Source of the DNA: an uncultured Spirochaetales bacterium
Lineage (GTDB): Bacteria; Spirochaetota; Spirochaetia; Sphaerochaetales; Sphaerochaetaceae
NCBI GenBank assembly: GCA_944392695.1
Contig: CALXXN010000003.1
Location: forward strand, 48,617 to 112,616
Direction of reading: 5' to 3'
DNA: 64,000 nt
The notes beneath the pieces are model-generated. The model worked only from the letters and a program-made list of their open reading frames with translations, was not told the origin of the DNA and did no database searches. Each line of letters opens with the position of its first letter. Positions within the stretch are counted from its first letter, which is position 1. Position numbers and translations under genes: made by a program. This document shows positions 1 to 64,000 of the stretch, in pieces.

Positions 1-866
1 GTTCATCGAAGTGTATACGAAGCCTTCGATGTTCTGTGAGGCTGTGTTGCCAGCGACGACAGTTGAACCAAAGGAGTTGACGGTGCTCTGGATCAGGACG
101 TTCGAGATGCTGAAAAGGGCTCCCTGGATGCCAGCTGGTATGCCAATGCGCAGGATCTGCATCAGCATGCCTCCCTTGATCCTCAACCGGCCCAGGTGGA
201 GCTGGTAGGACGCCCCCTTGCTCTTCATCATGCTGCGAACGACGAGGAAGGCGGAAATATACTGGCTGACGACTGTGGCGATTGCGACACCTGCCACACC
301 CATGCCGAATCCAATGACGAAGAAGAGGTTCAGGAAGACATTGACCACTCCTGAGATGAACAGGAAGGCCAGTGGCCTCTTGGTGTCGCCTATGGCACGC
401 AGTATCGAGGCTCCGAAGTTGTAGGCGAGCATGGCAGGCATGCCGAGGAAGACTATCCTCATGTACAGCACAGCCTGGTCTAGAACGTCGTCTGGTGTGC
501 CCATCAGTGAAAGCATCGGGCTTGCAAGGGCGAGTCCGATCACGACGAGGATGAGTCCTGAGATCACTGACAGGAGCATTGATGTATGTACCAGCTCGTC
601 TATCCTTTCATTCAACTTGGCGCCGTTGAAACGAGCCATCAGGACGCCGGTTCCTACAGAGAGGCCTAGGAAGATGTTGACAATCAGGTTGTTCAGGCTT
701 GTCGTCGAACCTACAGCCGCCATGGCGGTGTGTCCTGTGAACTGGCCGACTACGACGATGTCGGCTGCATTGAACAGGAGCTGCAGGATGCCTGAAAGCA
801 TCAAGGGTACTGCGAATTGGATGATCTTCGGCACAAGAGGGCCGGAGCACATGTCGATCTCATAGG
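1..866 (-). CDS. MATE family efflux transporter, N-terminal part only (gene runs off the left edge of the window)
   Basis: Absent from the ORF track because no stop lies in the window. My manual minus-strand translation from GTG at 866 (GGAGGAAG about 5 nt upstream) gives VAKSYEIDMCSGPLVPKIIQFAVPLMLSGILQLLFNAADIVVVGQFTG... The frame stays open to position 1 and has a multi-TM MatE-like composition. An in-frame TAG at 899-897 bounds the start. ATG at 842 is an alternative start. Confidence 0.7.
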
Positions 867-978
867 ACTTGGCCACGTCTCTTCCTCCACGCGCCGCATC
901 ATATCCCTAAGTAACAAGTGTGAAAAGAAGGGGCGGCAGCATGTCGCCACCGCCCCGTAGTCATCAATGGATGAAGGC

Positions 979-3642
979 TCAGGCAGCCTTGTTCTTCTTG
1001 ATGGCCCTCTGGATGAGCTTCTGGATCTCAACGATTGGGATGATCAGGAAGGCCATGCCAAGTGCGATCAGGAACTCAGTGATCGAGATGTGCGTGAAGC
1101 TGAAGGCATCCCTGAGGAAGGGGATGTAGAGCACGCAGACCGTCAGGACCAGGGATCCAAGCAGGGAGTAGAGCAGGTACTTGTTCTGTCCCTTGATGTG
1201 GAAGATCGACTTGTCGAGCGAGCGCATGTTCAGCGAGTGGAACATCTCAGCCATAGAGAGGGTGAGGAAGGCCATTGTCATGCCATCCTCGCTTGTGACG
1301 ATGTGGAAGGCGCCGTTCTCGATGTACTCACCGATGAAGTAGCTGATCAGGGTGATGATCGAGACTGCGAAGCCCTGGATGAAGCAGTTGACACCAAGTC
1401 CACCGGCGAAGATGCCCTCGTCCTTGGGCCTTGGCTTCCTCTTCATGATGTCCGGGTCTCCCTTCTCCATGCCAAGACCGATTGCAGGGAAGCAGTCCGT
1501 GATCAGGTTGATCCACAGCAGGTGGCTTGGGCGGAGGATGGTGAAGCCCATGATCGAGGAGACGAAGATCGAGATGACCTCGGCCATGTTGCTTCCGAGC
1601 AGGAACTGGATGGCCTTGCGGATGTTGTCGTAAATCCTTCTTCCTTCAGCGACAGCTGTGACGATTGTCGCGAAGTTGTCATCAGCGAGGACCATGTCGG
1701 CGACGTTCTTCGTGACATCGGTACCAGTGATGCCCATGCCGACACCGATGTCGGCGTTCTTGATCGAAGGAGCGTCATTGACACCATCACCTGTCATCGC
1801 AGTGACACGGCCACGGGCCTTCCAGGCCTGGACGATGCGGACCTTGTGCTCAGGCTGGACACGGGCGTAGACAGAGTAGCGCTCGATGTTCTCGTCAAGC
1901 TGCTCGTCGCTCATCTTGTCCAGGTCGGCACCCGTAAGCGCCTCGTCGGCGGACTGGATGATGCCAAGCTCCTTGGCGATGGCGACAGCCGTATCCTTGT
2001 GGTCGCCAGTGATCATGACGACGTGGATGCCGGAATGCTTGCATTCCTCGACTGCGACCTTGACCTCGGGACGGACAGGGTCGATCATGCCGACCAGGCC
2101 GATGAAGACGAGTTCCTGCTCAAGGAAGGATGCCTCGCTGGATGATGGCATGCTGTCCCAGCTGCGGTAGGCAGAGGCGAGGACACGCAGCGCCTTGTCG
2201 GCGAAGGCCTTGTTGTGTGAAAGGACATCTTCCTTCATCTCGTCGGTCATGTCGACGACCTGGCCTGAGACAAGCATCTTCGTGCACTTCTTCAGCACTT
2301 CATCAGGAGCACCCTTTGTGTACTGGATGAAGTCGGATCCGCCATTGTTGACATGGACTGTCGACATCATCTTGCGTGATGAGTCGAAGGGGGCCTCTGT
2401 GACACGCTTCCAGGCACCTTCCTCAAGATTGTTCTTGTTGATGGAGAGCTTGTAGGCGTAGTTGACCAAGGCGCACTCGGTGGGCTCACCGATGGCGTTG
2501 CCGCTCTCATCGAGCTTGCTGTCTGAGCAGAGTGCCATGGAGCGGGCGAGGAGCTCCTCGTCATCACCCCAGTGGTCAACAACTGTCATCTTGTTCTGGG
2601 TCAGGGTGCCTGTCTTATCAGAGCAGATGACCTGGGTGCAGCCGAGTGTCTCGACGGCGGTCAGCTTGCGGATGATCGCATTGTTGCGGCTCATCTTCGT
2701 GACGCCGATCGAGAGGACGATCGTGACAACGGCGGCCAGGCCTTCAGGGATGGCGGCGACAGCCAGCGAGATGGCGACCATGAAGGTATCGAGTATGCCG
2801 GCGAAATGGATATCTCCTGCAAGACCCATGCGGAGCAGGTCTATTGCGAAGATCACGACACAGATCGCGAGGACCAGGATCGTCAGGATCTTGCTGAGCT
2901 GGTTCATCTTGATCTGCAGCGGTGTCAACTCTTCCTTCGCATCCTGGATCGCACTGGCGATCTTTCCCATCTCAGTATCCATGCCGGTGCCTGAAATGAC
3001 AGCCTTGCCACGGCCATAGACGACTGTGGATCCCATGTAGACCATGTTGCGGCGGTCACCAAGTGGGACATCATCGGATCCTGATGTGGTGAGGGCTTCG
3101 ACCTTCTTGTCGACTGGTACCGACTCACCTGTGAGAGCGGCTTCCTCGACCTTCATCGAGGCGCATTCGATTATGCGTCCATCTGCAGGGACGGCATCTC
3201 CTGCCTCAAGGACGACGATGTCGCCAGGGACGAGCTCTGTGGAATGGACTGTGACCTGGTGGCCATCCCTGATGACCTTGCTTGTCGCAGCGCTCATCTG
3301 CTGCAGGGCCTCGATGGCCTTCTCAGCCTTGCTCTCCTGGACGACACCAAGGATCGCATTCAACAGGACGACGATGAGGATGATCACAGCATCTGTGAAC
3401 TCCACCTCGCCGGAAGCGGCGCTTGTGATGACGCTGAGCACGGCAGCGATCATCAGTATGATCAGCATCGGCTCCTTCAACTCGTCGAAGAACTTCTTTA
3501 CCAGGGAATCCTTCTTCGCCTCAGCCAGCTTGTTGGGACCTTTCTGGGCCAGCCTCGAAGCGGCTTCTGACGACGAAAGACCGCTGACAGAGCTCTTCTG
3601 CTCTTCGAGCACCTCTTCAAACGGTGAGAGGTATTCTTTCAT
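979..3642 (-). CDS. Cation-translocating P-type ATPase, type II (Ca2+-ATPase-like)
   Basis: 887-aa ORF. Phosphorylation motif ICSDKTGTLTQNKMTV, hinge motifs MITGDHKDTA and TGDGVNDAPSIKNADIGVGMG, and an N-terminal cation-ATPase region (SGLSSSEAASRLAQKGPNKL). AGGAGGA RBS upstream of the ATG. Confidence 0.9.
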   Translation of the reverse strand: MKEYLSPFEEVLEEQKSSVSGLSSSEAASRLAQKGPNKLAEAKKDSLVKKFFDELKEPMLIILMIAAVLSVITSAASGEVEFTDAVIILIVVLLNAILGVVQESKAEKAIEALQQMSAATSKVIRDGHQVTVHSTELVPGDIVVLEAGDAVPADGRIIECASMKVEEAALTGESVPVDKKVEALTTSGSDDVPLGDRRNMVYMGSTVVYGRGKAVISGTGMDTEMGKIASAIQDAKEELTPLQIKMNQLSKILTILVLAICVVIFAIDLLRMGLAGDIHFAGILDTFMVAISLAVAAIPEGLAAVVTIVLSIGVTKMSRNNAIIRKLTAVETLGCTQVICSDKTGTLTQNKMTVVDHWGDDEELLARSMALCSDSKLDESGNAIGEPTECALVNYAYKLSINKNNLEEGAWKRVTEAPFDSSRKMMSTVHVNNGGSDFIQYTKGAPDEVLKKCTKMLVSGQVVDMTDEMKEDVLSHNKAFADKALRVLASAYRSWDSMPSSSEASFLEQELVFIGLVGMIDPVRPEVKVAVEECKHSGIHVVMITGDHKDTAVAIAKELGIIQSADEALTGADLDKMSDEQLDENIERYSVYARVQPEHKVRIVQAWKARGRVTAMTGDGVNDAPSIKNADIGVGMGITGTDVTKNVADMVLADDNFATIVTAVAEGRRIYDNIRKAIQFLLGSNMAEVISIFVSSIMGFTILRPSHLLWINLITDCFPAIGLGMEKGDPDIMKRKPRPKDEGIFAGGLGVNCFIQGFAVSIITLISYFIGEYIENGAFHIVTSEDGMTMAFLTLSMAEMFHSLNMRSLDKSIFHIKGQNKYLLYSLLGSLVLTVCVLYIPFLRDAFSFTHISITEFLIALGMAFLIIPIVEIQKLIQRAIKKNKAA

Positions 3643-3855
3643 CGCTATTTATCCTCCTAGTGGGAACGTGTTCTCCAGCAATATATTACATATATGCATG
3701 GATAGTCATCAGGTGGAGGCGGTGGGAAGCACGTCTTTCCGTCCGCCATGCAACCAGCCTTGACCGCGACAAGCATATGCATGAGGGACGGAAAAGTCAT
3801 TGCACAATGTGGTGACAGTGTCGTGTTTTTGGACACTGTCGTAAAATTGTAGTGA

Positions 3856-4392
3856 TCAGGAGCGCAGGAAGGCGACTGTGTTCTTCATGTTCGCTTCCAC
3901 GAGGTCTGCAAGCCTGGCGAAGCGGTCAGTGGGTTGCATGCCATGGTCGATCCATTCGAGTATGATCTCGCTGGTCGTAAGCGTGGTGATCTGGATGACG
4001 GTGTCCCTGTCTCCCTGGCCCAGCCCCTCGGCCTGGGCTCCTACCGTCTGGCTCATCATAGGTGAGAGCACGTCCCTCAACAGGCGCCTGACATCAGTCA
4101 TGTCGCTGTCATGGTGCATGTTCATGATCTGTGTGCGGTGCTGGATCATGTGGTCGCAGATCTTCATCATGCAATTCGAGAAGTCGGTCTCATCTCCAAT
4201 CACCTCACGTATGGCCTCCGTGCCAATCCATGTGACAAGGTCATAGACATCCCTGAAATGGTAATAGAAGGTCTGCCTGTTGATGCCAGCCCTGTCAGTG
4301 ATGTCCTTCACTGTGATCTTGCTGAAGGCTTTCTCATCAATCAAGGCGGTGTAGGCGTTGGCAATGGCCATCTTGGTCAGTTTCCCAGACAT
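3856..4392 (-). CDS. TetR/AcrR family transcriptional regulator
   Basis: 178-aa ORF. N-terminal HTH typical of TetR (FSKITVKDITDRAGINRQTFYYHFRDVYDL) and a helical C-terminal half. Confidence 0.8.
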   Translation of the reverse strand: MSGKLTKMAIANAYTALIDEKAFSKITVKDITDRAGINRQTFYYHFRDVYDLVTWIGTEAIREVIGDETDFSNCMMKICDHMIQHRTQIMNMHHDSDMTDVRRLLRDVLSPMMSQTVGAQAEGLGQGDRDTVIQITTLTTSEIILEWIDHGMQPTDRFARLADLVEANMKNTVAFLRS

Positions 4393-4448
4393 GGCACCAT
4401 CTTAACCCATCGCCCGGCATTCACACAGCCCCACCTTTTGGATAAAAT

Positions 4449-4760
4449 GTGCACATGCTTTGCGATGTCATCGGTAACATGGGCCGCTACAAGGGGCTTT
4501 CCGCCCAGCTTGGGAGCTTGAAGGGCCTGCTCTGCCATGAGGCCACTGCGATGGACAGCTTTGATTGCAACACCCGCTGGTGCACGCTTTTCGTCGTCGA
4601 GGAAGGCAGCTGCCTATTCGCGACAGGTTGGCGGGAGAGCGCCGCGCCTGATGCTATCGCAGCGCTCAAGGTGGAGGCAGGTGGCTTCGTCCTCTTCCTC
4701 CCTGGAGAGAAGTTCCTGGTCCGTCCCTCAGGCAGGGTCAGGGCCTATGACCTGGAGTAG
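4449..4760 (+). CDS. Hypothetical small protein (possibly cupin-like); N-terminus uncertain
   Basis: 103-aa ORF whose stop lies 2 nt before the ispG ATG, which suggests coupling. The C-terminal part (TLFVVEEGSCLF...GGFVLFLPGEKFLVRPSG) looks beta-rich. An alternative start is ATG 4551 (69 aa). I recognised no diagnostic motif. Confidence 0.3.
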   Translation: MHMLCDVIGNMGRYKGLSAQLGSLKGLLCHEATAMDSFDCNTRWCTLFVVEEGSCLFATGWRESAAPDAIAALKVEAGGFVLFLPGEKFLVRPSGRVRAYDLE

Positions 4761-4762
4761 TC

Positions 4763-5800
4763 ATGTTCAGTAAGAAGACAGCTCTTGTGGGCGGCCTCAG
4801 GATCGGAGGCGACGCCCCCGTGGCCGTTCAGACCATGTATGACAGCCAGATCGCCACATGCGACACCGATGCCGTGCTTCACCGCATAAGCGTCCTCAAG
4901 GCGATGGGCTGTGACCTCATCCGCTTCTCCTATGTCTCGTCTGATGACAGGCAGTCCTTTGAGAAGATCTGCACCTCATCACCGATGCCCATAGTCGCGG
5001 ACATCCATTTCGACTACCGTCTGGCCCTTGAGGCCTTGGACGCTGGTGCTGCAAAGGTCCGCATCAACCCAGGCAACATCGGAGCGAAGTGGAAGACGGA
5101 AGAGGTCGTGAAGGCGGCCTTGGACCATGGGGCCGCGATCAGGATAGGCCTTAACAACGGCTCCCTCCCCCGTGGGGTGGACGGTACTCCTGATGTCGTC
5201 ATGGCGGACACCGCCCTCGAGTACCTTGATTGGTTCGCCTCCTGGGGCTTCGACAACACTGTTGTCTCACTCAAGTCCTCGGATATCGAGACGACGATAA
5301 AAGCAAACAAGCGCCTGGCCTCCCAGGCGGGTGTGCCTATCCACCTCGGTGTCACCGAGGCTGGTGGTACTGTATCGGCATGCATACGTTCGACCTATGC
5401 CTTCACCAGGCTCTTCGATTCCTCCATTGGTGACACGATGCGTGTCTCAATCACGGGTTCGATCGAGGACGAGGTCCATGCCGCACTCGAGATACTGCGC
5501 GCCCTCGGCCTCAGGAAGGGTGGGGTGAGGATCGTCTCCTGCCCACGCTGTGGCCGCCACAGCTTTGACAGCCAGGGCTTCCTCAAGCAGGTCGAAGCCC
5601 GCCTCCTGGCCGTGGACAAGTCAATCACGGTCGCCATAATGGGCTGCCAGGTCAATGGACCTGGGGAGGCCGGCAATGCTGATGTCGCGATCACCGGCAT
5701 TGGGCGCAATGTCTTCCTCTACCAGCATGGCAAGCTCCTGACAGATGTCGCCTTGGAGGATGCCGAGGAGGAGCTTTTCAAGCTGATCGAGGAGCTATGA
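4763..5800 (+). CDS. ispG: 4-hydroxy-3-methylbut-2-en-1-yl diphosphate synthase (IspG/GcpE)
   Basis: 345 aa. TIM-barrel N-terminal part ([18 protein letters not shown]) and a C-terminal 4Fe-4S domain with [10 protein letters not shown] and [11 protein letters not shown]. Confidence 0.95.
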
Positions 5801-8622
5801 AGGACCAGATCGTCATAAAGGGTGCCCGTGAGCACAACCTGAAGAACATAGACATCACACTGCCCAAGGACAGCCTCGTAGTCATCACAGGCCTGTCGGG
5901 GTCCGGCAAGTCATCGCTGGCCTTCGACACGATCTTCGCCGAAGGCCAGAGGCGTTACATGGAGTCGCTTTCCTCCTATGCCAGGCAGTTCCTGGGACGG
6001 ATGGAGAAGCCTGATGTCGATTCGATCGAGGGGCTGTCCCCGTCGATCGCGATTGAGCAGCGCTCGACCCAGCGCAACCCGCGCTCAACCGTCGGTACGA
6101 TCACCGAGATCTACGATTACTACCGCCTGCTCTATGCCAGGATAGGCCATGTGCACTGCCCAAAATGTGGTCGTGAGATCTCCACGATGTCGGTCGACCA
6201 GGTCATAGACAGCATATTCAAGCACGAGGAGGATGGGCGTCTTGTCATACTCGCCCCCATCGCGATGGGGCGCAAGGGTGAGTTCAAAAAAGTCTTCACC
6301 GATGCCTATCAGGCCGGTTACAGCCGTGTAGTCGTCGATGGACGTACCCTGATGCTTCCTGATGAGATGCCCGCCTTGGACAAGAAGGCCAAGCATGACA
6401 TCTCGATTGTCGTGGACCGCCTGATCCTCCGACGCTCGGACCGCCAGCGCCTTGCCGACTCGATTGAACGTGCCTTCTCGATGAGCGAGGGCCTTGTCGA
6501 GGTCGAGTATGTCAGTGAGGGCAGGAAGGATTTCTTCAGCGAGCGCAACTCCTGTCCGACCTGTGGCATCACGGTGCCCGACCTGGAGCCCAGGCTCTTC
6601 TCCTTCAACAACCCCTTTGGCGCCTGCCCTGAGTGCAATGGTCTTGGGATCAAGAGCGAGTTCGACATACACAAGATCATCCCCGACCCGGCGAAGAGTT
6701 ACAACGAACGTGGCATCGTGACCCATGGCCCTGACGCCAAGGTGTCCCATGCCTGGATCACAGCCCTGGCCAAGGCCTATGACTTCTCCTTGGACACGCC
6801 GCTTTGCGATTGGCCCAAGGAAGCCAAGCATGTCCTGTTGAAGGGTGGCGGCAAGCTCTTGGATGTGAAGTATGAGAACAGGAACGGGACGCACAGCATG
6901 TCGCGCAAGGCCCAGTATCCAGGCATACTCGTCGAGCTGGAGCGCCGCTACATGGAGACGACCTCCTTCGCTGTGAAGTGGTCGCTTGAACAGTTGCGCT
7001 TCTCCCATGAGTGCCCTGCCTGCCATGGGCGCCGCCTACGTCCAGAGGCCCTTGCCGTCAAGGTCGGTGGCATCGACATCTGGGAGCTTTCCAGCAAGTC
7101 TGTCAAGGACACGGTCGCTTTCTTCAATGAGCTGCAGCTCACGCCTGTAGAGGAGGAGATCAGCCATCAGATCCTCAAGGAGATCAGGAGCCGCCTTGCC
7201 TTCTTGATGAACGTAGGACTGTCCTACCTGACGCTCTCGCGCCCTGCGGCGACACTCTCTGGAGGAGAGGCCCAGCGCATCAGGCTCGCCACACAGGTCG
7301 GATCCGCCCTGACTGGTGTCCTCTACGTCCTTGACGAACCTTCGATTGGATTGCACCAGAGGGACAACAACAAGCTGATTGATACGCTCAAGGGCCTGAG
7401 GGACCTTGGCAACACTGTCATCGTCGTCGAGCATGACGAGGATACGATCCGCGCCGCGGACCATGTCGTAGACCTGGGCCCCGGGGCAGGGGAGAAGGGT
7501 GGTACCATCATGGCCCAGGGCACACCTGACGAGGTCGCACGCCACCCTGAGTCTGTCACCGGTGCCTTCCTGAGCGGACGCTTGAAGATCGATGTGCCAA
7601 AGAAGAGGCGTCCTGGCAACGGCAAGTCGATCAAGATCCTGGGTTGCAACAAGAACAACCTCAAGGACATCGATGTCGAAATCCCGCTTGGCAAGCTGGT
7701 CACGATCACCGGTGTCTCAGGGTCTGGCAAGTCCACATTGCTTAATGAAATCCTCGTCCCTGCTGTCGAGGATGCGATCACACGCAAGCGCAAGGTCGAG
7801 CTGTCTGGTTACCGCGAGGTCGTCGGCATCGAGAACATCGACAAGATCATCAACATAGACCAGAGCCCGATTGGACGCACACCACGCTCGAACCCGGCGA
7901 CTTATGTTGGTTTCTTCACGCCGATAAGGGAGCTTTTCGCCAAGCTTCCAGAGGCCAAGGCCCATGGCTTCACGGCCTCACGTTTCTCCTTCAACGTCCC
8001 AGGGGGACGCTGCGAGAACTGCCAAGGTGATGGAACGCTGAAGATCGAGATGCACTTCCTTCCTGATGTCTTCGTCACCTGCGATGTCTGTCATGGCAAG
8101 CGCTTCAACAAGGAGACACTGGCTGTCGAGTACAAGGGCAAGAACATCGCTGATGTGCTGGACATGACGGTCGCGGAGGCGGTCGAGTTCTTCGCCCCCT
8201 TCAATTCGATCCGCACGAAGCTCGAGACACTGATGAGCGTGGGCCTGGATTATATCCGGCTTGGACAGAGCGCCCTGACACTCTCTGGTGGAGAAGCCCA
8301 ACGTATAAAGCTCTCACTTGAGCTGAGCAAGCGTTCGACAGGACGTACGCTCTATGTCCTTGACGAGCCGACGACTGGACTGCACTTCGCTGATGTCAAG
8401 AAACTCCTTGAGGTCCTTGACCGCCTGGTTGATGCGGGCAACAGCGTGATCCTCATCGAACACAACCTTGATGTGATCAAGTGTTCCGACTATCTGATAG
8501 ACCTGGGGCCGGAGGGAGGCGACGGGGGAGGGCGCATTGTCACCAAAGGTACTCCAGAGGAGGTGGCTGCCGTGGAGGAAAGCCACACCGGGCGCTTCCT
8601 GAGGAGGTATCTTGCGCCATAG
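5797..8622 (+). CDS. uvrA: Excinuclease ABC subunit UvrA
   Basis: 941 aa. Starts [12 protein letters not shown]...[15 protein letters not shown], has a second Walker [11 protein letters not shown], zinc-finger Cys pairs and two LSGGEAQRI signatures. ATGA overlap with the ispG stop. Confidence 0.97.
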
Positions 8623-11600
8623 GCTGGGGATCCTTCTTCTCATACTGCTCTTCCTGTGCACGTTCCTGGCGGCAGCTGACGAGGCCGCCTGGTTCATCAC
8701 GAACGCAGATGAGGAGACCCTGCGCTCAATGGCCGGGGTCCGTGGCCTCGATGCATCGCTGCCGCTTGCTGACCTGAGGGAGGCCTTGCTGGCTGGCCGG
8801 GAGGCCTTCACGACAGAGGAAGCCGCCTCCACTGGGGAAGGGCCCTGGTCCCTCGAGGTCGTCAAGGCCGATGACATGGAGGTCCTGCCTTCGGGCCTGG
8901 TCTCTCTTTCTGGTGATGTCGAGGTCTCCTTCACCACTGCTGAAGGGGAGTCCCCCCTGTCGTTGATGGCGTCCAACATGCTCCTCGATCCTGTGGCGGG
9001 CAGGCTTTCAGCCTATGGTGGGGTCCGATACCGTGACAGTGCCTCAGATGCGGGCCTCCAGGAGGTCGATGCTGATATCGTCACCTATCTGTATGATTCA
9101 GGTGACCTGCTTGTCTCCGGCGGCACTACGACAAGTGAAAGGACGAACAACGAGGATGAGAGCGTCACCTTCCATACGACAGGCACACTCCTCAACTACA
9201 GGGCAGCTGATGGGGGCATGTTCTTCCAGGATGGCTACCTGACCTCCAATCCTGATACAGCCTATTCATCAATCACCGCGGACAGCATAGCCTTGCTTTC
9301 AGGCGGGGACATGTTCCTGACAGGGGCCTTCCTCTCAATTGGAAGGGTGCCTGTGCTCTACATGCCGGCCTTCTTCTTCCCAGGCAGCAGGCTTGCCTTC
9401 AACCCCGCCTTCGGCTTCAACAGCTCACGGGGTGCGTTCTTCTCAACGACATGGGAGGTCTTCGGCACCTATCCAGGCTTCGCAGAAGCCGAGATGAGTT
9501 CCTTCGCCTCCTTGCTCAGGACCTCATCTGATGAGTCCATGGTGTCCAATGGCCTTTACTATGAGCCAGGTGAGCCGGAGGGTGGGCTTGCCCGCTGGGC
9601 TGTCGACAGCGGCAGCTATCTCGCGCTCCTGTTTGATGTATACAGCTCCACAGGTTTCCTTGTCGGCTTCGACACCCTCCTCAAACCCTTCGATGGGGCG
9701 TTGACGCTCTCCTCCGAATCCTCGATCATCCTGGGCCCGGAGAACCGTTACACACTGGGCAATTGGCGCTGGTACTCATTGAACGAGGCCTCCCTTTCGA
9801 ATTCCTACGCAAGCCTTTCGTTCTCGCTTCCGATTTATTCAGACCCCTATGTCCTACGTGAGTACTCGAACAGGCTGACAAGCTTCTCAATTGATTCAAT
9901 ATTTGGTGCGAGCCAGGATTTCCCTTCGACAAGGACTTCCACTGTATCAAGTTATGATGCCTACCTCTCAGGCTCCATCAGGTTGCCAAGCCAGCTGCGT
10001 ACGGACTGGGTCTCCTCGCTCTCCTTGTCCTCCATAAGGGCAGGGGCGTCCTTCGACTGGGTGGCTGCCCGTAACGGGGAGCCAGGGCACTACGAGATCA
10101 GTGACATCACATTGCCATCCTTCAATTTCTCGATGTCAGGCCAGCTTTTCCGCTTCTCCTCTGATGGCACGCTCAGCACGGAAGAGGCTGTGGATGATGG
10201 CTGGGACATCACACAGCAGTTCGTGCTCTCGGATCCATTGCTGTACGATCTCTACGTGATCGAGCCGGAACGGGCTGCAGCCCGCTCTGCTGACGAGTAC
10301 TTCGTCTCACTTGGATACAGCGTCAGTGAGCGTTTCAGCCATGAATTCGAACTCGACATGGAGACATGGCAGGCCAGTGAGGGCCAGGTCAGCTCCAATG
10401 CCAGCGTGCGCTTCAACCTTGAAGCGGGGCTTGGCCGCTGGCTCAAGATGACAGAGACATTGACACCTGGCTACCTCTACGAATGGGACGAGGCTGATGA
10501 TGGCAGCCAGAGCCATGACTTCACCCTGCTTTCGACAAGCAATGTCTCCTTGCCCTTCATCGGCCTGGAGTATGAGTTGTCAACCTATCTATACAAGTTC
10601 TCAAGCGACTGGGATGGCAACAGCTGGAGCGAGGAGGAGGTCCTGGCCTCTTTCGACCGCGACAATGTGCGCTCCCATAGCCTGACATTCTCCCAGGGCA
10701 TCGGCTCTGTTGACAACTATGGACGGCTGACAGCTTCACTGCGCTATACGCTGCCACCGCTTTCATCCTCACTTGAACCAAGGCTTGGTTACAGGCTTGG
10801 GGGGTTCTCTGCCGCCTTCTCATGGAGGTTCGAGGAGAAGGAGGATGGCTCCTTTGACTACAGGAGCGATGATGTGGCCCTCTCTCTTGGATACACAGGC
10901 ACCCATTTCACACTGTCCTTCTCAGCGCTTTACGAGAGTGCGGACCTTGAAACGGCCACGTCCATCTGGGCACCGCTTGACCTGACGGCCTCGGCCTCTG
11001 TACGCACAGCTGACAGGCGCTGGGCACTGTCAGGCTACGTGGACTGGCAGGCCTCCTCAGGAGGGGAGGTGGACGTCTTCGATGATGTCCGGGCCGTGCT
11101 GACCATGCCTTGGCTCAGTTTCACCTGGAACATGACTACGGATGATGGGCGCTTGAGGAACGAGTACTTCCTGGTCGAGAGCGACATCGAGGACATCGGA
11201 CTCAGTTTCTGGTATGGGCGCATCCGGCTCAATGCCATACTTGATGCCAGGCTACGTTATGATTTCCTCAACCCATATTCCTCGTCCTTCAGCCTGACGA
11301 CAGGGATTGGCTTCTCAATCGCAGAGTTCCTTGACCTCAACATCTCCCTCACGACGACGAACAATGGATTCTACCGCTACATGGAGGACGGGACCTTCTC
11401 CTTCCGCTTGATGTGGGATGACCTGATGCGTTCCTTCGACTTCATCGGGGATGGGAGGCGCAACACCCAGTTCAACATGGAGAGCCTCGACCTGGAGCTC
11501 ATCCATTATATGGATGACTGGGACCTGCACCTGCGTTATACGGCGACGCTGGAGTCAAGGGGCCGGGACTACACCTGGGTCCCCACCTTTGCGATCTTCC

Positions 11601-11698
11601 TCAGATGGAATACAATGCCTGACTTGAAGGTGGATGAGACCTGGGAGCAGGGGGTCAATGGAAACTGGACACCTGGCTCGAGCCTCTACGCCGATTGA
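8612..11698 (+). CDS. Large outer-membrane protein, LptD/OstA-like (putative)
   Basis: 1028 aa with a signal peptide ([24 protein letters not shown]). The OstA-like N-terminal region reads VSLSGDVEVSF...ASNMLLDPVAGRLSAYGGVRYRD. An LptD-like segment reads FLSIGRVPVLYMPAFFFPGSRL..NPAFGFNSSRGAFFSTTWEVFG. The rest is long, aromatic/Ser-rich and beta-barrel-like. Overlaps the uvrA end by 11 nt. Confidence 0.55.
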   Translation: MRHRLGILLLILLFLCTFLAAADEAAWFITNADEETLRSMAGVRGLDASLPLADLREALLAGREAFTTEEAASTGEGPWSLEVVKADDMEVLPSGLVSLSGDVEVSFTTAEGESPLSLMASNMLLDPVAGRLSAYGGVRYRDSASDAGLQEVDADIVTYLYDSGDLLVSGGTTTSERTNNEDESVTFHTTGTLLNYRAADGGMFFQDGYLTSNPDTAYSSITADSIALLSGGDMFLTGAFLSIGRVPVLYMPAFFFPGSRLAFNPAFGFNSSRGAFFSTTWEVFGTYPGFAEAEMSSFASLLRTSSDESMVSNGLYYEPGEPEGGLARWAVDSGSYLALLFDVYSSTGFLVGFDTLLKPFDGALTLSSESSIILGPENRYTLGNWRWYSLNEASLSNSYASLSFSLPIYSDPYVLREYSNRLTSFSIDSIFGASQDFPSTRTSTVSSYDAYLSGSIRLPSQLRTDWVSSLSLSSIRAGASFDWVAARNGEPGHYEISDITLPSFNFSMSGQLFRFSSDGTLSTEEAVDDGWDITQQFVLSDPLLYDLYVIEPERAAARSADEYFVSLGYSVSERFSHEFELDMETWQASEGQVSSNASVRFNLEAGLGRWLKMTETLTPGYLYEWDEADDGSQSHDFTLLSTSNVSLPFIGLEYELSTYLYKFSSDWDGNSWSEEEVLASFDRDNVRSHSLTFSQGIGSVDNYGRLTASLRYTLPPLSSSLEPRLGYRLGGFSAAFSWRFEEKEDGSFDYRSDDVALSLGYTGTHFTLSFSALYESADLETATSIWAPLDLTASASVRTADRRWALSGYVDWQASSGGEVDVFDDVRAVLTMPWLSFTWNMTTDDGRLRNEYFLVESDIEDIGLSFWYGRIRLNAILDARLRYDFLNPYSSSFSLTTGIGFSIAEFLDLNISLTTTNNGFYRYMEDGTFSFRLMWDDLMRSFDFIGDGRRNTQFNMESLDLELIHYMDDWDLHLRYTATLESRGRDYTWVPTFAIFLRWNTMPDLKVDETWEQGVNGNWTPGSSLYAD

Positions 11699-11708
11699 AG
11701 GGGGACAA

Positions 11709-12635
11709 TTGACTCTTTACTTCAACGACAGTGCCGAGATGGAGAAGGTGCTCGGCATCAATGATTCGAACCTCTCCTATCTTGAGTACCTGCATGGCGG
11801 GGACTTGCATCTCAAGGGCAACAGCCTGGCCTTCGAGGACCCTGATGGCCGTTTCAGCCGCTTCATGTCCTCTTTAATCGCCCAGTCGGGGCTTAGGGAT
11901 GAGCCCTTCGCGGAGAACGAGCTCTTCATGGAGTGGAAGGCCCAGGAGGAGGATGGTCCAGGAGGCGGTGGGGACAATCCCTCGATCATCGTCAATGGTC
12001 GGAGCTTATGGCCAAAGAGCCGGAGCCAGAAGCGTTACATCCGCAGCCTGCAATCCAACCAGGTCGTCTTCGCCACAGGCCCTGCTGGTACTGGCAAGAC
12101 CTATATAGCGATCGCCTATGCGCTGTCACAGGTGCTCACGGGGCACAAGCGCAAGATCGTGCTCACGCGCCCTGTCGTCGAGGCGGGGGAGAGCCTTGGT
12201 TTCCTCCCTGGTGATCTCTCCCAGAAACTCAATCCTTACTTGAAACCTCTTTATGATGCGATGGAGGCATTCCTCAATCCCGCCCAGGTCAGGCGGCTTG
12301 AGGAGACTGGTGTGATCGAGGTCTCGCCGCTGGCCTATATGCGTGGACGCTCGATCAATGGTGCTGTCGTGATCCTCGACGAGGCACAGAACACGACGGT
12401 GGGGCAGATGAAGATGTTCCTCACGCGTCTTGGTGAGGACAGCCAGGCGGTGGTCACGGGAGACCTGACGCAGGTCGACCTGCCACGCGGTACCCGTAGT
12501 GGACTTGTCCACGCCCTGTCCATCCTCCATGACATAGAAGGACTTGATGTGGTAGCATTCCATTCAGCGGATATCATCCGCTCAAGGCTGGTCAAGGCCA
12601 TCATAGGCTGTTACCAGGAGGAGGAAGAGAGGTGA
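11709..12635 (+). CDS. phoH: PhoH family ATPase
   Basis: Walker A GPAGTGKTYIAIA and a Walker B-like VVILDEAQN. The ORF track opens at 11634, but that extension overlaps the upstream gene. An in-frame TTG at 11709 follows GAAGGGGG, so I prefer it. The stop coordinate is firm. Confidence 0.88.
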   Translation: MTLYFNDSAEMEKVLGINDSNLSYLEYLHGGDLHLKGNSLAFEDPDGRFSRFMSSLIAQSGLRDEPFAENELFMEWKAQEEDGPGGGGDNPSIIVNGRSLWPKSRSQKRYIRSLQSNQVVFATGPAGTGKTYIAIAYALSQVLTGHKRKIVLTRPVVEAGESLGFLPGDLSQKLNPYLKPLYDAMEAFLNPAQVRRLEETGVIEVSPLAYMRGRSINGAVVILDEAQNTTVGQMKMFLTRLGEDSQAVVTGDLTQVDLPRGTRSGLVHALSILHDIEGLDVVAFHSADIIRSRLVKAIIGCYQEEEER

Positions 12636-14851
12636 TAACTGGTTCGAGTCCGCTCTTCACTGATGGACGTGAGAAATACCCGGTCCGTACCGCGGCATTG
12701 CTGTGCCTCCTCTTCATCATCATCACGGCCCTCGCTGTCGTCATACCGATACTGATCCAGTCGAACTCCCTTTACAGCGTTGAACTCTTGTACGACTACC
12801 GTCCAGGAGAGCTGGCGAACGAGGATGTGATCGCCCCCTATGACTTCTCCTTTGATGATGAGATCGCCACCCAGGCGGCCAGGGAGGAGAACGCAAGGCG
12901 TGTCCTGCCTCAGTTCGATTTCTCAATGACGCAGACCTACAGCAGCGTCAACAGGGCAAAGGCCCTCGCCGATGCCTTGATGGATGAGGACTCGGATGTC
13001 GCGGCACTGGCCACTGAGTATGGGATCTCCGAGCCGGAAGCCTTCGCCACCGCCTGGTCGCTGATCTCCCAGGAGGACAAGGCCGTCGTGCTGCAGATCT
13101 TCCAGGAGACGCTTGAGTATTTCCTCCACCAGGGCATATTCCAGCAATCCCAGCTGAATGACATCACCGCCCAGGGCTATACCTTGGTCCAGTCCGCCCT
13201 GCCTGCGGACGATAGCTATGAGCTGGTCAACAGCATGGCCTATGTCAGCGGCGTGGTCAGCGATGACTCCCTCAACGAGGCTGTCATAGATTACCTTGAC
13301 AACTATACGGTGATACTTCCCGCATCATCTTTCTCGATCCTGATGCGCCTGATCGATGCCTTCGACACTCCAAACGTCCTCTACGACGAGCTGGAGACGG
13401 AGCGCCTCCGGACAGAGGCCAGGGAGCAGACCCCGACCGTCCAGGCCGAGATCCACAGGGGTGACTACATCCTGCGCTACGATACGATCGTCACTGAACA
13501 GGCCCTGCAGACGATCAGGCAGATCAACGGGCTCACAGTCGACGTCTCCGTACCCCAGCTGATCGCCCAGGTGCTCTTCCTCGCGATCGTGCTCTACGTC
13601 GCCCTGCATTTCCTCACGGCCTTCATCGAACGCAAGTACCGTGTCCTGACATATACCTTGATCTTCATGATCGGCCTCCTGGTCGTACTGGTCGTGACCT
13701 ACCTGTGCATCTTCTACTTCCAGCAGGTTGGGGATTCGGTCAACCAGATGGTCCCCTTCCTCTTCCTTCCACTGCTGATGTGCCTCCTGACGAGCCAGAA
13801 GAGGGTGGGCTTCGTGGCAGGTGCCGTCTTCGCCTGCCTCACGCTCTTCTTCCCGACGACGGGCCTGATGACCTTCTTCTACTTCCTGTGCAGCATCGAG
13901 GTCTCCCTCCTGCTGGTCCGTTTCGGAGTCACAAGGCTCGACATGATCTACCAGGCCTTCTACTCGGCCCTGGCCAATGTGCTGATCACATTGGTCTTCC
14001 ACTTCATCGAAGGGCGGGAGCTGATCCATCTCTTCACTGAGATTGTTGGCGTCAGTGTCAATGTCGTGCTCACCTACGTCCTGTTGACAGTCCTGCTGCC
14101 TGTCCTTGAGCGCTTCATGAACATACCTACGGTATTCCGCTTGAACGAGCTTGCCTCGACGACGAGCCCTGTCCTTGTCAGGTTGCGCACCCAGGCGATT
14201 GGCACCTACAACCACAGCATGAACGTCTCAGACATGGCCTACAACGCCGCACGTGAGATCGGAGCCAACAGCGAGCTCGCCAAGGTCGGTGGGCTCTACC
14301 ATGATATCGGCAAGGCCGAACACCCTGAGTACTTCATTGAGAACCAGGGAGGGGGCCCGAACATCCATGATGAGATGAAATACACGCTCTCGGCCGCTGT
14401 GATCAAGAGCCATGTCAAGCTCGGAGTGGAGAAGGGCAAGGAGGCCGGCCTTCCCCAGGAGGTCCTGGACATCATCGAACAGCATCATGGCAATGATGTG
14501 ATCAGCTTCTTCTACAACAAGGCCCTTGAGGAGGCGAAGGCTTCCAAGACGCCTGTCCAGGTCAACGAGGAGGACTTCCGCTACACGAGCGACATACCTC
14601 AGACGAAGGAAGCAGGCATCGTCATGCTTGCGGATTGCTTCGAGGCGGCCAGCCGCACCTTGAAGAAGCCGACGACACAGCGTTATGAGAAGCTCTTCAC
14701 ATCCATACTCGTTGGCAAGATGAACGCCAACCAGCTTGATGAGTGCAAGCTCTCGATGTCTGACATCGAGAAGATCAAACGTGTCTTCGTGCATCAGGCC
14801 TTCGGGCGTGACCATATGAGGATCCAGTATCCAGGAAAGGAAAATGATTGA
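12632..14851 (+). CDS. 7TM-receptor/HD (HDIG) domain phosphohydrolase, PgpH/YqfF-like
   Basis: 739 aa: an extracellular N-terminal region, a block of about 7 TM helices (aa about 320-500) and a C-terminal HD domain with GGLYHDIGK. Sits in the conserved phoH-yqfF-ybeY order. GTGA overlap with phoH. Confidence 0.85.
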   Translation: MITGSSPLFTDGREKYPVRTAALLCLLFIIITALAVVIPILIQSNSLYSVELLYDYRPGELANEDVIAPYDFSFDDEIATQAAREENARRVLPQFDFSMTQTYSSVNRAKALADALMDEDSDVAALATEYGISEPEAFATAWSLISQEDKAVVLQIFQETLEYFLHQGIFQQSQLNDITAQGYTLVQSALPADDSYELVNSMAYVSGVVSDDSLNEAVIDYLDNYTVILPASSFSILMRLIDAFDTPNVLYDELETERLRTEAREQTPTVQAEIHRGDYILRYDTIVTEQALQTIRQINGLTVDVSVPQLIAQVLFLAIVLYVALHFLTAFIERKYRVLTYTLIFMIGLLVVLVVTYLCIFYFQQVGDSVNQMVPFLFLPLLMCLLTSQKRVGFVAGAVFACLTLFFPTTGLMTFFYFLCSIEVSLLLVRFGVTRLDMIYQAFYSALANVLITLVFHFIEGRELIHLFTEIVGVSVNVVLTYVLLTVLLPVLERFMNIPTVFRLNELASTTSPVLVRLRTQAIGTYNHSMNVSDMAYNAAREIGANSELAKVGGLYHDIGKAEHPEYFIENQGGGPNIHDEMKYTLSAAVIKSHVKLGVEKGKEAGLPQEVLDIIEQHHGNDVISFFYNKALEEAKASKTPVQVNEEDFRYTSDIPQTKEAGIVMLADCFEAASRTLKKPTTQRYEKLFTSILVGKMNANQLDECKLSMSDIEKIKRVFVHQAFGRDHMRIQYPGKEND

Positions 14852-15314
14852 CTACGACATCATCTATGAGGATGAGTCCTTCCGGGACAGGGCGCCGGAG
14901 GACTTCGTCAGGCATGTGATCACCCGTCTTGCCCCTGCCATCCTTGGTGATGGTTCCTTCTCGCTCTCATTTGTCTCCCCTGGGACGATCCAGGAGGCGA
15001 ACAGGACCTGGCGTGGCATCGACAGCCCGACCGACATACTCTCCTTCGCTCTTGAGGACGAGGGGGATGGGGAGGACCCCTTCATCATGGATCCTGACGA
15101 AGGTCGCCAGCTTGGAGACATCCTGGTCTGCCTCGATGCCATGGATGAGAACGCGGCCCTTTATGCCGCATCCTCCAGGGAGGAGCTGCTCAGGCTCTTG
15201 ATCCATGGCATGCTCCATCTTTCGGGAGAGGACCATGAGACGAATGATTTCGCCACTGAACCCATGCTCGTCCGTCAGGAAACCTTGTTGCAGGAAAACA
15301 AGGACCTGTTGTAG
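14844..15314 (+). CDS. ybeY: rRNA maturation endoribonuclease YbeY
   Basis: 156 aa with the zinc motif IHGMLHLSGEDHE. Overlaps the upstream HD gene by 8 nt. Confidence 0.9.
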   Translation: MIDYDIIYEDESFRDRAPEDFVRHVITRLAPAILGDGSFSLSFVSPGTIQEANRTWRGIDSPTDILSFALEDEGDGEDPFIMDPDEGRQLGDILVCLDAMDENAALYAASSREELLRLLIHGMLHLSGEDHETNDFATEPMLVRQETLLQENKDLL

Positions 15315-15323
15315 TCTTGCCCC

Positions 15324-16199
15324 ATGACGCTTGAAGAGATCAAGAAGCAAGAACCCTGGGTAGCCCGGGGCACAATCGTATTCATGTCTGATTTCGGCCT
15401 TGTCGATGGTGCCGTGTGCGCCATGCATGGAGTCGCAGACGAGGTCTGCCAGCACCTCAAGCTGGAAGACCTGACACACGAGATCCCCCAGTTCAACATC
15501 TGGGAGGCGAGTTACCGCCTCATCCAGGCCCTGACTTACTGGGCCCCTGGCACTGTGTTCGTCTCAGTTGTCGACCCTGGTGTCGGTTCACAGCGTGAGT
15601 CGGTCGCTGTCATCACGAAGACAGGTCATGTCATCGTGACTCCAGACAACGGGACGCTCACCCATGTCGAGCGCCAGGTCGGCATACTCGAACGCCGCCG
15701 GATCAGCGAGGCTGTCAACCGGCTTTCTGGAAGCCAGCGCAGCTATACCTTCCATGGACGTGACGTATATGCCTATACTGGTGCCCGCCTTGCTGCGGGA
15801 GTGATCACTTTTGATGAGGTGGGACCTCTTCTGGACAGGCAGCCTGTCATGCTCTCCGTCCAGGATCCTGTCGTCAAGGACGGTGCCCTCTACGGCTCTA
15901 TCGATATCCTTGACACGCGCTATGGTTCGTTGTGGACGAACATCCCTGACACGATGCTGATGGATTACGGTGTGAAGCATGGTGACATGCTCAGTGTGAC
16001 GATCAGCCATGAGGGACGCATCGTCTACGGCTACAAGCTGCGTTTCTGCCGCAACTTCACTGAAGTCGCCCTTGGGGAGGGCCTGGTCTATGTCAACAGC
16101 CTCCTCAATGTCGCCCTTGCCCTCAACCAGGGTTCTTTCTCCGATACCTATGGCATAGGCACGGGGGAGGGCTGGTTGATACGGATCGAGCGCGGCTGA
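15324..16199 (+). CDS. SAM hydroxide adenosyltransferase family protein (DUF62 / SAM-cleaving, fluorinase-chlorinase superfamily)
   Basis: 291 aa. N-terminus TIVFMSDFGLVDGAVCAMHGV, followed by VVDPGVGSQRE and TFHGRDVYAY, which I recognise as DUF62-type signatures. Confidence 0.7.
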   Translation: MTLEEIKKQEPWVARGTIVFMSDFGLVDGAVCAMHGVADEVCQHLKLEDLTHEIPQFNIWEASYRLIQALTYWAPGTVFVSVVDPGVGSQRESVAVITKTGHVIVTPDNGTLTHVERQVGILERRRISEAVNRLSGSQRSYTFHGRDVYAYTGARLAAGVITFDEVGPLLDRQPVMLSVQDPVVKDGALYGSIDILDTRYGSLWTNIPDTMLMDYGVKHGDMLSVTISHEGRIVYGYKLRFCRNFTEVALGEGLVYVNSLLNVALALNQGSFSDTYGIGTGEGWLIRIERG

Positions 16200-16232
16200 A
16201 TAAAAGAACAACACACTCTTTGGAGGAATAAA

Positions 16233-16796
16233 ATGGCAAAAAAGAACATCAATTATGCCAAGACTGTCGTCATCATCGCCATCGGGGCCGCCCTCTATGG
16301 CTTTGGTGGTCTCCTGTCCATCCCCGTCTTCGCAAACACGACGCTGAAGCCGGCAATGGCCATCCTGGCCCTCTTCGCAGCCCTCTGGGGACCAGTCGTC
16401 GGCGTCCTGGTCGGTTTCATCGGCCACTGCATCACAGACCTCGTCTATGGACAGATCTGGTTCAGCTGGGCCCTTGGCAGCGCCCTTGTCGGCCTGATGA
16501 TGGGTTTCTATCCCTACCTGACCGGCCGCTCGCTTGAGAAGGGTGTCTTCGGTGGCAAGCAGGTCCTCCTCTACACGGTCATGGCCTTCGTCGCCAACTT
16601 CATCGGCTACCTGGTCTCCGCTGTCATCGACAACCTGGCTTACGCCGAGCCCTGGGGCAAGGTCATCGTCCAGCAGCTGGTCGCCACAGTCTCCAACACT
16701 GTCGTCATCGGCATCCTCGGCAGCGCCCTGATGCTCCTGGTCGCCAAGAAGTTCGCTTCCTCGGTCAGCCTCTCCGTCGACGAAGATTACAAGTGA
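16233..16796 (+). CDS. ECF transporter substrate-specific (S) component, substrate unknown
   Basis: 187 aa with about 6 TM helices, small and very hydrophobic. Its stop lies 1 nt before the fused ECF ATPase/T gene. AGGAATAAAATG RBS context. Confidence 0.6.
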   Translation: MAKKNINYAKTVVIIAIGAALYGFGGLLSIPVFANTTLKPAMAILALFAALWGPVVGVLVGFIGHCITDLVYGQIWFSWALGSALVGLMMGFYPYLTGRSLEKGVFGGKQVLLYTVMAFVANFIGYLVSAVIDNLAYAEPWGKVIVQQLVATVSNTVVIGILGSALMLLVAKKFASSVSLSVDEDYK

Positions 16797-16797
16797 G

Positions 16798-19410
16798 ATG
16801 ATAGAGTTCTCCCATTTCTCGTTCCGCTACAAGAGCCAGAAGGAGGCAACCCTGCATGACATCGACCTGGTCGTGCGCGATGGGGAGAAGATCCTCATCG
16901 CCGGGGCGTCAGGCAGTGGCAAGTCCACACTTGGAAGTTGCATCAACGGCCTGATCCCCCACGCCCTGGGCGGTGTGATCGAAGGCAGCCTGAAGGTCGG
17001 CGGCCACGAGACAAGGGAGAGCGGGATCTATGAGCTCAGCAAGTCCGTCGGCACCGTCCTCCAGGACACCGACGGACAGTTCGTCGGCCTCACGGTCGGC
17101 GAGGACATCGCATTCTCGCTTGAAAACCAGATGGTCGATGTCCCGACCATGCACGAGACTGTCAGGAAGGCGGCCGCCATCGTCTCGATGGAGGACTTCC
17201 TCGACAGCAGCCCTGACAAGCTGTCTGGTGGTCAGAAGCAGCGTGTCGCCCTCTCCGGCGTCCTGGTCGACGATGTCGACATACTGCTTTTCGATGAGCC
17301 TCTTGCCGCCCTCGATCCGGCCACTGGCCAGCTCGCGATGGAGCTGATCGACCAGCTCCACGAGGAGACCGGCAAGACAATCATCATCATCGAGCACAGG
17401 ATCGAGGATGTGCTCCACCGGCCGATCGACCGCATCGTCCTGGTCGACGAGGGGCGCATAGTCATGGATGACAGCCCAGCCCACGTGCTCCAGTCTGGCA
17501 TCCTGGTGGAGAAGGGCATAAGGGAACCCCTTTATGTCAGCGCGCTCAAGGCCGCAGGTTGTGACATAAGCGGCGATGAGTCGATTGCCGACATCGACAA
17601 GCTCGACATCAGCCCCTACCGTGGCAAGCTGGAGTCCTGGTACAGGGCCAGCCGCCGGCATGGCGAGGAGGTCCAGGGGGAGGTCGCGCTTTCCTTCAAG
17701 GATGTCTCATTCTCATATGATGGAAAGCGTAATGCCCTCAATGGCATCACTTTCTCCGTGCGCAAGGGCGAGATGGTCGCCGTGCTTGGCAAGAACGGTG
17801 CCGGCAAGAGCACGCTTGCATCCCTACTGACAGGAATCCTGCTTCCTGACAGTGGGGTGATCGAGATCGAGGGCCGCGACGCCGCGTCAGACTCGATCGC
17901 AGAGCGCAGCCTCAAGGTCGGCTACGTGATGCAGAACCCCAACCACATGATCAGCAATGTCCTGATTTATGACGAGGTCGCCTTTGGGCTCAGGCAGCGT
18001 GGGGTCCCCGAGGACGAGGTCAGGCGCCGTGTCATGGACACTCTGAAGCTCTGTTCCCTTGCGGAATACAACAAGTGGCCGGTCAGCGCCTTGAGCTACG
18101 GCCAGAAGAAACGTGTGACAATAGCCTCCATCCTGGTCATGGAGCCTTCGATCCTGATTCTTGACGAGCCTACGGCAGGACAGGACCTGAGGCGCTACAC
18201 CGCGATGATGAGCTTCCTGGAGGAGGTCAACCGCAAGACAGGTGTGACCATACTCTTCGTCACCCATGACCTCCATCTTGCGCTCGAGTACACAAGCCGT
18301 GCCATAGTCCTCTCAGACGGGCAGTTGCTTGCTGATGCCCCCGTCAGCCAGGTCTTTGCTGATGAGGAACTCCTCGAGAGGGCCAACTTGAAGGTCACAA
18401 GCCTGTACAGCCTCGCGATGAAGCTTGGCCTTGATGAGGCGGGGGCCGCCCACCTGATCGAGGACTTCATCATCGATGAGCGGCGTAAGCGGGGCCTGGA
18501 TGAGGAGGAAGAGGAGGGTGTCTCCGAGGTCCGCCGTCCAGGGGTCCGTGGTGTGCGCAAGGAACGTGTCGCCCGCAAGCCGTTGCGTTTCAACGTCTCA
18601 TACTGGCCAGGGGATAGCCCCATACACCGCCTGAATGGCCTGACCAAGCTCATGGCCCTGGTCACCTGGCTCGCCGTCTGCCTTGTCAGCTTTGATGCCC
18701 GCATTCTTGCCCTGATGCTCGTGGCAGGCTTCACGATGCTCGCACTGAGCAAGGTCCCTGGCCGGATCTACCGTCCCATCGTCATACTGGTCTGTGTCTC
18801 TGTCGCCTTGAACGCCTTGTTCATCTACCTCTTCTCTCCAGGGCAGGGTACTGAGTTCATTGGAACGCGCACCTTGCTCTTCGGACTTCCCGATACGCGT
18901 TACACCCCGACTGCCGAGACACTCTGGTACCTCCTTGTCGTGTGCATGAAGTACTTCGCCATCTGCCCTGTCGCAATCAGCTTCATCTATTGCACGCAGC
19001 CAAGCGCCTTCGCCTGTTCACTAAACCGCATGGGCATAGGTTACAAGGTCTCCTACGCCGTGTCCCTGGCCTTCCGCTACATCCCTGTGATCATGTCCGA
19101 TTATTCCAACATCCGTGACAGCCAGGCATGCAGGGGGGTCGAGATGAGTGACAAGGCTCCGCTTAAGGACCGTATCGCGACCGTGACGAAGACACTGGCA
19201 CCCCTGATCCTCTCGGCGATCGATAAGATCGACATCATCACGAACGCCATGGTCCTGCGAGGTTTCGGACGGGCTGACAAGAGGACCTGGTACCGGACAA
19301 GCCGCCTGCGCGCAGGTGATTGGATCCTCATCGTGTTGATGATCCTGGTCCTGGCCTTCACCATCTGGTCACGCTATGGCAATGGGGTGATGTTCTGGTA
19401 TCCATTCTGA
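16798..19410 (+). CDS. Fused ECF transporter energizing module: EcfA-EcfA'-EcfT in one polypeptide
   Basis: 870 aa. Two ABC ATPase modules: Walker A GASGSGKST and GKNGAGKST, signatures LSGGQKQR and LSYGQKKR, Walker B LLFDEP and LILDEP. A charged linker follows (DEEEEEGVSEVRRPGVRGVRKER). The C-terminal part is about 280 aa, multi-TM and CbiQ/EcfT-like, with Arg-Gly coupling-helix motifs (QACRGVE, MVLRGFG). Confidence 0.85.
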   Translation: MIEFSHFSFRYKSQKEATLHDIDLVVRDGEKILIAGASGSGKSTLGSCINGLIPHALGGVIEGSLKVGGHETRESGIYELSKSVGTVLQDTDGQFVGLTVGEDIAFSLENQMVDVPTMHETVRKAAAIVSMEDFLDSSPDKLSGGQKQRVALSGVLVDDVDILLFDEPLAALDPATGQLAMELIDQLHEETGKTIIIIEHRIEDVLHRPIDRIVLVDEGRIVMDDSPAHVLQSGILVEKGIREPLYVSALKAAGCDISGDESIADIDKLDISPYRGKLESWYRASRRHGEEVQGEVALSFKDVSFSYDGKRNALNGITFSVRKGEMVAVLGKNGAGKSTLASLLTGILLPDSGVIEIEGRDAASDSIAERSLKVGYVMQNPNHMISNVLIYDEVAFGLRQRGVPEDEVRRRVMDTLKLCSLAEYNKWPVSALSYGQKKRVTIASILVMEPSILILDEPTAGQDLRRYTAMMSFLEEVNRKTGVTILFVTHDLHLALEYTSRAIVLSDGQLLADAPVSQVFADEELLERANLKVTSLYSLAMKLGLDEAGAAHLIEDFIIDERRKRGLDEEEEEGVSEVRRPGVRGVRKERVARKPLRFNVSYWPGDSPIHRLNGLTKLMALVTWLAVCLVSFDARILALMLVAGFTMLALSKVPGRIYRPIVILVCVSVALNALFIYLFSPGQGTEFIGTRTLLFGLPDTRYTPTAETLWYLLVVCMKYFAICPVAISFIYCTQPSAFACSLNRMGIGYKVSYAVSLAFRYIPVIMSDYSNIRDSQACRGVEMSDKAPLKDRIATVTKTLAPLILSAIDKIDIITNAMVLRGFGRADKRTWYRTSRLRAGDWILIVLMILVLAFTIWSRYGNGVMFWYPF

Positions 19411-19513
19411 TGAATTAATGTGAAAGCCGTCGCATCATGCGCACAGCTTTCACTATTGCAACTTCAAGTTGTCTCAAAACGACTTATGAGGGCGTCCCGT
19501 GAAAGTCTTTTCG

Positions 19514-19542
19514 TTGACTAGTGGACGCCCTTTGATTATAGT
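19514..19542 (+). promoter_or_regulatory. Sigma70-type promoter candidate for the gap-pgk-tpiA-secG cluster
   Basis: TTGACT (19514-19519), a 17-nt spacer, then TATAGT (19537-19542), about 45 nt upstream of the gap ATG (RBS AAAGGAGA). It is embedded in a 9-bp inverted repeat AGGGCGTCC/GGACGCCCT (19490-19498 / 19523-19531), which could be the terminator of the upstream ECF gene. Confidence 0.5.
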
Positions 19543-19569
19543 AATTGGAGATTGAAATCAGAATTCTAG

Positions 19570-20595
<1,026 letters not shown>

Positions 20596-20638
20596 GAAAG
20601 GGTCTGATCCAGACCACTCGCCATGAGCGGACAATACG

Positions 20639-20664
20639 GGGCCTGCCGCTTTGGCAGGCCCTTT
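20639..20664 (+). terminator. GC-rich hairpin between gap and pgk (weak terminator or attenuator)
   Basis: GGGCCTGCC (20639-47), loop GCTTT, GGCAGGCCC (20653-61), then TTT. The U-tract is short, so read-through into pgk is likely. Confidence 0.4.
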
Positions 20665-20683
20665 CCATTAGTGAGGTAAACAA

Positions 20684-21862
20684 ATGCAGCTCAACACAAT
20701 CCGCGAAGCCGACCTCAAGGGCAAGCGTGTCCTGATCCGCGTCGACTTCAATGTCCCACTGAAGGGGGGCGTGGTCACTGACAACACCAGGATCCGCGCA
20801 GCACTTCCTACTGTCAAGTACATCCTCGACGAGGGTGCTAGCCTTGTCGTCATGAGCCACTTCGGCCGCCCCAAGGGGCAGAAGAACCCTGACTTCTCCA
20901 TGGCTCCAATCGCCAAGGAATTCGAGAAGCTCCTGGGCCGCCCTGTCAAGCTCGCTCCGGACGTGATCGGTCCAGAGGTCGAGGCCGAGGTCAAGGCCCT
21001 CAAGCCAGGTGAGGTCCTCCTCCTGGAGAACGTCCGCTTCTACAAGGAAGAGGAGGCCAACGACGAGACCTTCGCCAAGACACTCGCCAGCTATGGTGAC
21101 ATTTACTGCAACGACGCCTTCGGCACGGCCCACCGCGCCCATGCATCCACAGAGGGTGTTTCCCACTTCCTGCCCAGCTATGCCGGTTTCCTGATCGAGA
21201 AGGAAGTCAAGTTCATGGCTCCGCTCCTTGAGAATCCCGACAAGCCCTTTGTCGCCATCATTGGTGGAAGCAAGGTCTCAAGCAAGATCACCGTCCTCGA
21301 GTCCCTCGTCCGCACTTGCGACACGATTGTCATCGGCGGTGGCATGGCCTACACCTTCCTCTATGTACAGGGCCACAAGATCGGCAAGTCCCTCTTCGAG
21401 CCTGATTATGTCGAGACAGCCAAGGCCTTCCTTGCCAAGGCGGCGGAGAAGGGTGTCAAGGTCATCCTCCCTGTCGACAATGTCTGCGCCAAGGAGTTCA
21501 GCGAGGACGCCGAGCCCATCCTGGTCGATGGAGACAACATCACTGACGAGCTGATGGGCATGGACATTGGTCCCAAGACCGTCGCCCTGATCGTCGAGGA
21601 GATCAAGAAGGCCAAGTCCGTCGTCTGGAACGGCCCGATGGGTGTCTTCGAGTTCGAGGCTTTCGCAAAGGGCACAGGTGAGGTCGCAAAGGCTCTTGCC
21701 GAGAGCGATGCCACGACTGTTGTCGGTGGTGGTGATTCTGTCGCAGCCATCAACAAGTTCGGTCTTGCTGACAAGATCAGCCATGTCTCCACTGGCGGTG
21801 GTGCCTCCCTTGAGTTCCTCGAGGGCAAGACACTGCCTGGCATCAAGGCACTCGAGAAATAA
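20684..21862 (+). CDS. pgk: Phosphoglycerate kinase
   Basis: 392 aa. RVLIRVDFNVPL, MSHFGRPKG, and a C-terminal STGGGASLEFLEGK. Confidence 0.97.
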   Translation: MQLNTIREADLKGKRVLIRVDFNVPLKGGVVTDNTRIRAALPTVKYILDEGASLVVMSHFGRPKGQKNPDFSMAPIAKEFEKLLGRPVKLAPDVIGPEVEAEVKALKPGEVLLLENVRFYKEEEANDETFAKTLASYGDIYCNDAFGTAHRAHASTEGVSHFLPSYAGFLIEKEVKFMAPLLENPDKPFVAIIGGSKVSSKITVLESLVRTCDTIVIGGGMAYTFLYVQGHKIGKSLFEPDYVETAKAFLAKAAEKGVKVILPVDNVCAKEFSEDAEPILVDGDNITDELMGMDIGPKTVALIVEEIKKAKSVVWNGPMGVFEFEAFAKGTGEVAKALAESDATTVVGGGDSVAAINKFGLADKISHVSTGGGASLEFLEGKTLPGIKALEK

Positions 21863-21880
21863 GGTCTTGAGGTGCGACAT

Positions 21881-21909
21881 GGGCGGGGAATCCATCCCCG
21901 CCCGGTTTT
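21881..21909 (+). terminator. Rho-independent terminator-like hairpin after pgk
   Basis: GGGCGGGGA (21881-89), loop ATCCA, TCCCCGCCC (21895-903), GG, then TTTT (21906-09). It lies 18 nt before tpiA. Confidence 0.55.
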
Positions 21910-21926
21910 GATAGGAAGTCTTTGAA

Positions 21927-22685
21927 ATGAGGAAAGCTTATATCGCAGGAAACTGGAAGATGAACATGACCCCTTCGGCTGGCGCAGCCTTCGCTAAGGA
22001 GTTGCGCGCTGCTGCTGAGAAGGCTGCTGTCGATGTGAAGGTCATGGTCGCTCCTCCCTTCGTCACGATCCCTGCCGTCGCCGAGGTCCTCAAGGGCAGC
22101 TCGATCATCGTCGCCGCCCAGAACATGAACGACCACGAGAGCGGTGCCTACACAGGTGAGGTCGCCCCTGCCATGCTGAAGGACCTTGGTGTCAACACCG
22201 TCATCCTTGGCCACAGCGAGAGGCGCAGCTACTATGGTGAGAGCGACAGCTTCATCAACGCCAAGCTCCGCCTTGCGATCAAGGAAGGCATGGATGTCGT
22301 CCTCTGTGTCGGTGAGACACTCGAGGAGAGGGAGTCCGGACGCCTTGAGGAGGTCCTCTCAACCCAGGTCTCCGGCTGTCTGAAGGACGTCAGCGCAGCT
22401 GAGATGGCTCATGTCACAATCGCTTACGAGCCGGTCTGGGCCATTGGCACAGGGCGCACAGCGACCCCTGAGGATGCTGATGCGGCACATGCCTACATCC
22501 GCTCCCTCGTCGCCTCTTTGTACAGCGACGATATTGCGCAAAACCTGATTATACAGTATGGTGGTTCCGTCAATGCCTCCAATGTGAAGGCACTGATGGC
22601 TAAGGAGAACATCGACGGTGCCCTTGTCGGGGGTGCATCACTTTCCGTCGAGAAGTTCCTGCCCATCATGACATTTGACAAATAA
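21927..22685 (+). CDS. tpiA: Triose-phosphate isomerase
   Basis: 252 aa. IAGNWKMN and the active-site region AYEPVWAIGTG. Confidence 0.97.
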   Translation: MRKAYIAGNWKMNMTPSAGAAFAKELRAAAEKAAVDVKVMVAPPFVTIPAVAEVLKGSSIIVAAQNMNDHESGAYTGEVAPAMLKDLGVNTVILGHSERRSYYGESDSFINAKLRLAIKEGMDVVLCVGETLEERESGRLEEVLSTQVSGCLKDVSAAEMAHVTIAYEPVWAIGTGRTATPEDADAAHAYIRSLVASLYSDDIAQNLIIQYGGSVNASNVKALMAKENIDGALVGGASLSVEKFLPIMTFDK

Positions 22686-22703
22686 GGTTTGGAGTATAGG
22701 GAA

Positions 22704-23018
22704 ATGGGTGTTCTTAGTATTATCCTGCTCGTCCTCTTCGTGATCTCAGCCCTGCTGTTGATCTTCCTCGTCGCAGTCCAGGACGAGAAGTCACAGGGGC
22801 TTGGTGGAATCTTCGGCGGCTCTTCTGAATCCACATTCGGAACAGGTACCTCGAGGTTCCTCACCCGCGTCACAGTCATCACGGCGACGGCCTTCATCGT
22901 CCTGGCCCTTCTTCTGGGTGTGACGACGAAGTCCAGCTCCTCGGACTCCCTCCTGGAGACCGCGGCAGCAGTCGAGACGACTACCGACAGCTGGTACACG
23001 GAGGGCACGGCCAACTGA
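22704..23018 (+). CDS. secG: Preprotein translocase subunit SecG
   Basis: Two TM helices flank a Gly-rich loop (QGLGGIFGGSSESTFG). The position after tpiA is classic. The ORF track opens at TTG 22689; ATG 22704 with GGAG 9 nt upstream seems more likely. Confidence 0.85.
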   Translation: MGVLSIILLVLFVISALLLIFLVAVQDEKSQGLGGIFGGSSESTFGTGTSRFLTRVTVITATAFIVLALLLGVTTKSSSSDSLLETAAAVETTTDSWYTEGTAN

Positions 23019-23043
23019 TAAGGGCCGTGGCAGGATCGACACC

Positions 23044-23070
23044 AAAGCCGGCCCATATGAGGCCGGCTTT
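23044..23070 (+). terminator. Hairpin after secG
   Basis: AAAGCCGGCC (23044-53), loop CATATGA, GGCCGGCTTT (23061-70). The T residues are part of the stem or tail, so this is a moderate terminator candidate. Confidence 0.45.
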
Positions 23071-23096
23071 CGTGCAGGAAAGGGGAGGTGTGTTTT

Positions 23097-23522
23097 ATGA
23101 ACGTCTGCTGTGTCTATGCGGGAAAGGGCAGGGATGATGCCGCCCTCGCTGAGATCTGCAAGTCATTCGCACAAGGTCTTGCCAGCCAGGGCCACAGTGT
23201 CGACGTCTTCAACATGTATGTCGACCAGGACAGGAAGCTCAGCTACTACGACTACATCATAGTCGGAACCACAGCCAAGACCGCCTTTGGTGGGACGATT
23301 CCTGATATCGTCAGGACCTTCCTCTCCAGGGCTGGCCAGGTCAGTGGCAAGCGCTGCCTGGCCTTTGTCACCAAGGCTGGCCTGAGAAGCCAGAAGACAT
23401 TATCTTTGCTTATGAAGGTGATGGAGGGCGAGGGGATGTACCTCAAGCTTTCAGAGGTCATCAAGAAGCCAGCCACCGCACTTGCCATAGGCAAGAGACT
23501 CAACGTCGAAAGGAATTTGTAA
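23097..23522 (+). CDS. Flavodoxin-like fold protein (putative)
   Basis: 141 aa from ATG 23097 (GGGGAGG 8 nt upstream). The N-terminus MNVCCVYAGKG..., then ..IIVGTTAKT and ..CLAFVTKAG, follow the beta-alpha-beta pattern of short flavodoxin-like proteins. I could not verify a cofactor motif. Confidence 0.4.
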   Translation: MNVCCVYAGKGRDDAALAEICKSFAQGLASQGHSVDVFNMYVDQDRKLSYYDYIIVGTTAKTAFGGTIPDIVRTFLSRAGQVSGKRCLAFVTKAGLRSQKTLSLLMKVMEGEGMYLKLSEVIKKPATALAIGKRLNVERNL

Positions 23523-23525
23523 AAA

Positions 23526-24551
23526 ATGAAGAAGCTTATCTCAACCTGCTTGGTGCTTGTCCTGCTTACATGCACCCTCTTCGCCATTCCACGCAACAAC
23601 AATGCGGCAGCGACGGTCAACTTGATCAGGAACGAAGTGATCACCTATGCTGAGCTTGCCGACCAGATGGCTGCGCAGGGCGCTACAGACGGCCAGGCCT
23701 CCCAGGTCCTTGACATCATGATCAATGACGAGGTCTTCCTCCAGGGTGCTGAGCGTGATGGCATCACTGTCAGTGACACCCAGGTCGATGCGCTTTACAA
23801 CCAGCAGAAGGCCAACATGGAGCAGCAGGCTGGACAGGGCCTGACTGATGCGCAGTTCGAGCAGGTCGTCGTACAGAGCTACGGCACTGTCGATGCCTTC
23901 CGCGAGATGCTGAAGAACCAGTACATCATGCAGACCTACCTCCTCCAGGAGAAGGGTGATGAGCTGAACAGCCGTGACTATGCTCCGACGCAGAGCCAGG
24001 TCGAGACCTTCTACAGGCGCAACACCACTAATTTCACCCAGGCTGAGAACGTGATGTTCGCCCAGGTCTACATGGCCAAGACCGGGGATGCCGATGTCGA
24101 TGCCCAGAAGCTTGCCACGATGCAGGATGTCTCTTCCCGCATCAAGGCTGGGACCCTCACATTCGAGGCCGCAGTCAACCTGTACACCGAGGATACTGAG
24201 AGCAAGAGCAATGGAGGTGTCATGGGCTGGCTGTCCAGTGACAACTCTGTCGTGCGCAATGCCTGGGGTGATGAATTTGTCGATTCCGTCCTCGCCCTGC
24301 CAATCGGCCAGGTGTCTGATGTGATCGAGTCCAATGTCGGCTACCATATCGTGCGCAACAGTGTCCACAATGATGCCCGCATCCTTGGCATCGATGACAG
24401 GATCCAGCCTGACCAGGCTTACACTGTGCGCGACTATATCACTGACATGCTGACACAGTACAACATGCAGGCTGCCATGGCTGACGCGCTCAACAGCATG
24501 GTTGACGAACTCAGGAGCGAGGCGAGGATCCGCGTCCTCTATACGGAATAA
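23526..24551 (+). CDS. Peptidyl-prolyl cis-trans isomerase, SurA/PrsA-like with parvulin (PpiC) domain
   Basis: 341 aa with a signal peptide (MKKLISTCLVLVLLTCTLFA), a SurA-N-like helical region and a rotamase domain (FAQVYM...GGVMGWLS...GQVSDVIESNVGYHIVR). Confidence 0.8.
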   Translation: MKKLISTCLVLVLLTCTLFAIPRNNNAAATVNLIRNEVITYAELADQMAAQGATDGQASQVLDIMINDEVFLQGAERDGITVSDTQVDALYNQQKANMEQQAGQGLTDAQFEQVVVQSYGTVDAFREMLKNQYIMQTYLLQEKGDELNSRDYAPTQSQVETFYRRNTTNFTQAENVMFAQVYMAKTGDADVDAQKLATMQDVSSRIKAGTLTFEAAVNLYTEDTESKSNGGVMGWLSSDNSVVRNAWGDEFVDSVLALPIGQVSDVIESNVGYHIVRNSVHNDARILGIDDRIQPDQAYTVRDYITDMLTQYNMQAAMADALNSMVDELRSEARIRVLYTE

Positions 24552-24553
24552 GA

Positions 24554-25021
24554 ATGGCATCTGGAAGCAAGCATCAAGACAAGAGGGACGCGAGGTTGCT
24601 CGCTGTCGAGACGCTCTACGCCTTGGATTTCAATGGCGAGCTGGGGGCTGTAGTTGACTTGACGGTCCTCCCTGGACATACAGAGGAGGAGATGTCGTCA
24701 ATCAGCGAGGAAACGCTCTTCTACGCCCGCTTCCTCGTCCATGGTGTCCTTGAGAACCTTGAAGAGGTTGATGGTGTGATTGGCAAGTATTCAATCAACC
24801 GTCCGATTTCAAGGATCAACCTTGTGGATAGGAACATCCTCAGGATTTCCGTGTTCAGCCTGCTGCACTGCCCGGACCTGCATCCGACCATCGTCATCGA
24901 TGAGGCCGTCAAGCTCTCACAGGCGCTTTCCACTGATGTGACCTACAAGTTCATCAATGGAGTCCTTGACGCAGTCAAGAAAGGGGAGTTGAAACGTGAT
25001 CCAGCTGAAGAACAGGCATGA
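24554..25021 (+). CDS. nusB: Transcription antitermination factor NusB
   Basis: 155 aa. ARLLAVETLYALDF at the N-terminus and a C-terminal VIDEAVKLSQALSTDVTYKFINGVLD. Confidence 0.85.
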   Translation: MASGSKHQDKRDARLLAVETLYALDFNGELGAVVDLTVLPGHTEEEMSSISEETLFYARFLVHGVLENLEEVDGVIGKYSINRPISRINLVDRNILRISVFSLLHCPDLHPTIVIDEAVKLSQALSTDVTYKFINGVLDAVKKGELKRDPAEEQA

Positions 25022-25754
25022 GATAGATGGCATACGCAAGAGCGGTGCCGTCCTGGCGGAGTGTCTGCTGATGCTTGATGATTTCATCAAGCCCGGCGTC
25101 TCAACCTGGGATGTCGACCATATGGCGCATGACTTCATCACACGTCATCATGGCATACCTTCCTGCCTTGGTTACTGTGGTTATCCAAATGCGACATGCA
25201 CCTCTGTCAATGACACGGTGATCCATGGCATCCCCTCGAAGAAGGAAATCCTCAAGGAAGGGGACATCATCTCTGTCGATATCTGTGTGACCCTCGATGG
25301 CTTCGTCTCTGATTCGACGAGGACTTATGAGGTCGGCAAGGTCTCTGACGAGGTCCACCGCCTGAATGTCGTCACACGTGAATGCCTTGATCTTGGCATC
25401 GCCGCCGCAGAGAAGAAGAACGCCAGGATGGAAGACATCTCCAAGGCCGTCTTCAACCATGCTTTCAAAGAGAATGGCTATGGAGTCGTACGTGACTACA
25501 CAGGACATGGCGTAGGCTTCGATCTCCATGAGGAGCCCGAAGTCCCGAACTTCGTCAGCCCCTTGATGCCGAATCCCCGCCTCCGCCCAGGCCTGGTCAT
25601 CGCAATCGAGCCTATGGTCAACATGGGTACATGGAAGATCAAGGACATGCGTGATGGCTGGACTGTCAAGACCGCTGATGGCAAGCCCGCCTGCCACTGG
25701 GAGCATACGATTGCGATCACGGAATCAGGAGTCGAAATCCTGACACTTCCCTGA
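24996..25754 (+). CDS. map: Type I methionine aminopeptidase
   Basis: 252 aa. GYCGYPNATCTSVNDTVIHGIP, DIISVDI, GHGVG, EPM and WEHT metal-ligand contexts. Confidence 0.95.
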   Translation: MIQLKNRHEIDGIRKSGAVLAECLLMLDDFIKPGVSTWDVDHMAHDFITRHHGIPSCLGYCGYPNATCTSVNDTVIHGIPSKKEILKEGDIISVDICVTLDGFVSDSTRTYEVGKVSDEVHRLNVVTRECLDLGIAAAEKKNARMEDISKAVFNHAFKENGYGVVRDYTGHGVGFDLHEEPEVPNFVSPLMPNPRLRPGLVIAIEPMVNMGTWKIKDMRDGWTVKTADGKPACHWEHTIAITESGVEILTLP

Positions 25755-25780
25755 GAGTACAGACGAACCGTATTCATAAG

Positions 25781-25806
25781 GCCCTGCTGGAGACGGCAGG
25801 GCTTTT
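25781..25806 (+). terminator. Rho-independent terminator of map
   Basis: GCCCTGC (25781-87), loop TGGAGACG, GCAGGGC (25796-802), then TTTT. Confidence 0.65.
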
Positions 25807-25852
25807 CCATACCCGGATTCCATTTGGAATATAAATCAGAGTAAATATTGCC

Positions 25853-25860
25853 AACAAAAA
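25853..25860. repeat. Left copy of the 8-bp target-site duplication AACAAAAA
   Basis: Identical 8-mers abut both IS ends (25853-25860 and 27283-27290). Confidence 0.75.
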
Positions 25861-27282
25861 GGTTCTTCACGGAAAGATAGGGGATGAAGGACTAGATTGA
25901 AAATAAGAGCATGTGCGTTCTAAAGTTTAGATACCACTCAAAAACAAAAGGACGAACACATGCTCTTCGAACAAAGTATAGCAAACTACCTGTCTCTTCA
26001 ACCCTATGAATACGTTAATACTGAAATAGCAGAAGATGGAAAGCAGAGGCTTCTTCATCTGAAGAGCATCAAAGAGACAGGGGATGTGCAATGTCCCTTC
26101 TGCAATGGCCATGTGCACATCTGTGGTAACTACAGCATGAGACTCAGGGACATGCCTGTGTACCCAGGGACAAGGCAGGATGTGGAAGCAAATTACCACC
26201 GTTACCGCTGCCAGAAATGCTCGAGGACCTTCAGTGAAGAGATTCCATTCAAATACCCTCAGACACGGATAACTGAACGTGCAGCTTCATGGATAAGCTC
26301 CTTCCTACGCTTCAATATTCCCATAACCACAGTACAGAAGATTACAGGTGTTCATTGGGATACGATCAAACATCTCCACAAGGGAGTAATGGCTGAAGCC
26401 ATCGCTGGAAGGAAGAAGGAATTGGAAAAGGACGGATACAGGCCGAAGCACCTTGCCGTTGATGAGTTTGCAATCCATAAAGGGCACAAGTACGCAACCT
26501 GTGTGATGGACCTTGATGAAGGTGATGTCTTGTGGGTTGGAAAAGGCAGGACGAAGGCAGACTTTTCCAAGTTCTTTCAGGAAATTGACATGAATTACCT
26601 GTCTGAAGTTGAGGCTGTGGCAATGGACATGAACGCATCCTACAACCTCCTGGTTACTGAACATCTTCCTAAGGCAATGATTGTCTACGACAGGTATCAC
26701 ATGCAGGCACAGTTCGCAAAGGATGTTCTCGGTGTCGTGAGGCTTGAGGAAGCCAGGAAGCATAGCGCTCAGGCCAAGAAGATGGATGAAGAGGGATTTC
26801 CCAAGGCTGAAGTGAAAGCTGAGAAGCGTCTGTACTCGGAGGTGAAAGGTGCAAGATGGATTCTGCTTGCAGGAAGAGACAGCCTGTCTGAAGAGAAGTC
26901 CGCGGCACTCATGAAGATCCTCGATGACCATGCTGATCTGTCGCTGTGTCATGCAATGAAAGAAGAGATGTCCAGGCTGTTTGATCTGAGAGATGCAGTG
27001 GAAGCCAGAACTGGATGGGAGGCATGGTTTGAAGGGGCCAAAGCAAGTGGGATACCTGCCCTGGCAAGATTCGCGGAGTTGAAAGAGAAGAGGATTGACG
27101 GGCTTGTGGCCCATGCATCTCATCCCATATCCACAGGCAAGCTGGAAGGCTTCAACAACAGGATCAAGGTTGCCAAGAGGATTGGGTACGGATACCGGGA
27201 TGAAGACTACTTCTTCACTCTGATTCAGTACATCTCCATCCCGTCAGTGAAATACAATTCCCCTAAGAAAACGTGAAGAGCC
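25861..27282 (+). mobile_element. ISL3-family insertion sequence, apparently intact (1422 bp)
   Basis: The imperfect terminal inverted repeats are GGTTCTTCACGGAAAGATAGGGGA (25861-84) and the reverse complement of 27259-82, GGCTCTTCACGTTTTCTTAGGGGA. They match at 17 of 24 positions, with the outer 11 nt nearly identical. There is a single full-length transposase ORF whose stop lies inside the right IR, and an 8-bp direct repeat AACAAAAA flanks both sides. Confidence 0.85.
25960..27276 (+). CDS. ISL3 family transposase
   Basis: 438 aa. N-terminal zinc-finger (CPFCNGHVHICG...YRCQKCSRTF), then a DDE region (LAVDEFAIHKGHKYATCVMDL..., VAMDMNASY, and a C-terminal GKLEGFNNRIKVAKRIGYGYRD typical of ISL3). 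Confidence 0.9.
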   Translation: MLFEQSIANYLSLQPYEYVNTEIAEDGKQRLLHLKSIKETGDVQCPFCNGHVHICGNYSMRLRDMPVYPGTRQDVEANYHRYRCQKCSRTFSEEIPFKYPQTRITERAASWISSFLRFNIPITTVQKITGVHWDTIKHLHKGVMAEAIAGRKKELEKDGYRPKHLAVDEFAIHKGHKYATCVMDLDEGDVLWVGKGRTKADFSKFFQEIDMNYLSEVEAVAMDMNASYNLLVTEHLPKAMIVYDRYHMQAQFAKDVLGVVRLEEARKHSAQAKKMDEEGFPKAEVKAEKRLYSEVKGARWILLAGRDSLSEEKSAALMKILDDHADLSLCHAMKEEMSRLFDLRDAVEARTGWEAWFEGAKASGIPALARFAELKEKRIDGLVAHASHPISTGKLEGFNNRIKVAKRIGYGYRDEDYFFTLIQYISIPSVKYNSPKKT

Positions 27283-27290
27283 AACAAAAA
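27283..27290. repeat. Right copy of the 8-bp target-site duplication AACAAAAA
   Basis: See the left copy. 8 bp is the duplication size typical of ISL3 elements. Confidence 0.75.
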
Positions 27291-27508
27291 ACATTGACAT
27301 GGCTGTTCTTCCTTGATTGCAAGTCTGCCCATGGAAGTGGGGAAGCGGAGGATGCCTGTTGTTCTCGTTGAACAAGGTTCCATGTACCATGCTGTCAGAC
27401 CCTGCTATCTGCCAGATAAGGCTGTACAGCCAAGCTGGGTAATGCAGTCTGGATTTGGGACAAAAAGTGGATTGCCGGTAAGATGGTGACCATCGTATTT
27501 TCAGGAAC

Positions 27509-28123
27509 ATGTTTCGTAATAGACCAACAAGAACAAAAAAGAGTTTTATCGCCAGGAGCCTGTCTTTATCATTCCTGGCCTTGATCGCTGTCTTTGCATT
27601 CACCTCATGTGACAACAGCGTCTCAAATCCTTCTTCGAATGTTCCTCCTATCAATACAGATGCCAAGGATGTCAGCTTGCTTTTTGATTCTGCTGCTTTT
27701 GCAGCTGAAGGCGGTTCACGCAGGTTCATTGATGATGAGTCGTTCCTGATCAACGAAATCTTGTTCACATGCCTGTACAATGGCTTTGAAGCTTTTGAAT
27801 TGCCTCCAGGGCCACATGAACAGGGTGCGGTGTTCACAACTGAAGGTGCGCGCCTTGTCCTCGATTCCGCAGACAGCCTGGCCTTCACTATGACGATGGA
27901 TGGATTCAAGCTTGATGGATACACGTTCGACCTCGGCGTTGAGAGACCGAGGATGTATGAGGTATGGGGGACGTTCAAATCAGGACAGGATGGTAGTATC
28001 GTATTTGATGACATCGTCTTCCGAATCGATGGTGACAAGGTCTTCTCTGTAAATGGAAGTGGCAAGGCTGGTGAAAACACGAAGATGAAAATCAATGGCG
28101 TCGGATACGATGTCATGTTGTAA
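27509..28123 (+). CDS. Hypothetical lipoprotein
   Basis: 204 aa. Basic N-terminus, hydrophobic core and lipobox (LIAVFAFTSC, Cys followed by DNS). No domain recognised. The opposite-strand 316-aa ORF looks like low-complexity noise. Confidence 0.55.
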   Translation: MFRNRPTRTKKSFIARSLSLSFLALIAVFAFTSCDNSVSNPSSNVPPINTDAKDVSLLFDSAAFAAEGGSRRFIDDESFLINEILFTCLYNGFEAFELPPGPHEQGAVFTTEGARLVLDSADSLAFTMTMDGFKLDGYTFDLGVERPRMYEVWGTFKSGQDGSIVFDDIVFRIDGDKVFSVNGSGKAGENTKMKINGVGYDVML

Positions 28124-28148
28124 AACTGAGCCTGCTGTCGATTGGACA

Positions 28149-28182
28149 GGGCCCTGTCAGAGATGGCAGGGCCTTGCCTTTC
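28149..28182 (+). terminator. Terminator-like hairpin after the lipoprotein gene
   Basis: GGCCCTG (28150-56), 10-nt loop, CAGGGCC (28167-73), then TTGCCTTTC. The sequence resembles the map terminator. Confidence 0.45.
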
Positions 28183-28228
28183 ATCATGATGCATGTTTTC
28201 CTTGTCAGGGCTTTACGTTGGAGGAAAT

Positions 28229-28864
28229 ATGGACATAGCTGCTTTCATGGAATCATTTGGCCTGGGTCTTGTCTCACTGTTTGGAGATGGTCTCCTCTTC
28301 CTGGGATTGCAGGGCAGCCATGGAAGAGGGGAGGCGGGTGAGTCCAGTGACATCGACCCTGTGGTCATACTGGAAAAGTGTGGCAGGGATGAGCTGTTGC
28401 GGTACAGGAGCTTCATTGACAGCCTGCCTGAGAAAGACATCATCTGTGGTTTCGTGGCTTCTGTTGATGAACTGAGAGCATGGGATGGCGCTGACAGGGC
28501 CTGTCTCATACTTGACACCAGACCGGTCATTGGAGATCTTGCATCGCTATGTCCTGCTGTCACAGCAGATGATATCAAGAGGGCTGTACTGCAGGGCGCT
28601 TGCGCCATCTATCATGCATCATCCCACAACATACTCCACGCCCGGGATTGGTCCATGTTGCCAGACCTCTACAAGAGCGCCAGGTTCACGATCAGGATGA
28701 AACACTATCGTGAAAGGGGTGCCTATGTTCATGCTTTCAAGGACCTGCGGTCCTTTGTCGATGATGAGGAGAAGGGAATCCTGGATGCGGCGCATCCATG
28801 CAGCGAAGATGAGGCCTTCCGCCTCCTGGAGTGGGCATCGGACACACTGCGCTCACTTTCATGA
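28229..28864 (+). CDS. Pol-beta-superfamily nucleotidyltransferase (ANT/KNTase-like architecture)
   Basis: NTase signature LQGSHGRGEAGESSDIDPVVIL (G-S ... D-x-D) and a helical C-terminal half containing RERGAYVH (fits Rx4-6H, a weak motif). The ORF track opens at 28193; ATG 28229 follows GGAGGAAAT. Confidence 0.6.
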   Translation: MDIAAFMESFGLGLVSLFGDGLLFLGLQGSHGRGEAGESSDIDPVVILEKCGRDELLRYRSFIDSLPEKDIICGFVASVDELRAWDGADRACLILDTRPVIGDLASLCPAVTADDIKRAVLQGACAIYHASSHNILHARDWSMLPDLYKSARFTIRMKHYRERGAYVHAFKDLRSFVDDEEKGILDAAHPCSEDEAFRLLEWASDTLRSLS

Positions 28865-28927
28865 CAGCTGCTTTGTTCCCAAGCTTTGCGATTCCTGCTA
28901 AAACATCACCATCGGAGGCAGGACAAG

Positions 28928-30298
28928 GTGCGCTCATACAGGGTTGATTTTGATAAAAGCTCAGTTGCGAGGTCTATCCTGCTGACCTCACTGCCACTGA
29001 TCGTGGCAGAACTCGTCAACCTTCTTTACAGCCAGGTCGACCGCATCTACATCTCACATATGTCAGGTGTTGGCTCGACAGCCTTGACCGGTGTTGGCCT
29101 CTGTCTTCCCATCATAAGCCTTATCAGTGCCTTCGCCAGGCTTTTCGGGTCAAATGGAGGAGGTCCTCTTTGTGCGATGGAGCTGGGACGTGGGGACAAG
29201 GCTGAAGCTGAGTCATACCTCAGGGAGTCCTTCACCTTGACCCTTGCCACTGGTGTCTTGATCACAGTCCTGGTCCTCATCTTCATCGACCCTGTGCTAC
29301 GGCTCTTCGGCGCGAGCGATGCCACCTTTCCATACGCAAAGGACTATCTTTCCATCTATGTGCTTGGGACGGTGCCTGTGCTCATATCACTGACGCTGAC
29401 ACCCTTCATCAACGCACTTGGCTATTCGTCAATTGGCATGATAGGCACAGTGCTTGGCGCTGTGACCAACATCGTGCTGGACCCCATACTCATCTTCGCT
29501 GCAGGGCTTGGGGTGAAGGGCGCCGCCTTGGCGACCTTGGTCAGCCAGATAGTCTCGGCCCTCTTCTGCATTGTCTTCCTGACGCGTGGACACTTGCCAA
29601 TCAAGCTCTCCATCAGCCGTCTCACACGCAAGCGCACACTCAGGCTCTGCGCACTTGGCACAAGTGGGTTCACGATGGGGGCGACGAACTCCATCGTCCA
29701 GCTCGTGTGCAACAAGTGCGCCGCCATCTGGGGCGGGGACCTCTATGTCGGTGTGATGACAATCCTCAATTCCTTGAGGGAGGTCTTCTCGACGCCAATC
29801 AATGGATTCTCTGGTGGGGCAGGGCCGGTGATGAGCTACAACCATGGCAAGGGCGATGGCGTCAAGGTCCGCAAGGCAAGCGACATGCTCCTTTGGATGA
29901 TGCTGGTTTATACCGGACTTGTCTGGGCTGTGCTTTATATCTTCCCTGATCCATTCATCCGCCTCTTCGCAAGTGATGAGGCCCTTGTCACTGCGACACA
30001 CCATGCCATGAGAATCTACTTCTTTGGTTTCATCTTCATGTCCTTCCACATGTCTGGTCAACAGACCTTTGTCGCACTTGGCTGTGCCAAGCAGGCAGTC
30101 TTCTTCTCTCTATTCAGGAAGGTCGTCATCGTCGTCCCACTGACCATCATCCTGCCTTACCTCATGGGTGTGGATGGTGTTGTCGCAGCTGAACCAATCA
30201 GCAATTTCATTGGAGGCATGGCGACTTACCTCACAATGCGCTTCACTGTCTACAGAAGGCATGCCACACCTGTTGCAAGACCCACTCCCATGGCCTAA
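28928..30298 (+). CDS. MATE family efflux transporter
   Basis: About 12 TM helices with a MatE-like N-terminus (ILLTSLPLIVAELVNLLYSQVDRIYISH). The ORF track opens at TTG 28886; GTG 28928 with GGAGG 9 nt upstream is preferred. Confidence 0.85.
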   Translation: MRSYRVDFDKSSVARSILLTSLPLIVAELVNLLYSQVDRIYISHMSGVGSTALTGVGLCLPIISLISAFARLFGSNGGGPLCAMELGRGDKAEAESYLRESFTLTLATGVLITVLVLIFIDPVLRLFGASDATFPYAKDYLSIYVLGTVPVLISLTLTPFINALGYSSIGMIGTVLGAVTNIVLDPILIFAAGLGVKGAALATLVSQIVSALFCIVFLTRGHLPIKLSISRLTRKRTLRLCALGTSGFTMGATNSIVQLVCNKCAAIWGGDLYVGVMTILNSLREVFSTPINGFSGGAGPVMSYNHGKGDGVKVRKASDMLLWMMLVYTGLVWAVLYIFPDPFIRLFASDEALVTATHHAMRIYFFGFIFMSFHMSGQQTFVALGCAKQAVFFSLFRKVVIVVPLTIILPYLMGVDGVVAAEPISNFIGGMATYLTMRFTVYRRHATPVARPTPMA

Positions 30299-30321
30299 GA
30301 TTCTTATCATCAGGAGAAGCT

Positions 30322-30939
30322 ATGTCGAAGGAATTCATAACATGCGACATGATCCGGGACGCTGCCTTGAAACTCGTCTACAGGATGTACACAGAAGACC
30401 ACTTCGTGCCGGACGTCATCTATGACTCATTGAGGGGAGGCGCCTACATGGCCAATGTCATGAGTGAGTTCTACAAGCTCATAGCCCTCAAGGAAGGCAA
30501 GACGCCTGTCTTCTATGCTGCTGTAGTCGCGCGCAGCTACAACCTCGTCAAGGACCATGCTGGTCATGTCGACATCGATGGTTGGACCTGGTCACCACGC
30601 AACCTCAAGCCAGGGCAGAAGGTCCTCATTGTCGATGACATCTTCGACACAGGCATGACTGTCAACGCCCTTGTATGTACTGTAATGGACTGTGGCATCC
30701 CAAGGGAGGATATCAAGGTGGCTGTCTATGACTACAAAGTGCCTCTCTTCAAGAACGAGAAGCCCCTTCCAATCCAGCCTGACTACTGGTGCCGCAAGCA
30801 TGTCCTTGAGAAACCAGAGGATGAGAGGTGGATCCACTACACCTGTCATGAGTTCATCGGACTCACCCATGATGAAGTCGATGAGGTCTACACAGACAGC
30901 GAGGTCCGTGAGATCCTGCACAAGATCCTTGAAGACTGA
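30322..30939 (+). CDS. Phosphoribosyltransferase (purine PRTase-like)
   Basis: 205 aa with the PRPP-binding motif KVLIVDDIFDTGMTV. Size and layout resemble xanthine/hypoxanthine-guanine PRTases. Specificity unknown. Confidence 0.7.
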   Translation: MSKEFITCDMIRDAALKLVYRMYTEDHFVPDVIYDSLRGGAYMANVMSEFYKLIALKEGKTPVFYAAVVARSYNLVKDHAGHVDIDGWTWSPRNLKPGQKVLIVDDIFDTGMTVNALVCTVMDCGIPREDIKVAVYDYKVPLFKNEKPLPIQPDYWCRKHVLEKPEDERWIHYTCHEFIGLTHDEVDEVYTDSEVREILHKILED

Positions 30940-30993
30940 AAAACAAGTTCCAATCGTCATGTAAGAGAGAAGGGAGCCCGCTTGGACTCCCTT

Positions 30994-31020
30994 CATCGTC
31001 ATCATCATCATCATCATCAT
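30994..31020. repeat. Trinucleotide microsatellite (CAT)n
   Basis: CAT CGT (CAT)7 at 30994-31020, with the perfect (CAT)7 at 31000-31020. It sits in the 92-bp gap between convergent genes, just after a 7-bp hairpin AAGGGAG/CTCCCTT (30970-76 / 30987-93). Confidence 0.9.
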
Positions 31021-31031
31021 GAGTGTCTGCT

Positions 31032-32174
31032 TCAGAGCTGATGGATATCGCCATCAAGGATTTGGAAGAAGCCCTTATCACGAGTAAGCATGTAAAGCTT
31101 TCCTTCATAATAAGCGAAGGCATCAGCTTCAAGTCCTGTGCTTGTGTCGAATGGGCTGCTGTTGTGGTCAGTTGAATCGAGCTCAAGAGTGTACATCTTA
31201 GATGTGGATCCTGCTGAGTAGTTCAGCCACTTGATCACCTGGTCGCCCTCATTTCCCATGATGATGCATTCAAATGGCCTGTTGTAAGCTTCTTCAATTG
31301 TCGCGATGTATTTCAGCTTTATCTGGGTGTCAGCAGTATCAGCAGAAGGTATATCACCTTCATAGAACTTGAGCCCATCATTGTAGCTGACAGCAACCAT
31401 TCTATTTGCATCGCTGTCGATTGCAACAGCCTGGATTGGGTTGTCGCCTAGCTCTCCAGCAAGATCAGAGATTGGATCACCCGCAGAATTACAGAAGATG
31501 ACTTCTTTCCCAAGGAACTGGAACTTGTAGTTGCCATACCAGATGAGTCCATTGCGTATTTCATGGTAGTCCTCAATCAGCGGGTCATCTGTATAAGCTT
31601 TGAGGGTCAACGTCGTGCCAGAGAGAGTTGCAGATGCGAGATAAGACGTGCTGTCCGATTCACTTTGCGCCTTGACAAGCAGGATTGGATCATCTCCTGT
31701 TGCAGCATTCTGAACAACCTCATGGATCCGGATTTCTGATAGGTCTGGAAGCTCAGTCGATGTGGATTCAACAGCAAGTGTCAACTTCTGAATATCCGGC
31801 GTATTGGAATCACTTGCGATAGTGATCAGGTAATAGTCTTGATGAGTTGCATAATCATCAACATAGATGAGCCTTGTGTTATTGTCACTATCCGCAATCA
31901 TCCAACCAACATCTGCCGAGTTCTGAATGAAGACCTCCCTGTCATCAAGCAGGATTTCATTTGCACCATTATCGACATCGAGTTTGAAAAGGCCATCAAC
32001 CCTGGTGTAGTAGAAGATGCCATTTGTCTCATCGAATGCGATGAAGTGACGGTTCCTGTTGTCAGATGGGATGCTGTTGATGACATCTGTCAGGATGCCG
32101 CTGTTGTCCAGGTTGCAGGATGATAGTGCGATGAGCGCTATGAGTGCGACGATTATTGTCCTGATTTTCTTCAT
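31032..32174 (-). CDS. Hypothetical lipoprotein (beta-propeller-like repeats?)
   Basis: 380 aa with a lipoprotein signal MKKIRTIIVALIALIALSSC. Recurrent short Tyr/Asp/Gly-rich strands (IFYYTRVDGLFKLD, RLIYVDDY, KLYMLTRDKGFFQI). AT-rich codon usage relative to the core genes. Confidence 0.55.
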   Translation of the reverse strand: MKKIRTIIVALIALIALSSCNLDNSGILTDVINSIPSDNRNRHFIAFDETNGIFYYTRVDGLFKLDVDNGANEILLDDREVFIQNSADVGWMIADSDNNTRLIYVDDYATHQDYYLITIASDSNTPDIQKLTLAVESTSTELPDLSEIRIHEVVQNAATGDDPILLVKAQSESDSTSYLASATLSGTTLTLKAYTDDPLIEDYHEIRNGLIWYGNYKFQFLGKEVIFCNSAGDPISDLAGELGDNPIQAVAIDSDANRMVAVSYNDGLKFYEGDIPSADTADTQIKLKYIATIEEAYNRPFECIIMGNEGDQVIKWLNYSAGSTSKMYTLELDSTDHNSSPFDTSTGLEADAFAYYEGKLYMLTRDKGFFQILDGDIHQL

Positions 32175-32186
32175 GATCCACCCCCA

Positions 32187-32798
32187 CTACTGCCTATAAG
32201 TCACTGCGAGCGTCACTGGAACCATGGTGAGGAGGGAGTTCTTATGGAAGTCGCTCTGCTGGAAATAGAGTTCTGGAATGGCCCAGAAACCTGCCTTGAC
32301 GCCGACACCCCAGTTGTCAGTGAAGTACCAGTCAAGCCCGAGCTCCGCTGAGAGGAAGAATGGGATGTAGGCTCCACCGTCGGAGATAGACATGTATGAG
32401 AATCCCGCACCAAGCGAGATCGGCATCTCAATCGTGCCCTGCAATGGCATGAATGTCACCTTGAAGAGGAAGGGGACGTTGGTAAGGATGTTGCCAGCTG
32501 CGTCATAGTTGAAGGCGTAGCCGATTTCACCACCAAGGGCGACATAGGGGTTGACGAAGACCTGGTAGGCAAGCGATCCAAAGCCACCAAGGCTGAGGCG
32601 TGTCTTGGTGTCATCGGGGTTGTCGTAGCCCATTCCGACCCTGTTCCCCTCATCAGTTGTTATCGAGATGGGGAAGGTCGGACCAGCAGTGATGGTGAAG
32701 CGCTGGCTTCCATTGTCGTAATAGGTGGCGCTATGAAGCGGTGCCAGGGCGGTGAATATGAACAACGCGATGGCAATATACTTGAAGCGTTTTCTCAT
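32187..32798 (-). CDS. Small outer-membrane beta-barrel protein (OmpW/OmpA-beta-barrel-like, putative)
   Basis: 203 aa with a signal peptide (MRKRFKYIAIALFIFTALAPLHSA). Alternating aromatic/Gly-rich beta-strand pattern (SLGGFGSLAYQVFVNPYVALGGEIGYAFNY..., GVGVKAGFWAI). Lies 12 nt upstream of the lipoprotein gene on the same strand. Confidence 0.5.
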   Translation of the reverse strand: MRKRFKYIAIALFIFTALAPLHSATYYDNGSQRFTITAGPTFPISITTDEGNRVGMGYDNPDDTKTRLSLGGFGSLAYQVFVNPYVALGGEIGYAFNYDAAGNILTNVPFLFKVTFMPLQGTIEMPISLGAGFSYMSISDGGAYIPFFLSAELGLDWYFTDNWGVGVKAGFWAIPELYFQQSDFHKNSLLTMVPVTLAVTYRQ

Positions 32799-32879
32799 GA
32801 GTCTGAATATAGACTAAAAGTGTTGCTGTGTCCAAACCTCATTGCTTCTAGGCCTTCCTTCCACGTAAAATCCACAATC

Positions 32880-33764
32880 ATGAACTGCAAGATAGATGGA
32901 AGGCAGGTCGCCTCACTTGAGCGGCTGCGCATAAAAGAGGGCGTGGATGCTTATGCCGCATCCTATGGACGCGCTCCTTCGCTTGCCGTCGTCCTGGTCG
33001 GGGACGATCCTGCGAGCATCAGCTATGTCACAAGCAAGCAACAGGCCTGCGAGGAACTTGGAATCAGGCATGTCGATTACAAGCTTGATGCGTCCACAAG
33101 CGAGGACGAGCTCCTGGCATTGGTTGAGACGCTCAACAAGGATGATGACATCGATGGGATCCTGGTACAGTTCCCAACCCCAACCCAGATCAACGATGAA
33201 CACATCATGTTGGCGATCGCACCAGCAAAGGATGTCGATGGGCTCAACCCTGTCAATGCAGGCTTGACCCTCATGGGGCGTCCTTCTCTTGTGCCATGCA
33301 CGGCGCTTGGCATACTGGTCCTCCTTGACCATTATTCAATCAGCACTTCGGGCAAAAGGGTCTGTATCATAGGACGCAGCGCCCTTGTCGGGCGTCCGCT
33401 TGCAGCCCTGTTGATGCAACATGGACGCGATGCCACAGTGACAGTATGTAATACCAGGACAAGAGACCTCGCCTCCATCACGCGTGAGAGCGATATCATA
33501 GTTGTCGCCGCAGGTCATCCTGGAACCCTCACCGCTTACATGGTCAGGGAGGGCGCTGTGGTGATTGATGTCGGAACGAACAGGATTGCTGATGAGACGC
33601 GTGAACGTGGATGGCGCCTTGTCGGTGATTGTGATTACGCACAGATAAGGAAGAAGGCCTCCTACATCACTCCGGTCCCTGGAGGGGTGGGGCCTATGAC
33701 GATAACAATGTTGATGTCCAACACGCTTCTGGCGGCACGACGTCGCAAGGGGGAGGTCTTATGA
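32880..33764 (+). CDS. folD: Bifunctional methylenetetrahydrofolate dehydrogenase/cyclohydrolase FolD
   Basis: LAVVLVGDDPASISYV, ILVQFPTP, GRSALVGRP and PVPGGVGPMTI. The ORF-track start 32733 overlaps the divergent OMP gene; ATG 32880 (MNCKIDGRQVA) gives a normal 294-aa FolD. Confidence 0.93.
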   Translation: MNCKIDGRQVASLERLRIKEGVDAYAASYGRAPSLAVVLVGDDPASISYVTSKQQACEELGIRHVDYKLDASTSEDELLALVETLNKDDDIDGILVQFPTPTQINDEHIMLAIAPAKDVDGLNPVNAGLTLMGRPSLVPCTALGILVLLDHYSISTSGKRVCIIGRSALVGRPLAALLMQHGRDATVTVCNTRTRDLASITRESDIIVVAAGHPGTLTAYMVREGAVVIDVGTNRIADETRERGWRLVGDCDYAQIRKKASYITPVPGGVGPMTITMLMSNTLLAARRRKGEVL

Positions 33765-35041
33765 GGAAGTACAAACTTGAGTCCTATGGCTGCCAGTTGA
33801 ACATGGCAGAGGCCAATGCCCTGGAACTCCTGCTGAAAGGCGCAGGCTTCGAGAGGACGGAGGACGACGATGAGGCCTCTGCTGTCATACTCAACACCTG
33901 CTCTGTCCGCAAGAGTGCAGAGAACAGGATCTGGGGCCGCCTGTCCCATTACGCCCATATCAAGAAGAAGGTGCATCCAATCAAGATCATCGTCACAGGA
34001 TGCATGGCTGAGCGTCTGAAGGAGGACTTCCTCAAGGAAGCACCCTATGTCGATGCTGTCGTGGGCACGAATGACAAGATGGGCATCGTCAACCTGCTCT
34101 CGGATGAGGCGCTTCCCCATAGCGAGGGTTATCACTTCGCATCAAGCTACCATCATGATGGCGATCCCATGTCTTATGTGCCAATCATGAATGGTTGCAA
34201 CAATTTCTGCTCATACTGTATCGTGCCTTACGTCAGGGGCAGGGAGGTCAGCCGCCCCGTGGATGAGGTGATCCGCGAGGTCCTGGCACTGGAGGAGGCG
34301 GGAGTCAAGGAGATCATGCTCCTAGGACAGAACGTCAATTCATATTCTTTCCAGGGTGTGGATTTCCCAAGACTGTTGAAAGAGGTGGCTGAAGCTGTCC
34401 CACGCATTGAGTTCATACGCTTCGATTCCCCACATCCCAAGGATTTCAGCGAAAACCTTGTGAAGGTGATTGATGATCATATGAACATCTGCCGCCATAT
34501 CCACCTGCCCATGCAGTCAGGTTCATCAAGGATCTTGAAATTGATGAACCGCAAGGCGGGCAGGGAGGACTTCTTCCGCCTGGTCGACCTGATCCGTGCG
34601 GGAATCAAGGATGTCAGCTTCTCAACTGATGTCATGGTCGGTTTCCCGACAGAGACAGAGGAGGAGTACGAGGAGACATTGAGCGCGATGGAGCGTCTTT
34701 CCCCGATCGAGGCCTTCATGTACTACTACAACGAGCGTGAAGGCACCCCTGCCGCCAGGATGGATGGTCAGATTGACGAGGAGGTCAAGACCGCCCGTCT
34801 TGAGCGCCTGATTGATGAGCAGCTCAAACGTGCATCCCGTTTGAAGAGTGCCTACATCGGTCGGAAGGTCCGTGCGCTTGTCACTGGCGTGACCCGTGAC
34901 GACAGCACGGCCATGCTGGCCCGCGATGAGCACAACTGCATGACAGCCTTCCATCCAACACATCCTGTCGGGCCAGGTGATGTCGTCGATCTTGAGTTGG
35001 AAGCCCTCAAGGGCAATACGTTCACAGGGAGGATGTTGTGA
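33761..35041 (+). CDS. miaB: tRNA-2-methylthio-N6-dimethylallyladenosine synthase MiaB (radical SAM methylthiotransferase)
   Basis: 426 aa. N-terminal UPF0004 cysteines (SYGCQLNMAE ... NTCSVR ... TGCMA), radical-SAM motif GCNNFCSYCIVPYVRG and a C-terminal TRAM-like end. ATGA overlap with folD. Confidence 0.88.
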   Translation: MRKYKLESYGCQLNMAEANALELLLKGAGFERTEDDDEASAVILNTCSVRKSAENRIWGRLSHYAHIKKKVHPIKIIVTGCMAERLKEDFLKEAPYVDAVVGTNDKMGIVNLLSDEALPHSEGYHFASSYHHDGDPMSYVPIMNGCNNFCSYCIVPYVRGREVSRPVDEVIREVLALEEAGVKEIMLLGQNVNSYSFQGVDFPRLLKEVAEAVPRIEFIRFDSPHPKDFSENLVKVIDDHMNICRHIHLPMQSGSSRILKLMNRKAGREDFFRLVDLIRAGIKDVSFSTDVMVGFPTETEEEYEETLSAMERLSPIEAFMYYYNEREGTPAARMDGQIDEEVKTARLERLIDEQLKRASRLKSAYIGRKVRALVTGVTRDDSTAMLARDEHNCMTAFHPTHPVGPGDVVDLELEALKGNTFTGRML

Positions 35042-35826
35042 TGGACAGCTACCGTGAGGATGAAGCTCTCTTCAAAGAGAAGTTCGAGCGTTTCAAGGAG
35101 ATTTATCCCAAGGATGGGCGCGTGGCTGTCTTCACAGGCGCTGGTGTCTCAACCCTCTCCGGCATCCCTGATTTCAGAGGCAGCCACGGTGTCTATAACT
35201 CACCCTGGCATGGCCTCAGTGTGGAGGAGGTCCTCTCATTGGACTTCTTCTACGAGCATCCAGAGGTCTTCTACGCCTGGGCTGAGGAGGTCTGGTACCA
35301 TCTTGAGGATTATGAACCGAACATCGTCCACAAGGCACTGGCGAAGCTGGAGGCGGAGGGTATGATGGGCTTTGGCCTTTTCACACAGAACATAGACTTC
35401 ATGCACCAGAGGGCAGGGAGCAAGAGGGTCTATGAGCTGCATGGCTCCGCAGCCACAGCCTATTGCACCAACTGCCATTCCTTCCACAAGTATGAGGAGA
35501 TCGCACCAATTGTCAGGGAAGGGAAGGTGCCACGCTGCAGCCAGTGTGGTGGCCTGATCAAACCAGACATCGTGTTCTACGGAGAGGCGCTCTCCTCAAG
35601 TGTGATCCGCCAGGCTGAGATCTCATTCTCTCAAGCGTCACTTGCCTTGGTCATGGGGAGTTCCCTGACAGTCTATCCTGCCGCCGCCTTCCCTCGGCTT
35701 ACGAAGATGAGTGGCGGGAAGACCGTGATCATCAACGCCCAGCACACCGATCAGGATGCTGATGCCACCCTCTGTTTCAAGGACCTTGGTCAATTCTCAC
35801 AAGCCTTGCTTGACTGGTTGACTTGA
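35038..35826 (+). CDS. cobB: NAD-dependent protein deacylase (sirtuin, CobB-like)
   Basis: 262 aa. GAGVSTLSGIPDFRG, QNIDFMHQRAG, HG and a Zn ribbon CTNC...CSQCGG. ATGA overlap with miaB. Confidence 0.88.
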   Translation: MMDSYREDEALFKEKFERFKEIYPKDGRVAVFTGAGVSTLSGIPDFRGSHGVYNSPWHGLSVEEVLSLDFFYEHPEVFYAWAEEVWYHLEDYEPNIVHKALAKLEAEGMMGFGLFTQNIDFMHQRAGSKRVYELHGSAATAYCTNCHSFHKYEEIAPIVREGKVPRCSQCGGLIKPDIVFYGEALSSSVIRQAEISFSQASLALVMGSSLTVYPAAAFPRLTKMSGGKTVIINAQHTDQDADATLCFKDLGQFSQALLDWLT

Positions 35827-35871
35827 TATAGTGAAGTAAGGCGCATGCTTGGTTGCTGATGTCATTGAGAT

Positions 35872-35911
35872 GGGAAAACGAAAGACAGCGTGGCCTTTGA
35901 ACCACGCTGTC
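35872..35911 (-). terminator. Rho-independent terminator of ssrA (hairpin may also stop cobB transcription)
   Basis: 10-bp stem GACAGCGTGG (35884-93) / CCACGCTGTC (35902-11), 8-nt loop. On the minus strand it is followed by UUUCGUUUUCCC. Confidence 0.65.
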
Positions 35912-35918
35912 CTTGTCG

Positions 35919-36292
35919 TGGAGGTGAGGAGATTCGAACTCCTGTCCTACCGGGGCATCCTGAAGCGTCTACAGAGCTTAGCCACAGCGTTCAAATCTCC
36001 TGGATGGGCTACATGGTGTGGCGCACGTTCCCTTCCAGCAGCCGCTTGATCTCCCCCTCAAGGCGCGGCGGCAAGAGGGGCGAGGCTCCCTGAGGTGTCG
36101 GACAGCCTTGGGCGGGAACCGGACCCTTGGCGCCGTGCTCAGACACTACGATTAGGCAGCGAGAGCGAATGCTTCGTCAGAGACGTACTCGTCTTCTTTC
36201 TTGGCAGTTGATTGTTTTGATAGTTTTACAAGTTGTCGCTTGGCCTGCAGCCCCAGACCTGCTCTGCCGGCAGTCGAAACCGGTACACCCCC
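35919..36292 (-). ncRNA. ssrA: tmRNA (SsrA), one-piece
   Basis: Minus-strand 5' end GGGGGUGUACCGGUUUCGAC. The 3' end is GGACAGGAGUUCGAAUCUCCUCACCUCCA. The acceptor stem GGGGGUG/CACCUCC includes the G3:U alanine-identity pair, and the T-arm reads GAGUUCGAAUCUC. The internal tag frame GCC AAG AAA GAA GAC GAG UAC GUC UCU GAC GAA GCA UUC GCU CUC GCU GCC UAA (36205-36152) encodes AKKEDEYVSDEAFALAA. The 3'-terminal CCA is not encoded, since the genome continues CGAC. Confidence 0.85.
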
Positions 36293-36347
36293 GTGTGACC
36301 AGCTGTCTGGTGTTGAGGAATATAACAAGGGGAAGGGAGGAAATCAA

Positions 36348-36956
36348 GTGGAGGCCTTGATTGCCTCCCGCCTGAATGGTTACTTTCCATCTTGTATGGA
36401 CGACAACAGGATATCAAGGACGACAATGAAGCTCAGGGCGGCCCTGCTGCGCCTCCTCGAGGATGGGAAGATCGAAGACATCAGTGTCACGAAGCTCTGT
36501 AGTGAGGCAGGGGTGGGCCGCAACACCTTCTATGCCCACTACCACTCGCCATCAGATGTCCTGGAAGGTATCGAGCTTGAGTTGTTGGACAGGATGATGG
36601 AGACCTTGTCGAAGGTCGAGGCGGCCTCAATGGACCTTCAGCACTTTGTCAATTCCATACTGCGCACAGTCGATGCCAACCGCAGCATATGCACCCTCAT
36701 CCTCAGACAGGGCAGGAGCCGCTTCATCACTGGAATCATCGATTATCTTGAGACTCCGACGCTCTCGGCCTGGGTTGGGGCGGGGATGAGCCCTGTCGAG
36801 GCGGAATACACCTACCACTACTGTGTCTCAGGCGCCCTTGCCGTCCTGGAGCACTGGGTCATGAGTGGCTGCTCCCTGCCTGTGGAGGATGTGTCTCAGA
36901 TGATGAGCCGCCTGATCGACAGTGGCAGCGCCAGCCCTGTGAAACGCTATCAGTAA
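36348..36956 (+). CDS. TetR family transcriptional regulator
   Basis: HTH region ISVTKLCSEAGVGRNTFYAHYHSPSDVL. The ORF-track start 36201 would overlap the tmRNA. GTG 36348 follows GGGAGG by 7 nt, and ATG 36396 is an alternative start. Confidence 0.72.
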   Translation: MEALIASRLNGYFPSCMDDNRISRTTMKLRAALLRLLEDGKIEDISVTKLCSEAGVGRNTFYAHYHSPSDVLEGIELELLDRMMETLSKVEAASMDLQHFVNSILRTVDANRSICTLILRQGRSRFITGIIDYLETPTLSAWVGAGMSPVEAEYTYHYCVSGALAVLEHWVMSGCSLPVEDVSQMMSRLIDSGSASPVKRYQ

Positions 36957-37420
36957 CCGAGGGAACGCAGTTCGCGTCCCTGCTCGCGCTTCAGGTCACG
37001 CTCCTTGATCGCGGCCTTCTTATCGTAGGCTGCCTTGCCTCGTGCCAGGGCTATCTTCATCTTCACAAGGTTGCCTTTGAGGTAGATCTCAAGAGGTACG
37101 ATCGTCATGCCCTTGGCTTCTACCTTGCGGCGGAACTTGCGGATCTCCTGGCGATGGGCGAGGAGGATCCTCTTGCGGTCACCCTGGTGGTTGAACACGG
37201 AGCCCCCATGGCTGTAAGGCTGGATGATGAAACCTATGAGCACGAGCTGTCCGTCTTTTATCTCGACATAGCTGTCGGAAAAGGAGCACCTGCCCTCCCT
37301 GACGCTCTTCACCTCGGTCCCGACCAGTGAGATCCCACACTCGAGCTCTTCGATGATCTCATAATTGAACCAGGCCTTCTTGTTGCGCTGTATGCTCTTG
37401 AAGTTTTCCTTTTCAGCCAT
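36950..37420 (-). CDS. smpB: SsrA-binding protein SmpB
   Basis: NKKAWFNYEIIEELECGISLVGTEVKS and a basic C-terminal tail. ATG 37420 (MAEKENFKS) lies just after the upstream gene's stop (37422-24). The ORF-track start 37468 would overlap that gene. Confidence 0.92.
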   Translation of the reverse strand: MAEKENFKSIQRNKKAWFNYEIIEELECGISLVGTEVKSVREGRCSFSDSYVEIKDGQLVLIGFIIQPYSHGGSVFNHQGDRKRILLAHRQEIRKFRRKVEAKGMTIVPLEIYLKGNLVKMKIALARGKAAYDKKAAIKERDLKREQGRELRSLGY

Positions 37421-37421
37421 G

Positions 37422-38852
37422 TCAAAGCTCCCTGACAAGGCGGAATCCCGCCCAGTCACTTGTGACATCCCGCCTCATGACGCCAACTGTGTCAGCCGTT
37501 ACCTCATCGGGGTTGTTGATATAGCTTCCCCCCTTGACGATGATGTCGGCCAAGGGCAGCTGTGATGCATCGAAAGTCTCTCCACAGAGGCGGCCCAGTG
37601 GGACATAGGCGGATGAGGTGAATTCCCACAGCCCGCCCATCATCATGGCGGGGGAGGAGGTGTCGCTTGCATTGACAGCCAAGGATGAGCTCCAGGGCCT
37701 GCCGGATGCACAAGCCGCTGCCAGCTGCCACTCGGCCTCGGTGGGGAGGCGGTAGCTTGCCCCTGTCTCAGCGCTCAGCCACTGGCAATAGGCGAGAGCG
37801 GCGTTGTAAGAGATGTTCCTGACTGGCGTTGATGAATGGGCCCAGGTCGTAGGATTGACTCCTGCGAGGTAATACTCGTCGACCATGCCATCCTGTACGA
37901 GCTGGTCCTTGTTGGACTTCGCCCAGTAGGGGTTGGCTTCCATGAAGAGCGCCCACTCGTACTCGCTGACAGGCTGATGGGCGATTTCAAAGGCCTCTGT
38001 CGTCACCTCTACAGGCAGGGTGGCCATGCCTTCGATGTCCTGGGCGCCGTTCCTGCCGATTGTGAAGCCTGCCTCTTCAAAGCGGTGCCAGCCGTCCGAG
38101 TAGCTGTGGACAGGAACAGGTTGGTTGATTGTGATGTCGCTGGCTGGCAAGCTGCCTTCGACCAAGCCACGGATCCTGCTGATGTCGATGTGGCCATAAG
38201 AGACCCCTGCCGCATCAAAGGCGGCCATGGCGGCTTCCAGGTCGTCAAGCAGCGTGCTGTTGGCCGCATAGAGGGCGAGGGTGGGGAAGTCAGCAGAGAC
38301 ATCATCAATGCCGAGTGCGATGATATCCCCTGCATAGGCTGTATAGAGGGGCGGGATGTTGTAGCCCTCTGGGGTCGAGGTGAGTCCTGAGTAGGCCACG
38401 AGCTGTTTGAATGTGTCGCTGTATACGCCCGCATAGACAGCCGAAGTGTCATCAAGTGGGACTTCGACAGTCATGCCAGGGCGGCGCAAAAGCGTCGCGA
38501 AGACCGGATGGTCGACTTCCAAGGTCCCTGATGAGATTTCAATCCCGTTCTTGATGTAGCTCACCTCATGCCGGCCTGAGCTGATGAAGCAGGCACTGCC
38601 CTCTGTGGAGCCAATGTAGGTCCCATCGACGATGACCCCGACTTCTGAGAGCTGGCTCTCGAAGTCGACGAGGCGGCCCCCCTTGACGATGCCTGGCAGG
38701 AAGAAGACCAGGAAGACAATCAGGATGGCCGCTATTATCAAGGAGATGAATATATATTTGCCAGGACGCATGCCGAAGAGCCTTGGCAGCTCGACGGGTT
38801 CGACGTCCATTAGTTCTTTCTTACGCATGGTCGAGGCAAGGGTAATCATCAT
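37422..38852 (-). CDS. Membrane-anchored protein with C-terminal formylglycine-generating-enzyme (FGE-sulfatase/SUMF1) domain
   Basis: 476 aa with an N-terminal TM helix (YIFISLIIAAILIVFLVFFLPGI) and a PEGA-like beta segment (VGVIVDGTYIGSTEG...GRHEVSY). The C-terminal FGE-type motifs are VSEYEWALFME, VRNISYNAALAYCQWLS, YRLPTEAEWQLAA, GLWEFTSS, VKGGSY and GFRLV. ATG 38828 is an alternative start. Confidence 0.78.
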   Translation of the reverse strand: MMITLASTMRKKELMDVEPVELPRLFGMRPGKYIFISLIIAAILIVFLVFFLPGIVKGGRLVDFESQLSEVGVIVDGTYIGSTEGSACFISSGRHEVSYIKNGIEISSGTLEVDHPVFATLLRRPGMTVEVPLDDTSAVYAGVYSDTFKQLVAYSGLTSTPEGYNIPPLYTAYAGDIIALGIDDVSADFPTLALYAANSTLLDDLEAAMAAFDAAGVSYGHIDISRIRGLVEGSLPASDITINQPVPVHSYSDGWHRFEEAGFTIGRNGAQDIEGMATLPVEVTTEAFEIAHQPVSEYEWALFMEANPYWAKSNKDQLVQDGMVDEYYLAGVNPTTWAHSSTPVRNISYNAALAYCQWLSAETGASYRLPTEAEWQLAAACASGRPWSSSLAVNASDTSSPAMMMGGLWEFTSSAYVPLGRLCGETFDASQLPLADIIVKGGSYINNPDEVTADTVGVMRRDVTSDWAGFRLVREL

Positions 38853-38898
38853 AGGTGCCTATTGTCAACTTGAACGTGCTCGTGATAGTTTTCCCTGC

Positions 38899-39888
38899 AT
38901 GGAGAAAGTCTATGCCTTCCTTGAAGCGAAGGCGGTCAAGCATCTGACGAAGCGCAAGGCCTTGAAGGCCACTGAAAAGGCAAGGAAGAGGACCATCCTG
39001 TCGGAGCTCTGGTCCTGGGTCGATGCCTTCCTCTTCGCCATCGTCGCCGTCCTCCTGATCAACCAGTTCCTCTTCCAGCTCTTCGTGATCCCCTCCCCAT
39101 CGATGGTCGATACGATAGAAGTCGGGGACCGTGTCGTCGTGAGCAAGATGAGCTATGGTACCGAAGCCTATCCATCTGGACCTAAGATCTTCGATTCGAC
39201 GAAGCACGTGGTCCGCGATGACATAATCACATTCTATAATCCTGAGTACGAGTCCAAGGGACCTGTCTTCGACATACTTTCCCAGATTGTCTACATGGGT
39301 ACGCTCTCCCTGGTCAACATCGACCGCAACGCTGATGGCAGCATCGCAGAGCGCCTCTTCGTGAAGAGGGCGGTCGGCTTCCCCGGTGACCGCGCCTGGT
39401 TCGATGATGGCAACCTCATGATCCGTCCTGCGGGTTATGCCGAGGCGGTCCTCGAAGCACTCTTCCGTGAGGAGAATGGACTTTCCCAGCAACCTCAGCG
39501 CTCGATCGATCCTGAGTATTACACCGCCCAGGACGCCTGGGCCCGGCTCTATGCCCTCCAGGAGTCAGGGATCGGCCAGGCGCCGAACCATCTGATCCAG
39601 GACTACTCGGCGCTCTCTTCTGCGAATTACCCAGGCGACCGTTATGCCTTCGAGGAGCAGAGGACGCTCTACTCGACCCTGATCGACCCATCCGACGTCG
39701 AGGCACGTTCAGCCGCCTCCCGCTACAGAGCAGGCATCTATGTCCCGGAGGGGTACGTACTACCTCTTGGTGACAACAGGGACAACTCTCATGACGGCCG
39801 TTATTTCGGACCTGTCAGCGAGAAGGACATAAATGGCCGTGTCCTCTTCCGCTTCTGGCCTCTTGGGAGGATAGGTGGCCTTGATTGA
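38899..39888 (+). CDS. lepB: Signal peptidase I
   Basis: TM anchor, then catalytic Ser box IPSPSMVDT and Lys box FVKRAVGFPGD, with a C-terminal GDNRDNSHDGRYFG. The ORF-track start 38632 overlaps the divergent gene, so ATG 38899 (MEKVYAF) is preferred. Confidence 0.88.
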   Translation: MEKVYAFLEAKAVKHLTKRKALKATEKARKRTILSELWSWVDAFLFAIVAVLLINQFLFQLFVIPSPSMVDTIEVGDRVVVSKMSYGTEAYPSGPKIFDSTKHVVRDDIITFYNPEYESKGPVFDILSQIVYMGTLSLVNIDRNADGSIAERLFVKRAVGFPGDRAWFDDGNLMIRPAGYAEAVLEALFREENGLSQQPQRSIDPEYYTAQDAWARLYALQESGIGQAPNHLIQDYSALSSANYPGDRYAFEEQRTLYSTLIDPSDVEARSAASRYRAGIYVPEGYVLPLGDNRDNSHDGRYFGPVSEKDINGRVLFRFWPLGRIGGLD

Positions 39889-41059
39889 GCCCTTCGAGGC
39901 GGTTGACCATTCAAAGCCGCTCTCCCTCTACATCCACGTACCCTTCTGTACGACCAAGTGCGGCTACTGCGCCTTTTACTCCCTGCCCTGCAAGGCCTGG
40001 GAAGGTGCAGTGCTCGACGACTATTCTGAAAAGCTCCTCGCCCTCGTCAAGGAAGCGGCCTCCCTCTGGGACCGCCCCTTCAAGACCATATACATAGGAG
40101 GTGGCAACCCAGGCCTGCTTGGACCTGGACGGCTGGCTTCCATCATCGAGGCAGCATCGGTCCATGGTGAGGCTGAAGAGGTCAGCTTTGAAATCAATCC
40201 AGAGACACTGGATCCTTCATTCGAAATCCTGATGTATGGACTGGCCTCAAGGGTCTCCGTGGGGGTGCAGAGCTTCAACCCAGACCATTTGAAGACGCTT
40301 GGACGTAACGCTTCACGCCAGGACGCCCTGCATGCCCTCGACCTGCTTTCGACATTCAGGGCCCGTCATGGAATCCGCTTCAACGCCGACCTTATGACGA
40401 ACATACCGCGTCAGACGCTTGAAGATGCGATGGACGATGTCAGGACGCTTTCCAGCTGGGACCCTGACCATATATCCCTTTATTCGCTGACGATGGAGGA
40501 GGGGACGGCGCTGGCTGCCACCGAGGAGCCTCTTGGTGAGGACGAGGAGGCTGACCACCTCTATTCCCTCTGGTCCTTGCTGGACAGCCTTGGCTATAGG
40601 CGCTACGAGGTCAGCGCCTTCGCCCGCCCTGGCCGGGAGTGCGTCCACAACCAAGTCTACTGGTCACTGGGACAGTACCTCGGACTAGGTCCGACAGCTG
40701 AGTCCTCGCTTGGGTGGAAGACAGTGACATCTGCCCGCCAGGCTGGCAGTCTTGAAAGCTGGCTTTCATCTCCAGGTGCATTCACGGGCACCGTCCTCGC
40801 AAGAGGCGAGGTGGCTGAGGAGCTGCTGCTCACGGGCCTTCGTACGACGCGCGGCCTTGACAAGGAGGCTTTCCATGAGCGCACTGGGACAAGCTTCGAT
40901 GACTTGCTCCAGAAGGCCTTTGGGGAGCTGGATCCGAAGCTGTATGATGATGGGCGTCAATTCTTTTCGCTGACACAAGATGGTACCATGGTCAGCGACC
41001 GTGTCATCCTCTCCCTCGCCCTGGCCTTGGATCAGTTGACAGCAGATTTTCCTTTGTGA
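39875..41059 (+). CDS. hemW: Radical SAM family heme chaperone HemW (oxygen-independent coproporphyrinogen oxidase-like)
   Basis: 394 aa. LYIHVPFCTTKCGYCAF (CxxxCxxC) and GGGNP. GTG start overlapping the lepB end by 14 nt. Confidence 0.85.
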   Translation: MALIEPFEAVDHSKPLSLYIHVPFCTTKCGYCAFYSLPCKAWEGAVLDDYSEKLLALVKEAASLWDRPFKTIYIGGGNPGLLGPGRLASIIEAASVHGEAEEVSFEINPETLDPSFEILMYGLASRVSVGVQSFNPDHLKTLGRNASRQDALHALDLLSTFRARHGIRFNADLMTNIPRQTLEDAMDDVRTLSSWDPDHISLYSLTMEEGTALAATEEPLGEDEEADHLYSLWSLLDSLGYRRYEVSAFARPGRECVHNQVYWSLGQYLGLGPTAESSLGWKTVTSARQAGSLESWLSSPGAFTGTVLARGEVAEELLLTGLRTTRGLDKEAFHERTGTSFDDLLQKAFGELDPKLYDDGRQFFSLTQDGTMVSDRVILSLALALDQLTADFPL

Positions 41060-41112
41060 TAGCGTAATCAGCGTTCTGAGAAACAATCAATCAACAAGCA
41101 TAAGAGGTTATA

Positions 41113-41853
41113 ATGTCAGGCCATAGCAAATGGGCAACCATCAAACACAAGAAGGGGCTTGCTGACGCCAAGCGCGGTCAGAAGTTCACAAAGCTGATCA
41201 AGGAGATCACAGTCGCCGCCAAGATGGGCGGTGGTGATCCTGATTCCAACGCACGTCTGCGCACAGCCATCCTCAAGGCCCGTGCTGAGAACATGCCCAA
41301 GGACAACATCGAGCGTGCCATCAAGAAGGCAAGTGGTGAAGACGCCAACACGACCTTCTACGAACTGACCTATGAAGGCTATGCACCTGGTGGGGTTGCC
41401 ATCATCATCGATACCCTGACTGACAACAAGAACCGTACCGCTGCTGATGTCAGGAGCACATTGACCAAGCTTGGTGGTTCGCTTGGTGCCACAGGCTGTG
41501 TCTCCTACATGTTCCAGACGAAGGGTGTGATCACCTACGATGGGACCAAGTACACTGAGGACCAGATCTTCGAGGCCGCTCTTGAGAACGGTGCAGAGGA
41601 TGTCAGCGCGGATGGTGATGTGATCGAGGTCACGACTTCCGCCGCCGACTTCGCCTCCGTCCTCGAGGCCATGCAGGCAGCTGGTTTCGAGCAGGACAGC
41701 GCCGATGTCAACAAGATCGCTGATACGACAGTCTCCCTCGACAAGGAGAAGGCTGCCAAGGTCATGAGGATCGTCGAGCGCCTTGAGGACCTCGAGGATG
41801 TCCAGCAGGTCTCCACGAACCTCGACCTCCCTGATGATTACGAAGAGGAGTAA
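41113..41853 (+). CDS. yebC: YebC/PmpR family DNA-binding transcriptional regulator
   Basis: 246 aa. The invariant N-terminus MSGHSKWATIKHKK is present. Confidence 0.93.
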   Translation: MSGHSKWATIKHKKGLADAKRGQKFTKLIKEITVAAKMGGGDPDSNARLRTAILKARAENMPKDNIERAIKKASGEDANTTFYELTYEGYAPGGVAIIIDTLTDNKNRTAADVRSTLTKLGGSLGATGCVSYMFQTKGVITYDGTKYTEDQIFEAALENGAEDVSADGDVIEVTTSAADFASVLEAMQAAGFEQDSADVNKIADTTVSLDKEKAAKVMRIVERLEDLEDVQQVSTNLDLPDDYEEE

Positions 41854-41856
41854 GTC

Positions 41857-42357
41857 TTGATCATACTCGGAATCGATCCGGGACTTGCGAATACGGGCTG
41901 GGGCGTCATCGAAGCAGATGGTGGGCGCTACCGGCCCATTTCTTATGGTGTGGTCAGGACGGAAAGTGGTGGGGAACTGCCCAAGAGGATCTCGCTGATC
42001 GCATCAAGCGTGGGGCGGATCGCCCGTGAGTACGCCGTCCAGGCGGTGGCGATGGAGGATATCTTCTTCGCCCAGAACATCTCATCATCGATTTCTGTCG
42101 CCAAGGTCATTGGTGCCGTGACCCATGAATGCCTCACACTTGGTCTTGAGGTGTGTTACTTCACACCACTGCAGGTCAAGATGGCGATCACAGGCATGGG
42201 CAGGGCGGACAAGAACCAGGTCCAGCAGATGGTGATGAGGCTGTTGAAGCTTGACAAGCCTCCACGTCCTGACCATGCGGCTGATGCCCTTGCTGATTGC
42301 ATAACCTATGCGATCAATGCAAGTACGATGGCGAGGATGAAAGGAGCACTCAAATGA
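41857..42357 (+). CDS. ruvC: Crossover junction endodeoxyribonuclease RuvC
   Basis: 166 aa. ILGIDPGLANTGWGVIE and a C-terminal PDHAADALA. TTG start with GAGGAG upstream. Confidence 0.9.
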   Translation: MIILGIDPGLANTGWGVIEADGGRYRPISYGVVRTESGGELPKRISLIASSVGRIAREYAVQAVAMEDIFFAQNISSSISVAKVIGAVTHECLTLGLEVCYFTPLQVKMAITGMGRADKNQVQQMVMRLLKLDKPPRPDHAADALADCITYAINASTMARMKGALK

Positions 42358-42980
42358 TCAATGCGCTCAATGGCACCATAGTCGAAGCCTCTGATGGACG
42401 TCTTGTCATCTGCGTCTCAGGCATCGAGTTCAACCTCGATGTCAGCTCGGAGTGCGTCAGGGCCTTCGCGCCGAAGAAGGGTACAGGTGATGTCGTGCGC
42501 GTGCTCACCGTCTACACCTCATCCGAACATGCACAGAACATCTACGGCTTCAAGGATGAGCGCGAAAGGGAGTGCTTCATCGAGTTGACCAAGGTCCCTG
42601 GACTGGCGGGGAAGGGGGCCTTGAAGATCCTCAGCTCGATCAGTGTCGATGACTTCGTCCAGGCCCTCGACAGGCGTGATGTCTCCCGCCTCTCGAAAAT
42701 CCCCGGGGTTGGCAGCAAGACAGCGCAGAAGCTGATCCTCCAGCTGCGCAACACCTTGGTCTATACTGATGATGAACCAGGAGACCGTGCATCAGCGTCT
42801 GGTTACAACGCCTCGTCCTTCGATGATGTGGTAGAATCCTTCGTGGGCATGGGCTACGATAAGAAGGCCGTCCTCAAGGCCCTTGAGCGCATACTGGCCA
42901 AGGAGGCCAAGGTGATCGAGGGCTTGGACCAGGAGGCGGCTGAGAACCATATTTTCCCATTGTTGCTCAGGAGCCTTTGA
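42354..42980 (+). CDS. ruvA: Holliday junction branch migration complex subunit RuvA
   Basis: MINALNGTIVE... and the HhH region LTKVPGLAGKGALKIL / LSKIPGVGSKTAQKLILQL. ATGA overlap with the ruvC stop. The ORF-track start 42297 lies inside ruvC. Confidence 0.9.
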   Translation: MINALNGTIVEASDGRLVICVSGIEFNLDVSSECVRAFAPKKGTGDVVRVLTVYTSSEHAQNIYGFKDERERECFIELTKVPGLAGKGALKILSSISVDDFVQALDRRDVSRLSKIPGVGSKTAQKLILQLRNTLVYTDDEPGDRASASGYNASSFDDVVESFVGMGYDKKAVLKALERILAKEAKVIEGLDQEAAENHIFPLLLRSL

Positions 42981-44038
42981 TGAGAGAAGAAGACGATGAT
43001 GACTTCCTGCCAGGTGAGAGCCCTGTCGCAGTGACATTCCAGGCAGGTGACGAGAAGAACGAGAATGTCCTCCGTCCCCAGCTGCTTGCTGATTTCCAGG
43101 GCCAGGCCCAGTTGAAGGAGAACCTTTCTGTCTTCATCCAGGCTGCGCGGGACAGGGGTGAGCCTCTCGACCATACCTTCCTGATCGGGCCTCCCGGACT
43201 GGGTAAGACGACCCTGGCCTCGATCATCGCCAATGAGATGCACAGCGAGCTGAGGATGACGAGCGCACCTGCGCTTGAGAAGCCCAAGGACCTAGCAGGC
43301 ATCCTCACCAACGTCACTGAGAATTCAGTCTTCTTCATTGATGAGATCCACCGCCTCCGCCCTGCGTTGGAGGAGATGCTGTATATCGCGATGGAGGATT
43401 ACGAGATCGACTGGGTCATCGGCACGGGTCCGAACGCCAGGACGATGAGGATCCCACTGCCGAAGTTCACCTTGATTGGTGCCACTACGAAGGCGGGTGC
43501 CGTCTCAACACCCTTGAGTGAACGTTTCGGTATCACAGGACATCTGGAATACTATAAGCCAGAAGAGCTGAAGCAGATCATCCAGCGTTCCGCCGGCATA
43601 CTCGACTGTCCAATCGATGATGATGCGGCAGAGCTTCTTGCCCGTTGTTCACGTGGCACCCCTCGTATCGCGAACAGGTTGTTGAAGAGGCTCCGTGATT
43701 TCGCCGCAGTGATGAAGGATGGCCGGATCGACACTGACACTGTCCGCTACGGTCTCCAGCGCCTGGGAATAGACGGCCAGGGACTCGAGAAGCAGGACAG
43801 GGCCATACTGCGGACGATCATCGACTTCTATGGTGGTGGTCCTGTTGGTGCCGAGACACTCTCGATCTCGGTCGGCGAGGCTGTCGAGACGCTTGAGGAT
43901 TTCTATGAGCCTTACCTGATCCAGCAAGGCTACCTGATGAGGACGCCCCGTGGGCGCACTGTGACACGCAAGGCCTATGAGCTCCTCGGACTTGAATACA
44001 CCGGAGTGGAGAATGCTGACCAAGGATTACTCTTTTGA
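42977..44038 (+). CDS. ruvB: Holliday junction DNA helicase RuvB
   Basis: 353 aa. Walker A GPPGLGKTTLA, FIDEIHRL and RGTPRIANRLL. Confidence 0.96.
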   Translation: MMREEDDDDFLPGESPVAVTFQAGDEKNENVLRPQLLADFQGQAQLKENLSVFIQAARDRGEPLDHTFLIGPPGLGKTTLASIIANEMHSELRMTSAPALEKPKDLAGILTNVTENSVFFIDEIHRLRPALEEMLYIAMEDYEIDWVIGTGPNARTMRIPLPKFTLIGATTKAGAVSTPLSERFGITGHLEYYKPEELKQIIQRSAGILDCPIDDDAAELLARCSRGTPRIANRLLKRLRDFAAVMKDGRIDTDTVRYGLQRLGIDGQGLEKQDRAILRTIIDFYGGGPVGAETLSISVGEAVETLEDFYEPYLIQQGYLMRTPRGRTVTRKAYELLGLEYTGVENADQGLLF

Positions 44039-45053
44039 GCTGCCTGCGGAGCTGATCGCCCAGGAGCCTGTGGAGAGGAGGGGTGATGAGCGCCTCTTGC
44101 ACCTCGACAAGGCCACAGGGGCCTGGGAAGACCTTCATATGGCGGACCTGCCGCGCCTGCTCAGGCGTGGTGATGTGCTCGTGATCAACAACTCACGTGT
44201 GCGCAAGGCACGTTGCTATGGCATGACGGACAATGATGGCAAGGTCGAGTTCCTCTTCCTCGAGGAGGATGGGGAGGGTGTCTGGAGCGCCATGGTGACC
44301 AAGGCCAAGAAGCAGAAAGAGGGCCGCCGCTACCGCTTCCATGACAGGACTGATGGATCCCTCGCCGCCACTGCCCATATCATTGGTACGGCGGAGGATG
44401 GGACCAAGAGGGTCGTCTTCGATGAACCAATCGACGAGGACTTCTTCTCCCGTTGTGGCCACGTGCCACTTCCTCCATATATCAAGAGGGAGGATGGCTG
44501 GCAGGACGAGGGACGTTACCAGACGGTCTATGCGACGCAGTCCGGTTCTGTAGCGGCTCCGACTGCGGGACTGCACTTCACACCGGAACTGCTTCAGCAG
44601 GTACGGGACATGGGCGTGGAGGTCCATGAGGTCACCCTCCATGTCGGTGCTGGCACCTTCCTGCCCGTCCGTAGTGAGAACATAGAAGACCACCACATGC
44701 ACTTCGAGCGCTGCACGGTCAGCCAGGAGACGGCTGATGCTGTCAACAAGGCGAAGTGTGAAGGGCGCCGCGTCGTCGCTGTCGGTACGACCAGCGTCAG
44801 GACGCTTGAGAGCGCAGCTGACAGGGAAGGCCATCTCAGGGCGATGACCATGAGGACTGACATCTTCATCCATCCGCCATACCGTTTCAAGATCGTCGAT
44901 GCCTTGTTGACGAACTTCCATACCCCAGAGTCGACCCTCCTGATGCTTGTCAGCGCCTTGGCGGGACGTGAGCACATACTGGCAGCTTACAAGCATGCCG
45001 TAGAGGAGCGTTACCGCTTCTTCAGCTATGGCGATGCGATGTTCATAGATTGA
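44013..45053 (+). CDS. queA: S-adenosylmethionine:tRNA ribosyltransferase-isomerase QueA
   Basis: MLTKDYSFELPAELIAQEP, PLPPYI and SYGDAMFI. ATG 44013 is preceded by GGAGTGGAGA; the ORF-track start is 43977. Confidence 0.92.
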   Translation: MLTKDYSFELPAELIAQEPVERRGDERLLHLDKATGAWEDLHMADLPRLLRRGDVLVINNSRVRKARCYGMTDNDGKVEFLFLEEDGEGVWSAMVTKAKKQKEGRRYRFHDRTDGSLAATAHIIGTAEDGTKRVVFDEPIDEDFFSRCGHVPLPPYIKREDGWQDEGRYQTVYATQSGSVAAPTAGLHFTPELLQQVRDMGVEVHEVTLHVGAGTFLPVRSENIEDHHMHFERCTVSQETADAVNKAKCEGRRVVAVGTTSVRTLESAADREGHLRAMTMRTDIFIHPPYRFKIVDALLTNFHTPESTLLMLVSALAGREHILAAYKHAVEERYRFFSYGDAMFID

Positions 45054-45648
45054 GGAAAGCTTCGACCTGCCTGGCCTGGCTGTCAGCATCCAACATGCCA
45101 TCCACCCTGAGGTAGCGCACCCCGGGTGGCAGGGTGGCGAAGACTTCCAGGAATGCGGAACGTACGGCCTTGAGGTATTCGAGCTTGTCGAAGAGCTCCT
45201 TCTCATCACCACGTGCCTCGATACGCCTCATGCACTCCTCCACGGGCGTGTCGATGAAGATGATGTGCCCGGGCAGGGGGAAGTCATTGATCGTCTTCAG
45301 GAAGTCCATGTCTTCGCTGACTCCCTGGTAGGCAAGTGATGAGTGGAGGTAACGGTCGCCGATGACGACCTGCCCCTCATCGAGTGATTTGAGGATTCCA
45401 TAGCCGGGGTTGGACAGGTGGTCCTCCCTGTCCGCAGCGTAGAGGAGGGCGAGGGCCTTGGATGAGGTGACCACCCTGTGCTGCAGGACATCACGCACAA
45501 GACGTCCGATTGGATTGTCAGTGGGTTCACTTGTCAGCCGGACGGCCTTGCCCTGGGAGGCGAGGCTTGATGCCAGGCGGCGGGCCTGGGTGCTCTTTCC
45601 ACTGCCGTCAAGGCCTTCGAAAACGATGAAATGGGACAAAAGGGACAT
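45043..45648 (-). CDS. tmk: Thymidylate kinase
   Basis: 201 aa. FIVFEGLDGSGKSTQ and a DRY-type motif (IGDRYLHSSLAYQ). Convergent with queA, overlapping by 11 nt. Confidence 0.9.
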   Translation of the reverse strand: MSLLSHFIVFEGLDGSGKSTQARRLASSLASQGKAVRLTSEPTDNPIGRLVRDVLQHRVVTSSKALALLYAADREDHLSNPGYGILKSLDEGQVVIGDRYLHSSLAYQGVSEDMDFLKTINDFPLPGHIIFIDTPVEECMRRIEARGDEKELFDKLEYLKAVRSAFLEVFATLPPGVRYLRVDGMLDADSQARQVEAFLNL

Positions 45649-45746
45649 ATCTCCTCCACAGGAGCGTGCATGATTGCCGGTCCTGGCTGAATGTTTGTAT
45701 TCTCTGTTGCGTCAGGCTTGGATTATAATACATCGATAGGATTGTC

Positions 45747-48700
45747 ATGAAGTACCATACCACAGCATCGACAATAATCATATCAATACTTGTACTGCTG
45801 TGTTTCGCGGTGGTCTCGATGCTGTGCATATTGGGCCTGGGGATTTCATCTCCGGGTCTCATGATCGTCGAGGCGCTCTCCTCGCTCCAAGGCCAGGATG
45901 GCCGCCTCTCCCTTTCTTTCGATTCGATGGAAAGGAACCTGTCAGGCCGCATCCAGTTCAATGATGTCACTGTAAGCTGGGATGACGAGGACATCATCGA
46001 AGCCGACAGCCTGGTCATCTACCAAGGACCATTCTCCCTGCTCGCTTCATTCATCACGGGTGAGGGCCTTGTGCAGGTCGACATCAACTCGCCACGTGTC
46101 GTGCTGGATGGCCTCCTGTCTTCAGGTGGGGGTGGTGGTCATGGAGGAGGCGCCAGTCCCAGCATCGACCAGCTCAACCAGTTCATACAATCGCTTGAGT
46201 CCTATGACAGCCAGCTCTCAGGTCAGGCCTGGTACGACCTTGCCTATTCGTTAAACATACATGACCTCGCACTCGTCCTCCCTGTAGGGATCTCAGTCGA
46301 CGGGGTCAGCATGAACCTCTCGCTTGGTCCGCATCTCGACTTCGAGGGCTTCACGCTTGCGGCTCCTTCCTTCAACCTCGCATTGCAAGGAGTGGATGCC
46401 AGGGCCGGTGGTCTTGCCTTCCTCTTCTCCAAGGATGAAGCTGGCTACCATGGATCCCTGAGCCTTGACAGTACAAAGGCCACCTTCGAAGGTGGTTCCG
46501 CCAGTCTTGATGACATGGCCCTGCGCATTGATTTCCCCACCTTCGCCGACCTTGACCTCAGACAGCTGCCTGTCATGTTCTCAAGCGGCCATGCCTCACT
46601 CAGTTACAACGGCCTCAGCGCCTCCTTCGACACGCTTTCAGCACAAGGAAGGAGGGAGGGTCTGGACATGGTCCTCCTTGGTACCTCGCTCTCTTACGGT
46701 GGCTGGGACATCGGCCTGCCGCGCCTTGACCTCGCGGTGGACCCAAGCGGGGGAGGGTTCACGCTTCGTGTACAGTCAAGCGCCGGTCCCAAGTTGGAAG
46801 GAGCCGGTGTGAGCATACAGCTCGCAGGACTCAGTGCTTCTGCGGACATCTCATCGGCGCTCACGTTCTCCATACAGAGTACTGACGCATCGCTGTCCGG
46901 GCTGGAGGAGGTCAGTGGTGGGACCTACAGCTCGCTCACCAGCAATGACATAAGCATTTCGGGCCAGATGAACAGCCAGGCCCTCTATCTCGAAGGCTCT
47001 GCCGACGTGCTCGGCCATGGTACGGGCTTCTTCGACTCAAGCCGGCTTGGGCTTTCCTTCTCAGCCCTCTTCGAAGGTTCGTCATTCAGCCGGGTGGAGC
47101 TTGATGTGGACACACTCAGCTTCCAAGGCATGGAAGATGTCTTCACCGCCTCACTCCATTGGACACCTGCAGATGGGCTTTCTGGATCTGCCGCATACGG
47201 GGACAGCCTCTCCCTTGACATCGCACATGAGGCGAGGCTGGGCCTTGCAGCCTTCCCGCTTTATGAATTCTCAGCCCTGATTGACAGCTATCTGCCCGCC
47301 CTGCATGCGTATATCGGACCTGATACGACAGTGGGTGGTTCGCTTTCACTTTCGCTTGATGGTGACAGCCGTGGAAGCCTGCTTGGCTCACTTGCCTTGG
47401 GCTCATTGCACTTCAACGAGTACAGCTTCGGCATCGGCTTGAACCTGGATGCGGACCTTGATGGTGATTTGATATCCATCTCATCGCTCTTGCTGTCGAC
47501 CCAGTGGGTGCGTCTCAGCTTCACAGGCTCCATCTCGCTCAGCAGCCGGCTGCCGCAGGGCACCTTCGGCATAGACATGACCGACTCCGGCAACAGGGTG
47601 CTGAACGTCGACTTCTACTTGGACAATGAGGAGGAGTACTTCTTCAATGCGACGATCCCGGTGTTTGAGAACGGCTGGCTGAGGGGTTCGGTCAATTGGG
47701 CCAGGAATGGCCTGATCAGTTCAGCGGGTGAGTTGCGCAGTGGAAGGATGAGCTACCCCTTCGACCTCTCGATCGACCTCTCATCTTCAAGGGCCGACCT
47801 GGTCTCTTCTGGATTGAGCGCATCCCTCGACTTCTCGCAGGACCTGGAGTTCAACATCGCATTCAATGACTTCATGCTTCCAGGCTTCAGGGAAGGCGCT
47901 GAGACGAGGCTGGATGGATCGTTCAGCTTCGCTTTCGACTTCGCGGCACAGAGCTATCATGGCCATTCGACAGGTTTCAGGATTTCCGCCTTGCCCTTCA
48001 TCCATAGCCGGCCAGACCTCTCATTCGACCTTGTGCTCGATAACAGCCAGACCCTGGTTGACAACATCAGGCTCTCGGATGAATGGCCTGACCTGACAGG
48101 CCAGGCTGTCTACCTGGTCGGCCAGGGACGTTTCGCCATGACGCTTGGCAACAGCGACGAGAGGATCAACCTCTCCCTCGTATTGGACAGTGACGGCTAT
48201 TCCGGCATACTGACGCTTTCATCGTTGCGGCTTGACCGGTTCGGCCTGCCATCATCCAGGCTCGACACGAGCCTTACAGGCCGCGGGGCCAGTGCTGATG
48301 ATTTCTCCTTCTCTGGTGCATTGCGCCTTGCTGGAGGAGAGGATGCAGGACGTGCCTACCAGGTGACAGGCGACCTCGTGCTTGACAACAGGGGCTTCAC
48401 ACTGACAGGACTTGGATACAGCACGGACTCACTTTCCATCACCGCTCCAAGCCTCGCATTCGATGCAGGAACAGGCCTCTTTGACGCCTCCTTCCTGATG
48501 CACTTCGACAAGGTCAACAGGGACAGGACCTATCCTGTGGATGCGCAGCTGACGTTGAATGCCCAGCTGCCAGCCCATGACAGCCTGGTCGAGACCGTCC
48601 TCAGCTTCATGAGTGAAGGGGTTCCACGGATTTCCGCGAGCCTCGGTCTTGACTACCTGGTGATCGACAACGGGATTTCAATCCGTGACCGTAGGATAGG

Positions 48701-50351
48701 GGCGTCTTATGATGCAGGCAGGATAGACCTCACCGGCGACCTGCTCTCAGGCTGGGTGATGACAGACCCCGTCCGTCTTGACCTTACGATAGCTGACAAC
48801 GAAATCATCCACGGCCGCCTGCATGGCACCTTCAGCCCTGATGACATCAACATCCAGGCGGATGACCTGCACTTCAACCTGGGCTCGCTTGACTTCCTCT
48901 TCCCCAAGCCCCTGGTCGTATTCCACAACCCATCCTGGGTCTACCTTGATGCGATCATCTATGGAAGCATTGATGATACACACATCTATGGCCAGGGTGG
49001 CAGCGATGGCTTCGACATGGAGGTCTTCTGGTTGACCGATGCCGTGATCCATGTGGGGGACACCCAGGTGAGCGTCGTCGACAACCATGCTTCGACGAAC
49101 ATGACACCCTTGGTCGTCACTGACAATGACAATGGTGATGTGCACCGTGGCTACGCCATAGCCGAGGCACAGCTCAGCAATGCCAACCTTGTGGACTTCT
49201 TCTCGGTCCAGCTCCACATCCCAGAGGGTGAGAGCGTCTTCGTCACCGTGCCCGTGTACAGCTACAACTTCCAGCTGAAGGGCGATGTCACAGGAGATTT
49301 CACCATCTGGTCCGACATGGCCAAGATCAACCTCTCCGGGGATCTCATCGTCAACAACTCCACGACCTCGATCGGCATGGATCCACTGCCTGGATGGTGG
49401 GGCAGGAGCGGACGCCAGGTGCGCAATGAGTACAGTGTGCACCTTGGATCGAACAACGCCTTCGTCCTCCCTCTTGGCGACAATCCAATCATCCTGGCGT
49501 ATTTCGACGAGGACCTTGACTTCACCTTCACCTATGACAGCCAGACGAAAGAGAAGGACATGACTGGCACCCTGAGCTTCCGTTCTGGCGAGATCTTCTA
49601 CTTCCAGAAGAACTTCTTCATAGAGGAGGGCAGCCTCGCATTCCCAGAGACAGGCACCGGTGTGCTCAATCCCCTGATCAACCTCCGCGCCCGCCTCAGG
49701 GACTTCAACGAGGACGGGGAGAGGGTCGACATCTACCTGGTCCTCAACAACGCATCACTTGATAATATCAACCCTGTCTTCGAGAGTTCTCCGCAGATGA
49801 GGACCGAGGAGATCATGTCCATACTCGGTGCCTCGATCCTGCCAAGCTCCGCCTATGGGACCTCCAGCATGGCCTCGATCGCCTCCATGCTCTCAAGCGG
49901 TCTGGACATCCTTGGCCGCACCGGCCTCATCAACACCTCCAGCACAGGTGATGTCGTCAATGTCATACGCGACTCGCTCGGGCTCGACATCTTCTCACTG
50001 CACAGCAACATAATCGAGAACTTCCTCCTTGACGCCCTCTTCCAGTCAGGAGGTTCATCCGGTTACCGCTACTCTCCAGTCGCGACCTATCTGAACAACA
50101 CTTCAATCTACCTTGGCAAGTACATCACGCAGGACATCTACCTGCAGATGCTTCTCAACCTCCAGGCCCAGGACTTCACCTACAACAGGGCGAGTTTCCT
50201 GTCGAACGATCTCTCCCTTGACCTCGAGATCTCCCTGGAATGGGAGACGCCGCTTGGCACCGTGACCTTCTTCACGACACCACCGAGCCTCACGCTATTC
50301 AGCCTTGTCGACAATTTCGGCATACGCTATACGAAGACGATAGACTTCTGA
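45747..50351 (+). CDS. tamB: TamB/AsmA-like translocation and assembly module protein (DUF490-type C-terminus)
   Basis: 1534 aa with an N-terminal membrane anchor (IIISILVLLCFAVVSMLCILGLGI) and an extremely long Ser/Leu/Gly/Asp-rich beta-type body. The C-terminal end resembles TamB (SIYLGKYITQDIYLQMLLNLQ...LSLDLEISLEWETPLGTVTF). It lies directly upstream of bamA. Confidence 0.72.
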   Translation: MKYHTTASTIIISILVLLCFAVVSMLCILGLGISSPGLMIVEALSSLQGQDGRLSLSFDSMERNLSGRIQFNDVTVSWDDEDIIEADSLVIYQGPFSLLASFITGEGLVQVDINSPRVVLDGLLSSGGGGGHGGGASPSIDQLNQFIQSLESYDSQLSGQAWYDLAYSLNIHDLALVLPVGISVDGVSMNLSLGPHLDFEGFTLAAPSFNLALQGVDARAGGLAFLFSKDEAGYHGSLSLDSTKATFEGGSASLDDMALRIDFPTFADLDLRQLPVMFSSGHASLSYNGLSASFDTLSAQGRREGLDMVLLGTSLSYGGWDIGLPRLDLAVDPSGGGFTLRVQSSAGPKLEGAGVSIQLAGLSASADISSALTFSIQSTDASLSGLEEVSGGTYSSLTSNDISISGQMNSQALYLEGSADVLGHGTGFFDSSRLGLSFSALFEGSSFSRVELDVDTLSFQGMEDVFTASLHWTPADGLSGSAAYGDSLSLDIAHEARLGLAAFPLYEFSALIDSYLPALHAYIGPDTTVGGSLSLSLDGDSRGSLLGSLALGSLHFNEYSFGIGLNLDADLDGDLISISSLLLSTQWVRLSFTGSISLSSRLPQGTFGIDMTDSGNRVLNVDFYLDNEEEYFFNATIPVFENGWLRGSVNWARNGLISSAGELRSGRMSYPFDLSIDLSSSRADLVSSGLSASLDFSQDLEFNIAFNDFMLPGFREGAETRLDGSFSFAFDFAAQSYHGHSTGFRISALPFIHSRPDLSFDLVLDNSQTLVDNIRLSDEWPDLTGQAVYLVGQGRFAMTLGNSDERINLSLVLDSDGYSGILTLSSLRLDRFGLPSSRLDTSLTGRGASADDFSFSGALRLAGGEDAGRAYQVTGDLVLDNRGFTLTGLGYSTDSLSITAPSLAFDAGTGLFDASFLMHFDKVNRDRTYPVDAQLTLNAQLPAHDSLVETVLSFMSEGVPRISASLGLDYLVIDNGISIRDRRIGASYDAGRIDLTGDLLSGWVMTDPVRLDLTIADNEIIHGRLHGTFSPDDINIQADDLHFNLGSLDFLFPKPLVVFHNPSWVYLDAIIYGSIDDTHIYGQGGSDGFDMEVFWLTDAVIHVGDTQVSVVDNHASTNMTPLVVTDNDNGDVHRGYAIAEAQLSNANLVDFFSVQLHIPEGESVFVTVPVYSYNFQLKGDVTGDFTIWSDMAKINLSGDLIVNNSTTSIGMDPLPGWWGRSGRQVRNEYSVHLGSNNAFVLPLGDNPIILAYFDEDLDFTFTYDSQTKEKDMTGTLSFRSGEIFYFQKNFFIEEGSLAFPETGTGVLNPLINLRARLRDFNEDGERVDIYLVLNNASLDNINPVFESSPQMRTEEIMSILGASILPSSAYGTSSMASIASMLSSGLDILGRTGLINTSSTGDVVNVIRDSLGLDIFSLHSNIIENFLLDALFQSGGSSGYRYSPVATYLNNTSIYLGKYITQDIYLQMLLNLQAQDFTYNRASFLSNDLSLDLEISLEWETPLGTVTFFTTPPSLTLFSLVDNFGIRYTKTIDF

Positions 50352-50452
50352 TGGTTTCCCAATGTTTAACATATGTGTGGTTTGGATGTGCCTTGGCTGT
50401 CATTGTTGGTTTTTCCGCCACTTTCGAGTATATTGGCCGAAGGAGTTTTCAC

Positions 50453-53032
50453 ATGAGAAAGAGATTTGCGCTCGTCTTGCTGGCCATGCTTTGCGCCATT
50501 ATGCCACTTGCGGCTGACGATACAGCGCCTGTGGAGACGGGCGAGGTGACAGGAGAGGAGGTGGCCACGACCACCCCGGCCCTCACTGGTCAGTGGTGGT
50601 ACGGGATGACCCTTTCAGGCTTCTCCTTCACCGGACTGCAGAACGTGAGCCAGAGGACTGTCGACAACCTCCTTGACGACTATGCCGGCCTCAGCTATAC
50701 GGTGGAACTCGAGAACGAGATCAACGACCTCCTTTATTCACAGCCATGGCTGGAATACATAGAAAGCTATGAGATGGTCCTCGACCCAAGTGGCACATCC
50801 TTCACGATGCATATCACCTTGCATGAGATCCCGATGGTCACCGCAGTCCTCTTCGAGGGCAACAACGAGGTCAATGCGCGTACGCTGATGGACCAGCAGG
50901 ACATCGCGGTCGGATCCTATCATTCGCCTGGCCTCCTGAGGGCCAACGCCTCCCTCGTCCAGTCCTACTACCTCTCCCATGGTTATGCCGAAGCCACGGT
51001 CTCTGTGCGTAGTGAGATCAACGAAGCGGACAACACGGTCTCTGTAATCTATACGGTCTCGGAAGGGCCCCAGTACAAGATCAGCTCAATCAACTTCACA
51101 GGCCTGTCCGCTTTCACGGAGCGCCAGCTCAAGGGCGAGATGCAGTCCAAGGAGCGCAGCTTCTTCCGCTCCGGCAACTTCGTCGCCTCCACCATGGATG
51201 CGGACATCCAGACCCTGGTCAACTATTACTACGACAATGGCTATGTCGATGTGCAGATTGATGGCTACACGCTCGAGGATGTGACAGTGGAGGGGGACCG
51301 TTACCATATGGTCGCTGTCAACATCGACATCAACGAAGGCAGCCAGTGGTTGATGGGTACGATCACTTTCTCTGGCAACAGCGTGGTCAGCGATGAGCAG
51401 ATCCAGGGCGCCATCCACCTGAGGGAGGGTGCTGTCCATAACTCAAGCGAGGTCACGGCCCAGATCCAGGAAATCGCATCCCTTTACTACAACGATGGCT
51501 ACATCCAGACGATGATCAACCCCACGATGACGCGTAATGAGGATACCCACACGATTGATTATCACTTGACAATCCAGGAGAGTGGGCAGTCCGTGATCGA
51601 ACGTATCGTCATCACAGGCCTTACGAAGACCAAGCCCTATGTCCTTGAGCGTGAGCTCGAGCTCCAGGTTGGTGATGTCTTCAGCCAGGCGGCCCTGCAG
51701 CGCTCAGCCTTGAACATCCTCAACACAGGTATCGTAAGCGACATCGCCACCGGCCTTTATCAAGGACAGTCTGAAAACGGTGTCGTCCTTGAGATCGCAG
51801 TGGAGGAGGGCAGCCAGATGCAGCTCCAGTTCGGTGCGACCTTTGGTGGTACTGTCGACGGCTTCCCTGTCTCGGGCTTCCTCCAGTGGTCGGACACCAA
51901 CCTCTTCGGTACAGGACGCGACCTTTCAATCTCCACGACACTCTCTCCGGACACCCAGGCCATCTCGCTTTCACTTTACGATGGATGGGTTGGGGACCGT
52001 CGCTGGTCGAACGGGATTTCGCTCTCCTTTGAGCGCAACAGCAACAGCCATGTGCTCCAGCGTGGAACAGGATCAGGCTACTACCGTGGTTATGACACGG
52101 AGAGCACTACCTATCCGCTTGGTTTCACCTCCAATTCATCCTGGCAGGCTGCTGATGAGCTGACGAGTGCCTCCGAGGACCTGATGAGTTACAACTTCCT
52201 CTCGTTCTCGCTGTCCTACACGACGGGATACACCTTCAACTTCGCTCCTGGCGACCTCTCCCTGTCCGTCGGACTGTCGCTTGGCCTCTCACGCGCCTTC
52301 TATGACAACAACTATGATCCCTTCGAATGGATCATCATGAAGTACCACGAAGGCTGGCAGTTCTCGAACTCCCTGTCCTTCAACCTGAGCTGGGATGGAC
52401 GCGACCTGATTGAGAACACGACACGTGGCTACCTGCTCTCGCTGGGTTACACCTATGCTGGAGGTATCCTGGGTGGCCTGTCCAACTATAACAGGCTCAG
52501 CATGTCAGCAGCGGGTTATGTACCTCTCTTCACCTATGTCAATGATGAGGGCCAGTCAAGCAGCCTTGTGCTTTCCGGCACGACCTCGCTTGGCCTGATG
52601 CTGCCACAGTACTGGAATGACAAGGACAGCGAGGGCTGGGACTGGTACTCTGCGGACAGGGGTGCGACACGCTACGAGATGCTCTACCTTGATGGCATGA
52701 ACACCGGCCGTGGGTTCTCGACAAAGCTCTGGCAGAGCATACTCTGGCATAATGAGGTGGCGCTGTCTTATCCAATCGTGCGCAACATCCTGAACTTCGA
52801 GGCCTACATATCTGCTGATGGCGCCAACGAGTACCTCTCAGGGCTCAAGGGCCTGGGCGACATGCACTGGTATTTCTCCACTGGTTTTGGTATCAAGCTC
52901 AAGATCAGCGGCTTCCCACTTGGCCTCTACTGGGTCAAGACAGCTGAGTTCAATGACGGGGATTTCTGGTTCAACAATGGCGGTGTGCTTGGTGGATCGA
53001 TCGTCCTCGCCATAACGACCTCGATTTATTGA
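50453..53032 (+). CDS. bamA: Outer membrane protein assembly factor BamA
   Basis: Signal peptide MRKRFALVLLAMLCAIMPLAADD (AGGAG 7 nt upstream of ATG 50453). POTRA-like repeats (e.g. ISSINFTGLSAFTERQLKGEM, ERIVITGLTKTKPYVLEREL) and a C-terminal Omp85 barrel ending in an aromatic residue (...LAITTSIY). The ORF-track start 50240 overlaps tamB. Confidence 0.85.
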   Translation: MRKRFALVLLAMLCAIMPLAADDTAPVETGEVTGEEVATTTPALTGQWWYGMTLSGFSFTGLQNVSQRTVDNLLDDYAGLSYTVELENEINDLLYSQPWLEYIESYEMVLDPSGTSFTMHITLHEIPMVTAVLFEGNNEVNARTLMDQQDIAVGSYHSPGLLRANASLVQSYYLSHGYAEATVSVRSEINEADNTVSVIYTVSEGPQYKISSINFTGLSAFTERQLKGEMQSKERSFFRSGNFVASTMDADIQTLVNYYYDNGYVDVQIDGYTLEDVTVEGDRYHMVAVNIDINEGSQWLMGTITFSGNSVVSDEQIQGAIHLREGAVHNSSEVTAQIQEIASLYYNDGYIQTMINPTMTRNEDTHTIDYHLTIQESGQSVIERIVITGLTKTKPYVLERELELQVGDVFSQAALQRSALNILNTGIVSDIATGLYQGQSENGVVLEIAVEEGSQMQLQFGATFGGTVDGFPVSGFLQWSDTNLFGTGRDLSISTTLSPDTQAISLSLYDGWVGDRRWSNGISLSFERNSNSHVLQRGTGSGYYRGYDTESTTYPLGFTSNSSWQAADELTSASEDLMSYNFLSFSLSYTTGYTFNFAPGDLSLSVGLSLGLSRAFYDNNYDPFEWIIMKYHEGWQFSNSLSFNLSWDGRDLIENTTRGYLLSLGYTYAGGILGGLSNYNRLSMSAAGYVPLFTYVNDEGQSSSLVLSGTTSLGLMLPQYWNDKDSEGWDWYSADRGATRYEMLYLDGMNTGRGFSTKLWQSILWHNEVALSYPIVRNILNFEAYISADGANEYLSGLKGLGDMHWYFSTGFGIKLKISGFPLGLYWVKTAEFNDGDFWFNNGGVLGGSIVLAITTSIY

Positions 53033-53041
53033 CGGTGTCAG

Positions 53042-55636
53042 ATGGCTGGATCGAAGAGGGGTGGTGGACCCACCCCGATGATGAAACAGTATTTGGAAGT
53101 GAAGAGCGCTCATCCTGATGATGTGCTCTTCTTCCGTCTTGGTGACTTCTATGAGATGTTCGGTGAGGATGCCATGGAAGTCAGCCGCCTGCTGAACCTC
53201 ACGCTGACCCATCGTGGTGACCAGCCGATGTGTGGGATCCCCTATCATGCGGCCAAAAGTTATCTGAAGAGGCTTCTGGACGCAGGGCGCAAGGTCGCGA
53301 TCTGCGAGCAGCTCTCGCTTCCAGAGAACTCAAGGGAACTTGCCAAGCGTGAAGTCATCCAGGTCTATTCCCCTGGCACTGTCGTCGATGATGAGTTCCT
53401 CGACAGCCATCGTGACAACTTCGTCCTCGCGCTGGACATCGTGAAGCAGTCCTGCGCCACAGCCTTCGCAGATATCTCATCAGGTGCCTTCTATTGCAAG
53501 CTGTTCCCCCTCAAGGACCTCCAATCAAGCCTTCCCGGCCTCCTTTCGACCTGGTCCGTGAGTGAGGTCCTTGTCCCGGATGACCTGTACTTCACAGATT
53601 CTTCAGTGCGGTCCATGCTCGACCAGTCAGGGGCAGGTGTCACCAAGCTGCCTGCCTGGGACTTCTCTGTGAAGGCAGGTCGCAAGGCATTGGAGGAACA
53701 GTTCTCAATGGAGGGCACGGCCGCCTTCGGCCTGTCTGGGGACGATGTCGTCCTGCGTCCCATCGGGGCCCTGCTGAAGTACCTCAGGGACATGAGCCAC
53801 AGCAGCCTGCCACAGATCAGCAACCTGCGCGTCCTGACGGACGAGGGGTACATGCTGATTGATGAGTCCTGTGAGAAGAACCTGGAACTTGTACGTTCCC
53901 TCCAGGGAGGCTCCGCCTATACCCTCCTGAGTGCGATTGACGAGACACGCAGCGCTGCAGGCAGCCGCCTCCTGAAGGAGTTCATACTCCATCCACTGTG
54001 TGACAAGAGCGCCATCGAGGAGCGTCAGGGCTGGGTCACACGTCTTTACGATGACATTGATGAGCGCAATAGGATAAGGGAGCTGCTTTCATCTTCCTCA
54101 GATCTTGTGAGGATTACCTCGAAGCTAGAGATGGGCCGCTCTGTCGTCCGTGACCTGATTGCGATCAAGGAATCCTTAAGCGCCTTCTTCTCACTCGTAT
54201 CCAGTGATGAGTGCTACCTCTCCCTGCTCGAAGACTCGCTGGTTGAACCAGGACGACTGGTCTCCCTCGCTGATACGATAAGCCGTGCGATCAATCCTGA
54301 ATGCACAAATGCCGACAAGGCCCTCTCTGTCATCCTCCCTGGCTTTGATGGGAAGCTGGATGAGCTCAAGGGCCTGCATGACAACAGCTCGACCCTCCTA
54401 GCCGGTTATCTTGAGAAAATCAAGGCTGAGAGCGGGATCAACCTGTTGAAGATAGGGGAGAACCGCATCATCGGTGTCTATCTGGAGGTTCCGAAAAGCC
54501 AGCTGGACAAGGTCCCTGAGGGTTTTGTCCGCCGCCAGACCCTTGTTGGAGGAGAGCGTTTCACGACAGCTGAGCTCTCGGAACTCGAGGAGAGGATAAA
54601 CAGCGCTGAAAGTGCGGCAGCCGAACGTGAGAAGGAGATTTACAACAGCATCGTCAAGGAAGCCTGGTCGCTTCGCAAGGACCTCGCCCTTGTCGGACGC
54701 CTCTTCGCCCTCCTGGATGTCTATCAGTCCTTCGCCCATGCAGCCGCCCTGCATGCTTATGTGAAACCGGAAATCATGGAGGAGGGGGAGCTGGAGATCA
54801 TCGACGGACGCCATCCTGTTGTCGAACAACATATCGCATCATCGTCCTTCGTCAGGAACAGCTTCTCCTCTGCCAAGGCACGCTTCGCCCTGATCACAGG
54901 ACCCAACATGGCAGGTAAGTCAACCTATCTGAGGCAGACCGCCTTGATCACGTTGATGGCCCATATAGGGTCCTACGTGCCTGCATCCAGTGCCAGGATT
55001 CCACTGACCGACAGGATCTTCTGCCGCGTTGGTGCATCCGACAACCTCGCCAGGGGTGAATCTACCTTCTTGGTCGAGATGCAGGAGGCTTCCTTCATCC
55101 TGCGCAGCGCCACAAGGCGCAGCCTTGTCATCATGGATGAGATCGGCCGTGGAACCTCGACCCAGGATGGCATGAGCATAGCCTATGCTGTGATGATGTA
55201 CCTCCTGGAGCTTGGTCCTGTGACGCTCTTCGCAACCCACTATCATGAGCTCACGATGATCGACACCAGCGCCATGCAGCTCCTGACGCTTGAAGTCAGC
55301 CAGGACAAGAGTGGCATCGTCTTCCTGCGCCGTGTCATCGAAGGCGTGGCCAAGAGCAGTTACGGCCTGCATGTCGCGAAGCTCGCCGGCATCCCGTCCT
55401 CTGTCATCCGCATGGCCTCAGCCTTCCAGAAGCGCCATTTCGCAGACTATGACCTTGGACGGGAAGGGGAGCAGCTCGACCTCTTTGTCGACACCTCCAC
55501 TGTGGACAACAGCGCACTCGACTCGATCATCGACGAGCTTATGGACTTCGATGTCTCCACATCGACACCCCTCGAGGCCTTGGTCAAGCTCGGCAAGCTC
55601 CAAGAGGATGCCCGCTCCCTGAAGAACCCTGGATGA
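53042..55636 (+). CDS. mutS: DNA mismatch repair protein MutS
   Basis: 864 aa. TPMMKQYLEVK...FFRLGDFYEMF and Walker A GPNMAGKST, followed by DEIGRGTST. Confidence 0.96.
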   Translation: MAGSKRGGGPTPMMKQYLEVKSAHPDDVLFFRLGDFYEMFGEDAMEVSRLLNLTLTHRGDQPMCGIPYHAAKSYLKRLLDAGRKVAICEQLSLPENSRELAKREVIQVYSPGTVVDDEFLDSHRDNFVLALDIVKQSCATAFADISSGAFYCKLFPLKDLQSSLPGLLSTWSVSEVLVPDDLYFTDSSVRSMLDQSGAGVTKLPAWDFSVKAGRKALEEQFSMEGTAAFGLSGDDVVLRPIGALLKYLRDMSHSSLPQISNLRVLTDEGYMLIDESCEKNLELVRSLQGGSAYTLLSAIDETRSAAGSRLLKEFILHPLCDKSAIEERQGWVTRLYDDIDERNRIRELLSSSSDLVRITSKLEMGRSVVRDLIAIKESLSAFFSLVSSDECYLSLLEDSLVEPGRLVSLADTISRAINPECTNADKALSVILPGFDGKLDELKGLHDNSSTLLAGYLEKIKAESGINLLKIGENRIIGVYLEVPKSQLDKVPEGFVRRQTLVGGERFTTAELSELEERINSAESAAAEREKEIYNSIVKEAWSLRKDLALVGRLFALLDVYQSFAHAAALHAYVKPEIMEEGELEIIDGRHPVVEQHIASSSFVRNSFSSAKARFALITGPNMAGKSTYLRQTALITLMAHIGSYVPASSARIPLTDRIFCRVGASDNLARGESTFLVEMQEASFILRSATRRSLVIMDEIGRGTSTQDGMSIAYAVMMYLLELGPVTLFATHYHELTMIDTSAMQLLTLEVSQDKSGIVFLRRVIEGVAKSSYGLHVAKLAGIPSSVIRMASAFQKRHFADYDLGREGEQLDLFVDTSTVDNSALDSIIDELMDFDVSTSTPLEALVKLGKLQEDARSLKNPG

Positions 55637-55642
55637 ACAAGA

Positions 55643-55666
55643 CTCCCCGCCATTGCTGGCGGGGAG
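55643..55666. terminator. Shared hairpin between convergent mutS and the Big_2 lipoprotein gene
   Basis: CTCCCCGCC (55643-51), loop ATTGCT, GGCGGGGAG (55658-66). The flanking U-tracts are poor on both strands. Confidence 0.45.
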
Positions 55667-55690
55667 GAGTCTAAACGTAGAGATGTGTCA

Positions 55691-58600
55691 TCAGTTTGGC
55701 CAGACCAGCCTTCGATCATTGTACTTGTACTCACAAGTCGATGGATCCTCACTTGATAAACCAATTCCTGATCCATCTTTGTTGTCTACAGTCAAGTCAA
55801 CAGAGAGGATGCCTGCCCTGGATCTTGGTTCGGCCGATATGTCAAGTACACAAGTTCCATTGATGTTTGTTGTCCTTGTTTCTGTTTCATCAGCATAGAC
55901 CTCGATTTTGAAATTGGTGAATTCCACAGTCCATGCTGAACCAGATGTGTTTGACCAAGTAACACCTGCTGGAGGATTTGTGGTGTGGCCATCTGCCAAG
56001 TCTGACTGTATTTCTTTCAACTTGTAGATGATTGCCTCGACGCTAGCAGCATCGAATGGATTGCTCGCAGGAATAGAGTCGAGGTCCATGGCGATTAGAT
56101 TGATATGGCCAATGATTTCTCCATCATATAATGGGATCATGATGACTCCATCATCAGTCCTCGTCCAATATTCCTCAGATTCTGCGCTTGGCCCATCAGA
56201 ATCCATGTATCGCAGATACCAGACATCATCACTCGCAGCTTGTTGGAGGAGGTTCGAATAGCCGCTTGTAGACTCTGGATCGTCAAGAGTGTAATCGCCA
56301 TAGATGTAACGCTGTGTCAGGTTGTCATCTGAGACAATAATGTATGTAATCACCTCAACACCATACTGGTCAGACATGTCATACAAGAATGCTTTACCAG
56401 AAATCCAGTCTGGGGCATGCAGGCCGTCTGTCCCGAGAGAGGTCAGCGTGCTGGGATCGACAAGCCCAGGTCTTGAAGGCCACTCGGATTCTGGAATGCT
56501 TGTGCAATATGCAGGCTGGAAAACAGGAGTGCCTTCGTTTTGCACGGAAGTGAAAAGGATGTCCTGTCCTTGTTTTGAGATGAGGAAGACGTAGTGGTCC
56601 GTCGAAGTCAGCTCGTCTGTATCCAGCGTTCTACGCTCCTCTGTCATCTCCAGGTAGTAATGCTGGTTGCTCGACCACTGCCCTGTGATTGTCACAGTGA
56701 TTTTGTTGTACTCATTCTCCTGTGATACAGGTAGTCTCTCCTCAGGTTCAGAGAACATGTTCCCTGTAACCATGACTCCAAGGATGTTGTCCCTGGTGTC
56801 ATTCGCCCTGATAAACATGTCACTCCCCATCATCTCAAACGCATATGGACCGTTGAACCAGGAGGGGAGTACAACAGATTCTGTATCTCTTTCATCTTCT
56901 GCCTTGAATCTCATCTGTGCGAAGGTGATTGGAAGCACCAGGTCGCTGTCATCCACCATGCTGTATTTGACGGGGCTTTCATCTATTGTGACTGTGAGAT
57001 CGATGCCGGAGCTGGTCTTGATCATGTCGATCTTGGTTTCTACTTCGGTCCTCAGCGTGACTGTATAGGCGCTGTCGCTTCCCCTCTGATTGAGGATCTT
57101 GTAGTCGCTGCCACCAAGCAGGAATCCCATGGCATCAACGTAGGCTCCTTCCGATGGACTTATCCAGAGTTGGAAATCATCTGCTTTGACATCGACGATG
57201 AATGTGACATCGGAACCCTGGAAATCCATGTTTCCGGAGAATGTGCGGTCCGCAAGCCAGGATGGAACATTGATTCCCTCTGTCCCAAGGTCAGTCATTC
57301 CATCAGAGACTGTGACCGTACAGGTGGCACTCTTATCTCCAGCTGTAGCTGTGATGCTTGCTTCACCCTCGGCAAGGGCTGTGACGATTCCGTCCTCGAT
57401 GCTTGCAACAGTATCGTCAGAACTTGTCCATGTGACAGTCTTGTCAGTCGCGTTCTCTGGAAGGACCGTGGCTGTCAACCTTGTGTTCTCACCGATGACA
57501 AGCTCAAGGCTGTTCCTATCAAGCGTGATCGATTCAACGGGAACCGCCCTGACTGTGATGGTGCAGCTTGCACTGATTTCCTCATTAGAGACAGAGGTCG
57601 CTTTAATCGTGGCTGTTCCAATTCCATGTGTCGTCACACGTCCATCATCAACAGAGGCGATGCTGTTGTTGGAAGAGGACCAGGAAACCCTCTTGTCAGT
57701 CGCCCCCTCTGGTTCGACAGTGGAAATAAGCTCGACAGAGTCCCCGATGAAGACTTCTACATCTGTTTCATTCAATGTGATTCCAGTCACTTCGATAGGA
57801 GTGACAGTGACTGTGACACTGTCAGACTTGCCACCATTGACAGCTGTGACTGTGATGACCGCATCCCCAACGTCTACTGCATTTACAGTACCATCTGCTG
57901 TTACAGTTGCGACTGCTTCGTTGGACGAAGACCAGGTGACAGAGGTCAGGGCGTCTTCTGGTGAAACAGAGTAGGTGAGCTGCTGGCTTCCTCCAATCTC
58001 AAGATTGATGTTATCAGCTCCCTCGATTGTGATGCTGTCAACAATAGAAGCCGCATTACCAAGCACCGTCACTTCACACTCAGCAGTGAACACCTGCTCT
58101 TCAACTGTGATCGATGCCGTGATTGTGACAGGACCTTCTGATATGGCTCTCACGAGACCACTTTCAGAAACACTTGCAAGTGTGTCATCAGAAGACGTCC
58201 ACACTATGGTTCCTTCGAAAGTGGCGTCAGCTGGCTGCACGGAAGCTGAGAGCTGGAACGTCGCACCCTTCTTGAGCTGAAGTTCTGCGTTGCTGATTGA
58301 AAGACCTGTGACAGGAACCGGGGCAGGGGAGACTGTGACTGTGCAAGAATCCGTCTTACCATTTCCAGTCACGACTGTAATGACAGCAGTTCCTTCTGCG
58401 ACTGCTGTGACAGTACCATCCTGGGAGACGGAGGCGATTGAGGAGCCTGTGCTATGCCATTCGAGGATATCAATAGCATCCTCCGGTGTCATTGTCGCAA
58501 TGAGTTTGACTGTTTCTCCGACTGTCAGATCCAGGGTTTCCTTGTCAAGGCTGACAGATTCAGCTTTCACTGGATCTTTTACAGTGATGGTGACCGAGTC

Positions 58601-58918
58601 TGTCTTGCCACCTGCTGTTGCCGTGACAGTGGCTTGCCCTGCCTTGTGGGCAGTGTAGGAACCATCTGATCCGATTTCGAGGACTGTCGTATCACTGGAT
58701 GTCCAGGTGACAGTCTTGTCAGTCGCATCACTGGGCTGGACTGTCGCTGTGAGGCTGCCAGTTCCTCCTGTGATGACTTCGAGTGAATCACCTACGTCTA
58801 TTGTGACAGAGGAGACTTCGATGACTGTTGGGGTGTTCCCGCCGCATGAGATCGCAAGGGCGAGGACCAGGGTAAGCAGGCACAATGCGGATGTGCGTGC
58901 TTTTACATGTCTTTGCAT
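55691..58918 (-). CDS. Large surface lipoprotein with six tandem bacterial Ig-like (Big_2) domains and an uncharacterised C-terminal half
   Basis: 1075 aa with lipobox LALAISC (Cys25). Six repeats of about 85-90 aa carry the Big_2 signature (e.g. VTWTSSDTTVLEIGSDGSYTAHKAGQATVTATAGGKTDSVTITV; VSWSSSNNSIASVDDGRVTTHGIGTATIKAT) and span aa about 33-537 (DNA about 57308-58822). I recognised nothing in the remaining 540 aa or so. Confidence 0.8.
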   Translation of the reverse strand: MQRHVKARTSALCLLTLVLALAISCGGNTPTVIEVSSVTIDVGDSLEVITGGTGSLTATVQPSDATDKTVTWTSSDTTVLEIGSDGSYTAHKAGQATVTATAGGKTDSVTITVKDPVKAESVSLDKETLDLTVGETVKLIATMTPEDAIDILEWHSTGSSIASVSQDGTVTAVAEGTAVITVVTGNGKTDSCTVTVSPAPVPVTGLSISNAELQLKKGATFQLSASVQPADATFEGTIVWTSSDDTLASVSESGLVRAISEGPVTITASITVEEQVFTAECEVTVLGNAASIVDSITIEGADNINLEIGGSQQLTYSVSPEDALTSVTWSSSNEAVATVTADGTVNAVDVGDAVITVTAVNGGKSDSVTVTVTPIEVTGITLNETDVEVFIGDSVELISTVEPEGATDKRVSWSSSNNSIASVDDGRVTTHGIGTATIKATSVSNEEISASCTITVRAVPVESITLDRNSLELVIGENTRLTATVLPENATDKTVTWTSSDDTVASIEDGIVTALAEGEASITATAGDKSATCTVTVSDGMTDLGTEGINVPSWLADRTFSGNMDFQGSDVTFIVDVKADDFQLWISPSEGAYVDAMGFLLGGSDYKILNQRGSDSAYTVTLRTEVETKIDMIKTSSGIDLTVTIDESPVKYSMVDDSDLVLPITFAQMRFKAEDERDTESVVLPSWFNGPYAFEMMGSDMFIRANDTRDNILGVMVTGNMFSEPEERLPVSQENEYNKITVTITGQWSSNQHYYLEMTEERRTLDTDELTSTDHYVFLISKQGQDILFTSVQNEGTPVFQPAYCTSIPESEWPSRPGLVDPSTLTSLGTDGLHAPDWISGKAFLYDMSDQYGVEVITYIIVSDDNLTQRYIYGDYTLDDPESTSGYSNLLQQAASDDVWYLRYMDSDGPSAESEEYWTRTDDGVIMIPLYDGEIIGHINLIAMDLDSIPASNPFDAASVEAIIYKLKEIQSDLADGHTTNPPAGVTWSNTSGSAWTVEFTNFKIEVYADETETRTTNINGTCVLDISAEPRSRAGILSVDLTVDNKDGSGIGLSSEDPSTCEYKYNDRRLVWPN

Positions 58919-58949
58919 GTTTTCCCTCCACTTTTGTTTTTACAGGGAA

Positions 58950-58982
58950 ATAGTACCCCCCCCCCCCCAATCAGCTTGTCAA
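58950..58982 (-). promoter_or_regulatory. Promoter candidate of the Big_2 lipoprotein gene with a homopolymer in the spacer
   Basis: Minus strand reads TTGACA (58982-77), AGCTGATT + G13 (a 21-nt spacer), then TACTAT (58955-50). About 20 nt downstream comes GGAGGG, then 5 nt, then ATG at 58918. Confidence 0.45.
58956..58968. repeat. Homopolymeric tract C13 (G13 on the coding strand of the downstream gene)
   Basis: Directly counted: 5 C at 58956-60 plus 8 C at 58961-68. I noticed no longer homopolymer elsewhere in the window. Confidence 0.95.
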
Positions 58983-59205
58983 CGTTTTGTAATTTGTTGT
59001 TTTACAATGTGTTATTTGTGTTTGATTTGTTAAGTCGCTTAACAGCTTGCATGAGGTTCTTTTGGGTTTTGTTTGAGTCTTGGTTTAGTTTGCAATGTAA
59101 GCTTCTTGATTAGTAGTTCCTTTTGAAAGAAAGATTTAGATGTTGTTTGGCTTTGGAGTGGAGCGGAGAGGAAAGGAGGCGTTTGCCACCTTTTTGATAA
59201 GTCTA

Positions 59206-59235
59206 TTGACAGGAACAACATGAAAAGCCTATCCT
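59206..59235 (+). promoter_or_regulatory. Weak sigma70-type promoter candidate for rimP-nusA-infB
   Basis: TTGACA (59206-11), an 18-nt spacer, then TATCCT (59230-35). It lies between two terminator-like hairpins. Confidence 0.3.
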
Positions 59236-59261
59236 TGGGACAGTTCAATTCTACAAGAGAG

Positions 59262-59291
59262 AAAGGAACCCCGCACGGTGTTCCTTTTTTT
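59262..59291 (+). terminator. Terminator/attenuator-like hairpin in the rimP leader
   Basis: AAAGGAAC (59262-69), 10-nt loop, GTTCCTTT (59280-87), with the T run continuing to 59291. It ends 12 nt before the rimP ATG. Confidence 0.45.
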
Positions 59292-59302
59292 GTGAGACGG
59301 GA

Positions 59303-59797
59303 ATGCTAGGAAACGGATTGGGATCTGACAAGCTCTACCAGGAGATGCAAGCATTGATCTCCCCGATGGGCTTCAATGTCGTCGATGTCGTCAGGAACGA
59401 GCAGCATGGTTCCACGCAGCTTCTGCTTACTGTATGCCGCCCTGACAAGGACGTGGACACGGATGACCTCGCAGAGGTCTATAACATCGTATATCCACGC
59501 TACCAGGTCATACTAGGGGACAGGGACCTCACACTGGAGGTCTCATCGCCAGGACTGCAGCGTAATTTCAAGGATGTGCTTGAGTTCAGCCTCTTCACTG
59601 GACGGCGTGTGAAGGCCTATTCCGTCAGCCGTTCATCCTATGTCGAGGGTGTGATCAAGTCGGCTGATGCTGATTCTGTCGTCCTTGTTGATGCGCTTGT
59701 CGTTGACAAAGGCGAGGCTCTTGAGGAGATCCGATTGATGTACGAAGATGTTTCCAAGGCGAAACTGACTTACCGCTGGGAGGAAGAGAAGAGATGA
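59303..59797 (+). CDS. rimP: Ribosome maturation factor RimP
   Basis: 164 aa. The position immediately upstream of nusA with an ATGA overlap, the size, and LEVSSPGLQRNFK (SPG...R motif) are all typical of RimP. Confidence 0.85.
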   Translation: MLGNGLGSDKLYQEMQALISPMGFNVVDVVRNEQHGSTQLLLTVCRPDKDVDTDDLAEVYNIVYPRYQVILGDRDLTLEVSSPGLQRNFKDVLEFSLFTGRRVKAYSVSRSSYVEGVIKSADADSVVLVDALVVDKGEALEEIRLMYEDVSKAKLTYRWEEEKR

Positions 59798-61272
59798 GCA
59801 CAGATCTTTCCGATGCCATCAGAGGCATGATAGAGGAGAAGAACTACACCCGTGACATGGTCGTTGAGACTGTCCGCGAGTTCGTCAAAGCCGCCTACAA
59901 GAGGCGCTTCGGCACAGACCAGAACGTCGAGATCTCGATCAGTGATGATGATGAGCTGACAGTCTGTGCCCGCAAGGTCGTCGTCGATGAGGACCACTAC
60001 TTCAATGAGGTCACTGAAATCCCTCTGGACGAGGCTGAGGAGCTGACCGAGGATGTCGAGGTGGGTGATGAGGTCCTGATTCCTCTTGACCTGCAGACCT
60101 TTGACCGCGGTGCCGTCCAGAGCGCAAAGCAGAGGGCCCAGCAGACCTTCAAGGAAGTCCAGAACAACCGTACATACAAGGAGTTCAAGGCCAAGGAGGG
60201 TGAGATCATCCTCTGCTATGTGAACTCTGTCCTGCCCAATGGTGACATCCGTCTGAATGTCGGTGGTGGTGTCGAGGGCACACTTCCTTCACGCAACCAG
60301 TCGCCACGTGAGAGCTATGAGCTTGGCAGCGAGGTCAAGTGCTACCTGGAGAAGGTTGAGAACGCCGAGACCGAGAGGGAGGCTTCGATGAACAACCAGC
60401 GTGGCCGCCGCCAGAAGAAGGATGTCAGGATCATCCTCTCCCGCACGAGCCCGCATCTCGTTGAGAAGCTCCTTGCCATCCAGGTCCCTGAAATCTACGA
60501 CCGCGAGATCGAGATTGTGAAGACTGTACGCCAGGCTGGCATGCGCACGAAGCTCGCAGTCAAGGCCAACAGTCGTGATATCGACCCTGTCGGTGCCACA
60601 GTCGGCCTCAAGGGCAACCGCATCCAGAGTGTCATCACTGAGATCGAGGGTGAGAAGATCGATGTCATCCAGTGGGACGACAATCCTGTCAACCTGATCG
60701 CAGCCGCCCTGACACCGGCCAGGGTCGAGAAGGTCTACCTGATCGATCTCGCCACACGCCGCGCGATCGCCATCGTCGCCCAGAAGGACGTAGGCCTCGC
60801 CATCGGACCCAAGGGGTCGAATGTCAACCTGGCCAACAGCCTTTGCGACTGGATGATCGAGGTCATGACGCAGGAGCAGTTCGATGCCCTTGACCTCTCA
60901 CAGGAGGCCAGGGAGAGGGCTGAGTCGATCTTCATGGATGACTACCAGGCAGAAGAAGAGGAGCATCCGCTCAGCGCCGAAGAGCTCGGTGTCAGCGAGG
61001 GTGAGACCCTCCTGAGTGAGCTCAGCATCCCGGCGGAGCTGGTGAAGAAGCTGAACTTCCACGATATCTACACTGCCGAGGAGTACATCAACCTCACTGA
61101 TGAGGAGCGCTCCTCGCTTGAACTGAGCCAGGATGAGATCGATGCCATTGCCGACTGCATCTCCGTCGAGGAGGAGCCGGAGGATGAGTTCATCTGTCCC
61201 AAGTGCGGGGCCACCGTCCAGCTTGGCGTCAATGTCTGTCCCAACTGTGGAACAGAGCTGGAGTTCGTCTGA
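59794..61272 (+). CDS. nusA: Transcription termination/antitermination factor NusA (with extra acidic region and C-terminal zinc ribbon)
   Basis: 492 aa with a NusA N-terminal domain and an S1-like region. The KH regions include RTSPHLVEKLLAIQVPEI, DPVGATVGLKGNRIQSVITEIEGEKIDVIQW and AIGPKGSNVNLANSL. The tail ends FICPKCGATVQLGVNVCPNCGTELEFV. Confidence 0.95.
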   Translation: MSTDLSDAIRGMIEEKNYTRDMVVETVREFVKAAYKRRFGTDQNVEISISDDDELTVCARKVVVDEDHYFNEVTEIPLDEAEELTEDVEVGDEVLIPLDLQTFDRGAVQSAKQRAQQTFKEVQNNRTYKEFKAKEGEIILCYVNSVLPNGDIRLNVGGGVEGTLPSRNQSPRESYELGSEVKCYLEKVENAETEREASMNNQRGRRQKKDVRIILSRTSPHLVEKLLAIQVPEIYDREIEIVKTVRQAGMRTKLAVKANSRDIDPVGATVGLKGNRIQSVITEIEGEKIDVIQWDDNPVNLIAAALTPARVEKVYLIDLATRRAIAIVAQKDVGLAIGPKGSNVNLANSLCDWMIEVMTQEQFDALDLSQEARERAESIFMDDYQAEEEEHPLSAEELGVSEGETLLSELSIPAELVKKLNFHDIYTAEEYINLTDEERSSLELSQDEIDAIADCISVEEEPEDEFICPKCGATVQLGVNVCPNCGTELEFV

Positions 61273-61293
61273 TAACAGGCCATAAGGAAGAAA

Positions 61294-63984
61294 ATGAGCG
61301 AAGAGAAAGCCAAGATAAGAGTGATTAAGAAGGGGCAGGGTGGCACGGCCACTCCTACCCCGGCCCAGAGTACGGCCCCAGCTGCCGCTCCAGCTCCAGA
61401 GAAGAAGGTGGTGGTGATCAAGAAGAAGATCGTCACCGTCAAGGTCAAGGAGGACAAGAAGGAGGAGGCCCCACAGGCGGCCCCTGTCCAGCAGAAGGCC
61501 GAGCCTCAGGCGGCGCCCAAGTCGGCAAGCCCGGCACCTGCTGCCAAGGAGGCTGCTCCTGCACAGCAGCGCCGTCCCCTCGTCCAGCCTTCCAGTGGCC
61601 AGGCAAGGAGTGCGGCTCCAAACCGTCTCGCATCGACTGTCCCGGCGGCCAACCGCAACCTGGTTGGTGGTGAGCGTGTGCACAGCACCGTCCACAACGG
61701 ACCTGTCGTGATCAAGGCAGCCGACCTCCCACCAGTGCCGGGACAGGTCGTCAAGCCATCAGGTGATACCCCTGCACGTCCTCGTGTGGCTGGTATCGTC
61801 GGTGGACGTCCTACACGTCCGCAGGGCCAGGGCCGCTATGGTGACCAGCGTGGCCAGAGGAGGCCTTTTGGTCAGGATGGCCAGCGCCCTGCAGATGGGC
61901 AGCGCCGTCCCTTCGGACAGCGTGATGGCCAGGGCCAGAGGGCTCCTTATGGGCAGCGTCCTGGTTTCCAGGGTGGACGTCCGGGCTTCCAGGGCGGCAG
62001 GCCTGGCTTCCCATCACGTCCTGGTTTCCAGGGTGGACGCCCTGGAGTTGGCGCAGGTGCGACCCCGGCTGGTGCTATGAACCAGAAGGGTGCCCAGCGC
62101 AAGGGACCCAGCAAGAGGAAGGATGGTGGTGACTACAACAGGAACCGCCGTGACCAGGAAGTCGACTTCCAGTACCAGCAGAAGAAGAGGGAGGAGGCCA
62201 AGCTCTCCGCCATACCGAAGTCGATCGACATCATGGAGAACATCACTGTCAGCGACCTTGCCAAGAAGATGAACCTCAAGGCAAGCGACATCATCTCCAA
62301 GCTCTTCAAGATGGGCATGATGGTGACGATCAACCAGCAGATCGACCATGAGACTGCGGAAATCATCGCATCCGAGTTCGGTTGCGAGGTCCACCTTGTC
62401 TCCCTCTACGATGAGACTGTCATCGAGAGCGAGGAGGACAGGGAGGAGGACATGGTCCCGCGCGCCCCGATCGTCACGGTCATGGGCCATGTCGACCATG
62501 GTAAGACCAAGCTCCTTGATGCCATCCGTTCGACGGATGTCGCAGGCGGCGAGTTCGGTGGCATCACCCAGCACATCGGCGCCTACAAGGTCAACGTCCC
62601 TGGACGTGGCGATGTCGTCTTCCTCGACACCCCGGGCCATGCCGCCTTCTCGATGATGAGGGCCCGTGGCGCCCAGATGACGGATATCGTCGTCCTCGTC
62701 GTCGCAGCCAATGATGGCGTCATGCCCCAGACAAGGGAGGCTATCGACCACGCTACTGCGGCCAAGGTGCCTATCATCGTGGCCATCAACAAGTGCGACC
62801 TGCCTGATGCCAACCCGGAGAGGGTCATGCAGCAGCTGTCTGACATCGGCCTGATTCCTGAGGAGTGGGGTGGTCAGACCCTCTACTGCCGCATCAGCGC
62901 CTTGAAGAAGGAAGGTATCGACGATCTGCTTGATACGATCCTCCTCCAGGCCGAGATGCTCGAACTCAAGGCCAACCCGAACTGCCGTGCGGTCGGCAAG
63001 GTCCTTGAGTCCAGGATCGACCAGGGCCGTGGCACTGTCGCCACAGTCATCGTCCAGAAGGGTACATTGCACCAGGGTGACTACTATGTCGCCGGCATCT
63101 ACCCAGGACGTGTGCGTGCCATGTTCGATGACAAGGGCAAGAAGATCACAGAAGCCGGTCCTTCGACTCCTGTCGAAATCATCGGCCTGAGCAACATCCC
63201 ATCCGCAGGCGATCCCTTCCAGGTGACCGAGGATGAGAAGCAGGCCCGCAGTGTCGGTGCCAAGCGCCAGGAGCTCGAGAGGATGGGCAACACAGGTGCT
63301 GGCAACAAGTTCACGCTTGAGGACATCAACAAGAAGGCCGCCGAAGGTGAGATCAAGGAACTGAACCTGATCATCAAGGGAGACGTACAGGGCTCTGTCG
63401 AGGCCCTCCAGGGCACCCTGGAGAAGCTCAGCACGAGCGAGATCCGCCTGCATGTCCTGCGCGCCGCCGCTGGTGCCATCATCGAGAGCGACATCACGCT
63501 TGCCGCTGCTTCGAATGCGATCGTCATCGGCTTCAACGTCCGCCCGACTCCTCGTGCCCTGGCACTGGCCGAGCAGGAGAGGGTCGAGATCAGGAAGTAC
63601 AACATCATCTATGACGTCGTCGATGATATCAAGGCAGCCATGGAAGGCATGCTCTCACCCGAGATCAAGGAGGTCGACATCGGACGTGGCGAGGTCCGCG
63701 AGGTCTTCCGTGTCCCCAAGGTCGGCCTGGTCGCTGGTGTCTACATCCTCGATGGCAAGGTCACGCGTGGCAGCTTCGTCCGGGTCATCCGCGATTCGAT
63801 CCAGATCAACAAGGAGAACGTCCAGATCACTTCCCTCAAGAGGTTCAAGGACGACGCCAAGGAGGTCAACGTCGGTTACGAGTGCGGTATCGGACTGCAG
63901 GATTGGCAGGACCTCCAGAAGGGCGATGTGCTTGAATTCGTCCAGAAGGAAGAGGTCGCACGCAAGTTGGAGAGCGCTGAATGA
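61294..63984 (+). CDS. infB: Translation initiation factor IF-2
   Basis: 896 aa with a low-complexity Pro/Gly/Gln/Arg N-terminal region. G domain motifs [21 protein letters not shown] and NKCD. Confidence 0.97.
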
Positions 63985-64000
63985 GCCAGTATGCAGGAGC

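Follow-up and report, generated by a model that had tools for sequence, protein, structure and literature searches.

A variable poly-G tract in the predicted promoter spacer of a mosaic lipoprotein gene: a candidate phase-variation switch in an uncultured gut spirochaete

To our knowledge, work on phase variation by simple repeats has been confined almost entirely to pathogens. Sigma-70 promoters have an optimum of 17 nt for the spacer that separates their -35 and -10 boxes, and in Mycoplasma hyorhinis a poly-A tract in the promoter spacer switches individual variable surface lipoprotein (vlp) genes on and off. In Treponema pallidum, tp0126, which encodes an OmpW homologue, has a poly-G tract in its -35/-10 spacer; a spacer of 17 nt gives the best transcription, and the tract length varies within and between strains (PMC7864442). 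The same source describes the porA gene of Neisseria meningitidis, where the length of a poly-G tract in the spacer sets expression from high to none via spacing (PMC7864442). For T. pallidum tprE/G/J, eight or fewer Gs permit transcription, and the tract of tprE/G/J/L is located at or beside the -10 region and the start site and is not believed to work via spacing (PMC7864442). Our literature search on spirochaete promoter tracts of this kind returned exclusively papers that concern T. pallidum.

Here, we describe a G13 tract located upstream of a gene encoding a lipoprotein of 1075 amino acids in the window, i.e., the whole stretch of 64,000 nucleotides that was analysed. Read 5' to 3' on the minus strand, the region comprises ACAAAACG-TTGACA-AGCTGATT-GGGGGGGGGGGGG-TACTAT-TTCCCTGTAAAAACAAAAGT-GGAGGG-AAAAC-ATG, and the gene and its signals are arranged as follows:

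58983-59030, minus strand: A-rich stretch, about 73% A+T, directly 5' of the -35 box, resembling an UP element by its composition
58982-58977, minus strand: -35 hexamer TTGACA, six of six matches (TTGAGA in one haplotype)
58976-58969, minus strand: fixed part of the spacer, AGCTGATT, 8 nt (in two haplotypes AGCTGAT, then directly G)
58968-58956, minus strand: G13 tract, GGGGGGGGGGGGG (C13 on the plus strand), the variable part of the spacer, 7-14 in length in other assemblies
58955-58950, minus strand: -10 hexamer TACTAT, four of six matches, among them the key A2 and T6, invariant in all loci
58944-58941, minus strand: predicted transcription start zone, 6-9 nt past the -10 box, placed by standard sigma-70 promoter geometry
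58929-58924, minus strand: ribosome-binding site GGAGGG, 5 nt 5' of the ATG, read from the sequence
58918, minus strand: start codon ATG of the lipoprotein gene, read from the sequence
55691-58918, minus strand: coding sequence (open reading frame) of the 1075-aa lipoprotein
55643-55666, minus strand: terminator-like hairpin of 10 pairs, G+C-rich and with a T-rich tail behind it, separating the lipoprotein gene from mutS

The spacer TTGACA-N8-G13-TACTAT consequently comprises 8 + 13 = 21 nt in the window, and a gap of 20 nt, TTCCCTGTAAAAACAAAAGT, separates TACTAT from GGAGGG. This minus-strand reading with its coordinates coincides exactly with the anatomy and the 21-nt spacer proposed in an earlier note on this DNA, and the sequence likewise bears out its description of a perfect -35 box and of a -10 box matching at four of six positions. 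The 60 nt upstream of the -35 box contain 73% A+T (55% A), as compared to 56% G+C in the genome. Our own hexamer scan of the lipoprotein strand revealed no other pair above 8/12 in the 384-nt intergenic region. Canonical sigma-70-like matches are found at other genes of the window, e.g., TTGACT-17-TATAGT and TTCACA-17-TAAAAT, and the rimP gene has its own match TTGACA-18-TATCCT in the same divergent intergenic region, 240 nt distant, which indicates that the organism appears to use promoters of the sigma-70 type. From the sequence, we infer that the TTGACA and TACTAT hexamers represent the working promoter of the lipoprotein gene. The repeat is thus placed between the two hexamers, the arrangement that characterises phase variation by spacer length, as judged on sequence prediction only.

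A translational switch by frameshifting was considered and discarded, as the tract, with its end 38 nt 5' of the ATG, is outside of the reading frame, and an in-frame TAA located 24 nt upstream of the ATG, between tract and start, excludes this mechanism. Rfam did not report any known RNA in the intergenic region. Directly downstream of the -10 box, the sequence UUCCCU can pair with AGGGAA of the ribosome-binding site (58922-58949, minus strand), and the resulting fold of 50 nt has a free energy of -11.5 kcal/mol (z = -3.8, none of 200 shuffled sequences being as stable). Sequestration of the ribosome-binding site by this pairing would require transcription to begin upstream of the predicted start.

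The N-terminus of the encoded protein, MQRHVKARTSALCLLTLVLALAISC followed by GG, with MQRHVKARTSALCLLTLVLALAIS-C25 as candidate lipobox, fits the signal pattern of bacterial lipoproteins in our own reading of the sequence, with a signal peptide and the lipobox cysteine at position 25. Genes for outer-membrane machinery, namely BamA and LptF/G, are located nearby, and the lipoprotein is presumably surface-exposed. Pfam assigns six Big_2 domains to residues about 30-540 (E = 1.2e-84); homology to Tpr or major outer sheath proteins is absent, the Pfam matches being confined to Ig domains of the Big_2 type. The C-terminal half, comprising 536 amino acids (residues 540-1075; 55694-57301, minus strand), is nearly unique: among 1.84 billion representative proteins, an exhaustive search with HMMER yielded only its own cluster and two weak matches (E = 1.8e-06 and 3.4e-05). 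The homologues P0001 and P0003 contain this region. A PDB sequence search with the C-terminal half gave no meaningful match, and its AlphaFold model, based on a three-sequence alignment, is uninformative with a pLDDT of 35.

The alleles of the lipoprotein are 100, 92, and 76% identical and are located between mutS, rimP, and nusA with 99-100% identity. Their divergence is patchy, since blocks with 20-60% nucleotide differences adjoin identical blocks when the window is compared with the strains of ERZ28613696 (L002) and SRR14679159 (L004). The lipoprotein gene displays a dS of 0.12-0.42, with mosaic blocks exceeding 0.5, versus 0.03-0.10 for mutS, and its overall dN/dS is approximately 0.4 versus 0.05 for the adjacent mutS. 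Together, the patchy divergence and these rates point to a recombinational mosaic under relaxed or diversifying selection. In the window, no partial copy of the gene was found that might serve as a silent donor cassette, as for tprK or vls. Several metagenome contigs end inside the lipoprotein gene.

The tract itself is exceptional in this genome. G13 is the sole homopolymer longer than 7 nt in the 64-kb window, where the second-longest run of G or C comprises 6 nt, and it exceeds the length of about 8 nt from which a homopolymer is regarded as prone to slippage. An i.i.d. model predicts 0.006 runs of at least 13, and of 200 first-order Markov simulations, only one produced a G/C run of 13 nt, the usual maximum being 8-9 nt. 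As the longest other G/C run is 6 nt versus the simulated 8-9 nt, the genome is depleted in long runs with the exception of G13. In line with this, no G/C run of at least 7 nt was found in the approximately 20 kb of the same genome beyond the ends of the window, so that runs longer than 6 nt are absent from about 84 kb apart from G13, nor was one found in nine loci of 8-13 kb from related species.

Exact-protein look-ups with RimP, NusA, the lipoprotein, and the two close homologues of the latter recovered the locus from 14 further public assemblies, all belonging to the same species. The assignment to one species is based on NusA, which is 100% identical in L001-L004, L031-L038 having been retrieved by an exact NusA match; MutS is 99-100% identical in L001-L005. 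Including the window and after collapsing two likely duplicate pairs, tract length was counted in 13 assemblies; five further contigs with an identical allele lie outside of this count. Two DNA-pattern scans of JGI metagenomes for the promoter yielded no match, and the assemblies in which the species was met stem from ENA, Logan, and NCBI alone. In metagenomes, the consensus length of a long G run can be off by one, and the lengths in the following list are to be read accordingly:

ERR4096624 (L001): G14, spacer of 22 nt
Window and ERZ28613971 (L036, L040): G13, spacer of 21 nt
ERZ16268037 (L030): G12, spacer of 20 nt
ERZ28613696 and ERR4096591 (L002, L003): G11, spacer of 19 nt
ERZ16268080 (L029): G10, spacer of 18 nt
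ERZ16268224 (L023): G9, spacer of 17 nt
ERZ17292904 (L024): G9, spacer of 17 nt
ERR10610609 (L028): G9, spacer of 17 nt
ERZ16268165 (L026; -35 box TTGAGA, GAT directly followed by G): G10, spacer of 17 nt
ERR10610562 (L037; -35 box TTGAGA, GAT directly followed by G): G10, spacer of 17 nt
ERZ17292902 (L025; -35 box TTGAGA, GAT directly followed by G): G9, spacer of 16 nt
ERZ16268197 (L027): G7, spacer of 15 nt
SRR14679159 (L004): interrupted tract G5AG2, spacer of 15 nt

Hence, the 13 spacers measure 15, 15, 16, 17 (five times), 18, 19, 20, 21, and 22 nt with a mode of 17 nt. A spacer of 16-18 nt is present in seven of the 13 assemblies, in five of which it is exactly 17 nt, and the remaining six lie outside of this range, so that both optimal (16-18 nt) and, by prediction, non-permissive spacers, as expected for this type of phase variation, occur in nature. 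With 13 assemblies, the excess at 16-18 nt fails to reach statistical significance against a flat distribution of 15-22 nt. Five loci without a single difference over 1040 flanking bases contain G9, G9, G9, G10, and G12, respectively, and one extra G is the sole difference between the 9228-nt contig of ERR4096624 and the window. Such differences in length on identical flanks, another hallmark of spacer phase variation, indicate that the tract changes far faster than its surroundings. The earlier note had predicted that tract length would differ between genomes and that G9 and G10 would restore near-optimal spacing; the first expectation is borne out by lengths from G7 to G14 across the 13 assemblies on identical or near-identical flanks, and the second agrees with the 16-18 nt observed with G9 and G10, which is the commonest state.

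The sequences flanking the tract are conserved. In the most divergent strain, that of SRR14679159, substitutions reach approximately 18% in the middle of the intergenic region, and only one substitution outside of the tract region is found in the part that begins some 60 nt 5' of the -35 box and extends to the ATG, the distance from the A-rich stretch to the ATG being roughly 90 nt. The A-rich stretch of about 60 nt upstream of the -35 box is free of substitutions in all strains, including this one. The low divergence at the promoter fits constraint, though boundaries of mosaic recombination could also yield it.

Taken together, we consider it probable that the lipoprotein gene is subject to phase (or volume) variation by the length of its promoter spacer, and the same interpretation given in the earlier note is supported as far as sequence comparison reaches. 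Slipped-strand mispairing during replication would add or remove Gs in the spacer, and the number of Gs would determine how far TTGACA and TACTAT lie apart and in which rotational phase. Tracts of G8-G10, or of G9-G11 in the haplotypes that lack the last T of the fixed part, would provide a spacer of 16-18 nt and consequently an active promoter, and shorter or longer tracts would result in weak or no transcription. Given 21 nt versus the optimum of 17 nt, the window is predicted to be in a low or off state. A population would then represent a reversible mixture of cells with, without, or with graded amounts of the lipoprotein, which would be of advantage against host antibody, phage, or other selection directed at the surface. 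The effect of tract length on transcription is what established sigma-70 geometry and the tested precedents lead us to infer, and reversibility within a clone as well as the selective agent are presumed by the model. The sole hint of different tract lengths in one population is provided by G13 and G14 in two otherwise identical contigs that may derive from one sample. The strains predicted to be in the off state keep full-length reading frames (1075 aa in the window and in ERR4096624, 1072 aa in ERZ28613696), as expected of a reversible switch and not of gene decay. The strain of SRR14679159 likewise has an intact gene of 1052 aa; with its interrupted tract G5AG2, which is presumably stable, and a spacer of 15 nt, this is awkward if 15 nt corresponds to an off state.

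The latter strain also bears on a different explanation, namely that the tract is hypermutable and modulates transcription independently of the spacing between the -35 and -10 boxes. As proposed for tprL and tprE/G/J of T. pallidum and for opc of N. meningitidis, it could overlap the true -10 or start region or the site of a regulator, and thereby affect open-complex formation or factor binding. Besides the intact or apparently intact genes in the two strains with 15-nt spacers (L004 and L027), the potential pairing of the ribosome-binding site with UUCCCU, provided that the latter is part of the transcript, would agree with this explanation; the pairing would matter only with a start further upstream. 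However, under such a model it would be a coincidence that the hexamers flank the tract exactly and that the modal spacer is 17 nt, and neither the scan nor inspection revealed an alternative -35-like box in or beside the tract at the correct distance from a -10 box. We therefore regard a spacing-independent effect as unlikely. Another view holds that the tract is a neutral hypermutable hotspot, the gene being driven from elsewhere or its expression being insensitive to length. This view is in agreement with the observation that all lengths from 7 to 14 are tolerated in nature with intact reading frames, and that the enrichment at 16-18 nt lacks statistical significance. On the other hand, a neutral 13-mer is unexpected in about 84 kb in which G/C runs exceeding 6 nt are otherwise avoided, the tract is located exactly between the sole good pair of hexamers upstream of the gene, and the core promoter flanks are conserved beside diverged DNA, all of which makes neutrality quite unlikely.

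Very improbable, in our view, is that the real tract is constant and that its length differences are artefacts of sequencing or assembly. The indel error of Illumina sequencing does rise in long G runs, and the G13 contigs (window and ERZ28613971) and the otherwise identical G14 contig (ERR4096624) may derive from one sample. The range from 7 to 14, however, far exceeds errors of one base, and independent assemblies agree with each other, as the ENA and Logan assemblies both show G11 for the strain with the P0001 allele, and the window and ERZ28613971 both show G13. Moreover, 14 assemblies, with accessions from six different number series, place the tract inside long contigs and between unique flanks.

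The gene is flanked by the convergent mutS gene (53042-55636, plus strand) and the divergent rimP-nusA-infB genes (from 59303, plus strand). The hairpin at 55643-55666 is likely the terminator of the lipoprotein transcript, and its position before mutS suggests that the gene is self-contained, comprising promoter, leader, coding sequence, and terminator, and thus monocistronic. The idea that read-through from the lipoprotein gene runs antisense to mutS and thereby feeds back on slippage was dropped in view of the strong hairpin terminator between the two genes. The nearest GTDB species representatives, with 76-80% NusA identity, are MAGs of uncultured Spirochaetales and Candidatus Aphodenecus pullistercoris, and GTDB assigns the genus Aphodenecus to the Sphaerochaetaceae (PMC8035907). 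In the relatives, mutS and rimP are co-oriented and either adjacent or separated by unrelated genes, and neither a gene for a Big_2 lipoprotein nor a G/C run of at least 7 nt was found in the mutS-rimP loci of the GTDB relatives. The absence of gene and tract from these relatives points to a lineage-specific insertion at a species-variable junction. In related species (L006-L014), this junction measures from 150 nt to 2.3 kb and contains a MATE-like transporter, small secreted proteins, or a 611-aa open reading frame; judged from these sequences, the mutS-rimP junction behaves as a variable integration spot.

Several further elements were observed in the window. The rimP leader contains a hairpin, AAAGGAAC...GTTCCTTT followed by T7 (59258-59291, plus strand), between the predicted promoter (59206-59235) and the rimP ATG (59303), and from its sequence it looks like an intrinsic terminator or attenuator of rimP-nusA-infB; the 67-nt leader has a minimum free energy of -17.9 kcal/mol with a z-score of only -1, the fold not being statistically distinctive. 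The hairpin recalls the autoregulation by NusA that is described in other bacteria. A degenerate 21-nt repeat in infB (61957-62045, plus strand; 4.4 copies, 64% matches), located in the region encoding the N-terminal part of IF-2, is probably the usual repetitive, low-complexity sequence of that part. Between two convergent genes that end at 30939 and 31032, a (TCA)9 repeat (30993-31020) occupies part of the short gap, just past a GGGAG...CTCCC hairpin. Moreover, a 1028-aa open reading frame (8612-11698, plus strand) adjoins uvrA and has no Pfam match on record in public gene calls.

If the proposed switch exists, repeat-based phase variation in the Spirochaetota extends beyond the pathogenic treponemes, and the tract would serve, in a commensal, as a natural marker of selection directed at the surface, with the lipoprotein as the likely main target of such selection in this species. 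As tract length differs among public metagenomes, the predicted on or off state can be scored from existing reads and correlated with host, phage load, and metatranscript levels without culturing. The mechanism is a textbook one; the evidence from the comparison of assemblies is unusually clean, and public reads permit a direct check of the prediction. A more far-reaching version holds that this is a true contingency locus, in which one poly-G tract toggles a species-specific mosaic lipoprotein, the populations of different hosts being fixed at different states by host-specific selection through phage or IgA, with the state readable from metagenomes; here we see the chances as evenly balanced.

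Among the closest described systems is tp0126, with which the locus shares a spirochaete background, a poly-G tract in the spacer, a promoter of the sigma-70 type, and, as presumed here, an envelope protein as product. In this respect, the parallel with T. pallidum drawn in the earlier note stands, and it is less fitting for tprE/G/J/L, where the tract is placed at or beside the -10 region and the start site. The latter genes resemble the locus in that a promoter poly-G tract of variable length precedes genes for surface antigens, here a presumed one, of a spirochaete; according to Pfam, however, the protein described here is without Tpr homology. TP0126 is an OmpW barrel of a pathogen, whereas the lipoprotein described here combines Big_2 domains with a C-terminal half that has hardly any relatives, and is encoded by an uncultured gut bacterium related to the Sphaerochaetaceae. 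In addition, T. pallidum contains many such tracts, as compared to the one seen here in about 84 kb. The porA gene likewise contains a homopolymeric G tract in the spacer between the -35 and -10 boxes, but encodes a porin in another phylum and loses expression upon shortening of the tract, whereas the spacers of the present locus deviate in either direction, to 15 nt as well as to 19-22 nt. The vlp genes share with it a homopolymer between the -35 and -10 boxes and a highly variable lipoprotein as product; they differ by a poly-A tract, a multigene family, and size variation due to intragenic repeats, as opposed to the poly-G tract, single gene, and mosaic alleles found here. Thus, the mechanism would be a known one of the tp0126, porA, and vlp type, all features of this class that could be assessed in the sequence being present, and what appears to be new is the proposed use of this promoter-spacer logic in an uncultured lineage of gut commensals to control a hypervariable lipoprotein.
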